Shown here in pieces: positions 1 to 42,854 of a stretch of 42,854 nt of DNA. Source of the DNA: a virus; the IMG/VR virus record IMGVR_UViG_3300009773_000002. One strand, 5' to 3'. A program made the position numbers and the translations under genes. The notes beneath the pieces are model-generated. The model searched no databases, was not told the DNA's origin, and was given only the letters and a program-made list of their open reading frames with translations. Every line of letters starts with the position of its first letter. Position 1 is the stretch's first letter.

Positions 1-123
1 AGAACGAAAGCCGATGCTTCAAGCATCAAAGAAAGGAAGGTACACAATGAGTAACTATCATATTGGACGCAGAAGCCCGATGCTATGTCAAACAATCAAT
101 CAGTCAGAATCAGACGTGCAGTA
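1..123. repeat. Terminal direct repeat, copy 1 (identical to 42732-42854). Closure overlap of a circular or circularly permuted phage genome.
   Basis: agaacgaaagccgatgcttcaagc...cagacgtgcagta at 1-123 is repeated base for base at the window end. Confidence 0.9.
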
Positions 124-190
124 TCAAATCAGATATCAAGTTGAAGAATCAAAAGCAGAGTCGCATATGTGGCGGCAATACGGAAAGTGA
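47..190 (+). CDS. Small hypothetical early protein (47 aa, MSNYHIGRRSPMLCQ...)
   Basis: ATG at 47 has AAAGGAAGG about 8 nt upstream, and 47 codons run to TGA 188-190. It shares the conserved leader seen before other early genes. It is below the ORF-track size cut-off and competes with the TTG-start ORF 63-449. Confidence 0.5.
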   Translation: MSNYHIGRRSPMLCQTINQSESDVQYQIRYQVEESKAESHMWRQYGK

Positions 191-200
191 GGGAAAGAAA

Positions 201-449
201 ATGAAGATACATAAAGCAAGGGCGTCCGCATATGACAGCGTTAGTAATGATTCGATTTATCATTATATCCGACAGTATGTCAATAAAATAGCAAGTGACA
301 TCGAGCCGGCAGAAGATGGAGCGGGCAACAGTTACAAACAGAAGCGGGAGCAATTCGACAAGGCGAATCGGATACAATTAAAAGCAATTGCGGCAGAACT
401 GGAAACAGTCACCAAGCGGCTGGATTATATGTTATATGGGAGGTATTGA
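201..449 (+). CDS. Hypothetical early protein (82 aa, MKIHKARASAYDS...)
   Basis: Internal ATG of track ORF 63-449, preceded by GAGGGAAAG. A hairpin plus T-run follows at 481-510. Confidence 0.55.
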   Translation: MKIHKARASAYDSVSNDSIYHYIRQYVNKIASDIEPAEDGAGNSYKQKREQFDKANRIQLKAIAAELETVTKRLDYMLYGRY

Positions 450-480
450 TAAAACGTTAACAGCGCATTGTTATGTACCT

Positions 481-510
481 AAAAGGCGGTTAGAAATAGC
501 CGCTTTTTTG
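481..510 (+). terminator. Putative intrinsic terminator ending the first early transcription unit
   Basis: In AAAAGGCGG-ttagaaatag-CCGCTTTTTT, the GCGG/CCGC core is extended by A:T pairs and followed by a T-run. It lies just after the stop at 449. Confidence 0.5.
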
Positions 511-533
511 TTTGCATTACTACAAAATTCTAT

Positions 534-577
534 CCATATGGGTTACCATATGGGTTACCATATGGGCGTTCATATGG
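534..577. repeat. Iteron cluster 1: CCATATGG x3 plus CATATGG at 12-bp phasing (non-coding copy)
   Basis: CCATATGG starts at 534, 546 and 558, and CATATGG at 571. The flank GAAAATATATAAAACTAA resembles the flank of cluster 2 at 11153-11196. Confidence 0.8.
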
Positions 578-817
578 AAATTGAAAATATATAAAACTAA
601 CACTAAATAGATGGTACTAAATAATTAGACAATCCTAGAAAAGAAAACACATCTAATTAATTAGTTTATTTCTACTGATTTAGAATATCTTTTTATTTTC
701 TGAAAATCTATATAATTAGTATAGTCCTACTGATTTAGTTTAATCTACTTATTTAATAGTTTTTCTATCTAGTTAGTATATATATATAAATAGATAGACT
801 GACTATTATTTATCAGA

Positions 818-846
818 TTGACTAATTGTTTAGTTTTTTCTATTTA
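818..846 (+). promoter_or_regulatory. Possible sigma-A-type promoter (TTGACT-17 nt-TATTTA)
   Basis: TTGACT at 818-823, a 17-nt spacer, TATTTA at 841-846. AT-rich context, so false positives are likely. Confidence 0.3.
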
Positions 847-882
847 CTATATATAGGCAGAAAACGAACTACAAGGTGTAAA

Positions 883-989
883 ATAGGACTTTCGGGCATA
901 TTTTCAATTAGAAATAGGACTTTGAAGCATATAATGCTTTGATAATCAATAGGACTTTAAGTCCTACTTTTGAAAGTTCATAGGACTTT
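883..989 (+). repeat. Four direct copies of ATAGGACTTT (starts 883, 914, 949, 980), three extended to ATAGGACTTTsrnGCATAT
   Basis: Read directly. Spacing is 31/35/31 bp. Copy 3 is part of the palindrome TAGGACTT-T-AAGTCCTA (950-966). An inverted copy, AGTCCTACT, is at 723-731. Confidence 0.8.
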
Positions 990-1010
990 GACGCATATAT
1001 TGGTTATGGA

Positions 1011-1052
1011 TTGTACAATATGCACAATACCGGGGATAAATATTTGTGCAAA
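1011..1052. promoter_or_regulatory. Operator-like sites: 7-3-7 palindrome TTGTACA-ATA-TGCACAA (1011-1027) plus half-site TTTGTGCAAA (1043-1052)
   Basis: Near-identical to TTGTGCA-ACA-TGCACAA (42113-42129) plus TTTGTGCAAT (42135-42144). Confidence 0.6.
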
Positions 1053-1060
1053 ATGTCATG

Positions 1061-1088
1061 TTTACAGATGCGCATACCATGAGATAAT
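1061..1088 (+). promoter_or_regulatory. Putative early promoter P_E2 (TTTACA-16 nt-GATAAT)
   Basis: TTTACA at 1061-1066 and GATAAT at 1083-1088. It sits 8 bp downstream of the operator half-site and about 45 nt upstream of the ATG at 1133. Confidence 0.45.
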
Positions 1089-1132
1089 GAGATTACGAAC
1101 AGAGGCAAGAAAACGAAAGAGAGGCACACAAA

Positions 1133-1372
1133 ATGACAAAGAAGTTAATTGCAAAGACAAGAACGGGAAAAGAGTTTCTGTACTCAAGGCGCAATTGTTT
1201 TTTTGCAAGCGCGAACGCTCAAAAGATCGCCGATGCGCTTAACACTCAAAAATACGAGATATCAGACGGCGAAAAATGGCACGTATACGATTATGATTAT
1301 TCGATGAATTCCTTTTGCTTTCAGAGAATTTACGTATCGCGTAACGGGTCAGTAAGAGCCGCAAGCATCTAA
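1133..1372 (+). CDS. Hypothetical early protein (79 aa)
   Basis: Track ORF. ATG is preceded by GAGAGGCACACAAA, the same context as the ATGs at 42230, 42474 and 47. Confidence 0.7.
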   Translation: MTKKLIAKTRTGKEFLYSRRNCFFASANAQKIADALNTQKYEISDGEKWHVYDYDYSMNSFCFQRIYVSRNGSVRAASI

Positions 1373-1441
1373 TTAGGAACGAAAGAAACGGGAAACGCTC
1401 ATGCTGTCCTATCGGCGCGACGGGGAGAAAGAGAGACTATC

Positions 1442-1768
1442 ATGTATATTCAAAACAAATATTTTGTCGACAAAGGTTATCCAACGCTTGCTCAGTTCAA
1501 AGCATGGTGCAAGAAGTTTCCGAACCCGTTTCAAGAAGGGGAAACCCCGCGCTATTATCAATCAAAAATTGACCCAAAATATTTTATGTCGCTGGAACGG
1601 GTCCGCGGCGATGGGTTGTTTGATAAATATGATTTTATCGGGGTTACAATCCGAACCGTGCCGATGTGGACAAACCCTACATATACCGATATCGACAAAC
1701 TAGAAATTGCAAACAAGTATTTTCCGGGAGTGCTTGAAGCCTATTCTAACGAAGTATACGGCGGATAG
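1442..1768 (+). CDS. Hypothetical protein (108 aa)
   Basis: Track ORF. RBS GGGGAGAAAGAGAG. The overlapping ORF 1401-1703 lacks an RBS. Confidence 0.7.
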   Translation: MYIQNKYFVDKGYPTLAQFKAWCKKFPNPFQEGETPRYYQSKIDPKYFMSLERVRGDGLFDKYDFIGVTIRTVPMWTNPTYTDIDKLEIANKYFPGVLEAYSNEVYGG

Positions 1769-1828
1769 ACATAATCAAACATCGAATCATATCTGACCTA
1801 ACGGATTGACGGGGAGAAAGGGATTATC

Positions 1829-2023
1829 ATGGAAAAGAGAACTGTATTAGTATTCGAAAAAATGGGTATGGACATTACCGATAAGGACTATGCCGGAGAC
1901 ATTGGGAATCATCGTGTAAGGGCGCGCTTTGAGGACAACTTTTTACATAATTGGTCATTCGTTCGTTGGTTTATCTTAAATAATACGGGGGTTATGTTTG
2001 AGAACATTATTCTAAAAGCATAA
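1829..2023 (+). CDS. Hypothetical protein (64 aa)
   Basis: Track ORF. Same GACGGGGAGAAAG...TATCATG junction as the gene at 1442. Confidence 0.6.
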   Translation: MEKRTVLVFEKMGMDITDKDYAGDIGNHRVRARFEDNFLHNWSFVRWFILNNTGVMFENIILKA

Positions 2024-2040
2024 TCACGAGCCTTACGCCG

Positions 2041-2078
2041 CCGGACGTATTCCGGCACAAACCCGCAAGGGTAGAACG
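2041..2078 (+). promoter_or_regulatory. Two-hairpin intergenic RNA module, copy C
   Basis: GCCGGA-cgtat-TCCGGC, then ACAA, then ACCC-GCAA-GGGT, then AGAAC. Same layout as copies at 42392-42435 and 42693-42736. Confidence 0.55.
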
Positions 2079-2109
2079 GAAGCACGAAAAGAAAGAGAGG
2101 GGTAAAAAG

Positions 2110-2400
2110 ATGAAAAGATTAACAGAAGCAGAGATCAAAGAACTGAGAGCCGAGGGGATCACGCATTTAGCGACGGTCGTTAAAGGGTGTTATTTTACAG
2201 AATATTGGCACGTCGTGAGCCTTGATCGAATCGAAAAAAATAATCGGTATTGGATCCCGTGTCCGATTCGTCAGTTGCCATCCGGCGCCGTATGCCGGGT
2301 CGGTGTAACAGAAAAATCGATTGACTGGACAACAACAGTTGCACTTATGCGCGTGTATTATGTCCGGAAGAATGGTGGTAAAATCGTATGGAACAGATGA
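2110..2400 (+). CDS. Hypothetical protein (96 aa)
   Basis: Track ORF. RBS GAGAGGGG about 9 nt upstream. Confidence 0.7.
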   Translation: MKRLTEAEIKELRAEGITHLATVVKGCYFTEYWHVVSLDRIEKNNRYWIPCPIRQLPSGAVCRVGVTEKSIDWTTTVALMRVYYVRKNGGKIVWNR

Positions 2401-2663
2401 AACGTTTTTATCTAGTAATCGACACAAGCAACAAAAAGGGCACGAAACGATATGCCTACGTACAGCGGGTAAGCAATAACGTCAACATCTTACACGTTAT
2501 AAGTGGTGTTGCCAGAGCCAATAGTTTCTATGGGCTTGATCCGTTTTTCGTTGAAATTGCAAGGGGCAAAGCCGACGCCGAGAATACCGCGAAAAGATGG
2601 AACGATTCACACAAGGCGCAGGGCGTTTATGCCCTGGATTATATGGAGGGCGAAACATTATGA
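2388..2663 (+). CDS. Hypothetical protein (91 aa; alternative start 2397 with ATGA overlap)
   Basis: Track ORF, translationally coupled to the neighbouring genes. Confidence 0.65.
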   Translation: MEQMKRFYLVIDTSNKKGTKRYAYVQRVSNNVNILHVISGVARANSFYGLDPFFVEIARGKADAENTAKRWNDSHKAQGVYALDYMEGETL

Positions 2664-2746
2664 TTCAAACGGCACTTTTAATCCTTGTCATTGTATTTGC
2701 GGTCGGTTGTGGCTTGTATTTTATCTACGATATCATAAAGTCGTAA
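2660..2746 (+). CDS. Tiny hydrophobic peptide (28 aa, MIQTALLILVIVFAVGCGLYFIYDIIKS), single transmembrane segment
   Basis: ATGA overlap with the upstream stop. An uninterrupted hydrophobic core was read from the sequence. Below the track cut-off. Confidence 0.45.
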   Translation: MIQTALLILVIVFAVGCGLYFIYDIIKS

Positions 2747-2808
2747 CATTATCGTAACGTTAGTGTAACAATAGTACGTTATAATAAACAAAGATGGAGG
2801 TTTTTGAA

Positions 2809-2931
2809 ATGAACGCGAAGAAAAAATACTTTTATGATGATTTGGGCGGCAGAGATACGCCGGAGAAATATTTGCTGGAGTATATCCGCGAGGCGTATAT
2901 CGATTATGCGGAAAGCAGGGAAGCAAAATGA
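2809..2931 (+). CDS. Small hypothetical protein (40 aa)
   Basis: GGAGG lies 8 nt upstream of the ATG. ATGA overlap with the next gene. Confidence 0.55.
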   Translation: MNAKKKYFYDDLGGRDTPEKYLLEYIREAYIDYAESREAK

Positions 2932-3173
2932 GCAAATACATCATTAAACGGACGCGATACGGAACGATACGACTTGCGTATATGTGCATGGATTGCGGCG
3001 CGGTGATCGACCCGGACGAAGAGACGTGTTTTTATGATGAAGAAACGGAAGAACTTCGATGCGCCTTATGTTTCCAAAAGTGGATGAAATACTATGAGCA
3101 GGACTGTAAAAGCGCAGTGGAGGAATTACCGGAAAGCGCATTGAGCGAAGTATATGACGATACAGACGTTTAG
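2928..3173 (+). CDS. Small acidic CxxC...CxxC (zinc-ribbon-like) protein (81 aa)
   Basis: Track ORF with CMDC...CALC motifs. Confidence 0.65.
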   Translation: MSKYIIKRTRYGTIRLAYMCMDCGAVIDPDEETCFYDEETEELRCALCFQKWMKYYEQDCKSAVEELPESALSEVYDDTDV

Positions 3174-3188
3174 GAGGAGGATAAAACC

Positions 3189-3329
3189 ATGAAGTGTTCA
3201 AATTGCGGGAACAACAAGGGCACAATTGTTCTGAATGATGAAGTGGTATGTCCGAGGTGCTATCTTGACCTCACGGACTATATGCGGAACGAAGCAATCG
3301 GAGGCGATGGCGATGGCGTGGACTTTTAA
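3189..3329 (+). CDS. Small zinc-ribbon-like protein (46 aa, MKCSNCGNN...CPRC...)
   Basis: GGAGGAGG RBS, CxxC x2. Below the track cut-off. Confidence 0.55.
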   Translation: MKCSNCGNNKGTIVLNDEVVCPRCYLDLTDYMRNEAIGGDGDGVDF

Positions 3330-3663
3330 CCGAGGTGGGAATAAATTCGGCGCGAAAAAGGTATGGTCAGACGGGATATGCTTCGACAGCAAAGCGGAAG
3401 AGCGCAGATATCAGGAACTAAAACTTCTCGAAAGAGCAGGAAAAATCTCGCACCTGTATGTGCATGTCCCTTATCAGATCATCCCGTCCGTCGTGCTTGA
3501 CGGAAGAAGGCGCCCGGCTACGACTTATATAGCAGACTTTACCTATGAACAGGACGGAGAACAGGTCGTAGAAGACACGAAGGGCGTGAAGACGAAGGAC
3601 TATATCATCAAGCGAAAGTTGATGAAGCACGTCCACAACATTGAAGTAAAGGAGGTATACTAA
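3307..3663 (+). CDS. PD-(D/E)XK nuclease, DUF1064-like (recombination/resolvase-type)
   Basis: FGAKKV...DSKAEERRY...YIADFTY...VEDTKG...K motif pattern. The start is moved to the ATG after GGAGG (track ORF starts at 3235). Confidence 0.65.
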   Translation: MAMAWTFNRGGNKFGAKKVWSDGICFDSKAEERRYQELKLLERAGKISHLYVHVPYQIIPSVVLDGRRRPATTYIADFTYEQDGEQVVEDTKGVKTKDYIIKRKLMKHVHNIEVKEVY

Positions 3664-4820
3664 TGTCAGATAACGAAACCGTTAAGAACGAGATCATCCG
3701 AGTAGAGCAGTTGCCGATTATTAGAGAGAAACTGTCCGAAGTATCGGCGGCGGCGCAGGAAAAGATTAAGAATGCACTATCTTTGATTGTGTCCGAGGAA
3801 ACAGTGAAGGACGTTAAAGCGGTTCGCGCCGACTTAAACAAAGAGTTTGCCGACCTAGAGGCACAGCGCAAGGCGGTCAAGAACGCGATCCTTGCCCCCT
3901 ACGAGGAGTTCGAGACGATATATCGAGAGTTGATATCAAATCACTTCGCGGCGGCGGATACGGCGCTTAAGGGGCGCATAGCGGAGGTTGAGGACGCGCT
4001 TGTAACAGAAAAGGAAACGGACGCGCGGGCATACTTTGATGAATTGAAGGCGCGAGAGAACTTGGACTGGATAAACTTCGAAGATGTTCCGGTTAAAGTC
4101 AACCTCTCTTCGTCCATTAAGTCGATTCGGGATGCGTGCGATACCTATATCAAGGGCATCGTTCAAGGCATCTCCCTGATTCGCGAAACGAATGCAGACC
4201 TTGCCCCGGAAATGCTTGTCGAATACAAGAAGGTCAGAAATCCATTAAATGCGATTCGGAATGTAATGGATCGTAAAAAGGAACTGGAACAGGTCACGGC
4301 AAGCGAACAGGTCAGAACAGTACAGCAAGACCAAGAACGCGAACGTCAAGCGCAGATGATGGAGTTTCTGCCCCCGGCGCAAGCACAGATTGTTCAGAGC
4401 GAGAAAGCGCCGGAGAAGATTTATACGTCGGCATTCAAGGCAAGGGGAACAAAAGAACAGTTGCAACGGTTAGCGGCGTTTATGCGGGCATCCGGCATTA
4501 CCTTTGAAACAATCAAGCCGGAAGCAAAGCCAACGCCAGAACCAAAGAAGGAAGAAGCAGAAGAGACGGGAGCGCAGGCGAAGGGATGCTCGGAGGTGGT
4601 ATTCGTACAATTCAAAAAAGAAGATGGCACATACGGCGGCAGGAAATATTCCTATCTTGTGCCGCAAGAGTATGCACAAAGCGTTGGGGAAGGGATGGAG
4701 GTACTTCTCCCCGAAAAGAACGGAGAGAGTCCTAAGGCGGTCGTGGTGGGCGTAGGAACGATTGATGACGTGCCGGAAGAAATTCAGAGCAAACTAAAAG
4801 CAATTAAAGGAGTGATTTAA
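3663..4820 (+). CDS. DUF1351-like protein (recombination-module accessory, 385 aa)
   Basis: N-terminal LPIIREKL...VKAVRADLNKEF..LEAQRKAVKNAILAPYEEFE pattern, and a position upstream of recT typical of Firmicutes phages. Confidence 0.6.
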   Translation: MSDNETVKNEIIRVEQLPIIREKLSEVSAAAQEKIKNALSLIVSEETVKDVKAVRADLNKEFADLEAQRKAVKNAILAPYEEFETIYRELISNHFAAADTALKGRIAEVEDALVTEKETDARAYFDELKARENLDWINFEDVPVKVNLSSSIKSIRDACDTYIKGIVQGISLIRETNADLAPEMLVEYKKVRNPLNAIRNVMDRKKELEQVTASEQVRTVQQDQERERQAQMMEFLPPAQAQIVQSEKAPEKIYTSAFKARGTKEQLQRLAAFMRASGITFETIKPEAKPTPEPKKEEAEETGAQAKGCSEVVFVQFKKEDGTYGGRKYSYLVPQEYAQSVGEGMEVLLPEKNGESPKAVVVGVGTIDDVPEEIQSKLKAIKGVI

Positions 4821-4822
4821 TC

Positions 4823-5097
4823 ATGGAAACGAAAAAGTACATATTCAGAGGAGACCGTTCAGGCGTGTTTTATGGCGAGATTGCCGAGCGTAACGGTCAA
4901 GAGGTCACAATCAAGAATTGTCGTAGGCTGTGGTACTGGAACGGCGCGGCGAGCCTTTCGGAACTGGCGTTGACCGGAACAAAAAAACCGAACGAATGCA
5001 AATTCACCGTAACCGTGCCGACGCTACAGATATTGGATGGTATCGAAATTATTCCGGTATCCGAAGCGGCACAAGCGTCTATTGAGGGGGTATCGGT

Positions 5098-5110
<13 letters not shown>
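4823..5110 (+). CDS. Hypothetical protein (95 aa)
   Basis: Track ORF. AAGGAG RBS. Confidence 0.7.
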
Positions 5111-5700
<590 letters not shown>

Positions 5701-5707
5701 TTTAATT

Positions 5708-6616
5708 ATGGCTTATGAAATGACAAGCAAGAAGCAAATGCCGTTCTCCGAGGTAATGAATACGGATATGGCAAAGAAACAAATTCTGAATGTGCTTCAG
5801 GACCCGAAGCGTGCGGCAAGGTTCACATCGAGCGTGATTAGCGCGGTTTCGGCAACACCCGCGCTCAGGGAATGCGAGCCTACTTCAATACTGTCTGCCG
5901 CTCTGCTCGGGGAAAGTCTCGAACTTTCTCCGTCACCGCAACTCGGACACTATTACATGGTGCCGTTTCAGGACAGGAGCGCAGGAATCAGCAAGGCAAC
6001 CTTTATTCTCGGTTGGAGAGGCTACATTCAGTTAGCCGCTCGATCGGGGATGTACAAGAGAATCGTTGTGTTCGCAGTCAAGCGCGGAGAGGTAGTAAAG
6101 CCGTTCAACATTCAGACGGAGCAAATTGAACTTTCGTTTATTGACAACGAGGATGTTCGGGTCAAGTCTGAAACGGTCGGGTACTATGCCGCATTCGAGT
6201 ACATCAACGGGTTTCAGAAGGCGATGTACTGGACGAAGGAAAAGATGATGCACCACGCGCTCACCTATTCGAAGGGGTTTGCCGCGAAAAAGGGATACAC
6301 CTTTTGGGAAAAAGACTTTGACGAAATGGGAAACAAGACCATGATTCGTCAACTAATCGGTAAGTGGGGCATCATGAGCATCGAACTCAGGCAGGCATTC
6401 GAAGCCGATACCGACACGGACGAACCACCGGATTTTGACAGCATGACCGATGTTACGCCGAAAGAGCCTCAGCCTCAACCGGAACCGAAGAAACGTGTTC
6501 AGAAAAAGGCAGAGCAAGAACGGTCGGACGCAGACGAATCGGAACTACCGTTCACTTTGTCCGATGATGATGCTCCGAACGGACAAGAAGATATGTTCGA
6601 CCTAGAGAACGGTTGA
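5708..6616 (+). CDS. recT: RecT-family single-strand annealing recombinase
   Basis: Recognisable RecT core (ISAVSATPALRECEPTSILSAALLGESLELSP...GYIQLAARSGMY). Acidic, proline-rich tail. Confidence 0.8.
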   Translation: MAYEMTSKKQMPFSEVMNTDMAKKQILNVLQDPKRAARFTSSVISAVSATPALRECEPTSILSAALLGESLELSPSPQLGHYYMVPFQDRSAGISKATFILGWRGYIQLAARSGMYKRIVVFAVKRGEVVKPFNIQTEQIELSFIDNEDVRVKSETVGYYAAFEYINGFQKAMYWTKEKMMHHALTYSKGFAAKKGYTFWEKDFDEMGNKTMIRQLIGKWGIMSIELRQAFEADTDTDEPPDFDSMTDVTPKEPQPQPEPKKRVQKKAEQERSDADESELPFTLSDDDAPNGQEDMFDLENG

Positions 6617-6632
6617 GAGAGGATCATTTGCC

Positions 6633-7295
6633 ATGAAGCATCACGTAATTCAGACCGGAAGCGACGGTAATGCCGTTATCCTACAAGGCGAAAAGGACGT
6701 GATCCTCGTCGATTGCGGAGTGAGTTATGCGAAACTTGCTCCGTATCGACGGGCAATATCAATCGTTCTTCTTACCCACATTCACGGCGACCATTTCCGA
6801 CCGGCAACGATTAAGAGGCTTGCGCACGACCGTCCGATGCTACGGTTCATGGCTCCGACGTGGCTACTATACCCACTACTTGACCAATGCGACGTGGACG
6901 AAAGAAACATCGACCTCGCACAGATGGACACAACCGCAGTATACGGAGAGCGAATCAAAGTGCGCCCGTTTGAACTCGTTCATGACGTTCCGAATTGTGG
7001 ATATGAGATCACGCTTGATAAATCGAGGATTGTCTATGCGACAGACACATCTTATATGCCGGACATCTATAATGCGGACTATTATTTCATCGAAGCGAAC
7101 TATAAAAACGCGGAAGAACTCGCGGCAAGGGCGTATGCAAAGATAGAAGCGGGTCAATATGTGTACGAGAACGGACTTCAAGACCGACATTTCTCGCGCG
7201 AACAAGCAATAAACTATATAATGAAAAACGGAAAAGACAACTCGCAGTATGTGCTTTTACACGAACATAGGGAAACAAAGGAGAAAGAAGAATGA
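6633..7295 (+). CDS. Metallo-beta-lactamase-fold hydrolase
   Basis: HxHxDH motif (LLTHIHGDHF), 220 aa, located between recT and ssb. Confidence 0.75.
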   Translation: MKHHVIQTGSDGNAVILQGEKDVILVDCGVSYAKLAPYRRAISIVLLTHIHGDHFRPATIKRLAHDRPMLRFMAPTWLLYPLLDQCDVDERNIDLAQMDTTAVYGERIKVRPFELVHDVPNCGYEITLDKSRIVYATDTSYMPDIYNADYYFIEANYKNAEELAARAYAKIEAGQYVYENGLQDRHFSREQAINYIMKNGKDNSQYVLLHEHRETKEKEE

Positions 7296-7681
7296 ATAAC
7301 GTTACACTAATCGGACGGCTGACAAAAGACCCGGAGGTCAAGAGCACTCAAAGCGGAAAGAGTTCGCTAGGATTCACGATTGCCGTTGAGCGTCCGACTA
7401 AAGACAGAACCGCCGACTTTATTAACTGCGTGGCATGGGAACAGACCGCAAACATTATCGGACAATACTTTGTAAAGGGATCGAGAATCGGAATCGTCGG
7501 AGCAATACAGTCACGATCATGGGCGGGCGTGGACGGTAAGCGCGTATATGTTACCGAGGTTCTGGTGAATCGGGTTGAGTTTATCGACCGAAAGCAGGAC
7601 AGAGAGCGGTTGCAAGGCGATGAATCGCCCGTATCATCAATCGAGATGGACGAAGATATAGATGCACCGTTTAGCCTTTAA
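7292..7681 (+). CDS. ssb: Single-stranded DNA-binding protein
   Basis: MNNVTLIGRLTKDPE OB-fold N-terminus and an acidic C-terminal tip DEDIDAPF. Confidence 0.9.
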   Translation: MNNVTLIGRLTKDPEVKSTQSGKSSLGFTIAVERPTKDRTADFINCVAWEQTANIIGQYFVKGSRIGIVGAIQSRSWAGVDGKRVYVTEVLVNRVEFIDRKQDRERLQGDESPVSSIEMDEDIDAPFSL

Positions 7682-7695
7682 CGGAGGAGGATAAC

Positions 7696-8001
7696 ATGGA
7701 CGAGGTAAAGGGAAAAATTCTACGAGAATTACAGGAAGCGGCGGGAAACGCCGAGTGGTCGTCCTCACGCGAAGAGTTGATGTATAAAACAGGAGTAAGT
7801 GACCGACAAGTACGACGTGCCATCCATGAGTTGCGACGCGACGGGTATAAGATCATATCGTCACCTGACTGTGTCGGTTATTGGCTCGGAACATCCGAGG
7901 AGTGGAACAATTTTTGCGAGAAACAACGCTCAAAGGGGATCGCAGGAATGTTCAGAAAGACCACGGAATATGATAAGCAACTTCGGATCGTAGCAGAATG
8001 A
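7696..8001 (+). CDS. Winged-helix DNA-binding protein (101 aa)
   Basis: TGVSDRQVRRAIHELRRDGYKI helix-turn-helix/wing pattern. GGAGGAGG RBS. Confidence 0.55.
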   Translation: MDEVKGKILRELQEAAGNAEWSSSREELMYKTGVSDRQVRRAIHELRRDGYKIISSPDCVGYWLGTSEEWNNFCEKQRSKGIAGMFRKTTEYDKQLRIVAE

Positions 8002-8126
8002 ACTGTTGGAAAACGTGTGAACATTGTGGTGGTTGTTCTCTGTGCGAGGACTGTGAGAACGGACAATACTATGAGCCGGCACAAATAGAAATTGTAAACC
8101 TGCCGGAAAAGGAGATTAAAAAATGA
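7998..8126 (+). CDS. Small Cys-rich protein (42 aa, MNCWKTCEHCGGCSLCEDCENG...)
   Basis: ATGA overlap with the upstream gene. Seven Cys in the first 19 residues. Below the track cut-off. Confidence 0.45.
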   Translation: MNCWKTCEHCGGCSLCEDCENGQYYEPAQIEIVNLPEKEIKK

Positions 8127-8180
8127 ACAAAAGAACCGTCATTTCGGTTATCGCACAAGACAAAGAAGGGAGATAAGCAA

Positions 8181-8423
8181 ATGAGCAAATACTATTTTAC
8201 ATTCGGATCGGCGGGGCAACTGTATTGCGGCGGGTGGATTATCATTCACGCAAAAAGTGATCGCGATGCAAGGGAGAAGTTTAAGAAATATTACGGCGTG
8301 AAGGGAAGCACGAGAGAAGGATTGATGAACTTCGCCTTTTCGTACACCGAACCAGAGTTTCAATCAACCGATATGCCGACAAAGGGAAACATGGGTGCGT
8401 TCTGTTGGAACGAGATCGTATGA
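8181..8423 (+). CDS. Hypothetical protein (80 aa)
   Basis: Track ORF. GAAGGGAG RBS. Confidence 0.7.
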   Translation: MSKYYFTFGSAGQLYCGGWIIIHAKSDRDAREKFKKYYGVKGSTREGLMNFAFSYTEPEFQSTDMPTKGNMGAFCWNEIV

Positions 8424-8437
8424 GAAGGGAGACGAAA

Positions 8438-8590
8438 ATGTTTGAAGTGCTATGTAGCGGATGCGGAAAGAAAATCGGGATTGACGGTTATACGTATAAG
8501 CACGAGAACTATTGTGAGAAGTGCTTTGAAAAGACCGTATACCCGGCGCTTAAGCGGTCATGTATGGACGATTATTATGAGCAGTTATAA
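8438..8590 (+). CDS. Small zinc-ribbon-like protein (50 aa, CSGC...CEKC)
   Basis: Internal ATG of track ORF 8405-8590, with GAAGGGAG upstream. Confidence 0.55.
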   Translation: MFEVLCSGCGKKIGIDGYTYKHENYCEKCFEKTVYPALKRSCMDDYYEQL

Positions 8591-8604
8591 GAAGGGAGAC
8601 AGCC

Positions 8605-8952
8605 GTGTACATTCCAAGCGGAGACTATCTTACGATACAGCAGTACATGAAGCGTGTGGGTGTTGAATCACGGTCAACGATCATGTCTGCGATCAAATCA
8701 AACCGACTAGGCGGGGCAATAAACATATCGAAAGGCGTATGGATTATCCCGGAGGATGCGGTAATCAAGACAAAGATTCTTAAACACGGACACGCCATAG
8801 GGGTAAACGCATGGATGCGCGGCGAGATCGAGCATCAAAACGAGTTGAAGAATTGGGAACTCCGAAAGCGGCAGTTGTTTCAGATATGGAAAGAGCAAAA
8901 CGGAATCGTTGACGACACGCGAGGAGAGTCACCGCATGACGATTTGGATTAA
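8605..8952 (+). CDS. HTH DNA-binding protein (115 aa, GTG start)
   Basis: LTIQQYMKRVGVESRSTIMSAIKSNRL helix-turn-helix pattern. GAAGGGAG lies before the GTG. Confidence 0.55.
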   Translation: MYIPSGDYLTIQQYMKRVGVESRSTIMSAIKSNRLGGAINISKGVWIIPEDAVIKTKILKHGHAIGVNAWMRGEIEHQNELKNWELRKRQLFQIWKEQNGIVDDTRGESPHDDLD

Positions 8953-9187
8953 CAACACGCCGTATCCGAACATTCTTTACGAGGAAAAAGATATTGCGAC
9001 AATCTTCAACGTCGCGCCGTATGCAATCTATAAACTCGGAGATAGAATCCCGCGGCACAAACTCTTGACGCTTGATACGGGCGGAAACGTCGTTGAACTT
9101 TACTTCTATAATCCTTATGAGATCATCCATTGGATTGAAGAAAACAAGGACAGAAAAGAATCGGAGATATTTTGGAAGCAGAAATGA
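8936..9187 (+). CDS. Hypothetical protein (83 aa)
   Basis: ATG after GAGGAGAG, in frame with track ORF 8909-9187. Confidence 0.6.
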   Translation: MTIWINNTPYPNILYEEKDIATIFNVAPYAIYKLGDRIPRHKLLTLDTGGNVVELYFYNPYEIIHWIEENKDRKESEIFWKQK

Positions 9188-9193
9188 AAGCAG

Positions 9194-9523
9194 GTGTGTG
9201 TCTTGATAAGTAAAAACTCAAGCATCGGAATCACCTATCAGGTTGTGGTCGTAAACCACGGCACGCTGAAAGGGTGTCCGGTTACGCGGTTTATGATACG
9301 GGATATTATTCAAGGGCTTCACGGAGAAACGATTACATATTGGGCGTCTGTGTTTGAAAACCTTGACCTGAACGTTGGCGACTCGGTGCGGTTCATAGAC
9401 ATTGACAACATTACCGTGTCGTATGACCCGGAACGGAAAAAGGTAAACCATTTTTTCAATGCGGTAGTAGATGTTATTCCGAACAAATCGGTCGAAAACG
9501 ATGAACAGAAGGGAGAAAACTAA
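9194..9523 (+). CDS. Hypothetical protein (about 106-109 aa; start uncertain, GTG 9194 or TTG 9203)
   Basis: Track ORF fills the gap between flanking genes. No ATG start has an RBS. Confidence 0.5.
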   Translation: MCVLISKNSSIGITYQVVVVNHGTLKGCPVTRFMIRDIIQGLHGETITYWASVFENLDLNVGDSVRFIDIDNITVSYDPERKKVNHFFNAVVDVIPNKSVENDEQKGEN

Positions 9524-9526
9524 GCC

Positions 9527-9796
9527 ATGACGCAGGATGAAATGGAATACAAAGAACTTGCAAACGCAATTATATTACAGGCGGTTAAGGATTACGAAAA
9601 GGACTATGCAGACCTTAAGACGCTCGTTGCCAACCAAGAAAACGAACATCAGCAACGATATCTTCGGCATTGCCTAGAAAAGATTGATTCGTTTTTTGAT
9701 AGCGAGTGGTGTGCCTCCTTGTCGCGCGACGATGTTTCTCGCTCATGGGAAAAGAAGAAGGCAGAAATACGCGAACGGATCGGGGAGGTAGAATGA
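9527..9796 (+). CDS. Hypothetical protein (89 aa)
   Basis: Track ORF. GAAGGGAG RBS. Confidence 0.7.
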   Translation: MTQDEMEYKELANAIILQAVKDYEKDYADLKTLVANQENEHQQRYLRHCLEKIDSFFDSEWCASLSRDDVSRSWEKKKAEIRERIGEVE

Positions 9797-10104
9797 AAAA
9801 AGCGTTTATTTGTTCCGCATACAGAGGAGACATCCAAAAGAACACGGAACGAGCAAAGCGATATTGCTTGACCGCGATTGATCATGGGTATGCGCCATTC
9901 GCGCCGCATCTTCTTTACCCTCAGTTTTTATGCGATGAGAGCAGAGCGGATCGATACGCGGGAATTCAGTGTGGGCTAGAGTTTTTGAAGTGTTGCGATA
10001 TTGTTTTGGTTTTTGGCGACATTACATACGGGATGAAAAAAGAGATTGACTTGGCGGCAGAATTAAAAATACCGATTGAATACATAGGAGGCGCGAATGA
10101 TTGA
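9793..10104 (+). CDS. DUF4406-like (nucleoside 2-deoxyribosyltransferase-fold) protein, paralogue 1
   Basis: MKKAFICSAYRGD...NTERAKRYC...GYAPFAPHLLYPQFL, about 70% identical to the product of 14169-14516. ATGA overlap start. Confidence 0.65.
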   Translation: MKKAFICSAYRGDIQKNTERAKRYCLTAIDHGYAPFAPHLLYPQFLCDESRADRYAGIQCGLEFLKCCDIVLVFGDITYGMKKEIDLAAELKIPIEYIGGAND

Positions 10105-10747
10105 ATACACAAACGAAGATTGCATGGTAGGCATGGCAAGGTATCCGGACAAGTATTTTGATTTAGCGATTGTTGATCCGCCGTATGGGTTGAACATCGC
10201 TAAAGAGAAGCCGCGCATTTCGGGTAGATGGAACTACATCCCAAAACAATGGGATTCATCTGTGCCGGACGAAAGTTATTTTACTGAATTGGTTCGAGTG
10301 TCAAAAAATCAAATCATATGGGGTGGTAATTATTTCGCGTTGCCGCCGTCGCGGTGTTGGGTTTTGTGGGATAAGCAACAACCGGTTGATAATTTTGCAG
10401 ACGGAGAAATGGCATGGACGAGTTTTGATGCAGTTTTATCTATTTTCCGATTCTCTTTTTGCCTGAACAGGGACAAGATTCATCCAACCCCAAAACCCGT
10501 TGCCCTATACAAATGGCTACTAACAAACTACGCAAAACCAGGCGACAAAATCTTAGACACGCATGTCGGTTCTGCATCGTCGCTTATCGCCTGTCACGAC
10601 ATGGGTTTTGATGCGGTTGGGTTTGAGTTAGACCCCGACTACTACAAGGCAAGCAAACAACGGCTTGAGGACTTTATGGCACAACCGAGACTTGAAGAAG
10701 CATGTAACAAAGAACTTGAACAAATTCAATTGATGGAGGTAGAATAG
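10097..10747 (+). CDS. Orphan DNA methyltransferase, N6-adenine/N4-cytosine class (beta-type motif order)
   Basis: DPPY motif (AIVDPPYG) near the N-terminus. AdoMet motif LDTHVGSASS near the C-terminus. Confidence 0.8.
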   Translation: MIEYTNEDCMVGMARYPDKYFDLAIVDPPYGLNIAKEKPRISGRWNYIPKQWDSSVPDESYFTELVRVSKNQIIWGGNYFALPPSRCWVLWDKQQPVDNFADGEMAWTSFDAVLSIFRFSFCLNRDKIHPTPKPVALYKWLLTNYAKPGDKILDTHVGSASSLIACHDMGFDAVGFELDPDYYKASKQRLEDFMAQPRLEEACNKELEQIQLMEVE

Positions 10748-10765
10748 TGAAATCGGCAAGAAAGG

Positions 10766-11491
10766 ATGGCGGCTATCATGAGTAAAGACCCTGCATTCCT
10801 TTTCTATCCGTCCGACTTCTTGACGGGTACGATGTTCCTGTCGAATGAACAGGTCGGCGCGTACATACGACTCTTGTGCGCTCAACATCAGCAAGGACAT
10901 TTACCGCAACGCGCAATGGAAATGATGTGCGGCGGCATAGACGAGGAAGTATTTTCGAAGTTTGAGCAGGACGAGAAGGGTTTGTACTACAACAAACGGC
11001 TCGACAACGAATCAGAACGAAGAACGAACTATGTTAAGAGCCGAAGGAAAAACCTTGCTTGTGAGAAAAAAGAGTCTGATATATCCCATATGGACTCCCA
11101 TATGGGCGCCCATATGGCGCCCCATATGGAGAGCCATATGGCTCTCCATATGGAAAATAGAAATGAAAATGAAAATATAGATAAAACTAAGAGTAAGAGA
11201 ACACTATTTATTCCACCAACGGTTGATGAGGTGTCTGCCTATTGTCAAGAGCGACGGAACAGCATAAGCGCAGAAACGTTTGTGGACTTCTACACGTCAA
11301 AAAACTGGATGATTGGAAAGAACAAGATGAAGGATTGGAAGGCGAGTGTTCGGACATGGGAACGGAACCACAAGGAGCAATCGGCATCGCCAAAACAAAA
11401 CTTTAAGGGCGTGGAGTACAGCGACGAAAAATTAGCAGAGTTTGAGGACGATCCGAACGAACTGATTGAACGGTGGAGGGAGAAGACATGA
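10766..11491 (+). CDS. Replication initiator/organiser, DUF1376 (YdaU)-type N-domain plus phage replication C-domain. Alternative start 10778.
   Basis: PAFLFYPSDFLTGTMFLSNEQVGAYIRLLC N-domain. C-domain FIPPTVDEVSAYC...FVDFYTSKNWMIGKNKMKDWKASVRTWE. The linker is encoded by iterons. Confidence 0.7.
   Translation: MAAIMSKDPAFLFYPSDFLTGTMFLSNEQVGAYIRLLCAQHQQGHLPQRAMEMMCGGIDEEVFSKFEQDEKGLYYNKRLDNESERRTNYVKSRRKNLACEKKESDISHMDSHMGAHMAPHMESHMALHMENRNENENIDKTKSKRTLFIPPTVDEVSAYCQERRNSISAETFVDFYTSKNWMIGKNKMKDWKASVRTWERNHKEQSASPKQNFKGVEYSDEKLAEFEDDPNELIERWREKT
11086..11153. repeat. Iteron cluster 2: six CCATATGG palindromes at exact 12-bp phasing inside the initiator gene
   Basis: Starts at 11086, 11098, 11110, 11122, 11134 and 11146. 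An AT-rich stretch follows (aaaatagaaatgaaaatgaaaatatagataaaactaa). Confidence 0.85.
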
Positions 11492-12183
11492 ACTTACCGA
11501 AGCGACTAATTCCTGTTCGGTTCAGGATGAAATACTCCCGAAACAAAGCGAATCCGTATTACCTAGACAAGAGGTGTTTCGTAGAGCGTAACGACGGGAA
11601 GCCGCTCACCTATCCGATACCGTTTACATGGGCGCATTTAATCGCGACACAAATCAATCGGTCGTTCTCGGCACAAACAACGGCAAAACACGGGAAGGTA
11701 ATACTTTTGGGAACGCTCCGCATCGAAGGGAACCCCGTCGAGGAAAAGAGTGCACCGATTGTAGCCGAAGATCGAAACGGCATCCTTGTATTGGGAGAAA
11801 ATCCAGAGTATACGGAATCTATTACCAGTGCGGCAATCAAGGGAGAGGAGTTGTTTATGAGCCGCATCACCGCGCTTCCGATTGAGCACAAGGTAATCAT
11901 CTGTTGTGAGTTTCATATCAACTCAAAGAAGCGGTACACGCTTCCGCTATGTCAGGCGTGGGCGTTAGACGTTCTTCATCGCTTGAACATCATCCGCTCC
12001 AAGACAAGCGAACAGGTTGTTTCTATGGACGGTTCAAAGATTCTCCGTGACAGAAAACGCAAAGAGCCGTATGTAATCATTACAATATGGGGATTAGGAG
12101 AACACTACTCTTCAATTGTTCAGCGGAAGCCGAATGCGAAAAGAACGTCGAGAAAATGGATTGTGAAAGGGGTAGAGAAATGA
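11488..12183 (+). CDS. Hypothetical replication-module protein (231 aa)
   Basis: ATGA-coupled to the initiator gene, with GGAGGGAG RBS. No motif recognised. Confidence 0.65.
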   Translation: MNLPKRLIPVRFRMKYSRNKANPYYLDKRCFVERNDGKPLTYPIPFTWAHLIATQINRSFSAQTTAKHGKVILLGTLRIEGNPVEEKSAPIVAEDRNGILVLGENPEYTESITSAAIKGEELFMSRITALPIEHKVIICCEFHINSKKRYTLPLCQAWALDVLHRLNIIRSKTSEQVVSMDGSKILRDRKRKEPYVIITIWGLGEHYSSIVQRKPNAKRTSRKWIVKGVEK

Positions 12184-12359
12184 CAGATAAACAGATGAAT
12201 AAAATCAATGCGATAATGTATGATCTAACATTATGTTATGACAAGGGATTTATAGAAAACAAAGCGGAAACCCTTGCATATCTTGCCGGAATTAAAGACA
12301 TTATGTCCATGCTAGGCTACACATGGAACGGCGCGGAGTTTGTGGAGGTTCAAAAATGA
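12180..12359 (+). CDS. Small hypothetical protein (59 aa)
   Basis: ATGA overlap with the upstream stop. In frame with track ORF 12087-12359. Confidence 0.55.
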   Translation: MTDKQMNKINAIMYDLTLCYDKGFIENKAETLAYLAGIKDIMSMLGYTWNGAEFVEVQK

Positions 12360-13708
12360 TCAAGGTAGCGAGTCTGTTTGATGGGATTGGCGGAACGCTG
12401 TTATCGGCTGCGATGTGCGGTATTGAGCCTGTATGGGCAAGCGAGATAGAGCCGTTTCCAATCAAGGTAACAAAGCACCATTTCCCGAACGTTAAGCACT
12501 TGGGCGATATTACAAAAATAAACGGTGCAGAAGTTGAGCCAGTTGACATTATTGTTGGCGGTTCGCCTTGTCAAGATTTGAGTGTAGCCGGGAAAAGAGC
12601 CGGAATGAAGCACGCAGAATTTGGTGACGAAGAAACAACAAGAAGCGGTTTGTTCATGGAACAAATACGAATTGTAAAGGAGATGCGAAATGCAACAAAT
12701 AAGCCTCGATTTATGGTCTGGGAAAACGTGCCCGGAGCCTTCAGTTCAAACAACGGAGAGGATTTTAGAGCAGTCCTCGAAGAAACGGCGAGGGTTGCCG
12801 ATCCCACAGTATCAATTCCTCGATCTGTCAACGGCTGGGCAAATGCTGGGAGCATCTTGGCAGACGGATTTACCATATCATGGCGCACGTTCGATGCACA
12901 ATACTGGGGAGTACCCCAACGTCGTCGTAGAATCTACCTTGTCGCAGATTTTGGAGGACAATCCGCACCCGAAATATTATTTGAGTGCCAAAGCGTGCCT
13001 AGGGATTCTGCGGAGAGCCGAAGCGAGGGGCAAGGAATTGCCGGAGATGTTGAAAGAGGCGTTAATAGCGCAGAGCCAATAGTCTTAAATGATCAGGGCG
13101 GCTCCGTAATGGACGTATCTAACAAAGCAGCAACGCTTAGAGCGGAAATGCACGGACATGTCCCCGTTGTCTGCTACGGCATCTCGTCATACGCATCAAA
13201 CGCCATGAAATCCAGCAATCCGCACAGCGGTATATACGAAGCCGACACGTCCAGAACGCTTGACGCAAACGGCGGCAATCCAGCGTGCAATCAAGGGGGC
13301 ATTTGCATTGTAAGCGAGCCAACACTAATAGAAATGACATCTACAAAAAATACAATCGTTGAAGATGGTATATGTCCAACACTAACGGCAAGAATGGGAA
13401 CAGGCGGCAATCAGGTAAATGCGGTGTGCTCTTCGGTTGGTGGTTTCATGCAAACAATTGTTGAAAAGTCGCCCACCTTGATGGCAAGAGATTACAAAGA
13501 CCCTCATGTTGTTTCTCAACAAAATAAACAAGTCCGCCGATTAACGCCCTTGGAGTGTTGCAGACTCCAGGGCTACCCTGACGGATGGACAGATATACCA
13601 GGGGCAAGCGATTCAGCAAGATATAAAGCCCTGGGCAACAGTTTCGCAATTCCAAATATATTATTCGTAATTCAAAAATGTGTTGAAATGATGAGGTGTG
13701 AAGTATGA
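12356..13708 (+). CDS. Orphan DNA cytosine-C5 methyltransferase with a long variable (target-recognition) region (450 aa)
   Basis: Motifs FDGIGG (I), GGSPCQDLS (IV), ENVPG (VI), QRRRRIYLV (VIII) and GNSFAIP (X). Confidence 0.9.
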   Translation: MIKVASLFDGIGGTLLSAAMCGIEPVWASEIEPFPIKVTKHHFPNVKHLGDITKINGAEVEPVDIIVGGSPCQDLSVAGKRAGMKHAEFGDEETTRSGLFMEQIRIVKEMRNATNKPRFMVWENVPGAFSSNNGEDFRAVLEETARVADPTVSIPRSVNGWANAGSILADGFTISWRTFDAQYWGVPQRRRRIYLVADFGGQSAPEILFECQSVPRDSAESRSEGQGIAGDVERGVNSAEPIVLNDQGGSVMDVSNKAATLRAEMHGHVPVVCYGISSYASNAMKSSNPHSGIYEADTSRTLDANGGNPACNQGGICIVSEPTLIEMTSTKNTIVEDGICPTLTARMGTGGNQVNAVCSSVGGFMQTIVEKSPTLMARDYKDPHVVSQQNKQVRRLTPLECCRLQGYPDGWTDIPGASDSARYKALGNSFAIPNILFVIQKCVEMMRCEV

Positions 13709-14166
13709 CTGAAACAGAAGTCAGGTTCATGCTCGAAAACCGCGCCGATATCATCAAGTCTATTGCGGTCATGTCAAAAATGCACAGAGAAACAAAAGCG
13801 GAAGTCATCGAGGCGGTTTGTCTGTCCGCGACATGCTACGACAAAGACCGCATCCAATCCGGCGGCGATGGCGACACCGTGACACAGACGATCTTAAAGG
13901 CGGAAAGAGAATACAGAGACTGTTTGAAATCGCATAGCGACATCCAGTTTTTATGCGAAACGCGAGAGCGGCAGCTGAGAGATTTAGACATGTGTCGGCG
14001 GAATCTGCTACAAATCGCGCAAGAGATACTACGACTTAGATTTGATGAAAAGTATACGGTAGCGGAGACAGCGACGTACACAGGCAGACCGAGCCGGACG
14101 ATAGGCAAGATAACAACGGAGTCGATTAAAACAATAGCGGGGCTGATGAGCCGGAAGGGGTGGTAG
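13705..14166 (+). CDS. Sigma-region-4-like / ArpU-RinA-type transcriptional regulator (candidate late activator)
   Basis: 153 aa. C-terminal HTH-like YTVAETATYTGRPSRTIGKITTESIKTIA. The position is typical of late regulators in Firmicutes phages. Confidence 0.45.
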   Translation: MTETEVRFMLENRADIIKSIAVMSKMHRETKAEVIEAVCLSATCYDKDRIQSGGDGDTVTQTILKAEREYRDCLKSHSDIQFLCETRERQLRDLDMCRRNLLQIAQEILRLRFDEKYTVAETATYTGRPSRTIGKITTESIKTIAGLMSRKGW

Positions 14167-14168
14167 GG

Positions 14169-14516
14169 ATGAAAAAAGCGTTTATATGTTCGGCATACAG
14201 CGGAGACATCGAAAAGAACACGGAACGAGCAAGGCGATACTGTTTGACCGCGCTAGATCATGGGTACGCGCCATTCGCTCCGCATCTTTTGTATCCGCAG
14301 TTTTTGCGTGACAGCGGGGCGGGTCGATACATAGGGATTCAATGCGGACTAGCGTTTCTGAAGTGTTGCGACATCTTGCTAGTGTTCGGCGCGGTGACAG
14401 CCGGGATGCATACAGAAATTGAAGCGGCAGAAAGGCTAGGGATGGAGATCGAATATATCGGTGGGATTAGCGACGATGCTTTATATGTGCAATCCAAAAA
14501 TAAACACCGAGTGTAA
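14169..14516 (+). CDS. DUF4406-like protein, paralogue 2
   Basis: MKKAFICSAYSGDIEKNTERARRYCLTALDHGYAPFAPHLLYPQFL. The 5' half is close to identical at DNA level to 9793-9930. Confidence 0.65.
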   Translation: MKKAFICSAYSGDIEKNTERARRYCLTALDHGYAPFAPHLLYPQFLRDSGAGRYIGIQCGLAFLKCCDILLVFGAVTAGMHTEIEAAERLGMEIEYIGGISDDALYVQSKNKHRV

Positions 14517-14597
14517 TAAGCGGGGATGTCATATCAATAGCGGCAAGTGTTTTATGACAAAGAAGCGCAAATATCGAAAGATCGAGGAGGTAGAACA

Positions 14598-14723
14598 ATG
14601 ACAACCAGAAAAAAGATAAAGTATTACGTCCGAATTGTTAAATGGATGTTTAAGCACCGAGACGAAAGAGATTGCAGGCAGAAGTGGCGACGGATGGAGC
14701 GAGAGTTGAGGAGGATTGAGTGA
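14598..14723 (+). CDS. Small basic protein (41 aa)
   Basis: GAGGAGG RBS, with ATG at 14598. Below the track cut-off. Confidence 0.45.
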   Translation: MTTRKKIKYYVRIVKWMFKHRDERDCRQKWRRMERELRRIE

Positions 14724-14724
14724 T

Positions 14725-14874
14725 ATGGATAACTGTTTTCAGAAACTATGCGACAAACTAACCAAACATCGGTGGCGTAAACTAATTTGTTGGTCTGTTG
14801 GAATAGAGCCTAAAGAATACCACTACAAGTGCAAGATATGCGGAAAGCGGTTTTGGAATTATGGTGAGGATTGA
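14725..14874 (+). CDS. Small Cys-containing protein (49 aa, ...YKCKICGKRF...)
   Basis: GAGGAGGATTGAGTGAT precedes the ATG. Below the track cut-off. Confidence 0.45.
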   Translation: MDNCFQKLCDKLTKHRWRKLICWSVGIEPKEYHYKCKICGKRFWNYGED

Positions 14875-14877
14875 GTG

Positions 14878-15084
14878 ATGGATATTGAGAGAGAACTTGA
14901 AATACTAATCGACAAACACAAGGGCAAACAAGTAGGACTTGGAGAAATTAGGCTTGATTGGTTTGCCGAAGATTGTTTGAAAGAGATTCGTAGGTTGAAA
15001 TCCGAGATCGCTCGCCAGTCGGTCAAGAGCGAGGAAGTGGCTATTTCCAAAACGGAAACAACCAGTGAGGAGGTAGAGGAATGA
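14878..15084 (+). CDS. Hypothetical coiled-coil protein (68 aa)
   Basis: Track ORF (ATG one codon after the GTG at 14875). Same GAGGATTGAGTGAT junction. Confidence 0.6.
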   Translation: MDIERELEILIDKHKGKQVGLGEIRLDWFAEDCLKEIRRLKSEIARQSVKSEEVAISKTETTSEEVEE

Positions 15085-15560
15085 GAGAGATTGAATTTAG
15101 AGCATGGGACAATAAGCGTGAAGTTTTGGTTACACAAGATAACGTAGAGGATCAGGTGGAGTTTGATGACGATGGCGGCGGCTATGGGCCGTACTACGGC
15201 GATGAATGGTTTCCTGCAAAAAAGATTCTCAGCATATTCGATTACTTCCAAGAGATCGCGCGAGATGATCGTTTTATTGTCGAGCAGTTCACGGGACTAC
15301 TCGACAAGAACGGCACGAAGATTTTTGAGGGAGATATTGTTAAGTGGGGACATTTGGCGAATAGTACAGAGAAGCCGATTCGGATTGCCGTCGTGGAATT
15401 TTCGCCGGATATACGGTATAGAATCCTAAATTTTGTAGACAAATGGAAATGTCCGGTATTTTTCCAGCAAGGTTGCTTCGCATACGCACAAACACACCTT
15501 TATTTAGAAGTGATCGGCAACATACATGACAACCCTGAATTATTGGAGGTAGAGGAATGA
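15081..15560 (+). CDS. YopX-family protein
   Basis: MREIEFRAWD...QFTGLLDKNGTKIFEGDIV...GNIHDNPELLE, the classic YopX pattern. Confidence 0.8.
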   Translation: MREIEFRAWDNKREVLVTQDNVEDQVEFDDDGGGYGPYYGDEWFPAKKILSIFDYFQEIARDDRFIVEQFTGLLDKNGTKIFEGDIVKWGHLANSTEKPIRIAVVEFSPDIRYRILNFVDKWKCPVFFQQGCFAYAQTHLYLEVIGNIHDNPELLEVEE

Positions 15561-15781
15561 ACGAGGAGCAATATCCAGTCATTACCGAAAAGTTGTTATT
15601 GTCATTGCGGTTAGCCGTGCAATGGCGCGACCTGAAACAATTTTGCAAAGAAAGGACATCCTGTTCGGGATGTCCTTATAATGACAGCAAGGTGTGTGCC
15701 GTTTTCACGAGTGACATGATATTTGAAAAAATCGCCTTTGCCGCGGAAGATTTTTTGATCGAAAACGGACTTATACTTTAG
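15557..15781 (+). CDS. Hypothetical protein (74 aa), last gene of the rightward arm
   Basis: Track ORF. ATGA overlap start. Confidence 0.6.
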   Translation: MNEEQYPVITEKLLLSLRLAVQWRDLKQFCKERTSCSGCPYNDSKVCAVFTSDMIFEKIAFAAEDFLIENGLIL

Positions 15782-16530
15782 CCGGATAAAGGCTTTTTTT
15801 CGAGAGTAAGTGCGGATATTGCGTTTGCAATGTTGAGTTTTAACGCTTTTATCTCCGCTTTTAATCGCGCGTTTTCCATGTCACAGGAAGGCGCGCCTGT
15901 AAAAATTATCCTTGTTGCCGAGTCTGCATCGCGCGTTTCCAACCCGTGCTTCTCTTGTTCTGCGCGCAACGCCGCCCACGAGTTCGTGCCGAAATAATCA
16001 GAGAACAAAAGGAGGTCGTGCCCCCTTTTGCACAACTCCCATACAAACCACCGAGCGTCGGAGCCGCGAAAAACAACGTTCGATATATGGTCTACCCGGG
16101 GCTCCGGGAACGGATTAGTTAAAACCCCGCCGTCGTCTATTTCTTTTTTGAAAAAGGAGGGGCGCCCAAACTTATTCCACTCGCTTCGGTCTAGCGGTTC
16201 AATGATAACGCCGTAAGCAGACCCCTTCGCGTGAACAACGATGTCAGGCATGACTACATACCCAATATGCTTAATTTCTCCGGCTAAATTGGCGCGGAAA
16301 ACCCAATCGCCAACCAAAATATCTGACCGTTCAATCTTATCGCAAAGAGAATACAGCCCTGCCGCCGTCGTGTCATACGAAAGAAGGTTTAATTTCTGAA
16401 GCGCCCATACCCCAAGCCCGGAGCAATCCCACTCCGGAACGCCGTCATGGTCTTCGTCGCCGCCCTGTGCGCCAAAAACATATTCACCTCCTATTGCGGA
16501 ACAAACAAGCCTAATAAAATCATTTAACAT
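15778..16530 (-). CDS. Endolysin: N-terminal NlpC/P60 (C40) peptidase plus C-terminal wall-binding-like region
   Basis: Catalytic Cys context WDCSGLGVWAL and His context IKHIGYVV. Sits next to the holin at the end of the late arm. Confidence 0.75.
   Translation of the reverse strand: MLNDFIRLVCSAIGGEYVFGAQGGDEDHDGVPEWDCSGLGVWALQKLNLLSYDTTAAGLYSLCDKIERSDILVGDWVFRANLAGEIKHIGYVVMPDIVVHAKGSAYGVIIEPLDRSEWNKFGRPSFFKKEIDDGGVLTNPFPEPRVDHISNVVFRGSDARWFVWELCKRGHDLLLFSDYFGTNSWAALRAEQEKHGLETRDADSATRIIFTGAPSCDMENARLKAEIKALKLNIANAISALTLEKKPLSG
15780..15800 (+). terminator. Weak hairpin plus T7 run, a possible terminator of the rightward arm embedded in the endolysin 3' codons
   Basis: AGCC-ggataaa-GGCT followed by TTTTTT. 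Confidence 0.3.
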
Positions 16531-16541
16531 AATTTTCTCCC

Positions 16542-16829
16542 CTACTTATTTGAATTCATTTTTTCCAGTCTTTGGAACGTTACTTCGTATCCGCCCATTG
16601 CAGATGTTGCAACTAACACCGAGTTGAGAACCGCGATCCCATAGGCAGAAAGGTTGTTTCTGTCTGTAAAAGCAACAACGCACAATAAAATAATAAGCGC
16701 CACAATCCACGCAAATAGACGCGTGTCAATCGCCTTGGGAATTACACCCTTAAAGTATTGAACGATAAGAAGCGTTGCGGCAGATGCTCCGGCAAATGTT
16801 CCAAGTCCGATCCAAGTAAAAAATTCCAT
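16542..16829 (-). CDS. Holin (95 aa, about 3 transmembrane segments)
   Basis: Hydrophobic stretches WIGLGTFAGASAATLLIVQYF, LFAWIVALIILLCVVAF and YGIAVLNSVLVATSAMGGY. GGAGG RBS. Directly upstream of the endolysin. Confidence 0.7.
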   Translation of the reverse strand: MEFFTWIGLGTFAGASAATLLIVQYFKGVIPKAIDTRLFAWIVALIILLCVVAFTDRNNLSAYGIAVLNSVLVATSAMGGYEVTFQRLEKMNSNK

Positions 16830-16864
16830 GTGTGTGTACCTCCGTTTACAATATATTTTTTTCT

Positions 16865-19800
16865 TTATTTAGCATTTTCGTCGGCAAATGCTAAGCCGAT
16901 AGTTGCCATGTCGTTATAGTATTCGATTGCATTATACATTATTTCTATTTCGTCGTCAGCAAGCCATTCTTTCAAAGCGGCTTTTTCTTCGGCATCTAGT
17001 CCATATAGCGGATTCATAGACGAAAAACTTGTTTTCATCCCTGATTTAGTGCCGCCCAAAACAATATATCTTGCCAAGTATTCTTTGGCGGAGTCCATGT
17101 CTCCATAGCGAATCGCCATTTTATAATAATATAGCGCCGTAGACCTTTTGTTGCCGCTCGAAGTTCCGGAATTACTGATTCCGGCGGCGTCCTTAAAGTC
17201 GGACACAAGGTCTTTTGCCGTCCAATATTCCTGTTCCCGCGCGTCGGCATATTTAATTCCAAGCCGGTTGAGCAGGTATTTTTGCGCTTTATCTGTTCCC
17301 GGCTTTGTCAGCGCGTCATACTCGCCACCCAATCCTGCCATGTCAAAGACATGCTCCGGAAGGCTTGACACCGGCGCGCCGGGAGGAAACATTTTAACCC
17401 CGGTTATCATTGACTGGAATCCGGAAACAAGCGGATTCATAGACGATAGCGTTTCTATCGCGGGCGAAAGAAGGACATCCTTGAGTTTGTCTTGCCACGA
17501 CGCGCGAAGATTGATAACGTCCTTAATATCCTCTCCAATATTCCACAAGCCATACGTATTGAGCGCGTCTGTTAGCGCGCCGAAGCCTTGCCAATAAACA
17601 ATCTTGCCGTTGATTCGACCGAACGTAATGTGTGGAGACTCTTTCACGTAATCAGGAAGAAGTTTGTCGTCTTCTTCGCGAAACACGCCATTCCAAAGTG
17701 CAAGCGCGGCGAAAAACACGAGATACCCGCCAAACGTTCTGCCAAGCATATATGCGCGAAACTTCGACGGGGTTTTTAATCCTAGACGCTCTGCCAGTTT
17801 ATAGCCCATCGCCTCGGAAACCGCAGGATTTTTATATAAACAGTTTCTGGTAAGGCGAACCATATGTTTAGTTTTAATTTCGAGCCATGACACGAACCAA
17901 AGATACGGACGCATCTTGTTTGAGAAGACAGAAGTGTCCCGATAATTTCCGATCGCGTCCTCCGTAAGTTGACCCGCCTTATCCGCACGAGATTTAAGAC
18001 CTTGAATATGTGCGGGAATAGATTTCCCATAAAAGGCAGGGAGTTCGGACTTGTTGTTAAGTTCTTCCTTGTAGCAATATGAAAACACCATGTACCGCAA
18101 AAACAGTTCTCTTGCAGACAGGATATCAGAATATCTATGCCCGGCTTTTTTCAAAAACATTTCCATTGACTTGAACATATCTTTTGCTTTCTGTTTTTGT
18201 GTTTTGTCGGAAGTGGTGCCGTTTTCCTTTTCATAGTTTTTGAACGCAGTCGATTCCTTATATTCCCATTGCCCTAGCGAATTAAAAACAGAAAGCGTCG
18301 TTTCGGTAAGCGTTCCCTGTAACGCGCCCGTCTTAATCCATTCCTTCATCAGGTTTACCCCGGTATCTGCATCAATCGCCGTTCTTCCCGTCGCAAAAAA
18401 CATGACGATCGCGTTCTTTGCTTCTGACCAATATTTTTTGCGCAATGCGCCGGGGAAGGTGCTTAATGCAAACTCAAGGTCACCCGTTGCGTTTCGGATT
18501 GTAAACGGAACAACGCGATGCGGAGCAACCGTATACATCCATTTCATCGAATGTACAACCTGACGCGCAACCTTATCCACCGCATGGATATTATGAGCGG
18601 TGGCAAAGGGCATGACCGCCTTGACAACCGCAGAGGGAATCACCATTCTCTTGTTTGCATAATTCTTTTTAATGGATTCTGTCAACTCCTCGGTCAATAC
18701 ACCTTCCGTAATGTCGGAGGAATTGATTGCTTCAATGGTTGCATCAACCATGTCATAAACATATTGTTGCGGCAACCCCAAGTTAAACTGACTTGCGTAT
18801 ACGGCCTCATACCCATCCGGGATTTGTCCATCCTTAATTGACTTAGATATATCTAAGTCCTGAATCGATCCAAGCAAGTTCATCTTTACAATATCGCGAT
18901 TCATTTTTTGTAAAACAAGATAGTCGGCAATGGCCGGGTCGGTAACGTATTCGTTAATACTACCAGACCGTTTAAGATATTTTCCGAGAACAGACGAATG
19001 AAGTCGCGCCTTATCGTCGGCATTAAGGTTGTTGTACTCGATTACAATGTGCGCCATATAATCCTGCCGCGTGAAATACATCGTCGGATCAAACCCAACC
19101 TTTCGCCCGATAGCGGATAGTTCTGCGCGAACCTCATTCATGATATCGCGGCGTCGCGATAAGATCTGAAACAGTTGAGAGTTTTCAAACGCATTAACAG
19201 CGCGCCCCGGCGCGAACTTCTTCTTCCCCGTATTCGTTTCGGAAACAATTATTTTATTATATCTTGCCGACATCGCCGCGCGCTGTATGTTTTCCATTTC
19301 GAAATAAACCTGACCAATGCTTTGGAAAAGAGGAAGATTGATTTCTCCCGTATCAGGATCAACATCTCCCGTGTATGTCCCCATTTTATAGGACTCTACA
19401 AGGTCAGATAAAACAATAGCACGCGAAACAAGATCGTACATTTCGGGCGATAACGAATCGTATATGCCTGCTATTTCAGTTAGGGCAAGATCGCGCTGTA
19501 TTCCATTTACGCTTAAAACGTTAAACAGATTCTTCCGAACCTCGGCATATTGTTGTGTGTATGGCAACGTTCCAAACCTGCCACGGAAGAACGTTTCGGC
19601 AACGCCTTCTTTTATCGCCGCCATCTTCGTTTTGCCGCTCGTGTCTTTAGGGGGAAGGACTTGATTCTTTCTGTATTGCGCTTCTGCTGTCGCATTTGAA
19701 AATCCTTGATACCTTTCGCCCTCGGACATCGCGTGAAGAGTCCTAGACGGCGTTGGAAAATAATAATTGACACCACGAATGCTGTCTACAACTTCTTTGC

Positions 19801-22800
19801 TTGCGGCTTGTCGATCGCGAACAAGATCATCCTTCCGGACAAGTCTTGCCGCTTGTAGCGCGTCTAAGTATGTATTTATTTCTCTACGACCTACAAACAA
19901 CTTGTTGTACATCGTCCTGATCCAGTCGATCACCCGGCGCATGAACGTTTTATTTTTCCGCGCTGTGCGGCGATTTAGTTCGCGCCAGAACTCTGGGCTT
20001 GAAAAAAGATTTTGCGCGCGCGTAGCAATCAATTCTTCCTTGATTATCTTCTCGTATTCGCTTTGCGTTTTAGTCGAGGTCTTTATGTGTTGCAATTGTT
20101 TGTCGGACACGCCAGCCAATTCTTTATACTTTTTTTCTATTTCTACAAAGTCAACCGGTTGGACTCCGAACAACGCGCGCAATGCGGCTTTTTCGAAGTC
20201 TGCATTAACGTGATGGATAGAAACGATGTGATACAATTCGTGCAAAACGGTCTCGCCAAAATTGGAAACATTGTCTGCGTTAAGATATATGTTGTTAGCA
20301 TTATCCGTTTGCACAAACCCCGACAATTTCATACCGGACAATGATGAAATGCGATAAAGAACCAACTGCCGTTCGCTGATTGCCGAAACAAACGCGGAAA
20401 GGTCTACCGTTTTCCCTTTTATTTCCCTGTAATATTCTGAATCCGAAACAAGTTTTACCGTCAAGCCAGCATCTCCCGTTAATTGCCGCAGTTCATTTTG
20501 ATAATTTTGAATGTCTGCTTTTATATTATTGTCTGCTTGCACGTCTTTATGGGTCACCGCTGTGTCGCCTTCATACTTGTTAAGATACGACAAGAACGCA
20601 TTATTCTGGATGTCCGACGCGGCATATGCCGCCAACGACATTTTCACCCTTCCCTTTGGCGTGTCTTTTCGGGACTCGCGAATTTCTTTTTTCGCCTTTA
20701 CGGCAGGCGCTTCAACCGGCGTGCCTTTCTTTGCCCCCTGTTTGCGTGCTGTAGGCGTCTTTTTGGCGGAGGAATACTTTTCCTTGTTTTGGGCGTCCTT
20801 CGCCTTTACGGGCGCGCTAGGCGCCTTAGAAGCGATTCCGGGCAATACGTTTGCCGCCTGTTCGATTGAGTTATACGTGCCGGCAAGCAATGCGTTGCCT
20901 TTAATCGGAACGTATTGCGCATTTTTGTCCGAGTTAGACTTGCGCATAACGGAAAAAGTTCCGGGCGCGGTTTCAAAAACGCCGTATTGATATGCGCGCG
21001 TTTTCGTAATCATCTTAGGAAGCGCCGCACGTTCGCGTTTAACAGATTCTGCGACATTCGTCCCGTCGTAATCCTTCATTGCCTTAGCAAGCAACTTATA
21101 ATCTTCAATTTGCGCCCGTATCTCCGCCAAGTCTTGCCGCATCAGTTGTGGCGCAGAATCGTTTGGAAACATTTTCAAGTCTTCGACGTATCTATTTTCG
21201 CTCTTGACCAGTTGAGAAATTCTGTTTGCAATTTGAAGTGCTGTGGTTTTTGTTCCGACATTCTCTGCGATTGTTTTTAATTCGCCTACAACTTCCTGCC
21301 CCGATTTAATGGCTTCCATCGCAGATTTATAGAGGGTTTCCGTAGATGCGTTATTAACATCTTTAACAGCATTGTTAAGATTCGTCTCTGCAGTACGCAA
21401 AGACGAGTCCACCTGATCGACGTCCTTGTTGCTTTGTTGTTTTCTCATTGTATCGATCATGATGTCTTTGAATAACCGCATGTTTGTTTCTTCTTGAAGG
21501 TCAGTTAAAAAGGCTTCCTGCCCTTTCATTCGAATTTCTTTGGTTACTTCCTCAACGGTTACGCCATCTAACGTTTTATAAAACTCTTTTGTTTTCTTAA
21601 ACTGATCGACAGTTCCGGCAGTTCCTACAACAGAAAAAGCACCACCCATTACTGCGCCGCCAAGAAATGCGCGCAAGGCATCGGGAACATTGATCGCCGC
21701 AGGAGTGTCGGCATCAAGGCTAAACCAGTCGATATCGGGATCGGTGAGCGCCTTCGCAAGCAACCCCTGCCCGAACTCTGACAAGACTTCCTCCAAGCCT
21801 TCTTCTGCCGCCTGCTTTGCAAGTCGCTTGCCCCAATAAATAAACGCACTCTTAACCGGGGCAGACTTGAGCGTGGTTGCTAAAGCCTTCGCGCCAACCT
21901 TGCCTAGTGCCTTTCCCATTATTGGAAATATTTGTTCGGTTGCGGCTTCAACAGCGCCTACGCCGATAGAATATAATATGATTTTTTCTTTTGCATCAAG
22001 GTCTAGCGGGATTCCTTTCGCAATATACTCTTGCGTTTTTTGGTCGATAGCGGATTGTTCCATTGACCCGAAGTTAATAACGGCACCAATGCCATACGGG
22101 ATCATAGAAGTAAGGGTATACGGCATCGAGGAACCGAGTTCGCCCAAAAACTGAACAGCGGCATTTTCTTGTTTCATGTCAACGAGTGTGTCCATGTCCT
22201 TCTCGAAGGACGATCTTTGTGTTTTGATTTCATTTTGAACGAGTTGAAGAGCAAAGTCCGACAACCGGGAAAGCCGGGAAACAACATCCTTTGATGGCTT
22301 AATTCCGCCGCCACCTGTTTTTATATCGTAATAATCTTCAACGCCACGATCCCATATTGCGCCAATGCTTTTATCGTCACTTTTTACGAACTCTTTCATG
22401 CGCTCGGGTGTTTGTGCAAGAAGTCTTGCTCCGCCCAACAAAAAATCTGCGCCATTACCAAGATGGTTCATTAGCCCTTTTGCGCCCTGTGCCGCTAATC
22501 CGAACGCCCAATTAAAACTAGGATTGTCTTCTACAATATCTTCTGCCGCAGAAAGTCCCCATCCCCACCATTGCTTGTGCGCATCATATATGTCGCCAAG
22601 TATTGGCACGTTTGAAAAAGCAGACTTTTTCTTTGTGGGCGATTCTGAAAAAGAATAGTCTTCTTCTTCCATGCTTGCTTCATCGGTCGCATATGAATAT
22701 TTAGAAAAAACGGACTCTGGATTAAACGGGACATAATCATCTCGAACGACGCCCGCCCTTGTCGGCGAGATAAACGAAGGCGCGTTAAAGCCCGGCGTTT

Positions 22801-22894
22801 CTTGCGTATAATCCGGAATCGATGATAACGTCCCCAAGAAAGAGGTAAAATCATCGGGTTGGTTTTGTGAACTATTCACATAACTATTTGCCAT
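16865..22894 (-). CDS. Giant virion-associated protein (2009 aa) with a zincin HExxH motif; candidate polyvalent / ejection protein
   Basis: A single uninterrupted ORF. HELYH is encoded at 20228-20242. Gly/Ala-rich amphipathic N-terminal third. All + strand ORFs here are shadows. Confidence 0.7.
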   Translation of the reverse strand: MANSYVNSSQNQPDDFTSFLGTLSSIPDYTQETPGFNAPSFISPTRAGVVRDDYVPFNPESVFSKYSYATDEASMEEEDYSFSESPTKKKSAFSNVPILGDIYDAHKQWWGWGLSAAEDIVEDNPSFNWAFGLAAQGAKGLMNHLGNGADFLLGGARLLAQTPERMKEFVKSDDKSIGAIWDRGVEDYYDIKTGGGGIKPSKDVVSRLSRLSDFALQLVQNEIKTQRSSFEKDMDTLVDMKQENAAVQFLGELGSSMPYTLTSMIPYGIGAVINFGSMEQSAIDQKTQEYIAKGIPLDLDAKEKIILYSIGVGAVEAATEQIFPIMGKALGKVGAKALATTLKSAPVKSAFIYWGKRLAKQAAEEGLEEVLSEFGQGLLAKALTDPDIDWFSLDADTPAAINVPDALRAFLGGAVMGGAFSVVGTAGTVDQFKKTKEFYKTLDGVTVEEVTKEIRMKGQEAFLTDLQEETNMRLFKDIMIDTMRKQQSNKDVDQVDSSLRTAETNLNNAVKDVNNASTETLYKSAMEAIKSGQEVVGELKTIAENVGTKTTALQIANRISQLVKSENRYVEDLKMFPNDSAPQLMRQDLAEIRAQIEDYKLLAKAMKDYDGTNVAESVKRERAALPKMITKTRAYQYGVFETAPGTFSVMRKSNSDKNAQYVPIKGNALLAGTYNSIEQAANVLPGIASKAPSAPVKAKDAQNKEKYSSAKKTPTARKQGAKKGTPVEAPAVKAKKEIRESRKDTPKGRVKMSLAAYAASDIQNNAFLSYLNKYEGDTAVTHKDVQADNNIKADIQNYQNELRQLTGDAGLTVKLVSDSEYYREIKGKTVDLSAFVSAISERQLVLYRISSLSGMKLSGFVQTDNANNIYLNADNVSNFGETVLHELYHIVSIHHVNADFEKAALRALFGVQPVDFVEIEKKYKELAGVSDKQLQHIKTSTKTQSEYEKIIKEELIATRAQNLFSSPEFWRELNRRTARKNKTFMRRVIDWIRTMYNKLFVGRREINTYLDALQAARLVRKDDLVRDRQAASKEVVDSIRGVNYYFPTPSRTLHAMSEGERYQGFSNATAEAQYRKNQVLPPKDTSGKTKMAAIKEGVAETFFRGRFGTLPYTQQYAEVRKNLFNVLSVNGIQRDLALTEIAGIYDSLSPEMYDLVSRAIVLSDLVESYKMGTYTGDVDPDTGEINLPLFQSIGQVYFEMENIQRAAMSARYNKIIVSETNTGKKKFAPGRAVNAFENSQLFQILSRRRDIMNEVRAELSAIGRKVGFDPTMYFTRQDYMAHIVIEYNNLNADDKARLHSSVLGKYLKRSGSINEYVTDPAIADYLVLQKMNRDIVKMNLLGSIQDLDISKSIKDGQIPDGYEAVYASQFNLGLPQQYVYDMVDATIEAINSSDITEGVLTEELTESIKKNYANKRMVIPSAVVKAVMPFATAHNIHAVDKVARQVVHSMKWMYTVAPHRVVPFTIRNATGDLEFALSTFPGALRKKYWSEAKNAIVMFFATGRTAIDADTGVNLMKEWIKTGALQGTLTETTLSVFNSLGQWEYKESTAFKNYEKENGTTSDKTQKQKAKDMFKSMEMFLKKAGHRYSDILSARELFLRYMVFSYCYKEELNNKSELPAFYGKSIPAHIQGLKSRADKAGQLTEDAIGNYRDTSVFSNKMRPYLWFVSWLEIKTKHMVRLTRNCLYKNPAVSEAMGYKLAERLGLKTPSKFRAYMLGRTFGGYLVFFAALALWNGVFREEDDKLLPDYVKESPHITFGRINGKIVYWQGFGALTDALNTYGLWNIGEDIKDVINLRASWQDKLKDVLLSPAIETLSSMNPLVSGFQSMITGVKMFPPGAPVSSLPEHVFDMAGLGGEYDALTKPGTDKAQKYLLNRLGIKYADAREQEYWTAKDLVSDFKDAAGISNSGTSSGNKRSTALYYYKMAIRYGDMDSAKEYLARYIVLGGTKSGMKTSFSSMNPLYGLDAEEKAALKEWLADDEIEIMYNAIEYYNDMATIGLAFADENAK

Positions 22895-22906
22895 AAATCA
22901 ACCTAC

Positions 22907-24553
22907 TTACCATGCGAGCGACGAGCCGGATTGCTTCATTTTGTACAAGTTACCAAGAAGTTCGGTGTAATAATATTCACCGCTTGCCGCGACAATTTTA
23001 TTTCGCTCATTCCGTGCCGCCTTAATAGCGGCACTGACACCCTTATCATCTGCCATGTTTGTTAAGTAATCTAATGTGCTCAAATAATTTGCTTTCATTT
23101 CTAGCGAGGAGTTGAGTTCAGATGTGCCTTGTACGGTAGCATAACTTGGCTGTACATATGTATCAAGGTATGAAACGGCAATCTCGGCTTGTCCCAAATC
23201 TGATGCCATTGACGATATTTTATAGGCATCTGATTTTATTGCATTTTCTTTTTTAGTTAAAATCGCCTGACTGATCGAGTCATTATAACTTGCGCCTGCA
23301 TATATCCCGTATGCAGAAAAATACGCGGCAACTTCCTTGGAGGCGCTTCCTGATTTCTGCCATTGAGAAGCATACTCGCTAAATTTGTTTTGTTCTATTT
23401 TGTTTGTATACAATGCATTGGCAATTGCCGCCTGTTGCTGTTGTTGCTGTGCCTTAAGCGCCGCCTGTTGCTTTTGTAGAGCAAGGCTTGCCGCCGCGCG
23501 ATTCGCCGCCGCAATTTGCATCTTGCGATTAAACTCTTCCTTCTCGATTTGAAATTGAAATTGTGCAGTCGCCATCTCGTTTTCAAATCGATTCTGTTCT
23601 AGTTGTGCGTTAAACTGCGCGGTTTGAAAGTTTTGCGTCCATGCAGTATTAAGCCTGTCCTGTTCAAACTGCGCCATATTCATTAGCCAGTTTCGATTAT
23701 CAACATATTTATCATAGGCTATTTTTTCATACTCAACCGATAAGTCCATCATCTTAGCAGAAACAGCGCTTTGCGCAACCGAGGAATACATTCCTCCGCG
23801 CCCGATCATGGACTGGATGATCGCGTTTTCCACGTTAGCCATCTGCATCGCAAGGTCTTTGTCGGTGCTTGGGTCATACTCAAACGTAAGCGCATTTAAT
23901 TGCGCAAGCGATTGATTCTGGTCTGTCATGCTAGGAACAGTAACATCGCCCGCAGGAGTTCCAGAAGCGCCTTCTGTCGCTGTCGTTGTTGTGGTTGACG
24001 TTTCTCCCTGACCCGCACCGGGCACCGTTGGAACCTGTATTCCCACGGAGGCTGACCCGCCACCACCGCCGCCACCGCCGCTACCGAGAGACGGAATTTC
24101 TATCGGTTCTTGGTTTGCCAAATAATCCGCAAGCCATTCCGCGCCTGCATTGGCAGGCGGCTCAATCGCTCCGAGTTGGTCGTTGGTTAGCCCTTGAAGT
24201 TTATTCGGGTCAGTAACACCCGCGTTGATGGCGGCTAACTGTGCCGGGTTGGATGCTATAAATGACTGTGACGGCGCAAAAGGCGTAGTTTGCGGAAGTT
24301 CCGGAATAGACGGAACAGCCGGCGAAGGAACAGACATCGGAGACGGCGCAGGAACAGCCGGCGAAGGAACAGACATCGGAGAAGTCGCAGGAACAGCCGG
24401 CGCAGGAACAGCCGGTGCAGGAACAGCCGGTGCCGGTGCAGGCGTAGGCGCAGGCGTGGTGGGGGTAGCGAGCCTGTCAATGGTTTCCTGTGACGCTCCC
24501 GCGTTTGCCGCCGCTTGTTGTGCCGGATTATATTTTGCTGTTTTGCCCGTCAT
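22907..24553 (-). CDS. Low-complexity virion protein (Pro-rich repeats, poly-Gly, Gln-rich coiled coil; about 548 aa)
   Basis: Track ORF. Start moved to the second ATG, which has GGGAGTG upstream. Confidence 0.65.
   Translation of the reverse strand: MTGKTAKYNPAQQAAANAGASQETIDRLATPTTPAPTPAPAPAVPAPAVPAPAVPATSPMSVPSPAVPAPSPMSVPSPAVPSIPELPQTTPFAPSQSFIASNPAQLAAINAGVTDPNKLQGLTNDQLGAIEPPANAGAEWLADYLANQEPIEIPSLGSGGGGGGGGSASVGIQVPTVPGAGQGETSTTTTTATEGASGTPAGDVTVPSMTDQNQSLAQLNALTFEYDPSTDKDLAMQMANVENAIIQSMIGRGGMYSSVAQSAVSAKMMDLSVEYEKIAYDKYVDNRNWLMNMAQFEQDRLNTAWTQNFQTAQFNAQLEQNRFENEMATAQFQFQIEKEEFNRKMQIAAANRAAASLALQKQQAALKAQQQQQQAAIANALYTNKIEQNKFSEYASQWQKSGSASKEVAAYFSAYGIYAGASYNDSISQAILTKKENAIKSDAYKISSMASDLGQAEIAVSYLDTYVQPSYATVQGTSELNSSLEMKANYLSTLDYLTNMADDKGVSAAIKAARNERNKIVAASGEYYYTELLGNLYKMKQSGSSLAW
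24312..24434. repeat. In-frame tandem repeats: 39 bp x2 (24312-24389), then 15 bp x3 (24390-24434)
   Basis: ggaacagccggcgaaggaacagacatcggaga.g..gca x2 and ggaacagccggygcm x3, read directly. Confidence 0.85.
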
Positions 24554-24575
24554 GTTATTCACTCCCATTCCTATA

Positions 24576-25601
24576 TTATACGCTTAACGCAAGCCAATTA
24601 ACAGATATGCCACTAAAGCCAGAGCCGCCAATCGTAACTTCAAACCCTGTTGTGCTTTCGTTTCGTATTTTTGCCGCGATAACGCCAGCCGTTTCGCTGG
24701 CGATTCCGGGAAATACTTTAACCGTTGTTCCCGTTGGAAACGCGGTTGGGAAAGTAACGCTTGACCATGCAGACGAAGAAACGCTTGCTTCTGTTCCAAA
24801 TTGCATTTGTGGCAGTTCGGTTACTACCTCCGTGCTTCCCGTTGATTTTGTATGTTTGATTGCATCCGGATCAACAAGAAGTTTAGATGTATGGTCGTTC
24901 GTATTGTCGTATCCCTGTATGATTGCATAATCGTCTGCGGCGGCAATGTCTGAAAAACCAGCCGTTTTAGAAACGCCAATCCGCGATATGGAAGCCCCGC
25001 CATCGCTATCAATAAGTTCTGCCTTTGCGTTTTTATATTTAGAAAGCAATTCGCAATAATATTCATAATCGCCGCCCCCGTAATCAAGAATACGCGAGAC
25101 CAATGAGAATACTGGCATTTCGGGTTCTTCTTCATCGCTTGTTAGATATCCGAGCATACCATGATATTCTATGCCGGAAACAGAAACGTCGCCAACAGTT
25201 GCATAAAAATCAGGACTATCACTATTGGTTAGCACTTTCGCAATCAATCCGACATCGCCACCCACATTAGTAAGCCCGCCGATAAAGTCATCCGAAGTCA
25301 GATCGTAAAACCCTATTTTTTCTGCGTTCATAACCGCCAATGCGTTAAGGGCATCACAGCGAACTTCAATACCGCCAATAAGTTCAAGCAATCCCGTGAG
25401 CGGATTAAGGCTAATCACTTGTTCTCCGTCTACAGTCATAGCCAATCCCTGTTGGCTATTAACATCAACGCGCACGCGATGTTCCCCAACTAAACCTTCG
25501 GCAACATACCCTGTTTCAATTAGTTCTATTAAATAATTAACGGCAGTTTGAAGCCGCTTGTCCGTTGCATCAAATGATTTTGCGGCGCTAAATTTCCCCA
25601 T
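24576..25601 (-). CDS. Tail fibre / receptor-binding candidate with C-terminal H-type-lectin-like region (341 aa)
   Basis: C-terminal SSVTFPTAFPTGTTVKVFPGIA...TTGFEVTIGG...VNWLAL resembles the H-type lectin pattern. GAGGT RBS. Confidence 0.45.
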   Translation of the reverse strand: MGKFSAAKSFDATDKRLQTAVNYLIELIETGYVAEGLVGEHRVRVDVNSQQGLAMTVDGEQVISLNPLTGLLELIGGIEVRCDALNALAVMNAEKIGFYDLTSDDFIGGLTNVGGDVGLIAKVLTNSDSPDFYATVGDVSVSGIEYHGMLGYLTSDEEEPEMPVFSLVSRILDYGGGDYEYYCELLSKYKNAKAELIDSDGGASISRIGVSKTAGFSDIAAADDYAIIQGYDNTNDHTSKLLVDPDAIKHTKSTGSTEVVTELPQMQFGTEASVSSSAWSSVTFPTAFPTGTTVKVFPGIASETAGVIAAKIRNESTTGFEVTIGGSGFSGISVNWLALSV

Positions 25602-25607
25602 TTATCG

Positions 25608-27530
25608 CTACCTCGATTTTCCTGTAAGTCGGAACCTTCGTTCAATGTTATAAAGATAAACAAGATATGCATCGTTCGCGCTTTTAATTTCTATCTTAAT
25701 GCGATAATGATGTGCGCGCGATATCGCAAATGTCGGAAGGTATACCGTAATGATTTCGCCGTCGCCATTAAAGACATATCCACCAGAGGGTTCAAGCGCA
25801 ATAAAATCGTCTGCGTTTGCAGATAAACTATACGATATGTTTATTTCTGCCTGCGCATCTTTTGTTCCTTCGATATAAAGCAATACCTCGGTTACGGTTC
25901 CCGATTCAGAAGGATTAGTATTATATGCCTTGCTTACAATATACGGCAAAACGTTTGTATCTAGGCATCCCATGTCATAAGAAAAAACAAAGGCTCTTGG
26001 CGTAGACATGATTGACCCAAACAGGATCACTCTTTTGCGATCATACGAAGGAACATATTGAGCAAAAAAGTCATTCGTTCCCGCGCCGATATCGGCGGCA
26101 GAAAACCCTGAACGCTTCCACCATGTCCGCGTTTCATAATGATATTCATAGATAAATCGATTTTCCATTGTTCGGTCATAAAGATAAAGATGATCTGCGA
26201 TCGCGACAAGCGACCATTCTTCGCCCGTAAAGGAAATTCCACCCAACACCCCATTGCTTGACTGATTGTTGATAATTATCGGTCGCGAAATAATGCGCGG
26301 GTGTGAATTCCCGTCAAAGGAATACACCTTATCGTCATAAAGAAAGAACGCCATATTGTGCGCCGTTGTAATTTTACTGAATCCATACGGATGCGTAAAT
26401 GTATCGATCCCAACGTCTGCTATGACAAGCGTCAATTGAAATGAATCCGGACTATGCCCGCGAAACACATAAATATTATGGTGCGTAAAGATGAAAAGGT
26501 CGCCACCAATCTTAGAAATATCAAGCAATGCTACTTCATCTTCTATTGTCCAGAATCCCGCATCATCAACCACATACCCCATGCCCGTTGGTGCGGTTCC
26601 AATCGTGATTGTGTCCGGCGTTGCGCCGCCTTGTGTCCATCCGGATTGCGTGATAGAGTCAATCGACTGAAACGCCTTGGAGGACTGAACCATGCCTTCG
26701 GCAAGAGTTAGTATTTCTGTTTGCGCCGCCCCCAATCCGTTTTTTCCGACTACGGTTACAATGCCTAGCGTATCGAGCGTGTCCGTTTTTGTAACGGTAG
26801 CCGTTATCTGTCGTGTTGTATTCGGCTGTGCGGCAATCGTGAATGATTCGTTTCCGCAATTTCGCGTAGTAACAATGGCATCTGCATCATACTCCATTGA
26901 ATACCACGAGAACAAATCTCCTCCCCGGCACCACCATATTTTATTGTTGGTGTCTATGTAAAAAATTCGGTTTGCGTATGGAACCATCTTGCGCGGACGC
27001 GCCGGAACATCAATATACCCATATGCATAGCCATCTTCCGACGCTTTAACATAGTGTATCCTCATGTCCCACGCAACGGAAAAAACATAAAACGTTTCCT
27101 GTTCCGTCTTAAAAACCGCGGAAGAATTTTCGTAAATGCGAATATCGCTTCTAGGCTCATAGGCAAACTGCATGGTATAGTCTGTAATCAAAACGGTTTC
27201 TGTCGCATATGTATACTGACAACGAAGGATGCTCCATGTTGTCGCCGTCGAACACATTAAATAAAAAACATCAATGCTTGCAGTAGATTCATCGGAATGA
27301 ATACATTGCTCAATCTTACCAACCATATCTTCGACTTCCGACCCGATGGCATCCAACGCAGATTTTGTGTTAAAGGCAATACAATCATCTCGATACAATG
27401 ACACGTCAAGCATGTCTGATTGCATGGAATCGTCAATCACCGAAGGTGGCATATAACTATTAAGCCCTGCTGTCGGGCGTGTCATAACTTTCCCTACCTG
27501 ATTCGTTATTCCACGACGATATTTATACAT
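25608..27530 (-). CDS. Large tail protein with beta-propeller-like repeats (nozzle/hub candidate), carrying the shared ~95-aa domain
   Basis: Track ORF, with the start moved to ATG 27530 after AAGAAGGGA. Recurrent hydrophobic-Y/F-x-D/G blades (IFYIDTNNKIWW, IYVFRG, KVYSFDG, HLYLYD). Confidence 0.5.
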   Translation of the reverse strand: MYKYRRGITNQVGKVMTRPTAGLNSYMPPSVIDDSMQSDMLDVSLYRDDCIAFNTKSALDAIGSEVEDMVGKIEQCIHSDESTASIDVFYLMCSTATTWSILRCQYTYATETVLITDYTMQFAYEPRSDIRIYENSSAVFKTEQETFYVFSVAWDMRIHYVKASEDGYAYGYIDVPARPRKMVPYANRIFYIDTNNKIWWCRGGDLFSWYSMEYDADAIVTTRNCGNESFTIAAQPNTTRQITATVTKTDTLDTLGIVTVVGKNGLGAAQTEILTLAEGMVQSSKAFQSIDSITQSGWTQGGATPDTITIGTAPTGMGYVVDDAGFWTIEDEVALLDISKIGGDLFIFTHHNIYVFRGHSPDSFQLTLVIADVGIDTFTHPYGFSKITTAHNMAFFLYDDKVYSFDGNSHPRIISRPIIINNQSSNGVLGGISFTGEEWSLVAIADHLYLYDRTMENRFIYEYHYETRTWWKRSGFSAADIGAGTNDFFAQYVPSYDRKRVILFGSIMSTPRAFVFSYDMGCLDTNVLPYIVSKAYNTNPSESGTVTEVLLYIEGTKDAQAEINISYSLSANADDFIALEPSGGYVFNGDGEIITVYLPTFAISRAHHYRIKIEIKSANDAYLVYLYNIERRFRLTGKSR

Positions 27531-27548
27531 CAACAAATCCCTTCTTTA

Positions 27549-28496
27549 TTACCTAAGCCATTGCGGGTTTTCTTTCCGCTTGTTCGGCGCGATAATCTCT
27601 TGTCTCATTTTCTGCCTACGCAAATTGCGCAATATTTCTTCTGCTTCACCTGCAAATCGGTTGGATTGTCCAGCGTCCGGCGAAGATCCCCTTGCACACA
27701 TTTCATAACATGCGTAATATGCAAGATACTCGTGATATTTCGCATCAAATTCCGGCTCAAAATCTAAGTCAGAGATGGACAAGTCTTGTAGCAATCTCCG
27801 ATATCGAATAGAAATTGGAACGCCGGATGCAACCGGAGCAGGATTCATTATCAAAGACTTTGCGCCCGTAGACGAGTATCCCTGATAAATACAACATTCC
27901 GACATCGGACGATCATTCTTATATCCAATAGAATATGACGTGTATTCATATCGTCCAAGCCGAACACCTACGGAAATCAAGTCCGCTTCGCCCTCAACGG
28001 CATCAATAACCCATCCTGCACTCGTGACAGATGTAATCGTATCGTAATATCTATCACCATATATGGTGCTATCTGCTATTGGCGTTAATGTTTCGGTAAC
28101 ATTTTCGTCCGATATTGTTCCAACAATCGTTATTGTCCCGAGTGTATCCGTTGTCCCGGAAGATGTATGTGTTATAGACACACGACTCGGAGAAGCCGGG
28201 CTATCGGCAACCGTATACGCCCCGACTGCCATGTCTGTTTGAGCAACGATCCGCGTTGTCTCCGGCACGTTTGAGCCAACTTCAAACAATTCAATTTGAG
28301 ATATATCAGTAATTCCATCCGGAAAACTATATTCATCAACATATGCAACAGTAGAAAGGCTTTCGTCTACGACAACAACGTCGAAGATTTCAGAAAGTGT
28401 TTTCTGTCCGACGTTCATAAATTTTATTTTTTCGGTGTCGCTTGTCGCATCGCGATATAAGTCTTGAATAAGCGAAAGCAATTCTCGCACGGTCAT
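27549..28496 (-). CDS. Virion protein (315 aa; adaptor/tail candidate) carrying the shared ~95-aa domain
   Basis: Track ORF. GGGAGG RBS. Confidence 0.5.
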   Translation of the reverse strand: MTVRELLSLIQDLYRDATSDTEKIKFMNVGQKTLSEIFDVVVVDESLSTVAYVDEYSFPDGITDISQIELFEVGSNVPETTRIVAQTDMAVGAYTVADSPASPSRVSITHTSSGTTDTLGTITIVGTISDENVTETLTPIADSTIYGDRYYDTITSVTSAGWVIDAVEGEADLISVGVRLGRYEYTSYSIGYKNDRPMSECCIYQGYSSTGAKSLIMNPAPVASGVPISIRYRRLLQDLSISDLDFEPEFDAKYHEYLAYYACYEMCARGSSPDAGQSNRFAGEAEEILRNLRRQKMRQEIIAPNKRKENPQWLR

Positions 28497-28538
28497 TTTT
28501 ATTGTCCTCCCATTGCCTTGTTTTTATTGTGTATCGCT

Positions 28539-28808
28539 TTAATGCGTCTGTATAAACCACACAATAAATCCAACGCCAATCATCCCAACCGACCCTGCCG
28601 CACCCCACAAAGCCTTCGTTAAGGATGCCATCTGTTTTACGAGATATTGCATATCTGTAGACAGTTGCGTGATTGCCATTCCTTGATTCTCCATTTTGAT
28701 GCTACCTTCCTTCAATCTAATCTCTATCTGATCTTGCCAATGTTGAAGCCGTTCAAAGCGCTCTTCGCATACTTTGTTAATTTCGTTTGCCATCGCCATA
28801 ACTGACAT
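28539..28808 (-). CDS. Small coiled-coil protein with C-terminal transmembrane segment (89 aa; start may be 28799)
   Basis: Track ORF. C-terminal ALWGAAGSVGMIGVGFIVWFIQ. Confidence 0.55.
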   Translation of the reverse strand: MSVMAMANEINKVCEERFERLQHWQDQIEIRLKEGSIKMENQGMAITQLSTDMQYLVKQMASLTKALWGAAGSVGMIGVGFIVWFIQTH

Positions 28809-28828
28809 TCTCCTTTGCGCATTATTTA

Positions 28829-29941
28829 TTATGCCGTAAGCCCGACCATCGTAACATGAACTGTCGTTGAATTTGCAATCACCGTCGATGAATCATATTT
28901 CGTTACTACGACCGCATTACCCGACGAATACCCGCGAATCATTGACCCGCCGTTTTCATTATACCCGTCGCCCGATGTGCGAACCGGATATTGGATGGGA
29001 AGTCCCGTCAAGATTAAAAGCCCGTCGCCCGTGCCCTTCGTCGTGATGGTGCACGCGATTTGATAGACCAATATTTTTCCAATCCGATAATAACTATATG
29101 TCGCAGATGCTGTAGTGATCGTTCCGACTGACGCTGTGGGTGTCAGATTTCCTGATCCTGTCGTTATCGCAACGCCGTGAACGGTGCCCGTCAAAACCGA
29201 TAAGTCCGAATGAGCCTTAAGCGCCACATCCAAATCATCAATAGACGTGGTGAGCGGGTCGCTGTCCGTGACATAATTATCTTCGGTATAGGTTTGACTG
29301 CCAATGGCATCATTGGTGTCCTTGAGGGCAACATCAAGATCGTCAACCGAACTCGTTAAATCATCGTCACTTGTTACATAATTTTCTTCGGTATACGTTA
29401 AATCGCCAACATTATCAGAGACATCCTTAAGCGCAACATCGAGCGCGTCAATGGACGCGGTAGCAGATTCTTCGCTTGTTACATAATTTTCTTCGGAATA
29501 AAGTTGCGTTCCAATCATCCCATAAAGAATGGTCGCGTCATGTTCGGGAATGGGCGTAGGATCAACAACGTCAACAGGAATGTAGTAGAGCGACTTTCCA
29601 ACCGTCATTTCGTGCGCCTTAGATTTCCATACCTCGGTAGTGTGCGGTTCTTCTAAATCGCGAACAACAAGTTGAACATAAATCTTTCCGTCTGTAATCA
29701 GAATTCCATCTGTCAGTTCTATGTCGAAAGTAAACGATCCGCTACTTCCATTATAATATCCCTTTTCAATCACTTGACCATCTGCGGTTAAAAAAGAAAC
29801 GTATGCAAGTTTACCATTAATATATGTTTTTAAGTCGTCGTCTAAATTTACTGTAACCGTTAGCCCTTCCTCTCCTTGCATACCAAGAAGATTAACGTCA
29901 GCGGAGATTGTTTTATCGTATTCGACCGTTAATGTTGCCAT
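28829..29941 (-). CDS. Tail fibre-like protein with three ~35-aa repeats (370 aa)
   Basis: Start at MATLTVEYDK after GGAG (the track ORF extends to 29998, overlapping the upstream gene). Confidence 0.6.
   Translation of the reverse strand: MATLTVEYDKTISADVNLLGMQGEEGLTVTVNLDDDLKTYINGKLAYVSFLTADGQVIEKGYYNGSSGSFTFDIELTDGILITDGKIYVQLVVRDLEEPHTTEVWKSKAHEMTVGKSLYYIPVDVVDPTPIPEHDATILYGMIGTQLYSEENYVTSEESATASIDALDVALKDVSDNVGDLTYTEENYVTSDDDLTSSVDDLDVALKDTNDAIGSQTYTEDNYVTDSDPLTTSIDDLDVALKAHSDLSVLTGTVHGVAITTGSGNLTPTASVGTITTASATYSYYRIGKILVYQIACTITTKGTGDGLLILTGLPIQYPVRTSGDGYNENGGSMIRGYSSGNAVVVTKYDSSTVIANSTTVHVTMVGLTA
29198..29503 (-). repeat. Three tandem ~105-bp coding repeats (Y-[ST]-E-[ED]-N-Y-V-T ... 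D-x-L-D-V-A-L-K)
   Basis: LYSEENYVTSEESATASIDALDVALKD / TYTEENYVTSDDDLTSSVDDLDVALKD / TYTEDNYVTDSDPLTTSIDDLDVALKA. Confidence 0.8.
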
Positions 29942-29954
29942 AATAAACTCCTTG

Positions 29955-30530
29955 TTAAACCGAGATAACAACCGAACCGTTAAACCAATTATTGTCAAAC
30001 TGCGCCATATAGGAATTCATCTCCCCTACTGTCACCTCACGCCCCAGCGCGGCATTGAGGTCGGTGAGGTCGATCAATATAACATCATCCGCGTATGATG
30101 CGTCAACAGTATCAGCACTTGTTGACCCAAAATACAAATGCGTGCCGCCGCCAACGACCGTTCTGCGCACGTATCCGGTATGCCATTCCCCGTCAGTTTC
30201 GAGATTCTGCGCAAATACACGACCATCATACATACCCGTACCGTCAGACAACACAAGGGTTGACCGCCATGTCGACCGATTGTATTTACAAAACGCAATG
30301 ACATCGTGCCCCGTTTCTATTGCAACAAATTGGCGGCAAAACCCCTCCCCGCCCGTAGTAACAAACTGTCCGTCTATCACCGCTGCGTTGCTGACAAAAA
30401 CCCATCCAGTCTTCCCGTTCGAAAAATCGCCGTTGGTTATGAGGTTGGTCAGGGTTACGTTTGTCGTAGGCGATAAGCGACGAAGGCGTGAAGACTCATA
30501 TCCATATTGGCGAAATCTGCTTTTGAACAT
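29955..30530 (-). CDS. Carbohydrate-binding-module-like (jelly-roll) protein (191 aa)
   Basis: NLITNGDFSNGKTGW opening typical of CBM4/9/galactose-binding-like domains. AAGGAG RBS. Confidence 0.45.
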   Translation of the reverse strand: MFKSRFRQYGYESSRLRRLSPTTNVTLTNLITNGDFSNGKTGWVFVSNAAVIDGQFVTTGGEGFCRQFVAIETGHDVIAFCKYNRSTWRSTLVLSDGTGMYDGRVFAQNLETDGEWHTGYVRRTVVGGGTHLYFGSTSADTVDASYADDVILIDLTDLNAALGREVTVGEMNSYMAQFDNNWFNGSVVISV

Positions 30531-30542
30531 GTGCTGTGCTCC

Positions 30543-31121
30543 TTACGAATCCCACAATAAGACCTGAATCGTTGCCGCATTGCCGTCCGAAATGTATGAA
30601 ATTACGTCAACGGAAACAAGGTCTAGCGCTTGTCCTGCAACCAGTTTTATTCCGTTTGCCGTCGTCGCTGTGGCGTCAGGATTTATATAAACCGTACCAA
30701 CTAAGACAGAAAAGGTACACGACTGACCCCTTGCTTCAATCCCACCGGTAGCGAGTATGCCGACCTTAATCTTGTCTGCGCCGCCTGCCGTTACCCATCC
30801 AGCGCCTGTGATCGAGGTTACGGTCTTGAAGTATTCTGTGGTATAGACAGTTGAGCCTGCTACAGGAACAACAACGTTCGTTATTGTTTTGTTGGCGATG
30901 TTTGTTCCAACAACAGTAATCGTTCCCATCGTATCCGCATCTCCGGTAGCGGCTACGTTAATCCCAATCCTGCTTGGCGATGTTGGTTGAGCGGCAACGG
31001 TATATGCGCCGACTTTCATGTCTGCTTCGGTGACGACCAAATCATCATCCGCACCCGTCTGAACAGAACAGTTGGGTAAAAAAGCAACAATCCGACCAAA
31101 CCCTTCTTTAACGATATTCAT
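30543..31121 (-). CDS. Small virion protein carrying the shared ~95-aa domain (about 192 aa)
   Basis: Track ORF 30543-31127. The second ATG has better GGAG spacing. Confidence 0.55.
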   Translation of the reverse strand: MNIVKEGFGRIVAFLPNCSVQTGADDDLVVTEADMKVGAYTVAAQPTSPSRIGINVAATGDADTMGTITVVGTNIANKTITNVVVPVAGSTVYTTEYFKTVTSITGAGWVTAGGADKIKVGILATGGIEARGQSCTFSVLVGTVYINPDATATTANGIKLVAGQALDLVSVDVISYISDGNAATIQVLLWDS

Positions 31122-31148
31122 ATACATATGCTCCTTTGTTTTGTAATA

Positions 31149-31202
31149 ACAAAAAGAGGGTGTAGAAATAAACTCTCTTTTCTATTCATCTCTACACCCT
31201 CT
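31149..31202 (-). terminator. Strong intrinsic terminator after the beta-helix gene
   Basis: 12-bp perfect stem AGAGGGTGTAGA (31155-31166) / TCTACACCCTCT (31191-31202). A T-run follows on the minus strand. Confidence 0.7.
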
Positions 31203-31277
31203 TTCCTGTTTGTTCGCTATCGCGGAATCATGCTCACATCTGGCTGTCCACTAAAGCAGGACCTCTCTATTGTTGTA

Positions 31278-32273
31278 TTAGATTTCACCAAGCGCAGGAT
31301 ACTCAACGTTGTTTGCATTGCTCGTCGAGCATCGGTTGTCTTGTGCAAGAGCGTCGTTGCAAACAATACACCCTGCCATTGCAGACCCTTTTGCCGCCGC
31401 CGTAATCAAGCGATTGCCGATAACATACGACTTTTTTTCCGCATCGTTGATGCAAGCAAGACCCGTGCTCATAACGTTGTCCTTGATAAGCCCGTACTTG
31501 CCTGCCGCAAATGTAGCCGATCCGGAAATGTCAACGCCCATGTTTGCGCCCTGAATGAGGTTTCCAACGATAACGAGATCGTCTGCCTGTCCTTCGCCAA
31601 TCTCAATGACCGCATCCGTATAACCGCCCTTAAATACGCAGTTGATGACCTGCAAGTTGACACCGCCCGTAGAAATGATTGCGCCTGTAGCCGCTGTCGT
31701 AGAGTCGCCCATGAACTCGCATCCGATGAACGCGATTCCGTGCTGTCCAGTAATGGTAAAAATGTCACCACCAGAAGCAGTCGGACCCTTGAACATCACG
31801 TTGATGAACCGGCATCCCATGTACGAAGTCGTAGCCGCAACCGTGTGGTTTCCAATCAACTGAGGCTTTGCCTTCCAGTCTGTAGAGCCTACGCCGATAA
31901 TATCGGTCTTCTGCGCAAGCGCAGTTAGGTTTTCGCCTTCGGTCGTTTTGGTCTGGTCGCCCTTGAAGAAAATGCGGTTCCGTGCCGCCCACCCCGTAGA
32001 CGCCGCCGCAATAGACGCGTGCGACGCGGCAAGAGCAACGGACAACTTCTTATAGGCAGTCGCCCAAGAAAGACCGTCGTTTGTGTCGGCTCCGCCGTTA
32101 CTGTCTACATAGTACGTCTTGTAATAGGTCGAGCCTAAAGACGCACCCGCATTGTAAAGTGAACCGTTTTCGTCAAAAACCGGTACTACAGTTCCAGTCG
32201 CATTGTACACACCATATTGATGAAGCCCTGCGCTTGAATCATAGTACCATCCCTTTGTGATTGAATTACCCAT
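31278..32273 (-). CDS. Right-handed parallel beta-helix (pectate-lyase-like) protein (331 aa)
   Basis: Periodic V/I-x-N/G-C/N-x-F/I coils (NLQVINCVFKGG, LVIVGNLIQG, GLIKDNVMS, YVIGNRLIT). The 266-aa + strand ORF opposite is a shadow. Confidence 0.55.
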   Translation of the reverse strand: MGNSITKGWYYDSSAGLHQYGVYNATGTVVPVFDENGSLYNAGASLGSTYYKTYYVDSNGGADTNDGLSWATAYKKLSVALAASHASIAAASTGWAARNRIFFKGDQTKTTEGENLTALAQKTDIIGVGSTDWKAKPQLIGNHTVAATTSYMGCRFINVMFKGPTASGGDIFTITGQHGIAFIGCEFMGDSTTAATGAIISTGGVNLQVINCVFKGGYTDAVIEIGEGQADDLVIVGNLIQGANMGVDISGSATFAAGKYGLIKDNVMSTGLACINDAEKKSYVIGNRLITAAAKGSAMAGCIVCNDALAQDNRCSTSNANNVEYPALGEI

Positions 32274-32310
32274 AATCGTTACTTCCTTTCATTAATAGAA
32301 GGAGTCTGTA

Positions 32311-32337
32311 GCGGGGAACAAGGAGGATGTTCCCCGC
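32311..32337 (-). promoter_or_regulatory. GC-rich hairpin directly after the capsid gene (attenuator / mRNA stabiliser candidate, no U-tract)
   Basis: GCGGGGAAC-aaggaggat-GTTCCCCGC, a 9-bp stem. Confidence 0.5.
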
Positions 32338-32362
32338 GCTACATACTTCCTATCTGAACGAA

Positions 32363-33292
32363 TTACGCGCCTGTGCTTGCTACGATGCCATAGCCGGGAG
32401 TTGTAATCCCAACGCCGTAACATTCTCTGGCAACGCCCTTATACGTAAAGTCCTCGTCTTCTTCCCACGCCTTGAGCCGCAATCCGCTATGCTTCTGCAA
32501 AACACAACCGGACTTCGGAAGTCCTTTGTCGAGCAAGAACCACGGCGAAACCGGCGTAGCGCCGCTGTCGTCATAATCGAAATATACGTTTGAGGTGATC
32601 GTTACGGGCGCAACCTTCGAAACAGAGTTTATCGTGTTGGACAACTCCATTGCCAAAAGACTTGACCCCAAAATCTCAACGGCTTCGAACATTTTGTTCG
32701 GGTGGATTGCTAAGTGCGTCGGACGCGTTTTGATCGGCTTTCCGCCCTGATCGTAAATGCTGTTAAACTTGTTTGCCGCCGCCTTGAAGTTGTTAGTAGT
32801 TAGCGCGCCTGTCGCAAGGTTGTCGTTCAAAAGAGAAGAATTGCAAAGCGGGTGTGAAGCAGATGCAAGCGCTACGCCATCGGCTCCGGTGTCGGTAAAC
32901 ATGTCGTTATACGCGTCTGCAACCAATTCTTCTTTGTATTGAATCATTCTGGTAACGAGTTGTTCGCCAAAGGTGGCTTCAACAACGTTATACAAATCAA
33001 ACTCAATGGACGGAATGGATGCGCTAACGCCCATCTCAATCCATTGAGACACGATTGTTGTCTGGTGGTCTTCACCAATCTTGTCATAAATGATTGCCGA
33101 TCCCTCGCGGTGAACGCGCGGAGAACCAAGCGCACCGATGGTCTGATAAATGCCGGTTTGCTTTTCTTCCATAACTTCGCGACAAATCGCAGGATACATA
33201 AGTTCATATTGCTTCTGCAGGGCGGCGTTAAAGACCTCGCTTATACCCGCAAGAATTAGATTGGGAATATCGCTGATTCTTCCTGTAGCCAT
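32363..33292 (-). CDS. Major capsid protein (HK97-fold candidate, 309 aa)
   Basis: Called on size, position after the scaffold and small beta-protein genes, and an AAGAGGT RBS. The sequence family is not identified with certainty. Confidence 0.65.
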   Translation of the reverse strand: MATGRISDIPNLILAGISEVFNAALQKQYELMYPAICREVMEEKQTGIYQTIGALGSPRVHREGSAIIYDKIGEDHQTTIVSQWIEMGVSASIPSIEFDLYNVVEATFGEQLVTRMIQYKEELVADAYNDMFTDTGADGVALASASHPLCNSSLLNDNLATGALTTNNFKAAANKFNSIYDQGGKPIKTRPTHLAIHPNKMFEAVEILGSSLLAMELSNTINSVSKVAPVTITSNVYFDYDDSGATPVSPWFLLDKGLPKSGCVLQKHSGLRLKAWEEDEDFTYKGVARECYGVGITTPGYGIVASTGA

Positions 33293-33333
33293 AGTAAAAT
33301 ACCTCTTTTCTTAAGATAATCATGTGTCGCGAT

Positions 33334-33747
33334 TTATCCGGCGTACAAGTACAAAGGATTAACGCGAGCCATTGCCGTGTTTCTGGTGTTGTCATACGAA
33401 GACAAAATCAAGGGTCCGGTTGTGTCGTCCGGGTCGATGGAAAAGTCGTGAGAACTTACAGAAATATCAAAATCCTGTCCGACATCTGCCGCGGCAAAGG
33501 TTGTCTTTGTTCCGGTTGTGTCAACGTCGATTTCCATTTCGACTCCAGTAAGCGGATAGAAAATTCCGATATCGCCTTCGTCATAACCATCTGCCGCGAC
33601 TCCAATAATGATTTGCGTAGCAATGTTAGCCGAGCCTTCGATTGCGGTGTTGGAATCAACGACGCAAAGCGCGCCCTGCGTTACTCCGCCAGACCCCACA
33701 ACGAACTCAATGAGCCGAGTAGGATTAACAATATTAACCTTAATCAT
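33334..33747 (-). CDS. Small beta-rich head protein (decoration/DUF2190-like candidate, 137 aa)
   Basis: Position between the scaffold and capsid genes. Gly/Val-rich sequence. Confidence 0.4.
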   Translation of the reverse strand: MIKVNIVNPTRLIEFVVGSGGVTQGALCVVDSNTAIEGSANIATQIIIGVAADGYDEGDIGIFYPLTGVEMEIDVDTTGTKTTFAAADVGQDFDISVSSHDFSIDPDDTTGPLILSSYDNTRNTAMARVNPLYLYAG

Positions 33748-33759
33748 ATCTTTTCTCCT

Positions 33760-34551
33760 TTACAGATTGTGTTGTTTTTTTAGTTCCAAGAACCGTTCGT
33801 TAGATATTGCACCAAACAATTCTTCAAACTCTTGTTTTTTCCTTCGATCTAGTGCACTCAAGGCAACAGGTTTTGTTGCCACATCGTCAGAATAAACGGA
33901 CGTAATTGTCGTATTCGACTGTTCAGCAAGCGCTCCGACTGCGGCGGCTTGTGCTCTAGTCTTTTCTGGGTTCGCTTCCTGTGGCGCTCCGAACATTGCC
34001 AAGCAAATTCGATCTGCTGTCATGCCCGTGTTTTGCACGTTCCGCATGACCAAATCAAGATTCTGATTTAATTGCGGGTACTTTGCAAACAGGCTTGCAT
34101 TGGCTGTTTGAAACTCAAATCGCGCAATACGTTTTTCGATAGCCGCCATCTTGAGTTCCTGTTCGGCGGTTGTTCGTGCAAAGTCCTCGTCATAGCCCTG
34201 CCCAATATATTTTTGAACCAACTTGTTTTTTTGTTCAGAGACAGACCTGTCATTTGCTCCCGCCATGAGCGCTTGCATTTGTTCCTTTGTTTCCTTGAGT
34301 TCTTTTTTCAGGGCAATAATTGCCCTCTGTTCTTTAGATGTGACGGTTGTGTGATGATTGACCGGATTGGAACTTTCAGCATCGTCAATCTCGGGGTCAT
34401 CCTCCAAAACATCTACTTCGCCTGCAACGTTATAGTCTTCGGCGCTTTCGTCAACAACGTCTTCAACAAAATCCTCTGTTTCTTCCTGTTGACCGTTTTC
34501 GGATAATTCTTTTGCCTTTGCATTAAAAGAATCTTTGTCAAGGTTCGCCAT
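33760..34551 (-). CDS. Scaffolding protein candidate (263 aa)
   Basis: Highly acidic N-terminus, long helical/coiled regions, and a position upstream of the capsid gene. Confidence 0.55.
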   Translation of the reverse strand: MANLDKDSFNAKAKELSENGQQEETEDFVEDVVDESAEDYNVAGEVDVLEDDPEIDDAESSNPVNHHTTVTSKEQRAIIALKKELKETKEQMQALMAGANDRSVSEQKNKLVQKYIGQGYDEDFARTTAEQELKMAAIEKRIARFEFQTANASLFAKYPQLNQNLDLVMRNVQNTGMTADRICLAMFGAPQEANPEKTRAQAAAVGALAEQSNTTITSVYSDDVATKPVALSALDRRKKQEFEELFGAISNERFLELKKQHNL

Positions 34552-34644
34552 ATTATATTCTCCTTTCCCTATCGCGCGGGATACGCAAATACTGACATCA
34601 GAGCGTCAGCCTTCTCAATGAAATAGAATAATCCATTTCTACTT

Positions 34645-34675
34645 TAATTATATCATAGCCGCGCAACAACAAAAT
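34645..34675 (-). promoter_or_regulatory. Extended -10 promoter candidate (TGaTATAAT) upstream of the scaffold-capsid operon
   Basis: Minus-strand TGATATAAT corresponds to top-strand 34647-34655. The -35 is weak (TTTTGT). Confidence 0.4.
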
Positions 34676-34705
34676 AATTCCACGCCCTTTATGGTTGACG
34701 TGGAA
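34668..34705 (-). terminator. Intrinsic terminator candidate after gene 34739-35311
   Basis: Minus strand TTCCACG-14 nt-CGTGGAA followed by TTATTTTGTTGTT. Confidence 0.5.
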
Positions 34706-34738
34706 TTGAATCCATTAAAGCCGAGAAATAGAGTTCCG

Positions 34739-35311
34739 TTATTTTGCGCCTTTCTTTTGTGCGACATGCGTTGTAACGACCGCCGGCTCTTCTTGATATT
34801 GGCGAGAATGTTTTTCTTCTCCGGCAAATAAACTTTGCTCTGCTTTACCTGCCTTCAAAACGTCGCACATATCTTTGAGTTCCTCTGCGGATGCGTGCTT
34901 AACGATTTCCGGCGCCATCCCATGCTCAAGATAATATTGCTTCATTTTTTGAGCATCAAGAATTTCTTGTTCAGTCGGGGCAGGCTTTTGATAAAAAGAA
35001 AACACAATCTCATGTTTCGGGAACGCCCCGATAATTGCCTTGCGTCCTTCTTTTGTCACCGAGGCCGGATCGTGGATATAAAACCCGATTAAGCGTTGGC
35101 GGCGTTCAGACAGGCATCCATAAAACCCGTACTTCTTAATAAACCCCAATATTTTAACGTTCCCCCCATAAAAAGAGTTTTGTCGCAAGTTTAAGTCTGC
35201 AATCTTTGTTGTTCCTCCGTCCACACAATTCCAATGGTGCTCCTCGCCGTTTAATATCGGCGTTGGGATTATGTGCGGAAAATAAATTTTGTTTGTTTTT
35301 GTGTCGTACAT
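34739..35311 (-). CDS. Hypothetical protein (190 aa)
   Basis: Track ORF. AAGGAGG RBS. Followed by its own terminator. Confidence 0.7.
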   Translation of the reverse strand: MYDTKTNKIYFPHIIPTPILNGEEHHWNCVDGGTTKIADLNLRQNSFYGGNVKILGFIKKYGFYGCLSERRQRLIGFYIHDPASVTKEGRKAIIGAFPKHEIVFSFYQKPAPTEQEILDAQKMKQYYLEHGMAPEIVKHASAEELKDMCDVLKAGKAEQSLFAGEEKHSRQYQEEPAVVTTHVAQKKGAK

Positions 35312-35347
35312 GTTTTTCCTCCTTAAATTTCTTCGAATTAATATTAA

Positions 35348-35875
35348 TTAGGAGCGTATGGAATTGCCCGAAGAATTAACAATTCCCACTCCTTTTGCGC
35401 TTATAACCGTTGCCGCTTCTTCTAGCCGCTTCATTTCTAACGCGCTCTTGCGCATCATGGAAAGAGCAATCATATCCACCGAGTTCATTACCACAGAAAT
35501 CGAATCTTTGGGTACTTTATTCTTTAACTCCATGACAAGCCATTCGCGAAACGTAATCGGGTTTTTCGTTATTGCTCCGCATTTATCTGAAACACATCCG
35601 CATCTCGGTATTGATTTTCCGTTTTGTTTAATCGGCGTGTGCGGAAGCGCAAGTGTTTCACATTTCCCGCATACAGGATAATTCAAAATAAGCATCGGGT
35701 TCCCGCCGCGCATTACCAAGATTTCCATGAGTTTGTTATCTTGAAATATTTTTTTAGCAAAAGCCGGGTATACCTCCATGAGCGCATTATATACTCCGCG
35801 CGATCGCGGATCGTCGTTGAGCAATGACCTATACATTGCGGCTCGATATTGGTCTGCACTATTCGTTACATCCAT
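35348..35875 (-). CDS. Hypothetical Cys-cluster protein (175 aa, CGKC...CGC...C)
   Basis: Track ORF. Its start overlaps the portal stop by 1 nt. Confidence 0.7.
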   Translation of the reverse strand: MDVTNSADQYRAAMYRSLLNDDPRSRGVYNALMEVYPAFAKKIFQDNKLMEILVMRGGNPMLILNYPVCGKCETLALPHTPIKQNGKSIPRCGCVSDKCGAITKNPITFREWLVMELKNKVPKDSISVVMNSVDMIALSMMRKSALEMKRLEEAATVISAKGVGIVNSSGNSIRS

Positions 35876-37791
35876 TATAGTTGTAGCCTCCTAGAGTCTT
35901 GCGCAAGCGGTACCGTTCCCATCAGGTTGGACGGTTGAGTTCGAACTCTTGATCCTTGCGGCTGAACGACTTCGCCGGAATTGCCGAGCGGATTGATTTG
36001 GTTTGCGTTGAGCAGTTGATCGGCTTCCGACATAATGCTTTCTGACTTCAACTTAAACCCGAGTATCTGTTCCATTTTTTCGCGAGCAACCGTTGCCTCC
36101 ATAAACGGCTTAACCTGTCCGTCGCGATCCATTACGTTTAACTGCATCAAGGAAACAATCTGATTAAATTGGTCATTCTTCCCGCGCGGGAATCCTGCGG
36201 CAAGTTTAACGCGGACATCGAAGTCTAGGTCAATAAGGACGGCTTCGCCCGTGTTTTCGTCAACAACTGTTTCGTAATCGACGATATCCATTCCCGGCTC
36301 GGACTGCTTTGCCTTTCTCCGCTTTTCTGCTTCTTCCCCAAAGGCCGGAGTAACTGCGGGCATTTTTGCAAGAGAGGGCATATCAAGCCATATCGAAGAT
36401 TCTTGTTCATCATCGGCAACATCCCTAAATTTAGTAATCCAAAACGGAATCTCCCACTTCTCTAAGCATAGTTGCAGGCAATACCGATCGCACCATGCCA
36501 TCGCATCTTGAATGTCCGACGCTTTATCTTTTATGCCGACCGACCCCTGCGAGAGTTGTCCGCTTATTTGTGTGGCTGTTGCCGAAACTCCCTGCTGATA
36601 CCCTGTCATAATATCGGAAAATCGGGACATTCTCTGCGCCTGTTGTATGTTAAATTGCATTGCTTCCATTATAACTGGATTGATTCCCTGCCCTTGTACG
36701 ACAAGTATGTTGTTGCGCGGGTCTTTTACAAGGATCGGGTGGGAGGGATCAGAGTCAACATCCTCCACGTTAATCTCGGAGTCGGGATCAATATATGTTT
36801 TTGCTTGCGCGTTATGCCGCGCCGCGACTTCAATTTCATCGGCAAGTCGGTTCTGATATATCTGAATATACTTGAGCATTTGCCCGTCACCAAACCCATA
36901 GAATTCATTTTCGTGTGGCATCATCCGCGCCATGTAAAACGGATACTGATTGCCGACCATGTTATAAAACGGTTTTTGGGGATTTGATTCGCGAAGAATA
37001 AACCCGGAGGAGTCCATTTCAATAAGTTGCAAATTGCCATATTCATTTGTTCTCGTCCATACGTGAAGAAGAACAAACGTATCGGTATCGTCCCGTGTAA
37101 TATTTTTATTGCTATTGATTGGATATTCAAGCGAAACGGCTTCGGCATATTCATCGCCGTATTCTTTTCGCGCCCACCCAATGCTTTTTTGACCAATCTC
37201 GTGAATGATATAATCCGCAAACTGTAAATCTTTTGGGTCTTTTATCTTGCCATCTACCAGAACCTCTCCGATTGAAGGCAATGTGATGCGCGGATAAACA
37301 GAAGGTCTGTTTTTGGCTGTTGAAAAACTCTTTTCAAGCATTATGGCAATCCAAGAGTTTCCTACGATTTCATATTTGCGTGTAAAGTCCTTATAGTGCC
37401 TCGGCGCATTATTCAATGAACGGCAATACGCGCCTGCGGCTTCAATCTTATCTAAATACCTGCGGTGAAGCGGATTGTTTGAATAATAGTTATAATCTAT
37501 TTCCGACTCCATCATCATTGCCGTTTGCCCCTCGACAATCGGGGTTATCAACGGAATAACATTACACGGAAAAGACCTGTCATTAACAACGGGATCGCGT
37601 TTACAGGAATACAACTTCATGATCGAATCAAATTCTTCAATAAGGCTTGCCAACTCGCCCTTTCGAACGCGATACTTCTCGGCATAGTATTGTCCGCGCA
37701 GTCGTTGCTCGTCCGTCATTAGCGCTGTGGCGCTTGTTGTCATTTCCCTTTTGAAAACATCTTCGGGTATTTTTGTTTTTTGAACTACCAT
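35875..37791 (-). CDS. Portal protein candidate (638 aa)
   Basis: Called on size and its position downstream of the large terminase. GGGAG RBS. Confidence 0.65.
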   Translation of the reverse strand: MVVQKTKIPEDVFKREMTTSATALMTDEQRLRGQYYAEKYRVRKGELASLIEEFDSIMKLYSCKRDPVVNDRSFPCNVIPLITPIVEGQTAMMMESEIDYNYYSNNPLHRRYLDKIEAAGAYCRSLNNAPRHYKDFTRKYEIVGNSWIAIMLEKSFSTAKNRPSVYPRITLPSIGEVLVDGKIKDPKDLQFADYIIHEIGQKSIGWARKEYGDEYAEAVSLEYPINSNKNITRDDTDTFVLLHVWTRTNEYGNLQLIEMDSSGFILRESNPQKPFYNMVGNQYPFYMARMMPHENEFYGFGDGQMLKYIQIYQNRLADEIEVAARHNAQAKTYIDPDSEINVEDVDSDPSHPILVKDPRNNILVVQGQGINPVIMEAMQFNIQQAQRMSRFSDIMTGYQQGVSATATQISGQLSQGSVGIKDKASDIQDAMAWCDRYCLQLCLEKWEIPFWITKFRDVADDEQESSIWLDMPSLAKMPAVTPAFGEEAEKRRKAKQSEPGMDIVDYETVVDENTGEAVLIDLDFDVRVKLAAGFPRGKNDQFNQIVSLMQLNVMDRDGQVKPFMEATVAREKMEQILGFKLKSESIMSEADQLLNANQINPLGNSGEVVQPQGSRVRTQPSNLMGTVPLAQDSRRLQL

Positions 37792-38114
37792 TTTTCATCT
37801 CCCACGCTTTCACCGTAAGGCACGTGTGCCTTAATGATTCTGTTCCCCTTGTTTTTGCGCCGCTGATATTCTCGATACTTCTCATAAGACAATTTGCCGT
37901 CGGCGGTCTTGAACTGCGCCTCTGCCTCTGTTTTTTCACGCGATGATAGATGTGTTTCCGTGTTCATATTAATTATTTGTTGGCAAAGGAGATTGATTTT
38001 GTCAATTTGCCGAATCATTTTTCGAACAAGATACAAGGAATATAAAAGACCAAGCATGAGTAACAATATGCTGAATAGAGTAACCGCAAAATAAATGCTA
38101 ATATTCTCGATCAT
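37785..38114 (-). CDS. Membrane-anchored small protein (109 aa) between terminase and portal
   Basis: N-terminal ISIYFAVTLFSILLLMLGLLYSLYLV. GAGGG RBS. Overlaps both neighbours. Confidence 0.6.
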   Translation of the reverse strand: MIENISIYFAVTLFSILLLMLGLLYSLYLVRKMIRQIDKINLLCQQIINMNTETHLSSREKTEAEAQFKTADGKLSYEKYREYQRRKNKGNRIIKAHVPYGESVGDEKW

Positions 38115-39717
38115 ATTTTAACCCTCGCGCTTTAGATGGAAGTTTATATTTCTCGCCCATAAACCGTCTTCCTTTCATGTATGCCCGCGCTTCCTTGTAA
38201 GTGCAAACCTTATCGTTAATCATCTGTAAAAGCGTTTCCGGATAAATATCGCCTTCTAGTTTTTTCCTTTCAGCAACTTCATATGTTACCTGCTGTTCTC
38301 TGCCTTGAAGGGCGATTGCAAAAGCCATGACCAAATCATCATGTGCGCCTGCCTCTGCTCCCCACCATATTCCCTTTGTTCTTTTGACTTGCCGCGTAAA
38401 CGTTAGCATTTCATTAAGCGTTGCTATGTCGTTTATACAATGCATGTGCGTCTCTGTCCAATCCTTAAAAACATAAAGGCTCAACATGCGGTTTCCTGCC
38501 GTAGTTCTATACCCATATTTTCTTTCAAGCGCTCCGTCTCGCATTTCATCCGGTGAAACAGATCGCCTATAAATATTATTATACCCTAGTTCGCGAACGC
38601 GATGCAATAGAAACGCGCCATCAAAGTTTATTTCTGGAACAAGCAATGCTTCATTATAGTACATTCCAAGCCCAAATATTTGTAGAACGCAAATATCCGG
38701 GGATTGAATCGAGTGAAAAACGGCGACTTGTTCGCCTGTAATATTATCAATAACATGAGCGGCAAAATAATCCACACCTTCGCCTGCGGTATCTACGGAA
38801 AGGACATATGGATGCTTGGGATGCGGCTTACGGTAAATAGAAACATCTCCGGAACCATCCGTGAAAAACTTAAATGATCCCGGAAGCACTCGATCGTTAT
38901 CATCCATGTCATAGGCAAATTGTCCCTTAAGCGGCGGCGACTCTTTATGTAATACGTTCAACTCCTGCAATCGCGCGGCAATTTTATTCGAACTAAATAC
39001 GGTTTGCCCCGTTACGCCCCATTCGCCCAAACAATAAACCTGATACCGATAAGGATCATCATATTTAAGGCTTTCTGTTTTTTGGCGATACGCATCATTT
39101 AAAAACGCGTTGTCTCTATGTGTACTGTGAACTACAAGTGCATCTTTGTCCCTGCAAAACACATTTACAAACTCAAACAGCCAATGCTGTCGATACGTTG
39201 GGTTAAATGAAAGAATCAGGGAACATTTTTGGTGCTCGTCGCGGATACGTCCGTCAATATCGCGAATGTTATCTCGCGACTCTTCCTCCGAAACCTCTTC
39301 ATACCATACGTCGGTAAGATTTCCCTTCTCCGGCTTAAACGATTTAATATTCTCAATCTTGTCTACGCCATCAAAATAAATCGAGTTCCCGTTCACAGTA
39401 TTTCTCAAAATATGATCCGAACGGTTGACATTCCAAAAGGGCGTTAATTTTAATTGTTCAATCGCTGTAAGCATCTGCCCCCAACAAGAATCATAGCAGT
39501 CCGTTGATTGCTTACGCAAACAGATCATGTTTCGCCCCGCGATTGTTGTCAACTGCAATATCTTCTTTTGGCATACGAAGACCGATTTCCCCGATCCTTG
39601 CCCGCCGTAATACACTTCATACTCATGAATCTCTTGCAGATACGGCAAATATTTCTTGTTAAAGATTTTTGGGTCAATATCAATCGATATATTTTGCGGA
39701 AGTTTTGGGTTACGCAT
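38098..39717 (-). CDS. terL: Terminase large subunit, PBSX/XtmB-like (headful type)
   Basis: Walker A YGGQGSGKS. Start at MRNPKL after GAGGA, overlapping the upstream stop (ATGCGTAA). The track ORF extends to 39762. Confidence 0.85.
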   Translation of the reverse strand: MRNPKLPQNISIDIDPKIFNKKYLPYLQEIHEYEVYYGGQGSGKSVFVCQKKILQLTTIAGRNMICLRKQSTDCYDSCWGQMLTAIEQLKLTPFWNVNRSDHILRNTVNGNSIYFDGVDKIENIKSFKPEKGNLTDVWYEEVSEEESRDNIRDIDGRIRDEHQKCSLILSFNPTYRQHWLFEFVNVFCRDKDALVVHSTHRDNAFLNDAYRQKTESLKYDDPYRYQVYCLGEWGVTGQTVFSSNKIAARLQELNVLHKESPPLKGQFAYDMDDNDRVLPGSFKFFTDGSGDVSIYRKPHPKHPYVLSVDTAGEGVDYFAAHVIDNITGEQVAVFHSIQSPDICVLQIFGLGMYYNEALLVPEINFDGAFLLHRVRELGYNNIYRRSVSPDEMRDGALERKYGYRTTAGNRMLSLYVFKDWTETHMHCINDIATLNEMLTFTRQVKRTKGIWWGAEAGAHDDLVMAFAIALQGREQQVTYEVAERKKLEGDIYPETLLQMINDKVCTYKEARAYMKGRRFMGEKYKLPSKARGLKYDREY

Positions 39718-40282
39718 ACGAATCCTCGCAATCTGTATCCACGGAGTACGGAACTCCGTCAAGCGTTACGCGTATGTTCGTTTGAATATTGGTCTGTTGT
39801 TGAACATTATCCTTATACTCTTCTTTTCTTGCCTTTAACGCGAATTTTTTCAGATCAGAGTTCCGAGGGTTCCCAATCGCCTCTTTCCAGACTTCATCTT
39901 CCAGATCGTCCGCCTGCATCTCCTTAATCGCCTGCAAACAAATCCCGTAAATACTATCATTCCCGCGCATTTTTGCCCATATCGTCGGGACAATCCGGTC
40001 AAGACCCAACTCCGCGCACGCCTCTTGGTTGCTCAACCCCTCTGAAAGTAGCGTTAAATATTTTTTTTGCTCGCCGTTAAGCAAGTCCTCCGGTTCGTCT
40101 TGCTTATTCATTTCCAATCGCTTTTTACGGTATTCCGTCATTCCATATCGTATGATTAATGGCTCACCTTCCAGATCATCTTCCCGAATAATAGGCGTAA
40201 GGGGAGCCGCAACAAGGCGATTATCCCCTGCGATCTCCCCTTCTTCTTCGATTATCTCTAAATCCAAGAATTCTTCTGTCAA
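39710..40282 (-). CDS. terS: Terminase small subunit candidate (190 aa, TTG start)
   Basis: HTH LSEGLSNQEACAELGL and KFALKARKEEY pattern. AAGGAG lies 8 nt before the TTG. Immediately upstream of terL. Confidence 0.55.
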   Translation of the reverse strand: MTEEFLDLEIIEEEGEIAGDNRLVAAPLTPIIREDDLEGEPLIIRYGMTEYRKKRLEMNKQDEPEDLLNGEQKKYLTLLSEGLSNQEACAELGLDRIVPTIWAKMRGNDSIYGICLQAIKEMQADDLEDEVWKEAIGNPRNSDLKKFALKARKEEYKDNVQQQTNIQTNIRVTLDGVPYSVDTDCEDSYA

Positions 40283-40294
40283 AAGCGCGTCTCC

Positions 40295-40507
40295 TTATCT
40301 GTTTCGCACGCATCTACCGCTCTGCCAAGCCGCACATTCTTCCTTTAAGCAATCATGAAAATGTCTTGTGCGGGTGTATCCGGTATCATTTGCCGTTAGG
40401 TGTAATCGATCGGGCGTACCGTCTGAATTTTCTACGTCCATTGCCTGATATCTTGCCGGATGTGGATGTGCCGTTTCAATCGTGTTCCAAATATACGGGC
40501 ATTTCAT
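40295..40507 (-). CDS. Hypothetical protein (70 aa)
   Basis: Track ORF. GAAGGAGGAG RBS. Confidence 0.65.
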   Translation of the reverse strand: MKCPYIWNTIETAHPHPARYQAMDVENSDGTPDRLHLTANDTGYTRTRHFHDCLKEECAAWQSGRCVRNR

Positions 40508-40544
40508 AAAAATTCTCCTCCTTCGCCATTATAACATCTTAGCC

Positions 40545-40580
40545 CTTAAACACAAATACGTCGTGCCATTTGCACGACGT
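40545..40580 (-). terminator. Intrinsic terminator between the XRE operon and the packaging genes
   Basis: Stem ACGTCGTGC (40558-40566) / GCACGACGT (40572-40580), loop CATTT. The minus strand continues ATTTGTGTTT. Confidence 0.7.
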
Positions 40581-40640
40581 ACCTGCCTTGAGAGGTGATG
40601 GAGGGAGAGAAGAGTGTGAAGCCTATTTCTTCCCGCCATC

Positions 40641-40669
40641 ATATTACCACCTAAGGACAGGTACGTCAA
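40641..40669 (-). promoter_or_regulatory. Sigma-A-type promoter candidate (TTGACG-17 nt-TAATAT) immediately upstream of the terminator
   Basis: Minus-strand TTGACG is top-strand 40664-40669. TAATAT is top-strand 40641-40646. The spacer is exactly 17 nt. Confidence 0.5.
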
Positions 40670-40675
40670 CAAAGG

Positions 40676-41029
40676 TTATCCGCTTCCTTCCAAAATCTCT
40701 CGTATCGCCTGTACCTGCTCCTCTGTAAGAGAATCCATCTTCGACTTTAGCCAAATTGCCATGAGTTTCTTTTGGATACTTGCCCCGCGAAGTGATATCT
40801 CTACCTTCTCAATCTCCGCAAACCGCAACAACTGTACCGTTGTTACATCTAAATTATACAGCCGAAGGATCTTGTCGGTAAGTGTAGATGGAACCTTACG
40901 CCTGCCGCTCATTACAAAACTAAGAAACCCGGCGGATACCCCCACCTTGTCCGCCATGTCCTTCTGGCTCTCTCTCGCCTGAAATTGTATCTCGCGCAAT
41001 ATCTCCCCGTATTGTGTCATTCCCTCCAT
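40676..41029 (-). CDS. XRE-family helix-turn-helix regulator (117 aa)
   Basis: QKDMADKVGVSAGFLSFVMSGRRKVP HTH pattern. AGGAGG RBS. Confidence 0.8.
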   Translation of the reverse strand: MEGMTQYGEILREIQFQARESQKDMADKVGVSAGFLSFVMSGRRKVPSTLTDKILRLYNLDVTTVQLLRFAEIEKVEISLRGASIQKKLMAIWLKSKMDSLTEEQVQAIREILEGSG

Positions 41030-41044
41030 GCCTGCCTCCTTCTC

Positions 41045-41164
41045 CTACTCTTTCTTCGTCCCTTTATTCTTCATCCGCGCAATTAATTCGTACTGCTCTT
41101 TCGTTATCTCAATCTCCTCGCCCGTCCGTGCATCCTTATAGTAATACTTCCGCTCTTCCTTCAT
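41045..41164 (-). CDS. Small charged protein (39 aa, MKEERKYYYKDARTGEEIEITKEQYELIARMKNKGTKKE)
   Basis: AAGGAGGGG RBS. Fills the gap between flanking genes. Below the track cut-off. Confidence 0.5.
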   Translation of the reverse strand: MKEERKYYYKDARTGEEIEITKEQYELIARMKNKGTKKE

Positions 41165-41176
41165 CTGCTCCCCTCC

Positions 41177-41428
41177 TTATAATGCCTCAAATTCTTTTCT
41201 TGCCTTTTGGATGTTCGCTTCAATTGCCTTCAGAATAATGTCTAAGACCTCTGCGCGTACTGTGCTCGGCACGTGCAAGAAGTCATAACTCCCCACAAAG
41301 GTTATAATTAAATCCTCCTGGCGCATCTCGCTTTGTTCCAGTATTTTTGCATGTTCCTCTCTCATGCCTTCCCATTCCGCTATCGCCTTTCTTGCCCCAT
41401 ACGCTTTGTTAAACTTTTCCTCGTTCAT
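41177..41428 (-). CDS. Hypothetical protein (83 aa)
   Basis: Track ORF. Its start abuts the upstream stop. Confidence 0.65.
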   Translation of the reverse strand: MNEEKFNKAYGARKAIAEWEGMREEHAKILEQSEMRQEDLIITFVGSYDFLHVPSTVRAEVLDIILKAIEANIQKARKEFEAL

Positions 41429-41623
41429 TTACTTGCCCTCCACGTTCATGTCCTCTCCCGTCGTCACTAAATGCGCCGTCCGCTTCATCTCCTCAATCTC
41501 ATACGGGTTCCGCGTCCACGCTATACTCACCGCCTCCCGCGCATCATACGGCACTAGTACCTGTATCGTTACCCCCTCATGTACCTGCACTATCCCTTCC
41601 GTGTAATCTTCTACAATAGCCAT
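41429..41623 (-). CDS. Hypothetical protein (64 aa)
   Basis: Track ORF. AGGAG lies upstream. Confidence 0.6.
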   Translation of the reverse strand: MAIVEDYTEGIVQVHEGVTIQVLVPYDAREAVSIAWTRNPYEIEEMKRTAHLVTTGEDMNVEGK

Positions 41624-41638
41624 CGTCCTGTACTCCTG

Positions 41639-41854
41639 TTACTTGAATTCAACCGTTCCTTTACCCGATAGTATTACTGATTCCCATTCGCTTAAGTTAA
41701 TCTCAATCTTTCTCTTATTCTTCTCCGAAACGACCTCTAATCGCCTCTCTTTGTCCACTAACTTTTTTTCCGCTCTCTCCATTGCCTCAACCACTTCTTC
41801 CGCCTCCTTCTTGTCCGTTATTCGTATGTCATGACCAATGCTCGATGTTGCCAT
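41639..41854 (-). CDS. Hypothetical protein (71 aa), first gene of the leftward arm
   Basis: Track ORF. GGAGGGAGGAAAGAGG RBS. Confidence 0.65.
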   Translation of the reverse strand: MATSSIGHDIRITDKKEAEEVVEAMERAEKKLVDKERRLEVVSEKNKRKIEINLSEWESVILSGKGTVEFK

Positions 41855-41884
41855 GCCTCTTTCCTCCCTCCGTTATCTAGCCCA

Positions 41885-41913
41885 AGTATACCGCATTATC
41901 CTAGAGAAGTCAA
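41885..41913 (-). promoter_or_regulatory. Leftward promoter P_L (TTGACT-17 nt-TATACT)
   Basis: Minus-strand TTGACT is top-strand 41908-41913. TATACT is top-strand 41885-41890. CTAGGATAA / CTAGATAA direct repeats lie in the spacer and just downstream. Confidence 0.6.
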
Positions 41914-41962
41914 GATGGTTCGGCGAGAAAAATAGCGAGCGGGAAGTATATATAAATTTGGA

Positions 41963-41994
41963 GGGGGGGGGCATCAGTCCGCCGTAGCCCCCCC
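41963..41994. repeat. G9 tract and C7 tract forming a potential hairpin in the divergent control region
   Basis: G run 41963-41971, then catcagtccgccgtag, then C run 41988-41994. Confidence 0.8.
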
Positions 41995-42046
41995 GTATAT
42001 GATGAAGGGCATACAAGTAATCATACAAAAAAGAAAAAAATTAACA

Positions 42047-42106
42047 CCGGCTCAAAAAAATAGCATTACAATCATACAACCATGAGCCGGATCAGGACGA
42101 TCCGGC
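42047..42106 (+). promoter_or_regulatory. Two mutually exclusive hairpins sharing GCCGG
   Basis: CCGGCTCA (42047-42054) pairs with TGAGCCGG (42083-42090). Alternatively GCCGGATC (42086-42093) pairs with GATCCGGC (42099-42106). Confidence 0.45.
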
Positions 42107-42112
42107 GCCTAC

Positions 42113-42144
42113 TTGTGCAACATGCACAATAAAGTTTGTGCAAT
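42113..42144. promoter_or_regulatory. Operator-like sites: perfect 7-3-7 palindrome TTGTGCA-ACA-TGCACAA plus half-site TTTGTGCAAT
   Basis: Read directly. A second set is at 1011-1052. Confidence 0.6.
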
Positions 42145-42151
42145 CTGTCAA

Positions 42152-42179
42152 TTGTAATCGGCTGTGGACGTGCTACGAT
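42152..42179 (+). promoter_or_regulatory. Putative early promoter P_E1 (TTGTAA-16 nt-TACGAT)
   Basis: Same 8-bp offset from the operator half-site as P_E2. The match to consensus is weak (4/6 and 4/6). Confidence 0.35.
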
Positions 42180-42229
42180 TGAGGCAGATGAACGAAAGCA
42201 CAAGCCCTAGCAGGGCAGAAAGGCACAAA

Positions 42230-42373
42230 ATGAAACGCAAAAATAATGTAATTGGTATTGACGGAATGGTTAGGGCAATGCAATTGTACGGGTTTGAACA
42301 TGATGAAATAATGTCAATGCGGCAAGCAATGGTAACGGGCGATTTTTCAAAAATCCAGTTTGAATCAAATTGA
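42230..42373 (+). CDS. Small hypothetical early protein (47 aa, MKRKNNVIGIDGMVRAMQLYGFEHDEIMSMRQ...)
   Basis: ATG in frame with track ORF 42164-42373. It is preceded by AGAAAGGCACAAA, the same context as the ATGs at 42474 and 1133. Confidence 0.55.
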   Translation: MKRKNNVIGIDGMVRAMQLYGFEHDEIMSMRQAMVTGDFSKIQFESN

Positions 42374-42391
42374 CAACTAGTCCGTCGCTTT

Positions 42392-42435
42392 GAGGGTCTG
42401 AGCGGATCACCCTCACCAACCCGCAAGGGTAGAAC
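42392..42435 (+). promoter_or_regulatory. Two-hairpin intergenic RNA module, copy A
   Basis: GAGGGT-ctgagcggatc-ACCCTC, ACCA, ACCC-GCAA-GGGT, AGAAC. Confidence 0.55.
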
Positions 42436-42473
42436 AAAAACACACAAGCGCGAAAAGCGCGGAAAGGCACAAG

Positions 42474-42680
42474 ATGGTATCATATGAATTTTCGCTATTA
42501 GCAACAGGTTGCAAAACGGTCGAAGAATTTACAGATGCTTTTTATGACAAAAAGCCTGTACATTACACAACATCAAACATAAGAAAAGAATATTGCGACA
42601 GATGTCAAAATATGGATTGTGAGAACTGTTTCATCCATGATAGCCTTTTCACAATATATGAAGAAAATCCGTTTGCATAG
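42474..42680 (+). CDS. Small Cys-rich early protein (68 aa, ...CDRCQNMDCENC...)
   Basis: Track ORF. GGAAAGGCACAAG lies before the ATG. Confidence 0.65.
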   Translation: MVSYEFSLLATGCKTVEEFTDAFYDKKPVHYTTSNIRKEYCDRCQNMDCENCFIHDSLFTIYEENPFA

Positions 42681-42692
42681 TTCCTACGCCTT

Positions 42693-42736
42693 GAGGGTCT
42701 GAGCGGATCACCCTCACCAGTCCGCAAGGGCAGAAC
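42693..42736 (+). promoter_or_regulatory. Two-hairpin intergenic RNA module, copy B (runs into the terminal repeat)
   Basis: GAGGGT-ctgagcggatc-ACCCTC, ACCA, GTCC-GCAA-GGGC, AGAAC. Confidence 0.55.
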
Positions 42737-42854
42737 GAAAGCCGATGCTTCAAGCATCAAAGAAAGGAAGGTACACAATGAGTAACTATCATATTGGACG
42801 CAGAAGCCCGATGCTATGTCAAACAATCAATCAGTCAGAATCAGACGTGCAGTA
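42732..42854. repeat. Terminal direct repeat, copy 2 (identical to 1-123)
   Basis: Exact 123-bp identity with the window start. Confidence 0.9.
42778..42854 (+). CDS. 5' part of the same gene as 47-190 (duplicate caused by the window overlap)
   Basis: Lies inside the terminal repeat. Confidence 0.5.
   Translation, partial: MSNYHIGRRSPMLCQTINQSESDVQ

Follow-up and report, generated by a model that had tools for sequence, protein, structure and literature searches.

A portable two-hairpin RNA module at early gene junctions of an uncultivated phage and its relatives

At three junctions between early genes of a phage-like genome (IMG/VR record IMGVR_UViG_3300009773_000002; the whole stretch analysed, 42,854 nucleotides, is called the window here), one finds a small RNA module. 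It comprises hairpin 1, which has 6 bp, begins with G, ends with C, and carries CG in its loop; the single-stranded linker ACCA; and hairpin 2, which has 4–5 bp and a GNRA loop. A conserved (A)CG precedes hairpin 1 by a few bases. This module forms a discrete and portable unit, about 40 nt long, its pairing is maintained on the mRNA strand through covarying stem sequences, and in one relative a type II hammerhead occupies the homologous slot. We read it tentatively, with a confidence just short of even, as intercistronic punctuation, that is, a portable cis-acting RNA structure that would process or stabilize the early polycistronic mRNA.

The three copies in the window

The window was assembled as a circle, with positions 1–123 identical to 42732–42854 and a true length of 42,731 bp. 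Genes on the + strand run from about 42230, over the junction, up to about 15780, and their products include DUF1064, DUF1351, RecT, a metallo-beta-lactamase-fold protein, and SSB; the terminase and structural genes lie on the − strand. By reading, the order of the first early operon is P1, g1, copy A, g2, copy B, g3, g4, and terminator (Table 1). On the 3′ side of this terminator there are iterons and an AT-rich region, then P2, three small genes, copy C, and the gene that starts at 2110. The small early proteins have no Pfam or PHROG match.

The three same-strand intergenic copies read much as they had been laid out in a preliminary description of this DNA (A, 42392–42435; B, 42693–42736; C, 2040–2077, which had been given the correct layout but placed one base off, at 2041–2078), and the third small hairpins that it noted before the Shine–Dalgarno sequence (SD) in copies A and B are present. 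Copy B continues into window positions 1–5 through the circular overlap. The 15-mer CCGCAAGGGNAGAAC, common to the copies, has three exact matches, all on the + strand of the window; at up to two mismatches there are four matches in total against 0.24 expected, a number reached by none of 100 shuffles. Copies A and B form a 59-nt direct repeat of 88% identity, and the compensatory change between them within this genome therefore counts as one event that proves little alone. In the near-identical phage L117, hairpin 2 of copy B reads GTCC..GGGT.

Table 1. Features of the early operons and of the three module copies, in window coordinates
Feature	Position	Strand	Sequence or remark
Promoter P1, sigma-70-like, predicted	near 42110–42180		by reading
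Promoter-proximal leader without module	42190–42229	+	GAACGAAAGCACAA, GCCCT-agc-AGGGC, AGAAAGG; ATG at 42230
g1, 47 aa	42230–42373	+	
Copy A, 5′ flank	42378–42391	+	TAGTCCGTCGCTTT; belongs to the TAGTCC..ACGCTTT flank conserved in long-loop copies
Copy A, hairpin 1	42392–42414	+	GAGGGT (42392–42397), 11-nt loop CTGAGCGGATC (42398–42408), ACCCTC (42409–42414)
Copy A, linker	42415–42418	+	ACCA, single-stranded
Copy A, hairpin 2	42419–42430	+	ACCC-GCAA-GGGT, GNRA tetraloop
Leader 3′ of copy A	42431–42473	+	AGAAC (42431–42435), purine tract, hairpin CGCG-aaaag-CGCG (42449–42461), SD GGAAAGG; outside the module proper
g2, 68 aa	42474–42680	+	ATG at 42474; stop codon TAG 42678–42680
Copy B, 5′ flank	42679–42692	+	AGTTCCTACGCCTT; overlaps the g2 stop codon
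Copy B, hairpin 1	42693–42715	+	sequence as in copy A
Copy B, linker	42716–42719	+	ACCA
Copy B, hairpin 2	42720–42731	+	GTCC-GCAA-GGGC; G:C and U·G replace A:U and C:G
g3 leader	42732–42777 (window 1–46)	+	AGAAC (42732–42736), hairpin GATGCT-tca-AGCATC (42744–42758), SD AAGGAAGG
g3, conserved 47-aa protein	47–190	+	ATG at 42778, equal to position 47
g4	201–449	+	
Intrinsic terminator, predicted	481–508	+	closes the first early operon
Promoter P2, sigma-70-like, predicted	1061–1088		TTTACA-16-TG-GATAAT
Copy C, hairpin 1	2040–2056	+	GCCGGA-cgtat-TCCGGC; also in L122 7203–7266, L128 2817–2879, and the unrelated phage contig L279
Copy C, linker	2057–2060	+	ACAA, a variant of ACCA
Copy C, hairpin 2	2061–2072	+	ACCC-GCAA-GGGT; core MFE −16.3 kcal/mol, z −3.4
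Leader of 96-aa gene	2073–2109	+	AGAAC (2073–2077), purine-rich SD region; ATG at 2110

Several ordinary readings of such a sequence can be set aside. That the hairpins lack a U-tract and are not ordinary terminators is borne out, as no terminator-like site on the + strand overlaps any of the copies, a GC-rich hairpin followed by a U-tract was found at none of them, and the stems are followed by ACCA or AGAAC. No sigma-70-like promoter lies in or beside the copies, and neither sigma-70 readings nor sigma-54 and ECF readings made by eye give a fit. An integron attC site is contradicted by mismatched core sites and by the lack of an integrase, and a coding or read-through extension by a frame that is not constant with respect to the stop codon upstream (18 nt for copy A, 19 nt for L273).

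Relatives, pairing, and conserved bases

The comparison draws on 21 distinct copies, found in related metagenomic phages and in two phage contigs that are unrelated. Relatives were reached through the DUF1351 protein (the near-identical phages L117 and L118; L120, 87% identical; L122, 63% identical), through homologues of g3 (L273–L275, L359, L360, and L362), and through a motif scan of JGI metagenome contigs in which just 7 of 80 loci were true. Diverged copies at L122 7203–7266 and L128 2817–2879 then came to light with a covariance model for which the first 16 copies had served as input, and an exact-match scan with hairpin 1 of copy C found the full module in L279, whose sole common match with the window is a weak terminase match. 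One should bear in mind that about half of the copies were found by a pattern fixing CACMA, CCGCAAGG, and AGAAC, which inflates the apparent sequence conservation at those positions.

The module family is small and, in the collections searched, confined to a few uncultivated phages. Comparison of the region with GenBank phages by blastn gave no match, a 15-mer scan of IMG/VR gave chance matches only, refined motif scans of IMG/VR gave no true match, and a scan of the 185,579 species genomes of GTDB with the motif pattern gave neither a true copy nor an array-like or host match. Further exact-sequence scans with hairpin 1 added no module, and the gene downstream of the L279 copy has no homologues except itself. 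Within the window, the covariance model also matched 13087–13149 (17.6 bits, E 0.02), which we regard as noise since it lies inside an ORF (12323–13708) and has no hairpins.

Covariation was assessed from a hand-registered alignment of the 21 distinct copies. Hairpin 1 has 6 bp in every copy and is 98.4% paired, with double changes at four of its six pairs; its seven stems are GAGGGT/ACCCTC, GGCAGT/ACTGCC, GCCGGA/TCCGGC, GACGGG/CCCGTC, GGCAGG/CCTGCC, GGCCGT/ACGGCC, and the G·U variant GAGGGT/ACCCTT. It begins with G in 21/21 copies and ends with C in all except L274, in which U forms a closing G·U pair. Hairpin 2, with a stem of 4–5 bp, is 95.3% paired and shows double changes at three of five pairs in the same 21 copies, and in L279 it takes an unrelated stem (ACGGC/GCCGT) with a GAAA loop. 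None of 500 shuffles reaches the observed covariation score, slid controls are 29–48% paired, RNAalifold recovers both hairpins unprompted, and the folding energy of the module core ranges from −14 to −19 kcal/mol.

Only the + strand has the G·U pairs (GTCC/GGGC, GTCC/GGGT, and GAGGGT/ACCCTT), and because they would be C·A on the opposite strand, the structure is assigned to the + (mRNA) strand. Pairs are broken in hairpin 1 of L165 and in hairpin 2 of L162b, L198, and L129. These mismatched copies may be tolerated defects or metagenome assembly chimeras, the latter because several of them come from samples with many co-occurring variants.

The compensatory changes on which the preliminary description relied are thus solid once the relatives are included, having been a single event in this genome alone; the copies are not merely verbatim repeats, as double changes occur in both hairpins. 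Its argument for an RNA-level function likewise stands, with a + strand structure under selection, as indicated by the covariation and the G·U pairs together with the lack of a U-tract and of an Rfam match at E ≤ 10. There were zero matches at gathering scores in Rfam 15 and no ribozyme or riboswitch family in E-value mode; the module had not been recognized as a known riboswitch or ribozyme class in the preliminary description either.

ACCA, the CG in the hairpin 1 loop, and the upstream (A)CG stay constant while the stems vary. The linker is ACCA in 19/21 copies (the exceptions being ACAA in copy C and ACCG in L128b) and is the strongest conserved single-stranded feature, one that had not been singled out before. 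The loop of hairpin 2 is GNRA in 20/21 copies, with CACG in L128b. The conservation of ACCA, the loop CG, and the GNRA loop argues, as far as sequence goes, against a passive hairpin alone and in favor of recognition, be it by a factor or through a tertiary fold. An H-type pseudoknot (upstream CGCUU with the loop GAGCG, or ACG with CGU) was considered and not adopted: both of its sides are conserved, covariation is absent, only 81.7% is paired, and CGCCUU variants break one pair in five copies.

Such a factor might be host RNase P, with hairpin 1 and ACCA mimicking the acceptor stem, discriminator, and CCA of a tRNA and cleavage falling 5′ of the first G and so parting the cistrons, a distinctly improbable reading in our judgment. 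Determinants for the bacterial enzyme are U(−1)/G(+1) and a 3′ RCCA that pairs with L15 of P RNA, and it also cuts some mRNAs and phage RNAs, for example, hisCD and C4 (PMC10731613). Like its substrates, the module has G(+1) without exception, U(−1) in 16/21 copies, and RCCA directly 3′ of the stem in the 19 copies with an intact linker. Unlike them, it offers a 6-bp stem in place of the 12-bp acceptor/T stack, half the required length, has no T-loop, and contains no tRNA or tmRNA-like gene that ARAGORN can find; the pseudoknot just described, which would lengthen the helix, does not covary. Moreover, ACAA and ACCG would weaken the CCA pairing, and U(−1) is able to pair with A73, an anti-determinant (PMC10731613).

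The same unpaired bases could be read by an RNA-binding protein that sets downstream translation, or the module could be a decoy RNA titrating a host defence protein as a mimic of a CRISPR repeat or antitoxin RNA. Anti-defence loci typically have such a setting, a variable early operon made up of small orphan genes, and solitary repeat units of phages act as RNA anti-CRISPRs (PMC10651486). Hairpin 2 with AGAAC does weakly resemble Rfam CRISPR-DR18, but at 18.7 bits (E = 1.8) the match stays below the gathering score of 50, the resemblance is carried by AGAAC, which lies outside the module, and the GTDB scan gave nothing array-like. A mimic of a fixed repeat should not vary freely in sequence as hairpin 1 does, and translation control sits poorly with a module that stays clear of the SD. 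We hold this pair of readings, too, to be improbable.

Boundaries, portability, and the hammerhead slot

AGAAC and the purine tract had been counted as parts of the module; they are not. They open a standard 5′ leader, which consists of GAAC, a purine tract, a small hairpin, AGAAAGG, and CACAAnATG, and which also lies directly 3′ of the predicted promoters P1 and P2 and of the P1 promoters in relatives. Because the promoter-proximal leader has both elements without a module, we assign them to the leader. In the distant copies of L279 and L360, hairpin 1, ACCA, and the GNRA hairpin are present and AGAAC is absent. The module therefore starts at or just past the stop codon of a small accessory gene, which in several relatives is the TAG of the 5′ flank itself, and ends where the leader of the next gene begins, without overlapping the SD.

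At least eight different genes are found on either side of the module, and in L162 and L159 compared with L120 it is a clean 39-nt indel in an otherwise identical leader. L120 has no module at all, and it keeps the same operon with a terminator hairpin that is, by reading, near-identical in sequence. The module is thus dispensable. Module alleles, leaders, and flanking genes occur in mosaic combinations, with hybrid copies in L165, L162b, and L198.

This mosaicism, together with the absence from L120, is what one would expect if the module had no RNA function of its own and were a relic or a hitch-hiking linker kept as a homology patch for cassette exchange. By our own count the module also diverges more than the adjacent g1 (about 76% against about 94% identity between copy A and L273), and there is a precedent in the PeSLs of T4-like phages (PMC2839356, PMC4122927). 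A neutral sequence, however, would not hold its pairing through seven stem sequences, nor would it hold a GNRA hairpin on an unrelated stem in an unrelated phage (L279), and we consider this explanation unlikely.

L120 is also informative about antitermination. The preliminary description had offered three candidate functions, the first of which was a nut/boxB-like site, at which the nascent RNA and a phage or host factor would render RNA polymerase resistant to terminators. Like λ boxB, hairpin 2 is small, lies in early mRNA, and has a loop of the GNRA type, and copies A and B do lie upstream of the terminator at 481–508. In long-loop copies there is in addition an upstream CGCUUUGA, which we take to resemble boxA. 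Against this, CGCUUUGA is confined to the long-loop copies, the short-loop copies having ACGAUU or ACGCC, so that a boxA of the CGCUCUUA type is not a feature of the module.

The arrangement of the copies is no better suited to a nut site, of which one per operon would be expected: two copies stand within one 1-kb operon, copy C follows three genes and has no + strand terminator predicted downstream, and L120 retains operon and terminator hairpin without any module. Neither an N-like protein nor another shared partner is apparent, the early proteins having no Pfam or PHROG match and the flanking genes differing between phages. λ boxB has a 5-bp stem and a GNRA-like pentaloop; hairpin 2 has 4–5 bp and a true GNRA tetraloop in 20/21 copies. 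The CACG loop of L128b, which is not GNRA, speaks against a nut site. Antitermination thus fits poorly, and we regard it as highly unlikely.

The most telling junction is found in L122, where a type II hammerhead, and not the module, lies upstream of the g3 homologue; the same gene has the module upstream of it in the window and in at least five relatives. This hammerhead reads A-GUCC-GAA-ACGCC-GCAA-GGCGU-C / UACCCG-UUAGU-CGGGUA-CUGAUGA-GGAC, its catalytic core is complete (CUGAUGA, GAAA, and GUC), and L122 4962–5015 scores 29.6 bits against Rfam RF02276 (gathering score 37; E 0.001 in a 1.2-kb search). L159 and L274 have degenerate hammerhead copies at further junctions of these operons; the copies lack the 5′ arm of stem III and are probably dead, and covariation is seen in their stem I. 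In addition, long-loop modules share their 5′ flank, TAGTCCGAAACGC, with the 5′ part of the L122 hammerhead, which equals the first 13 nt of the consensus flank. Because of the slot in L122, the copies in L159 and L274, and this common flank, we conclude that slots of one kind are filled either by the module or by the hammerhead, and that both can be present within a single operon. Perreault et al. (2011, PMC3088659) reported that single genes in prophages are frequently flanked by hammerheads, and suggested that these ribozymes divide long phage transcripts into mRNAs of gene length.

One may then ask whether the module cleaves itself, as a small ribozyme of a new kind that takes the place of the hammerhead at these junctions. 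It shares slot and operons with the type II hammerhead and its relics, about a dozen of its unpaired bases are invariant amid stems that covary, it has a suitable size (about 40–60 nt), and no known family matches. Conversely, it has no catalytic-core likeness to any known class, the conserved loop of the long-loop copies is largely missing from the short-loop ones, L128b alters both ACCA and the GNRA loop, and the candidate pseudoknot shows no covariation. Conserved motifs near ribozymes mostly prove not to be ribozymes, which also counts against this reading, and we think it very unlikely.

A hammerhead search, with L122 4962–5015 as positive control, gave no match at E ≤ 10 in 42100–42854 and none at E ≤ 1 in the whole window. 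Parses of the module as a hammerhead, HDV-like, pistol, or twister ribozyme, tried by hand, did not fit, and Rfam was negative. Taken together, the proposal that a new self-cleaving ribozyme class, or a minimal acceptor-stem-plus-ACCA mimic recruiting host RNase P, substitutes for hammerheads at phage gene junctions is an unlikely one.

Intercistronic punctuation and comparison with known systems

Of the three candidate functions proposed earlier, a processing or stabilizer site fits best, given the type II hammerhead in the slot of the relative. Under our tentative reading as punctuation of the early polycistronic message, the transcript would be cut at or beside the module, or exonucleolytic decay would stop there; we infer such cutting or stabilization, and its site, from the position of the module. 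The upstream cistron would then end in stable hairpins that block 3′ exonucleases, and the downstream cistron would begin with the leader carried by promoter-initiated transcripts. The sequence 3′ of hairpin 2 is the leader that follows P1 and P2, so that cleavage past hairpin 2 would restore a 5′ end like that of a primary transcript. A host or phage nuclease would thereby do at the module what the self-cleaving hammerhead does in the slot of the relative, and in this way each early cistron would be given its own stability and stoichiometry. Incidentally, gene cassettes would be exchanged at the homology patches that the conserved module and leader provide.

Several points weigh against punctuation, among them the absence of the module from L120, the broken pairs in a few copies, and the small size of the family. 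RNase III sites need a helix of about 20 bp, and the stems of the module, at 6 and 4–5 bp, are too short for this enzyme, falling short of about two helical turns of double-stranded RNA. A purely protective hairpin, for its part, leaves the conservation of ACCA and of the GNRA loop unexplained.

Early operons of small orphan genes are where phages keep anti-defence functions, and how the expression of such cassettes is set is poorly understood. By alternating with hammerheads at the same junctions, the module offers a natural comparison of two solutions to separating or stabilizing cistrons. If cleavage of the module were its own work or that of RNase P, a processing signal not known before would be gained, together with a genetic part of about 40 nt that could be put to use; if it were only a stabilizer and recombination patch, it would be an ordinary but clean case of modular punctuation in a Gram-positive-type phage lineage.

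Among known systems, the RNase III sites of T7 and SP82 and the REP-type 3′ stabilizers are repeated hairpins between early cistrons that set transcript ends and the stability of segments. The module resembles them in being a repeated hairpin element between early cistrons; it differs from the T7 and SP82 sites in its short stems and in the conservation of specific unpaired bases. From the λ nut site it is set apart by copy number, by placement, by the existence of a close relative that has the same terminator and yet no module, by the apparent want of an N-like partner, and by a true tetraloop on a 4-bp stem.

The PeSLs of T4-like phages are short conserved stem-loops between small variable early ORFs, and genes are swapped at them (PMC2839356, PMC4122927). 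The module is alike in flanking variable small ORFs with a stem-loop motif and in marking the boundaries of indels and replacements, as the variety of its flanking genes, the 39-nt indel, and the hybrid copies attest. PeSLs, however, join a terminator-like stem-loop to an early promoter, whereas the module consists of two hairpins and ACCA.

The closest comparison is with the type II hammerheads of prophages (PMC3088659), which are likewise intergenic, on the coding strand, and between single small genes of phage operons. Stem III of the hammerhead is also a GCAA-capped hairpin, the 5′ flank is held in common, and the slot in L122 is homologous; the module, by contrast, has no CUGAUGA, no three-stem junction, and no Rfam hammerhead match. 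Its fold and conserved ACCA are new, while its kind is that of the known intercistronic RNA elements of phages, namely hammerheads, RNase III sites, and PeSLs.

Leaders and control elements of the early region

The two ends of the contig are exact duplicates of 123 bp, and therefore the contig represents a circular assembly; the first base of the duplication is the start of AGAAC at copy B of the two-hairpin module. AGAAC begins the standardised 5' leader (in order, GAAC, a purine tract, a small variable hairpin, AGAAAGG, and CACAAnATG), which recurs ahead of many unrelated small genes and downstream of both predicted early promoters, P1 and P2. In its small hairpin, pairing is kept while the sequence varies. 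Some related metagenomic phages possess a different, long conserved 5' leader (~110 nt) 3' of P1, with a hairpin carrying UGAUGA..UGAG-type loops.

Both promoters are overlapped by the near-palindromes TTGTGCAACATGCACAA and TTGTACAATATGCACAA, with a TTTGTGCAA half-site, all of which are kept in the related contigs L120, L122, L128, L273, and L359; together these sites probably serve the divergently encoded HTH protein as a common operator. Immediately 5' of P2, there are four copies of AATAGGACTTT, spaced ~31–35 nt apart, which resemble operators or an array that binds a regulator. The divergent control region also contains a G-run/C-run hairpin (GGAGGGGGGGGGC..GCCCCCCCG), and a similar one is conserved in L120, L122, and L273.

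Coordinates of features in the window and in related contigs
Feature	Contig	Position
Terminal duplication	Window	1-123; 42732-42854
Standardised 5' leader	Window	42190-42229; 1098-1132; most early junctions
Long 5' leader	L162	~400-510
Long 5' leader	L159	1-50
Long 5' leader	L120	3500-3640
Near-palindromes and half-site	Window	42103-42150; 1010-1052
HTH protein gene	Window	40676-41029
AATAGGACTTT copies	Window	882-1001
G-run/C-run hairpin	Window	41960-41996
CCATATGG arrays	Window	522-590; 11086-11176
CCATATGG repeats	L120	4395-4450
Direct repeat	Window	9776-9929; 14152-14305
GGCTCC repeat	Window	5122-5238
ORF with Gly-Ser run	Window	5098-5700
Type II hammerhead	L122	4962-5015
Truncated hammerhead	L159	~363-405
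Truncated hammerhead	L274	~97-145
RtcB gene	L120	7650-9266

Repeats

Iteron-like CCATATGG repeats with 12-nt spacing form two arrays in the window and also occur in L120. The first array lies directly 3' of the operon-1 terminator and 5' of an AT-rich stretch, a placement that suggests a replication origin; the second lies within the + strand gene region. A 154-nt direct repeat (85% identity) is likewise found in the + strand gene region, and a long GGCTCC repeat gives a 200-aa ORF an N-terminal Gly-Ser run.

Hammerhead ribozymes and an RNA ligase in relatives

In L122, a phage with a DUF1351 protein that shares 63% identity with the window's, a type II hammerhead ribozyme with all of the core present lies between two small early genes; its RF02276 score (29.6 bits) is below the gathering score of 37. 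The truncated copies in L159 and L274 are probably dead. The early region of L120, in which the DUF1351 protein is 87% identical to that of the window, encodes an RtcB RNA ligase. The substrates of RtcB are 2',3'-cyclic-phosphate and 5'-OH ends, that is, the products of ribozyme cleavage.
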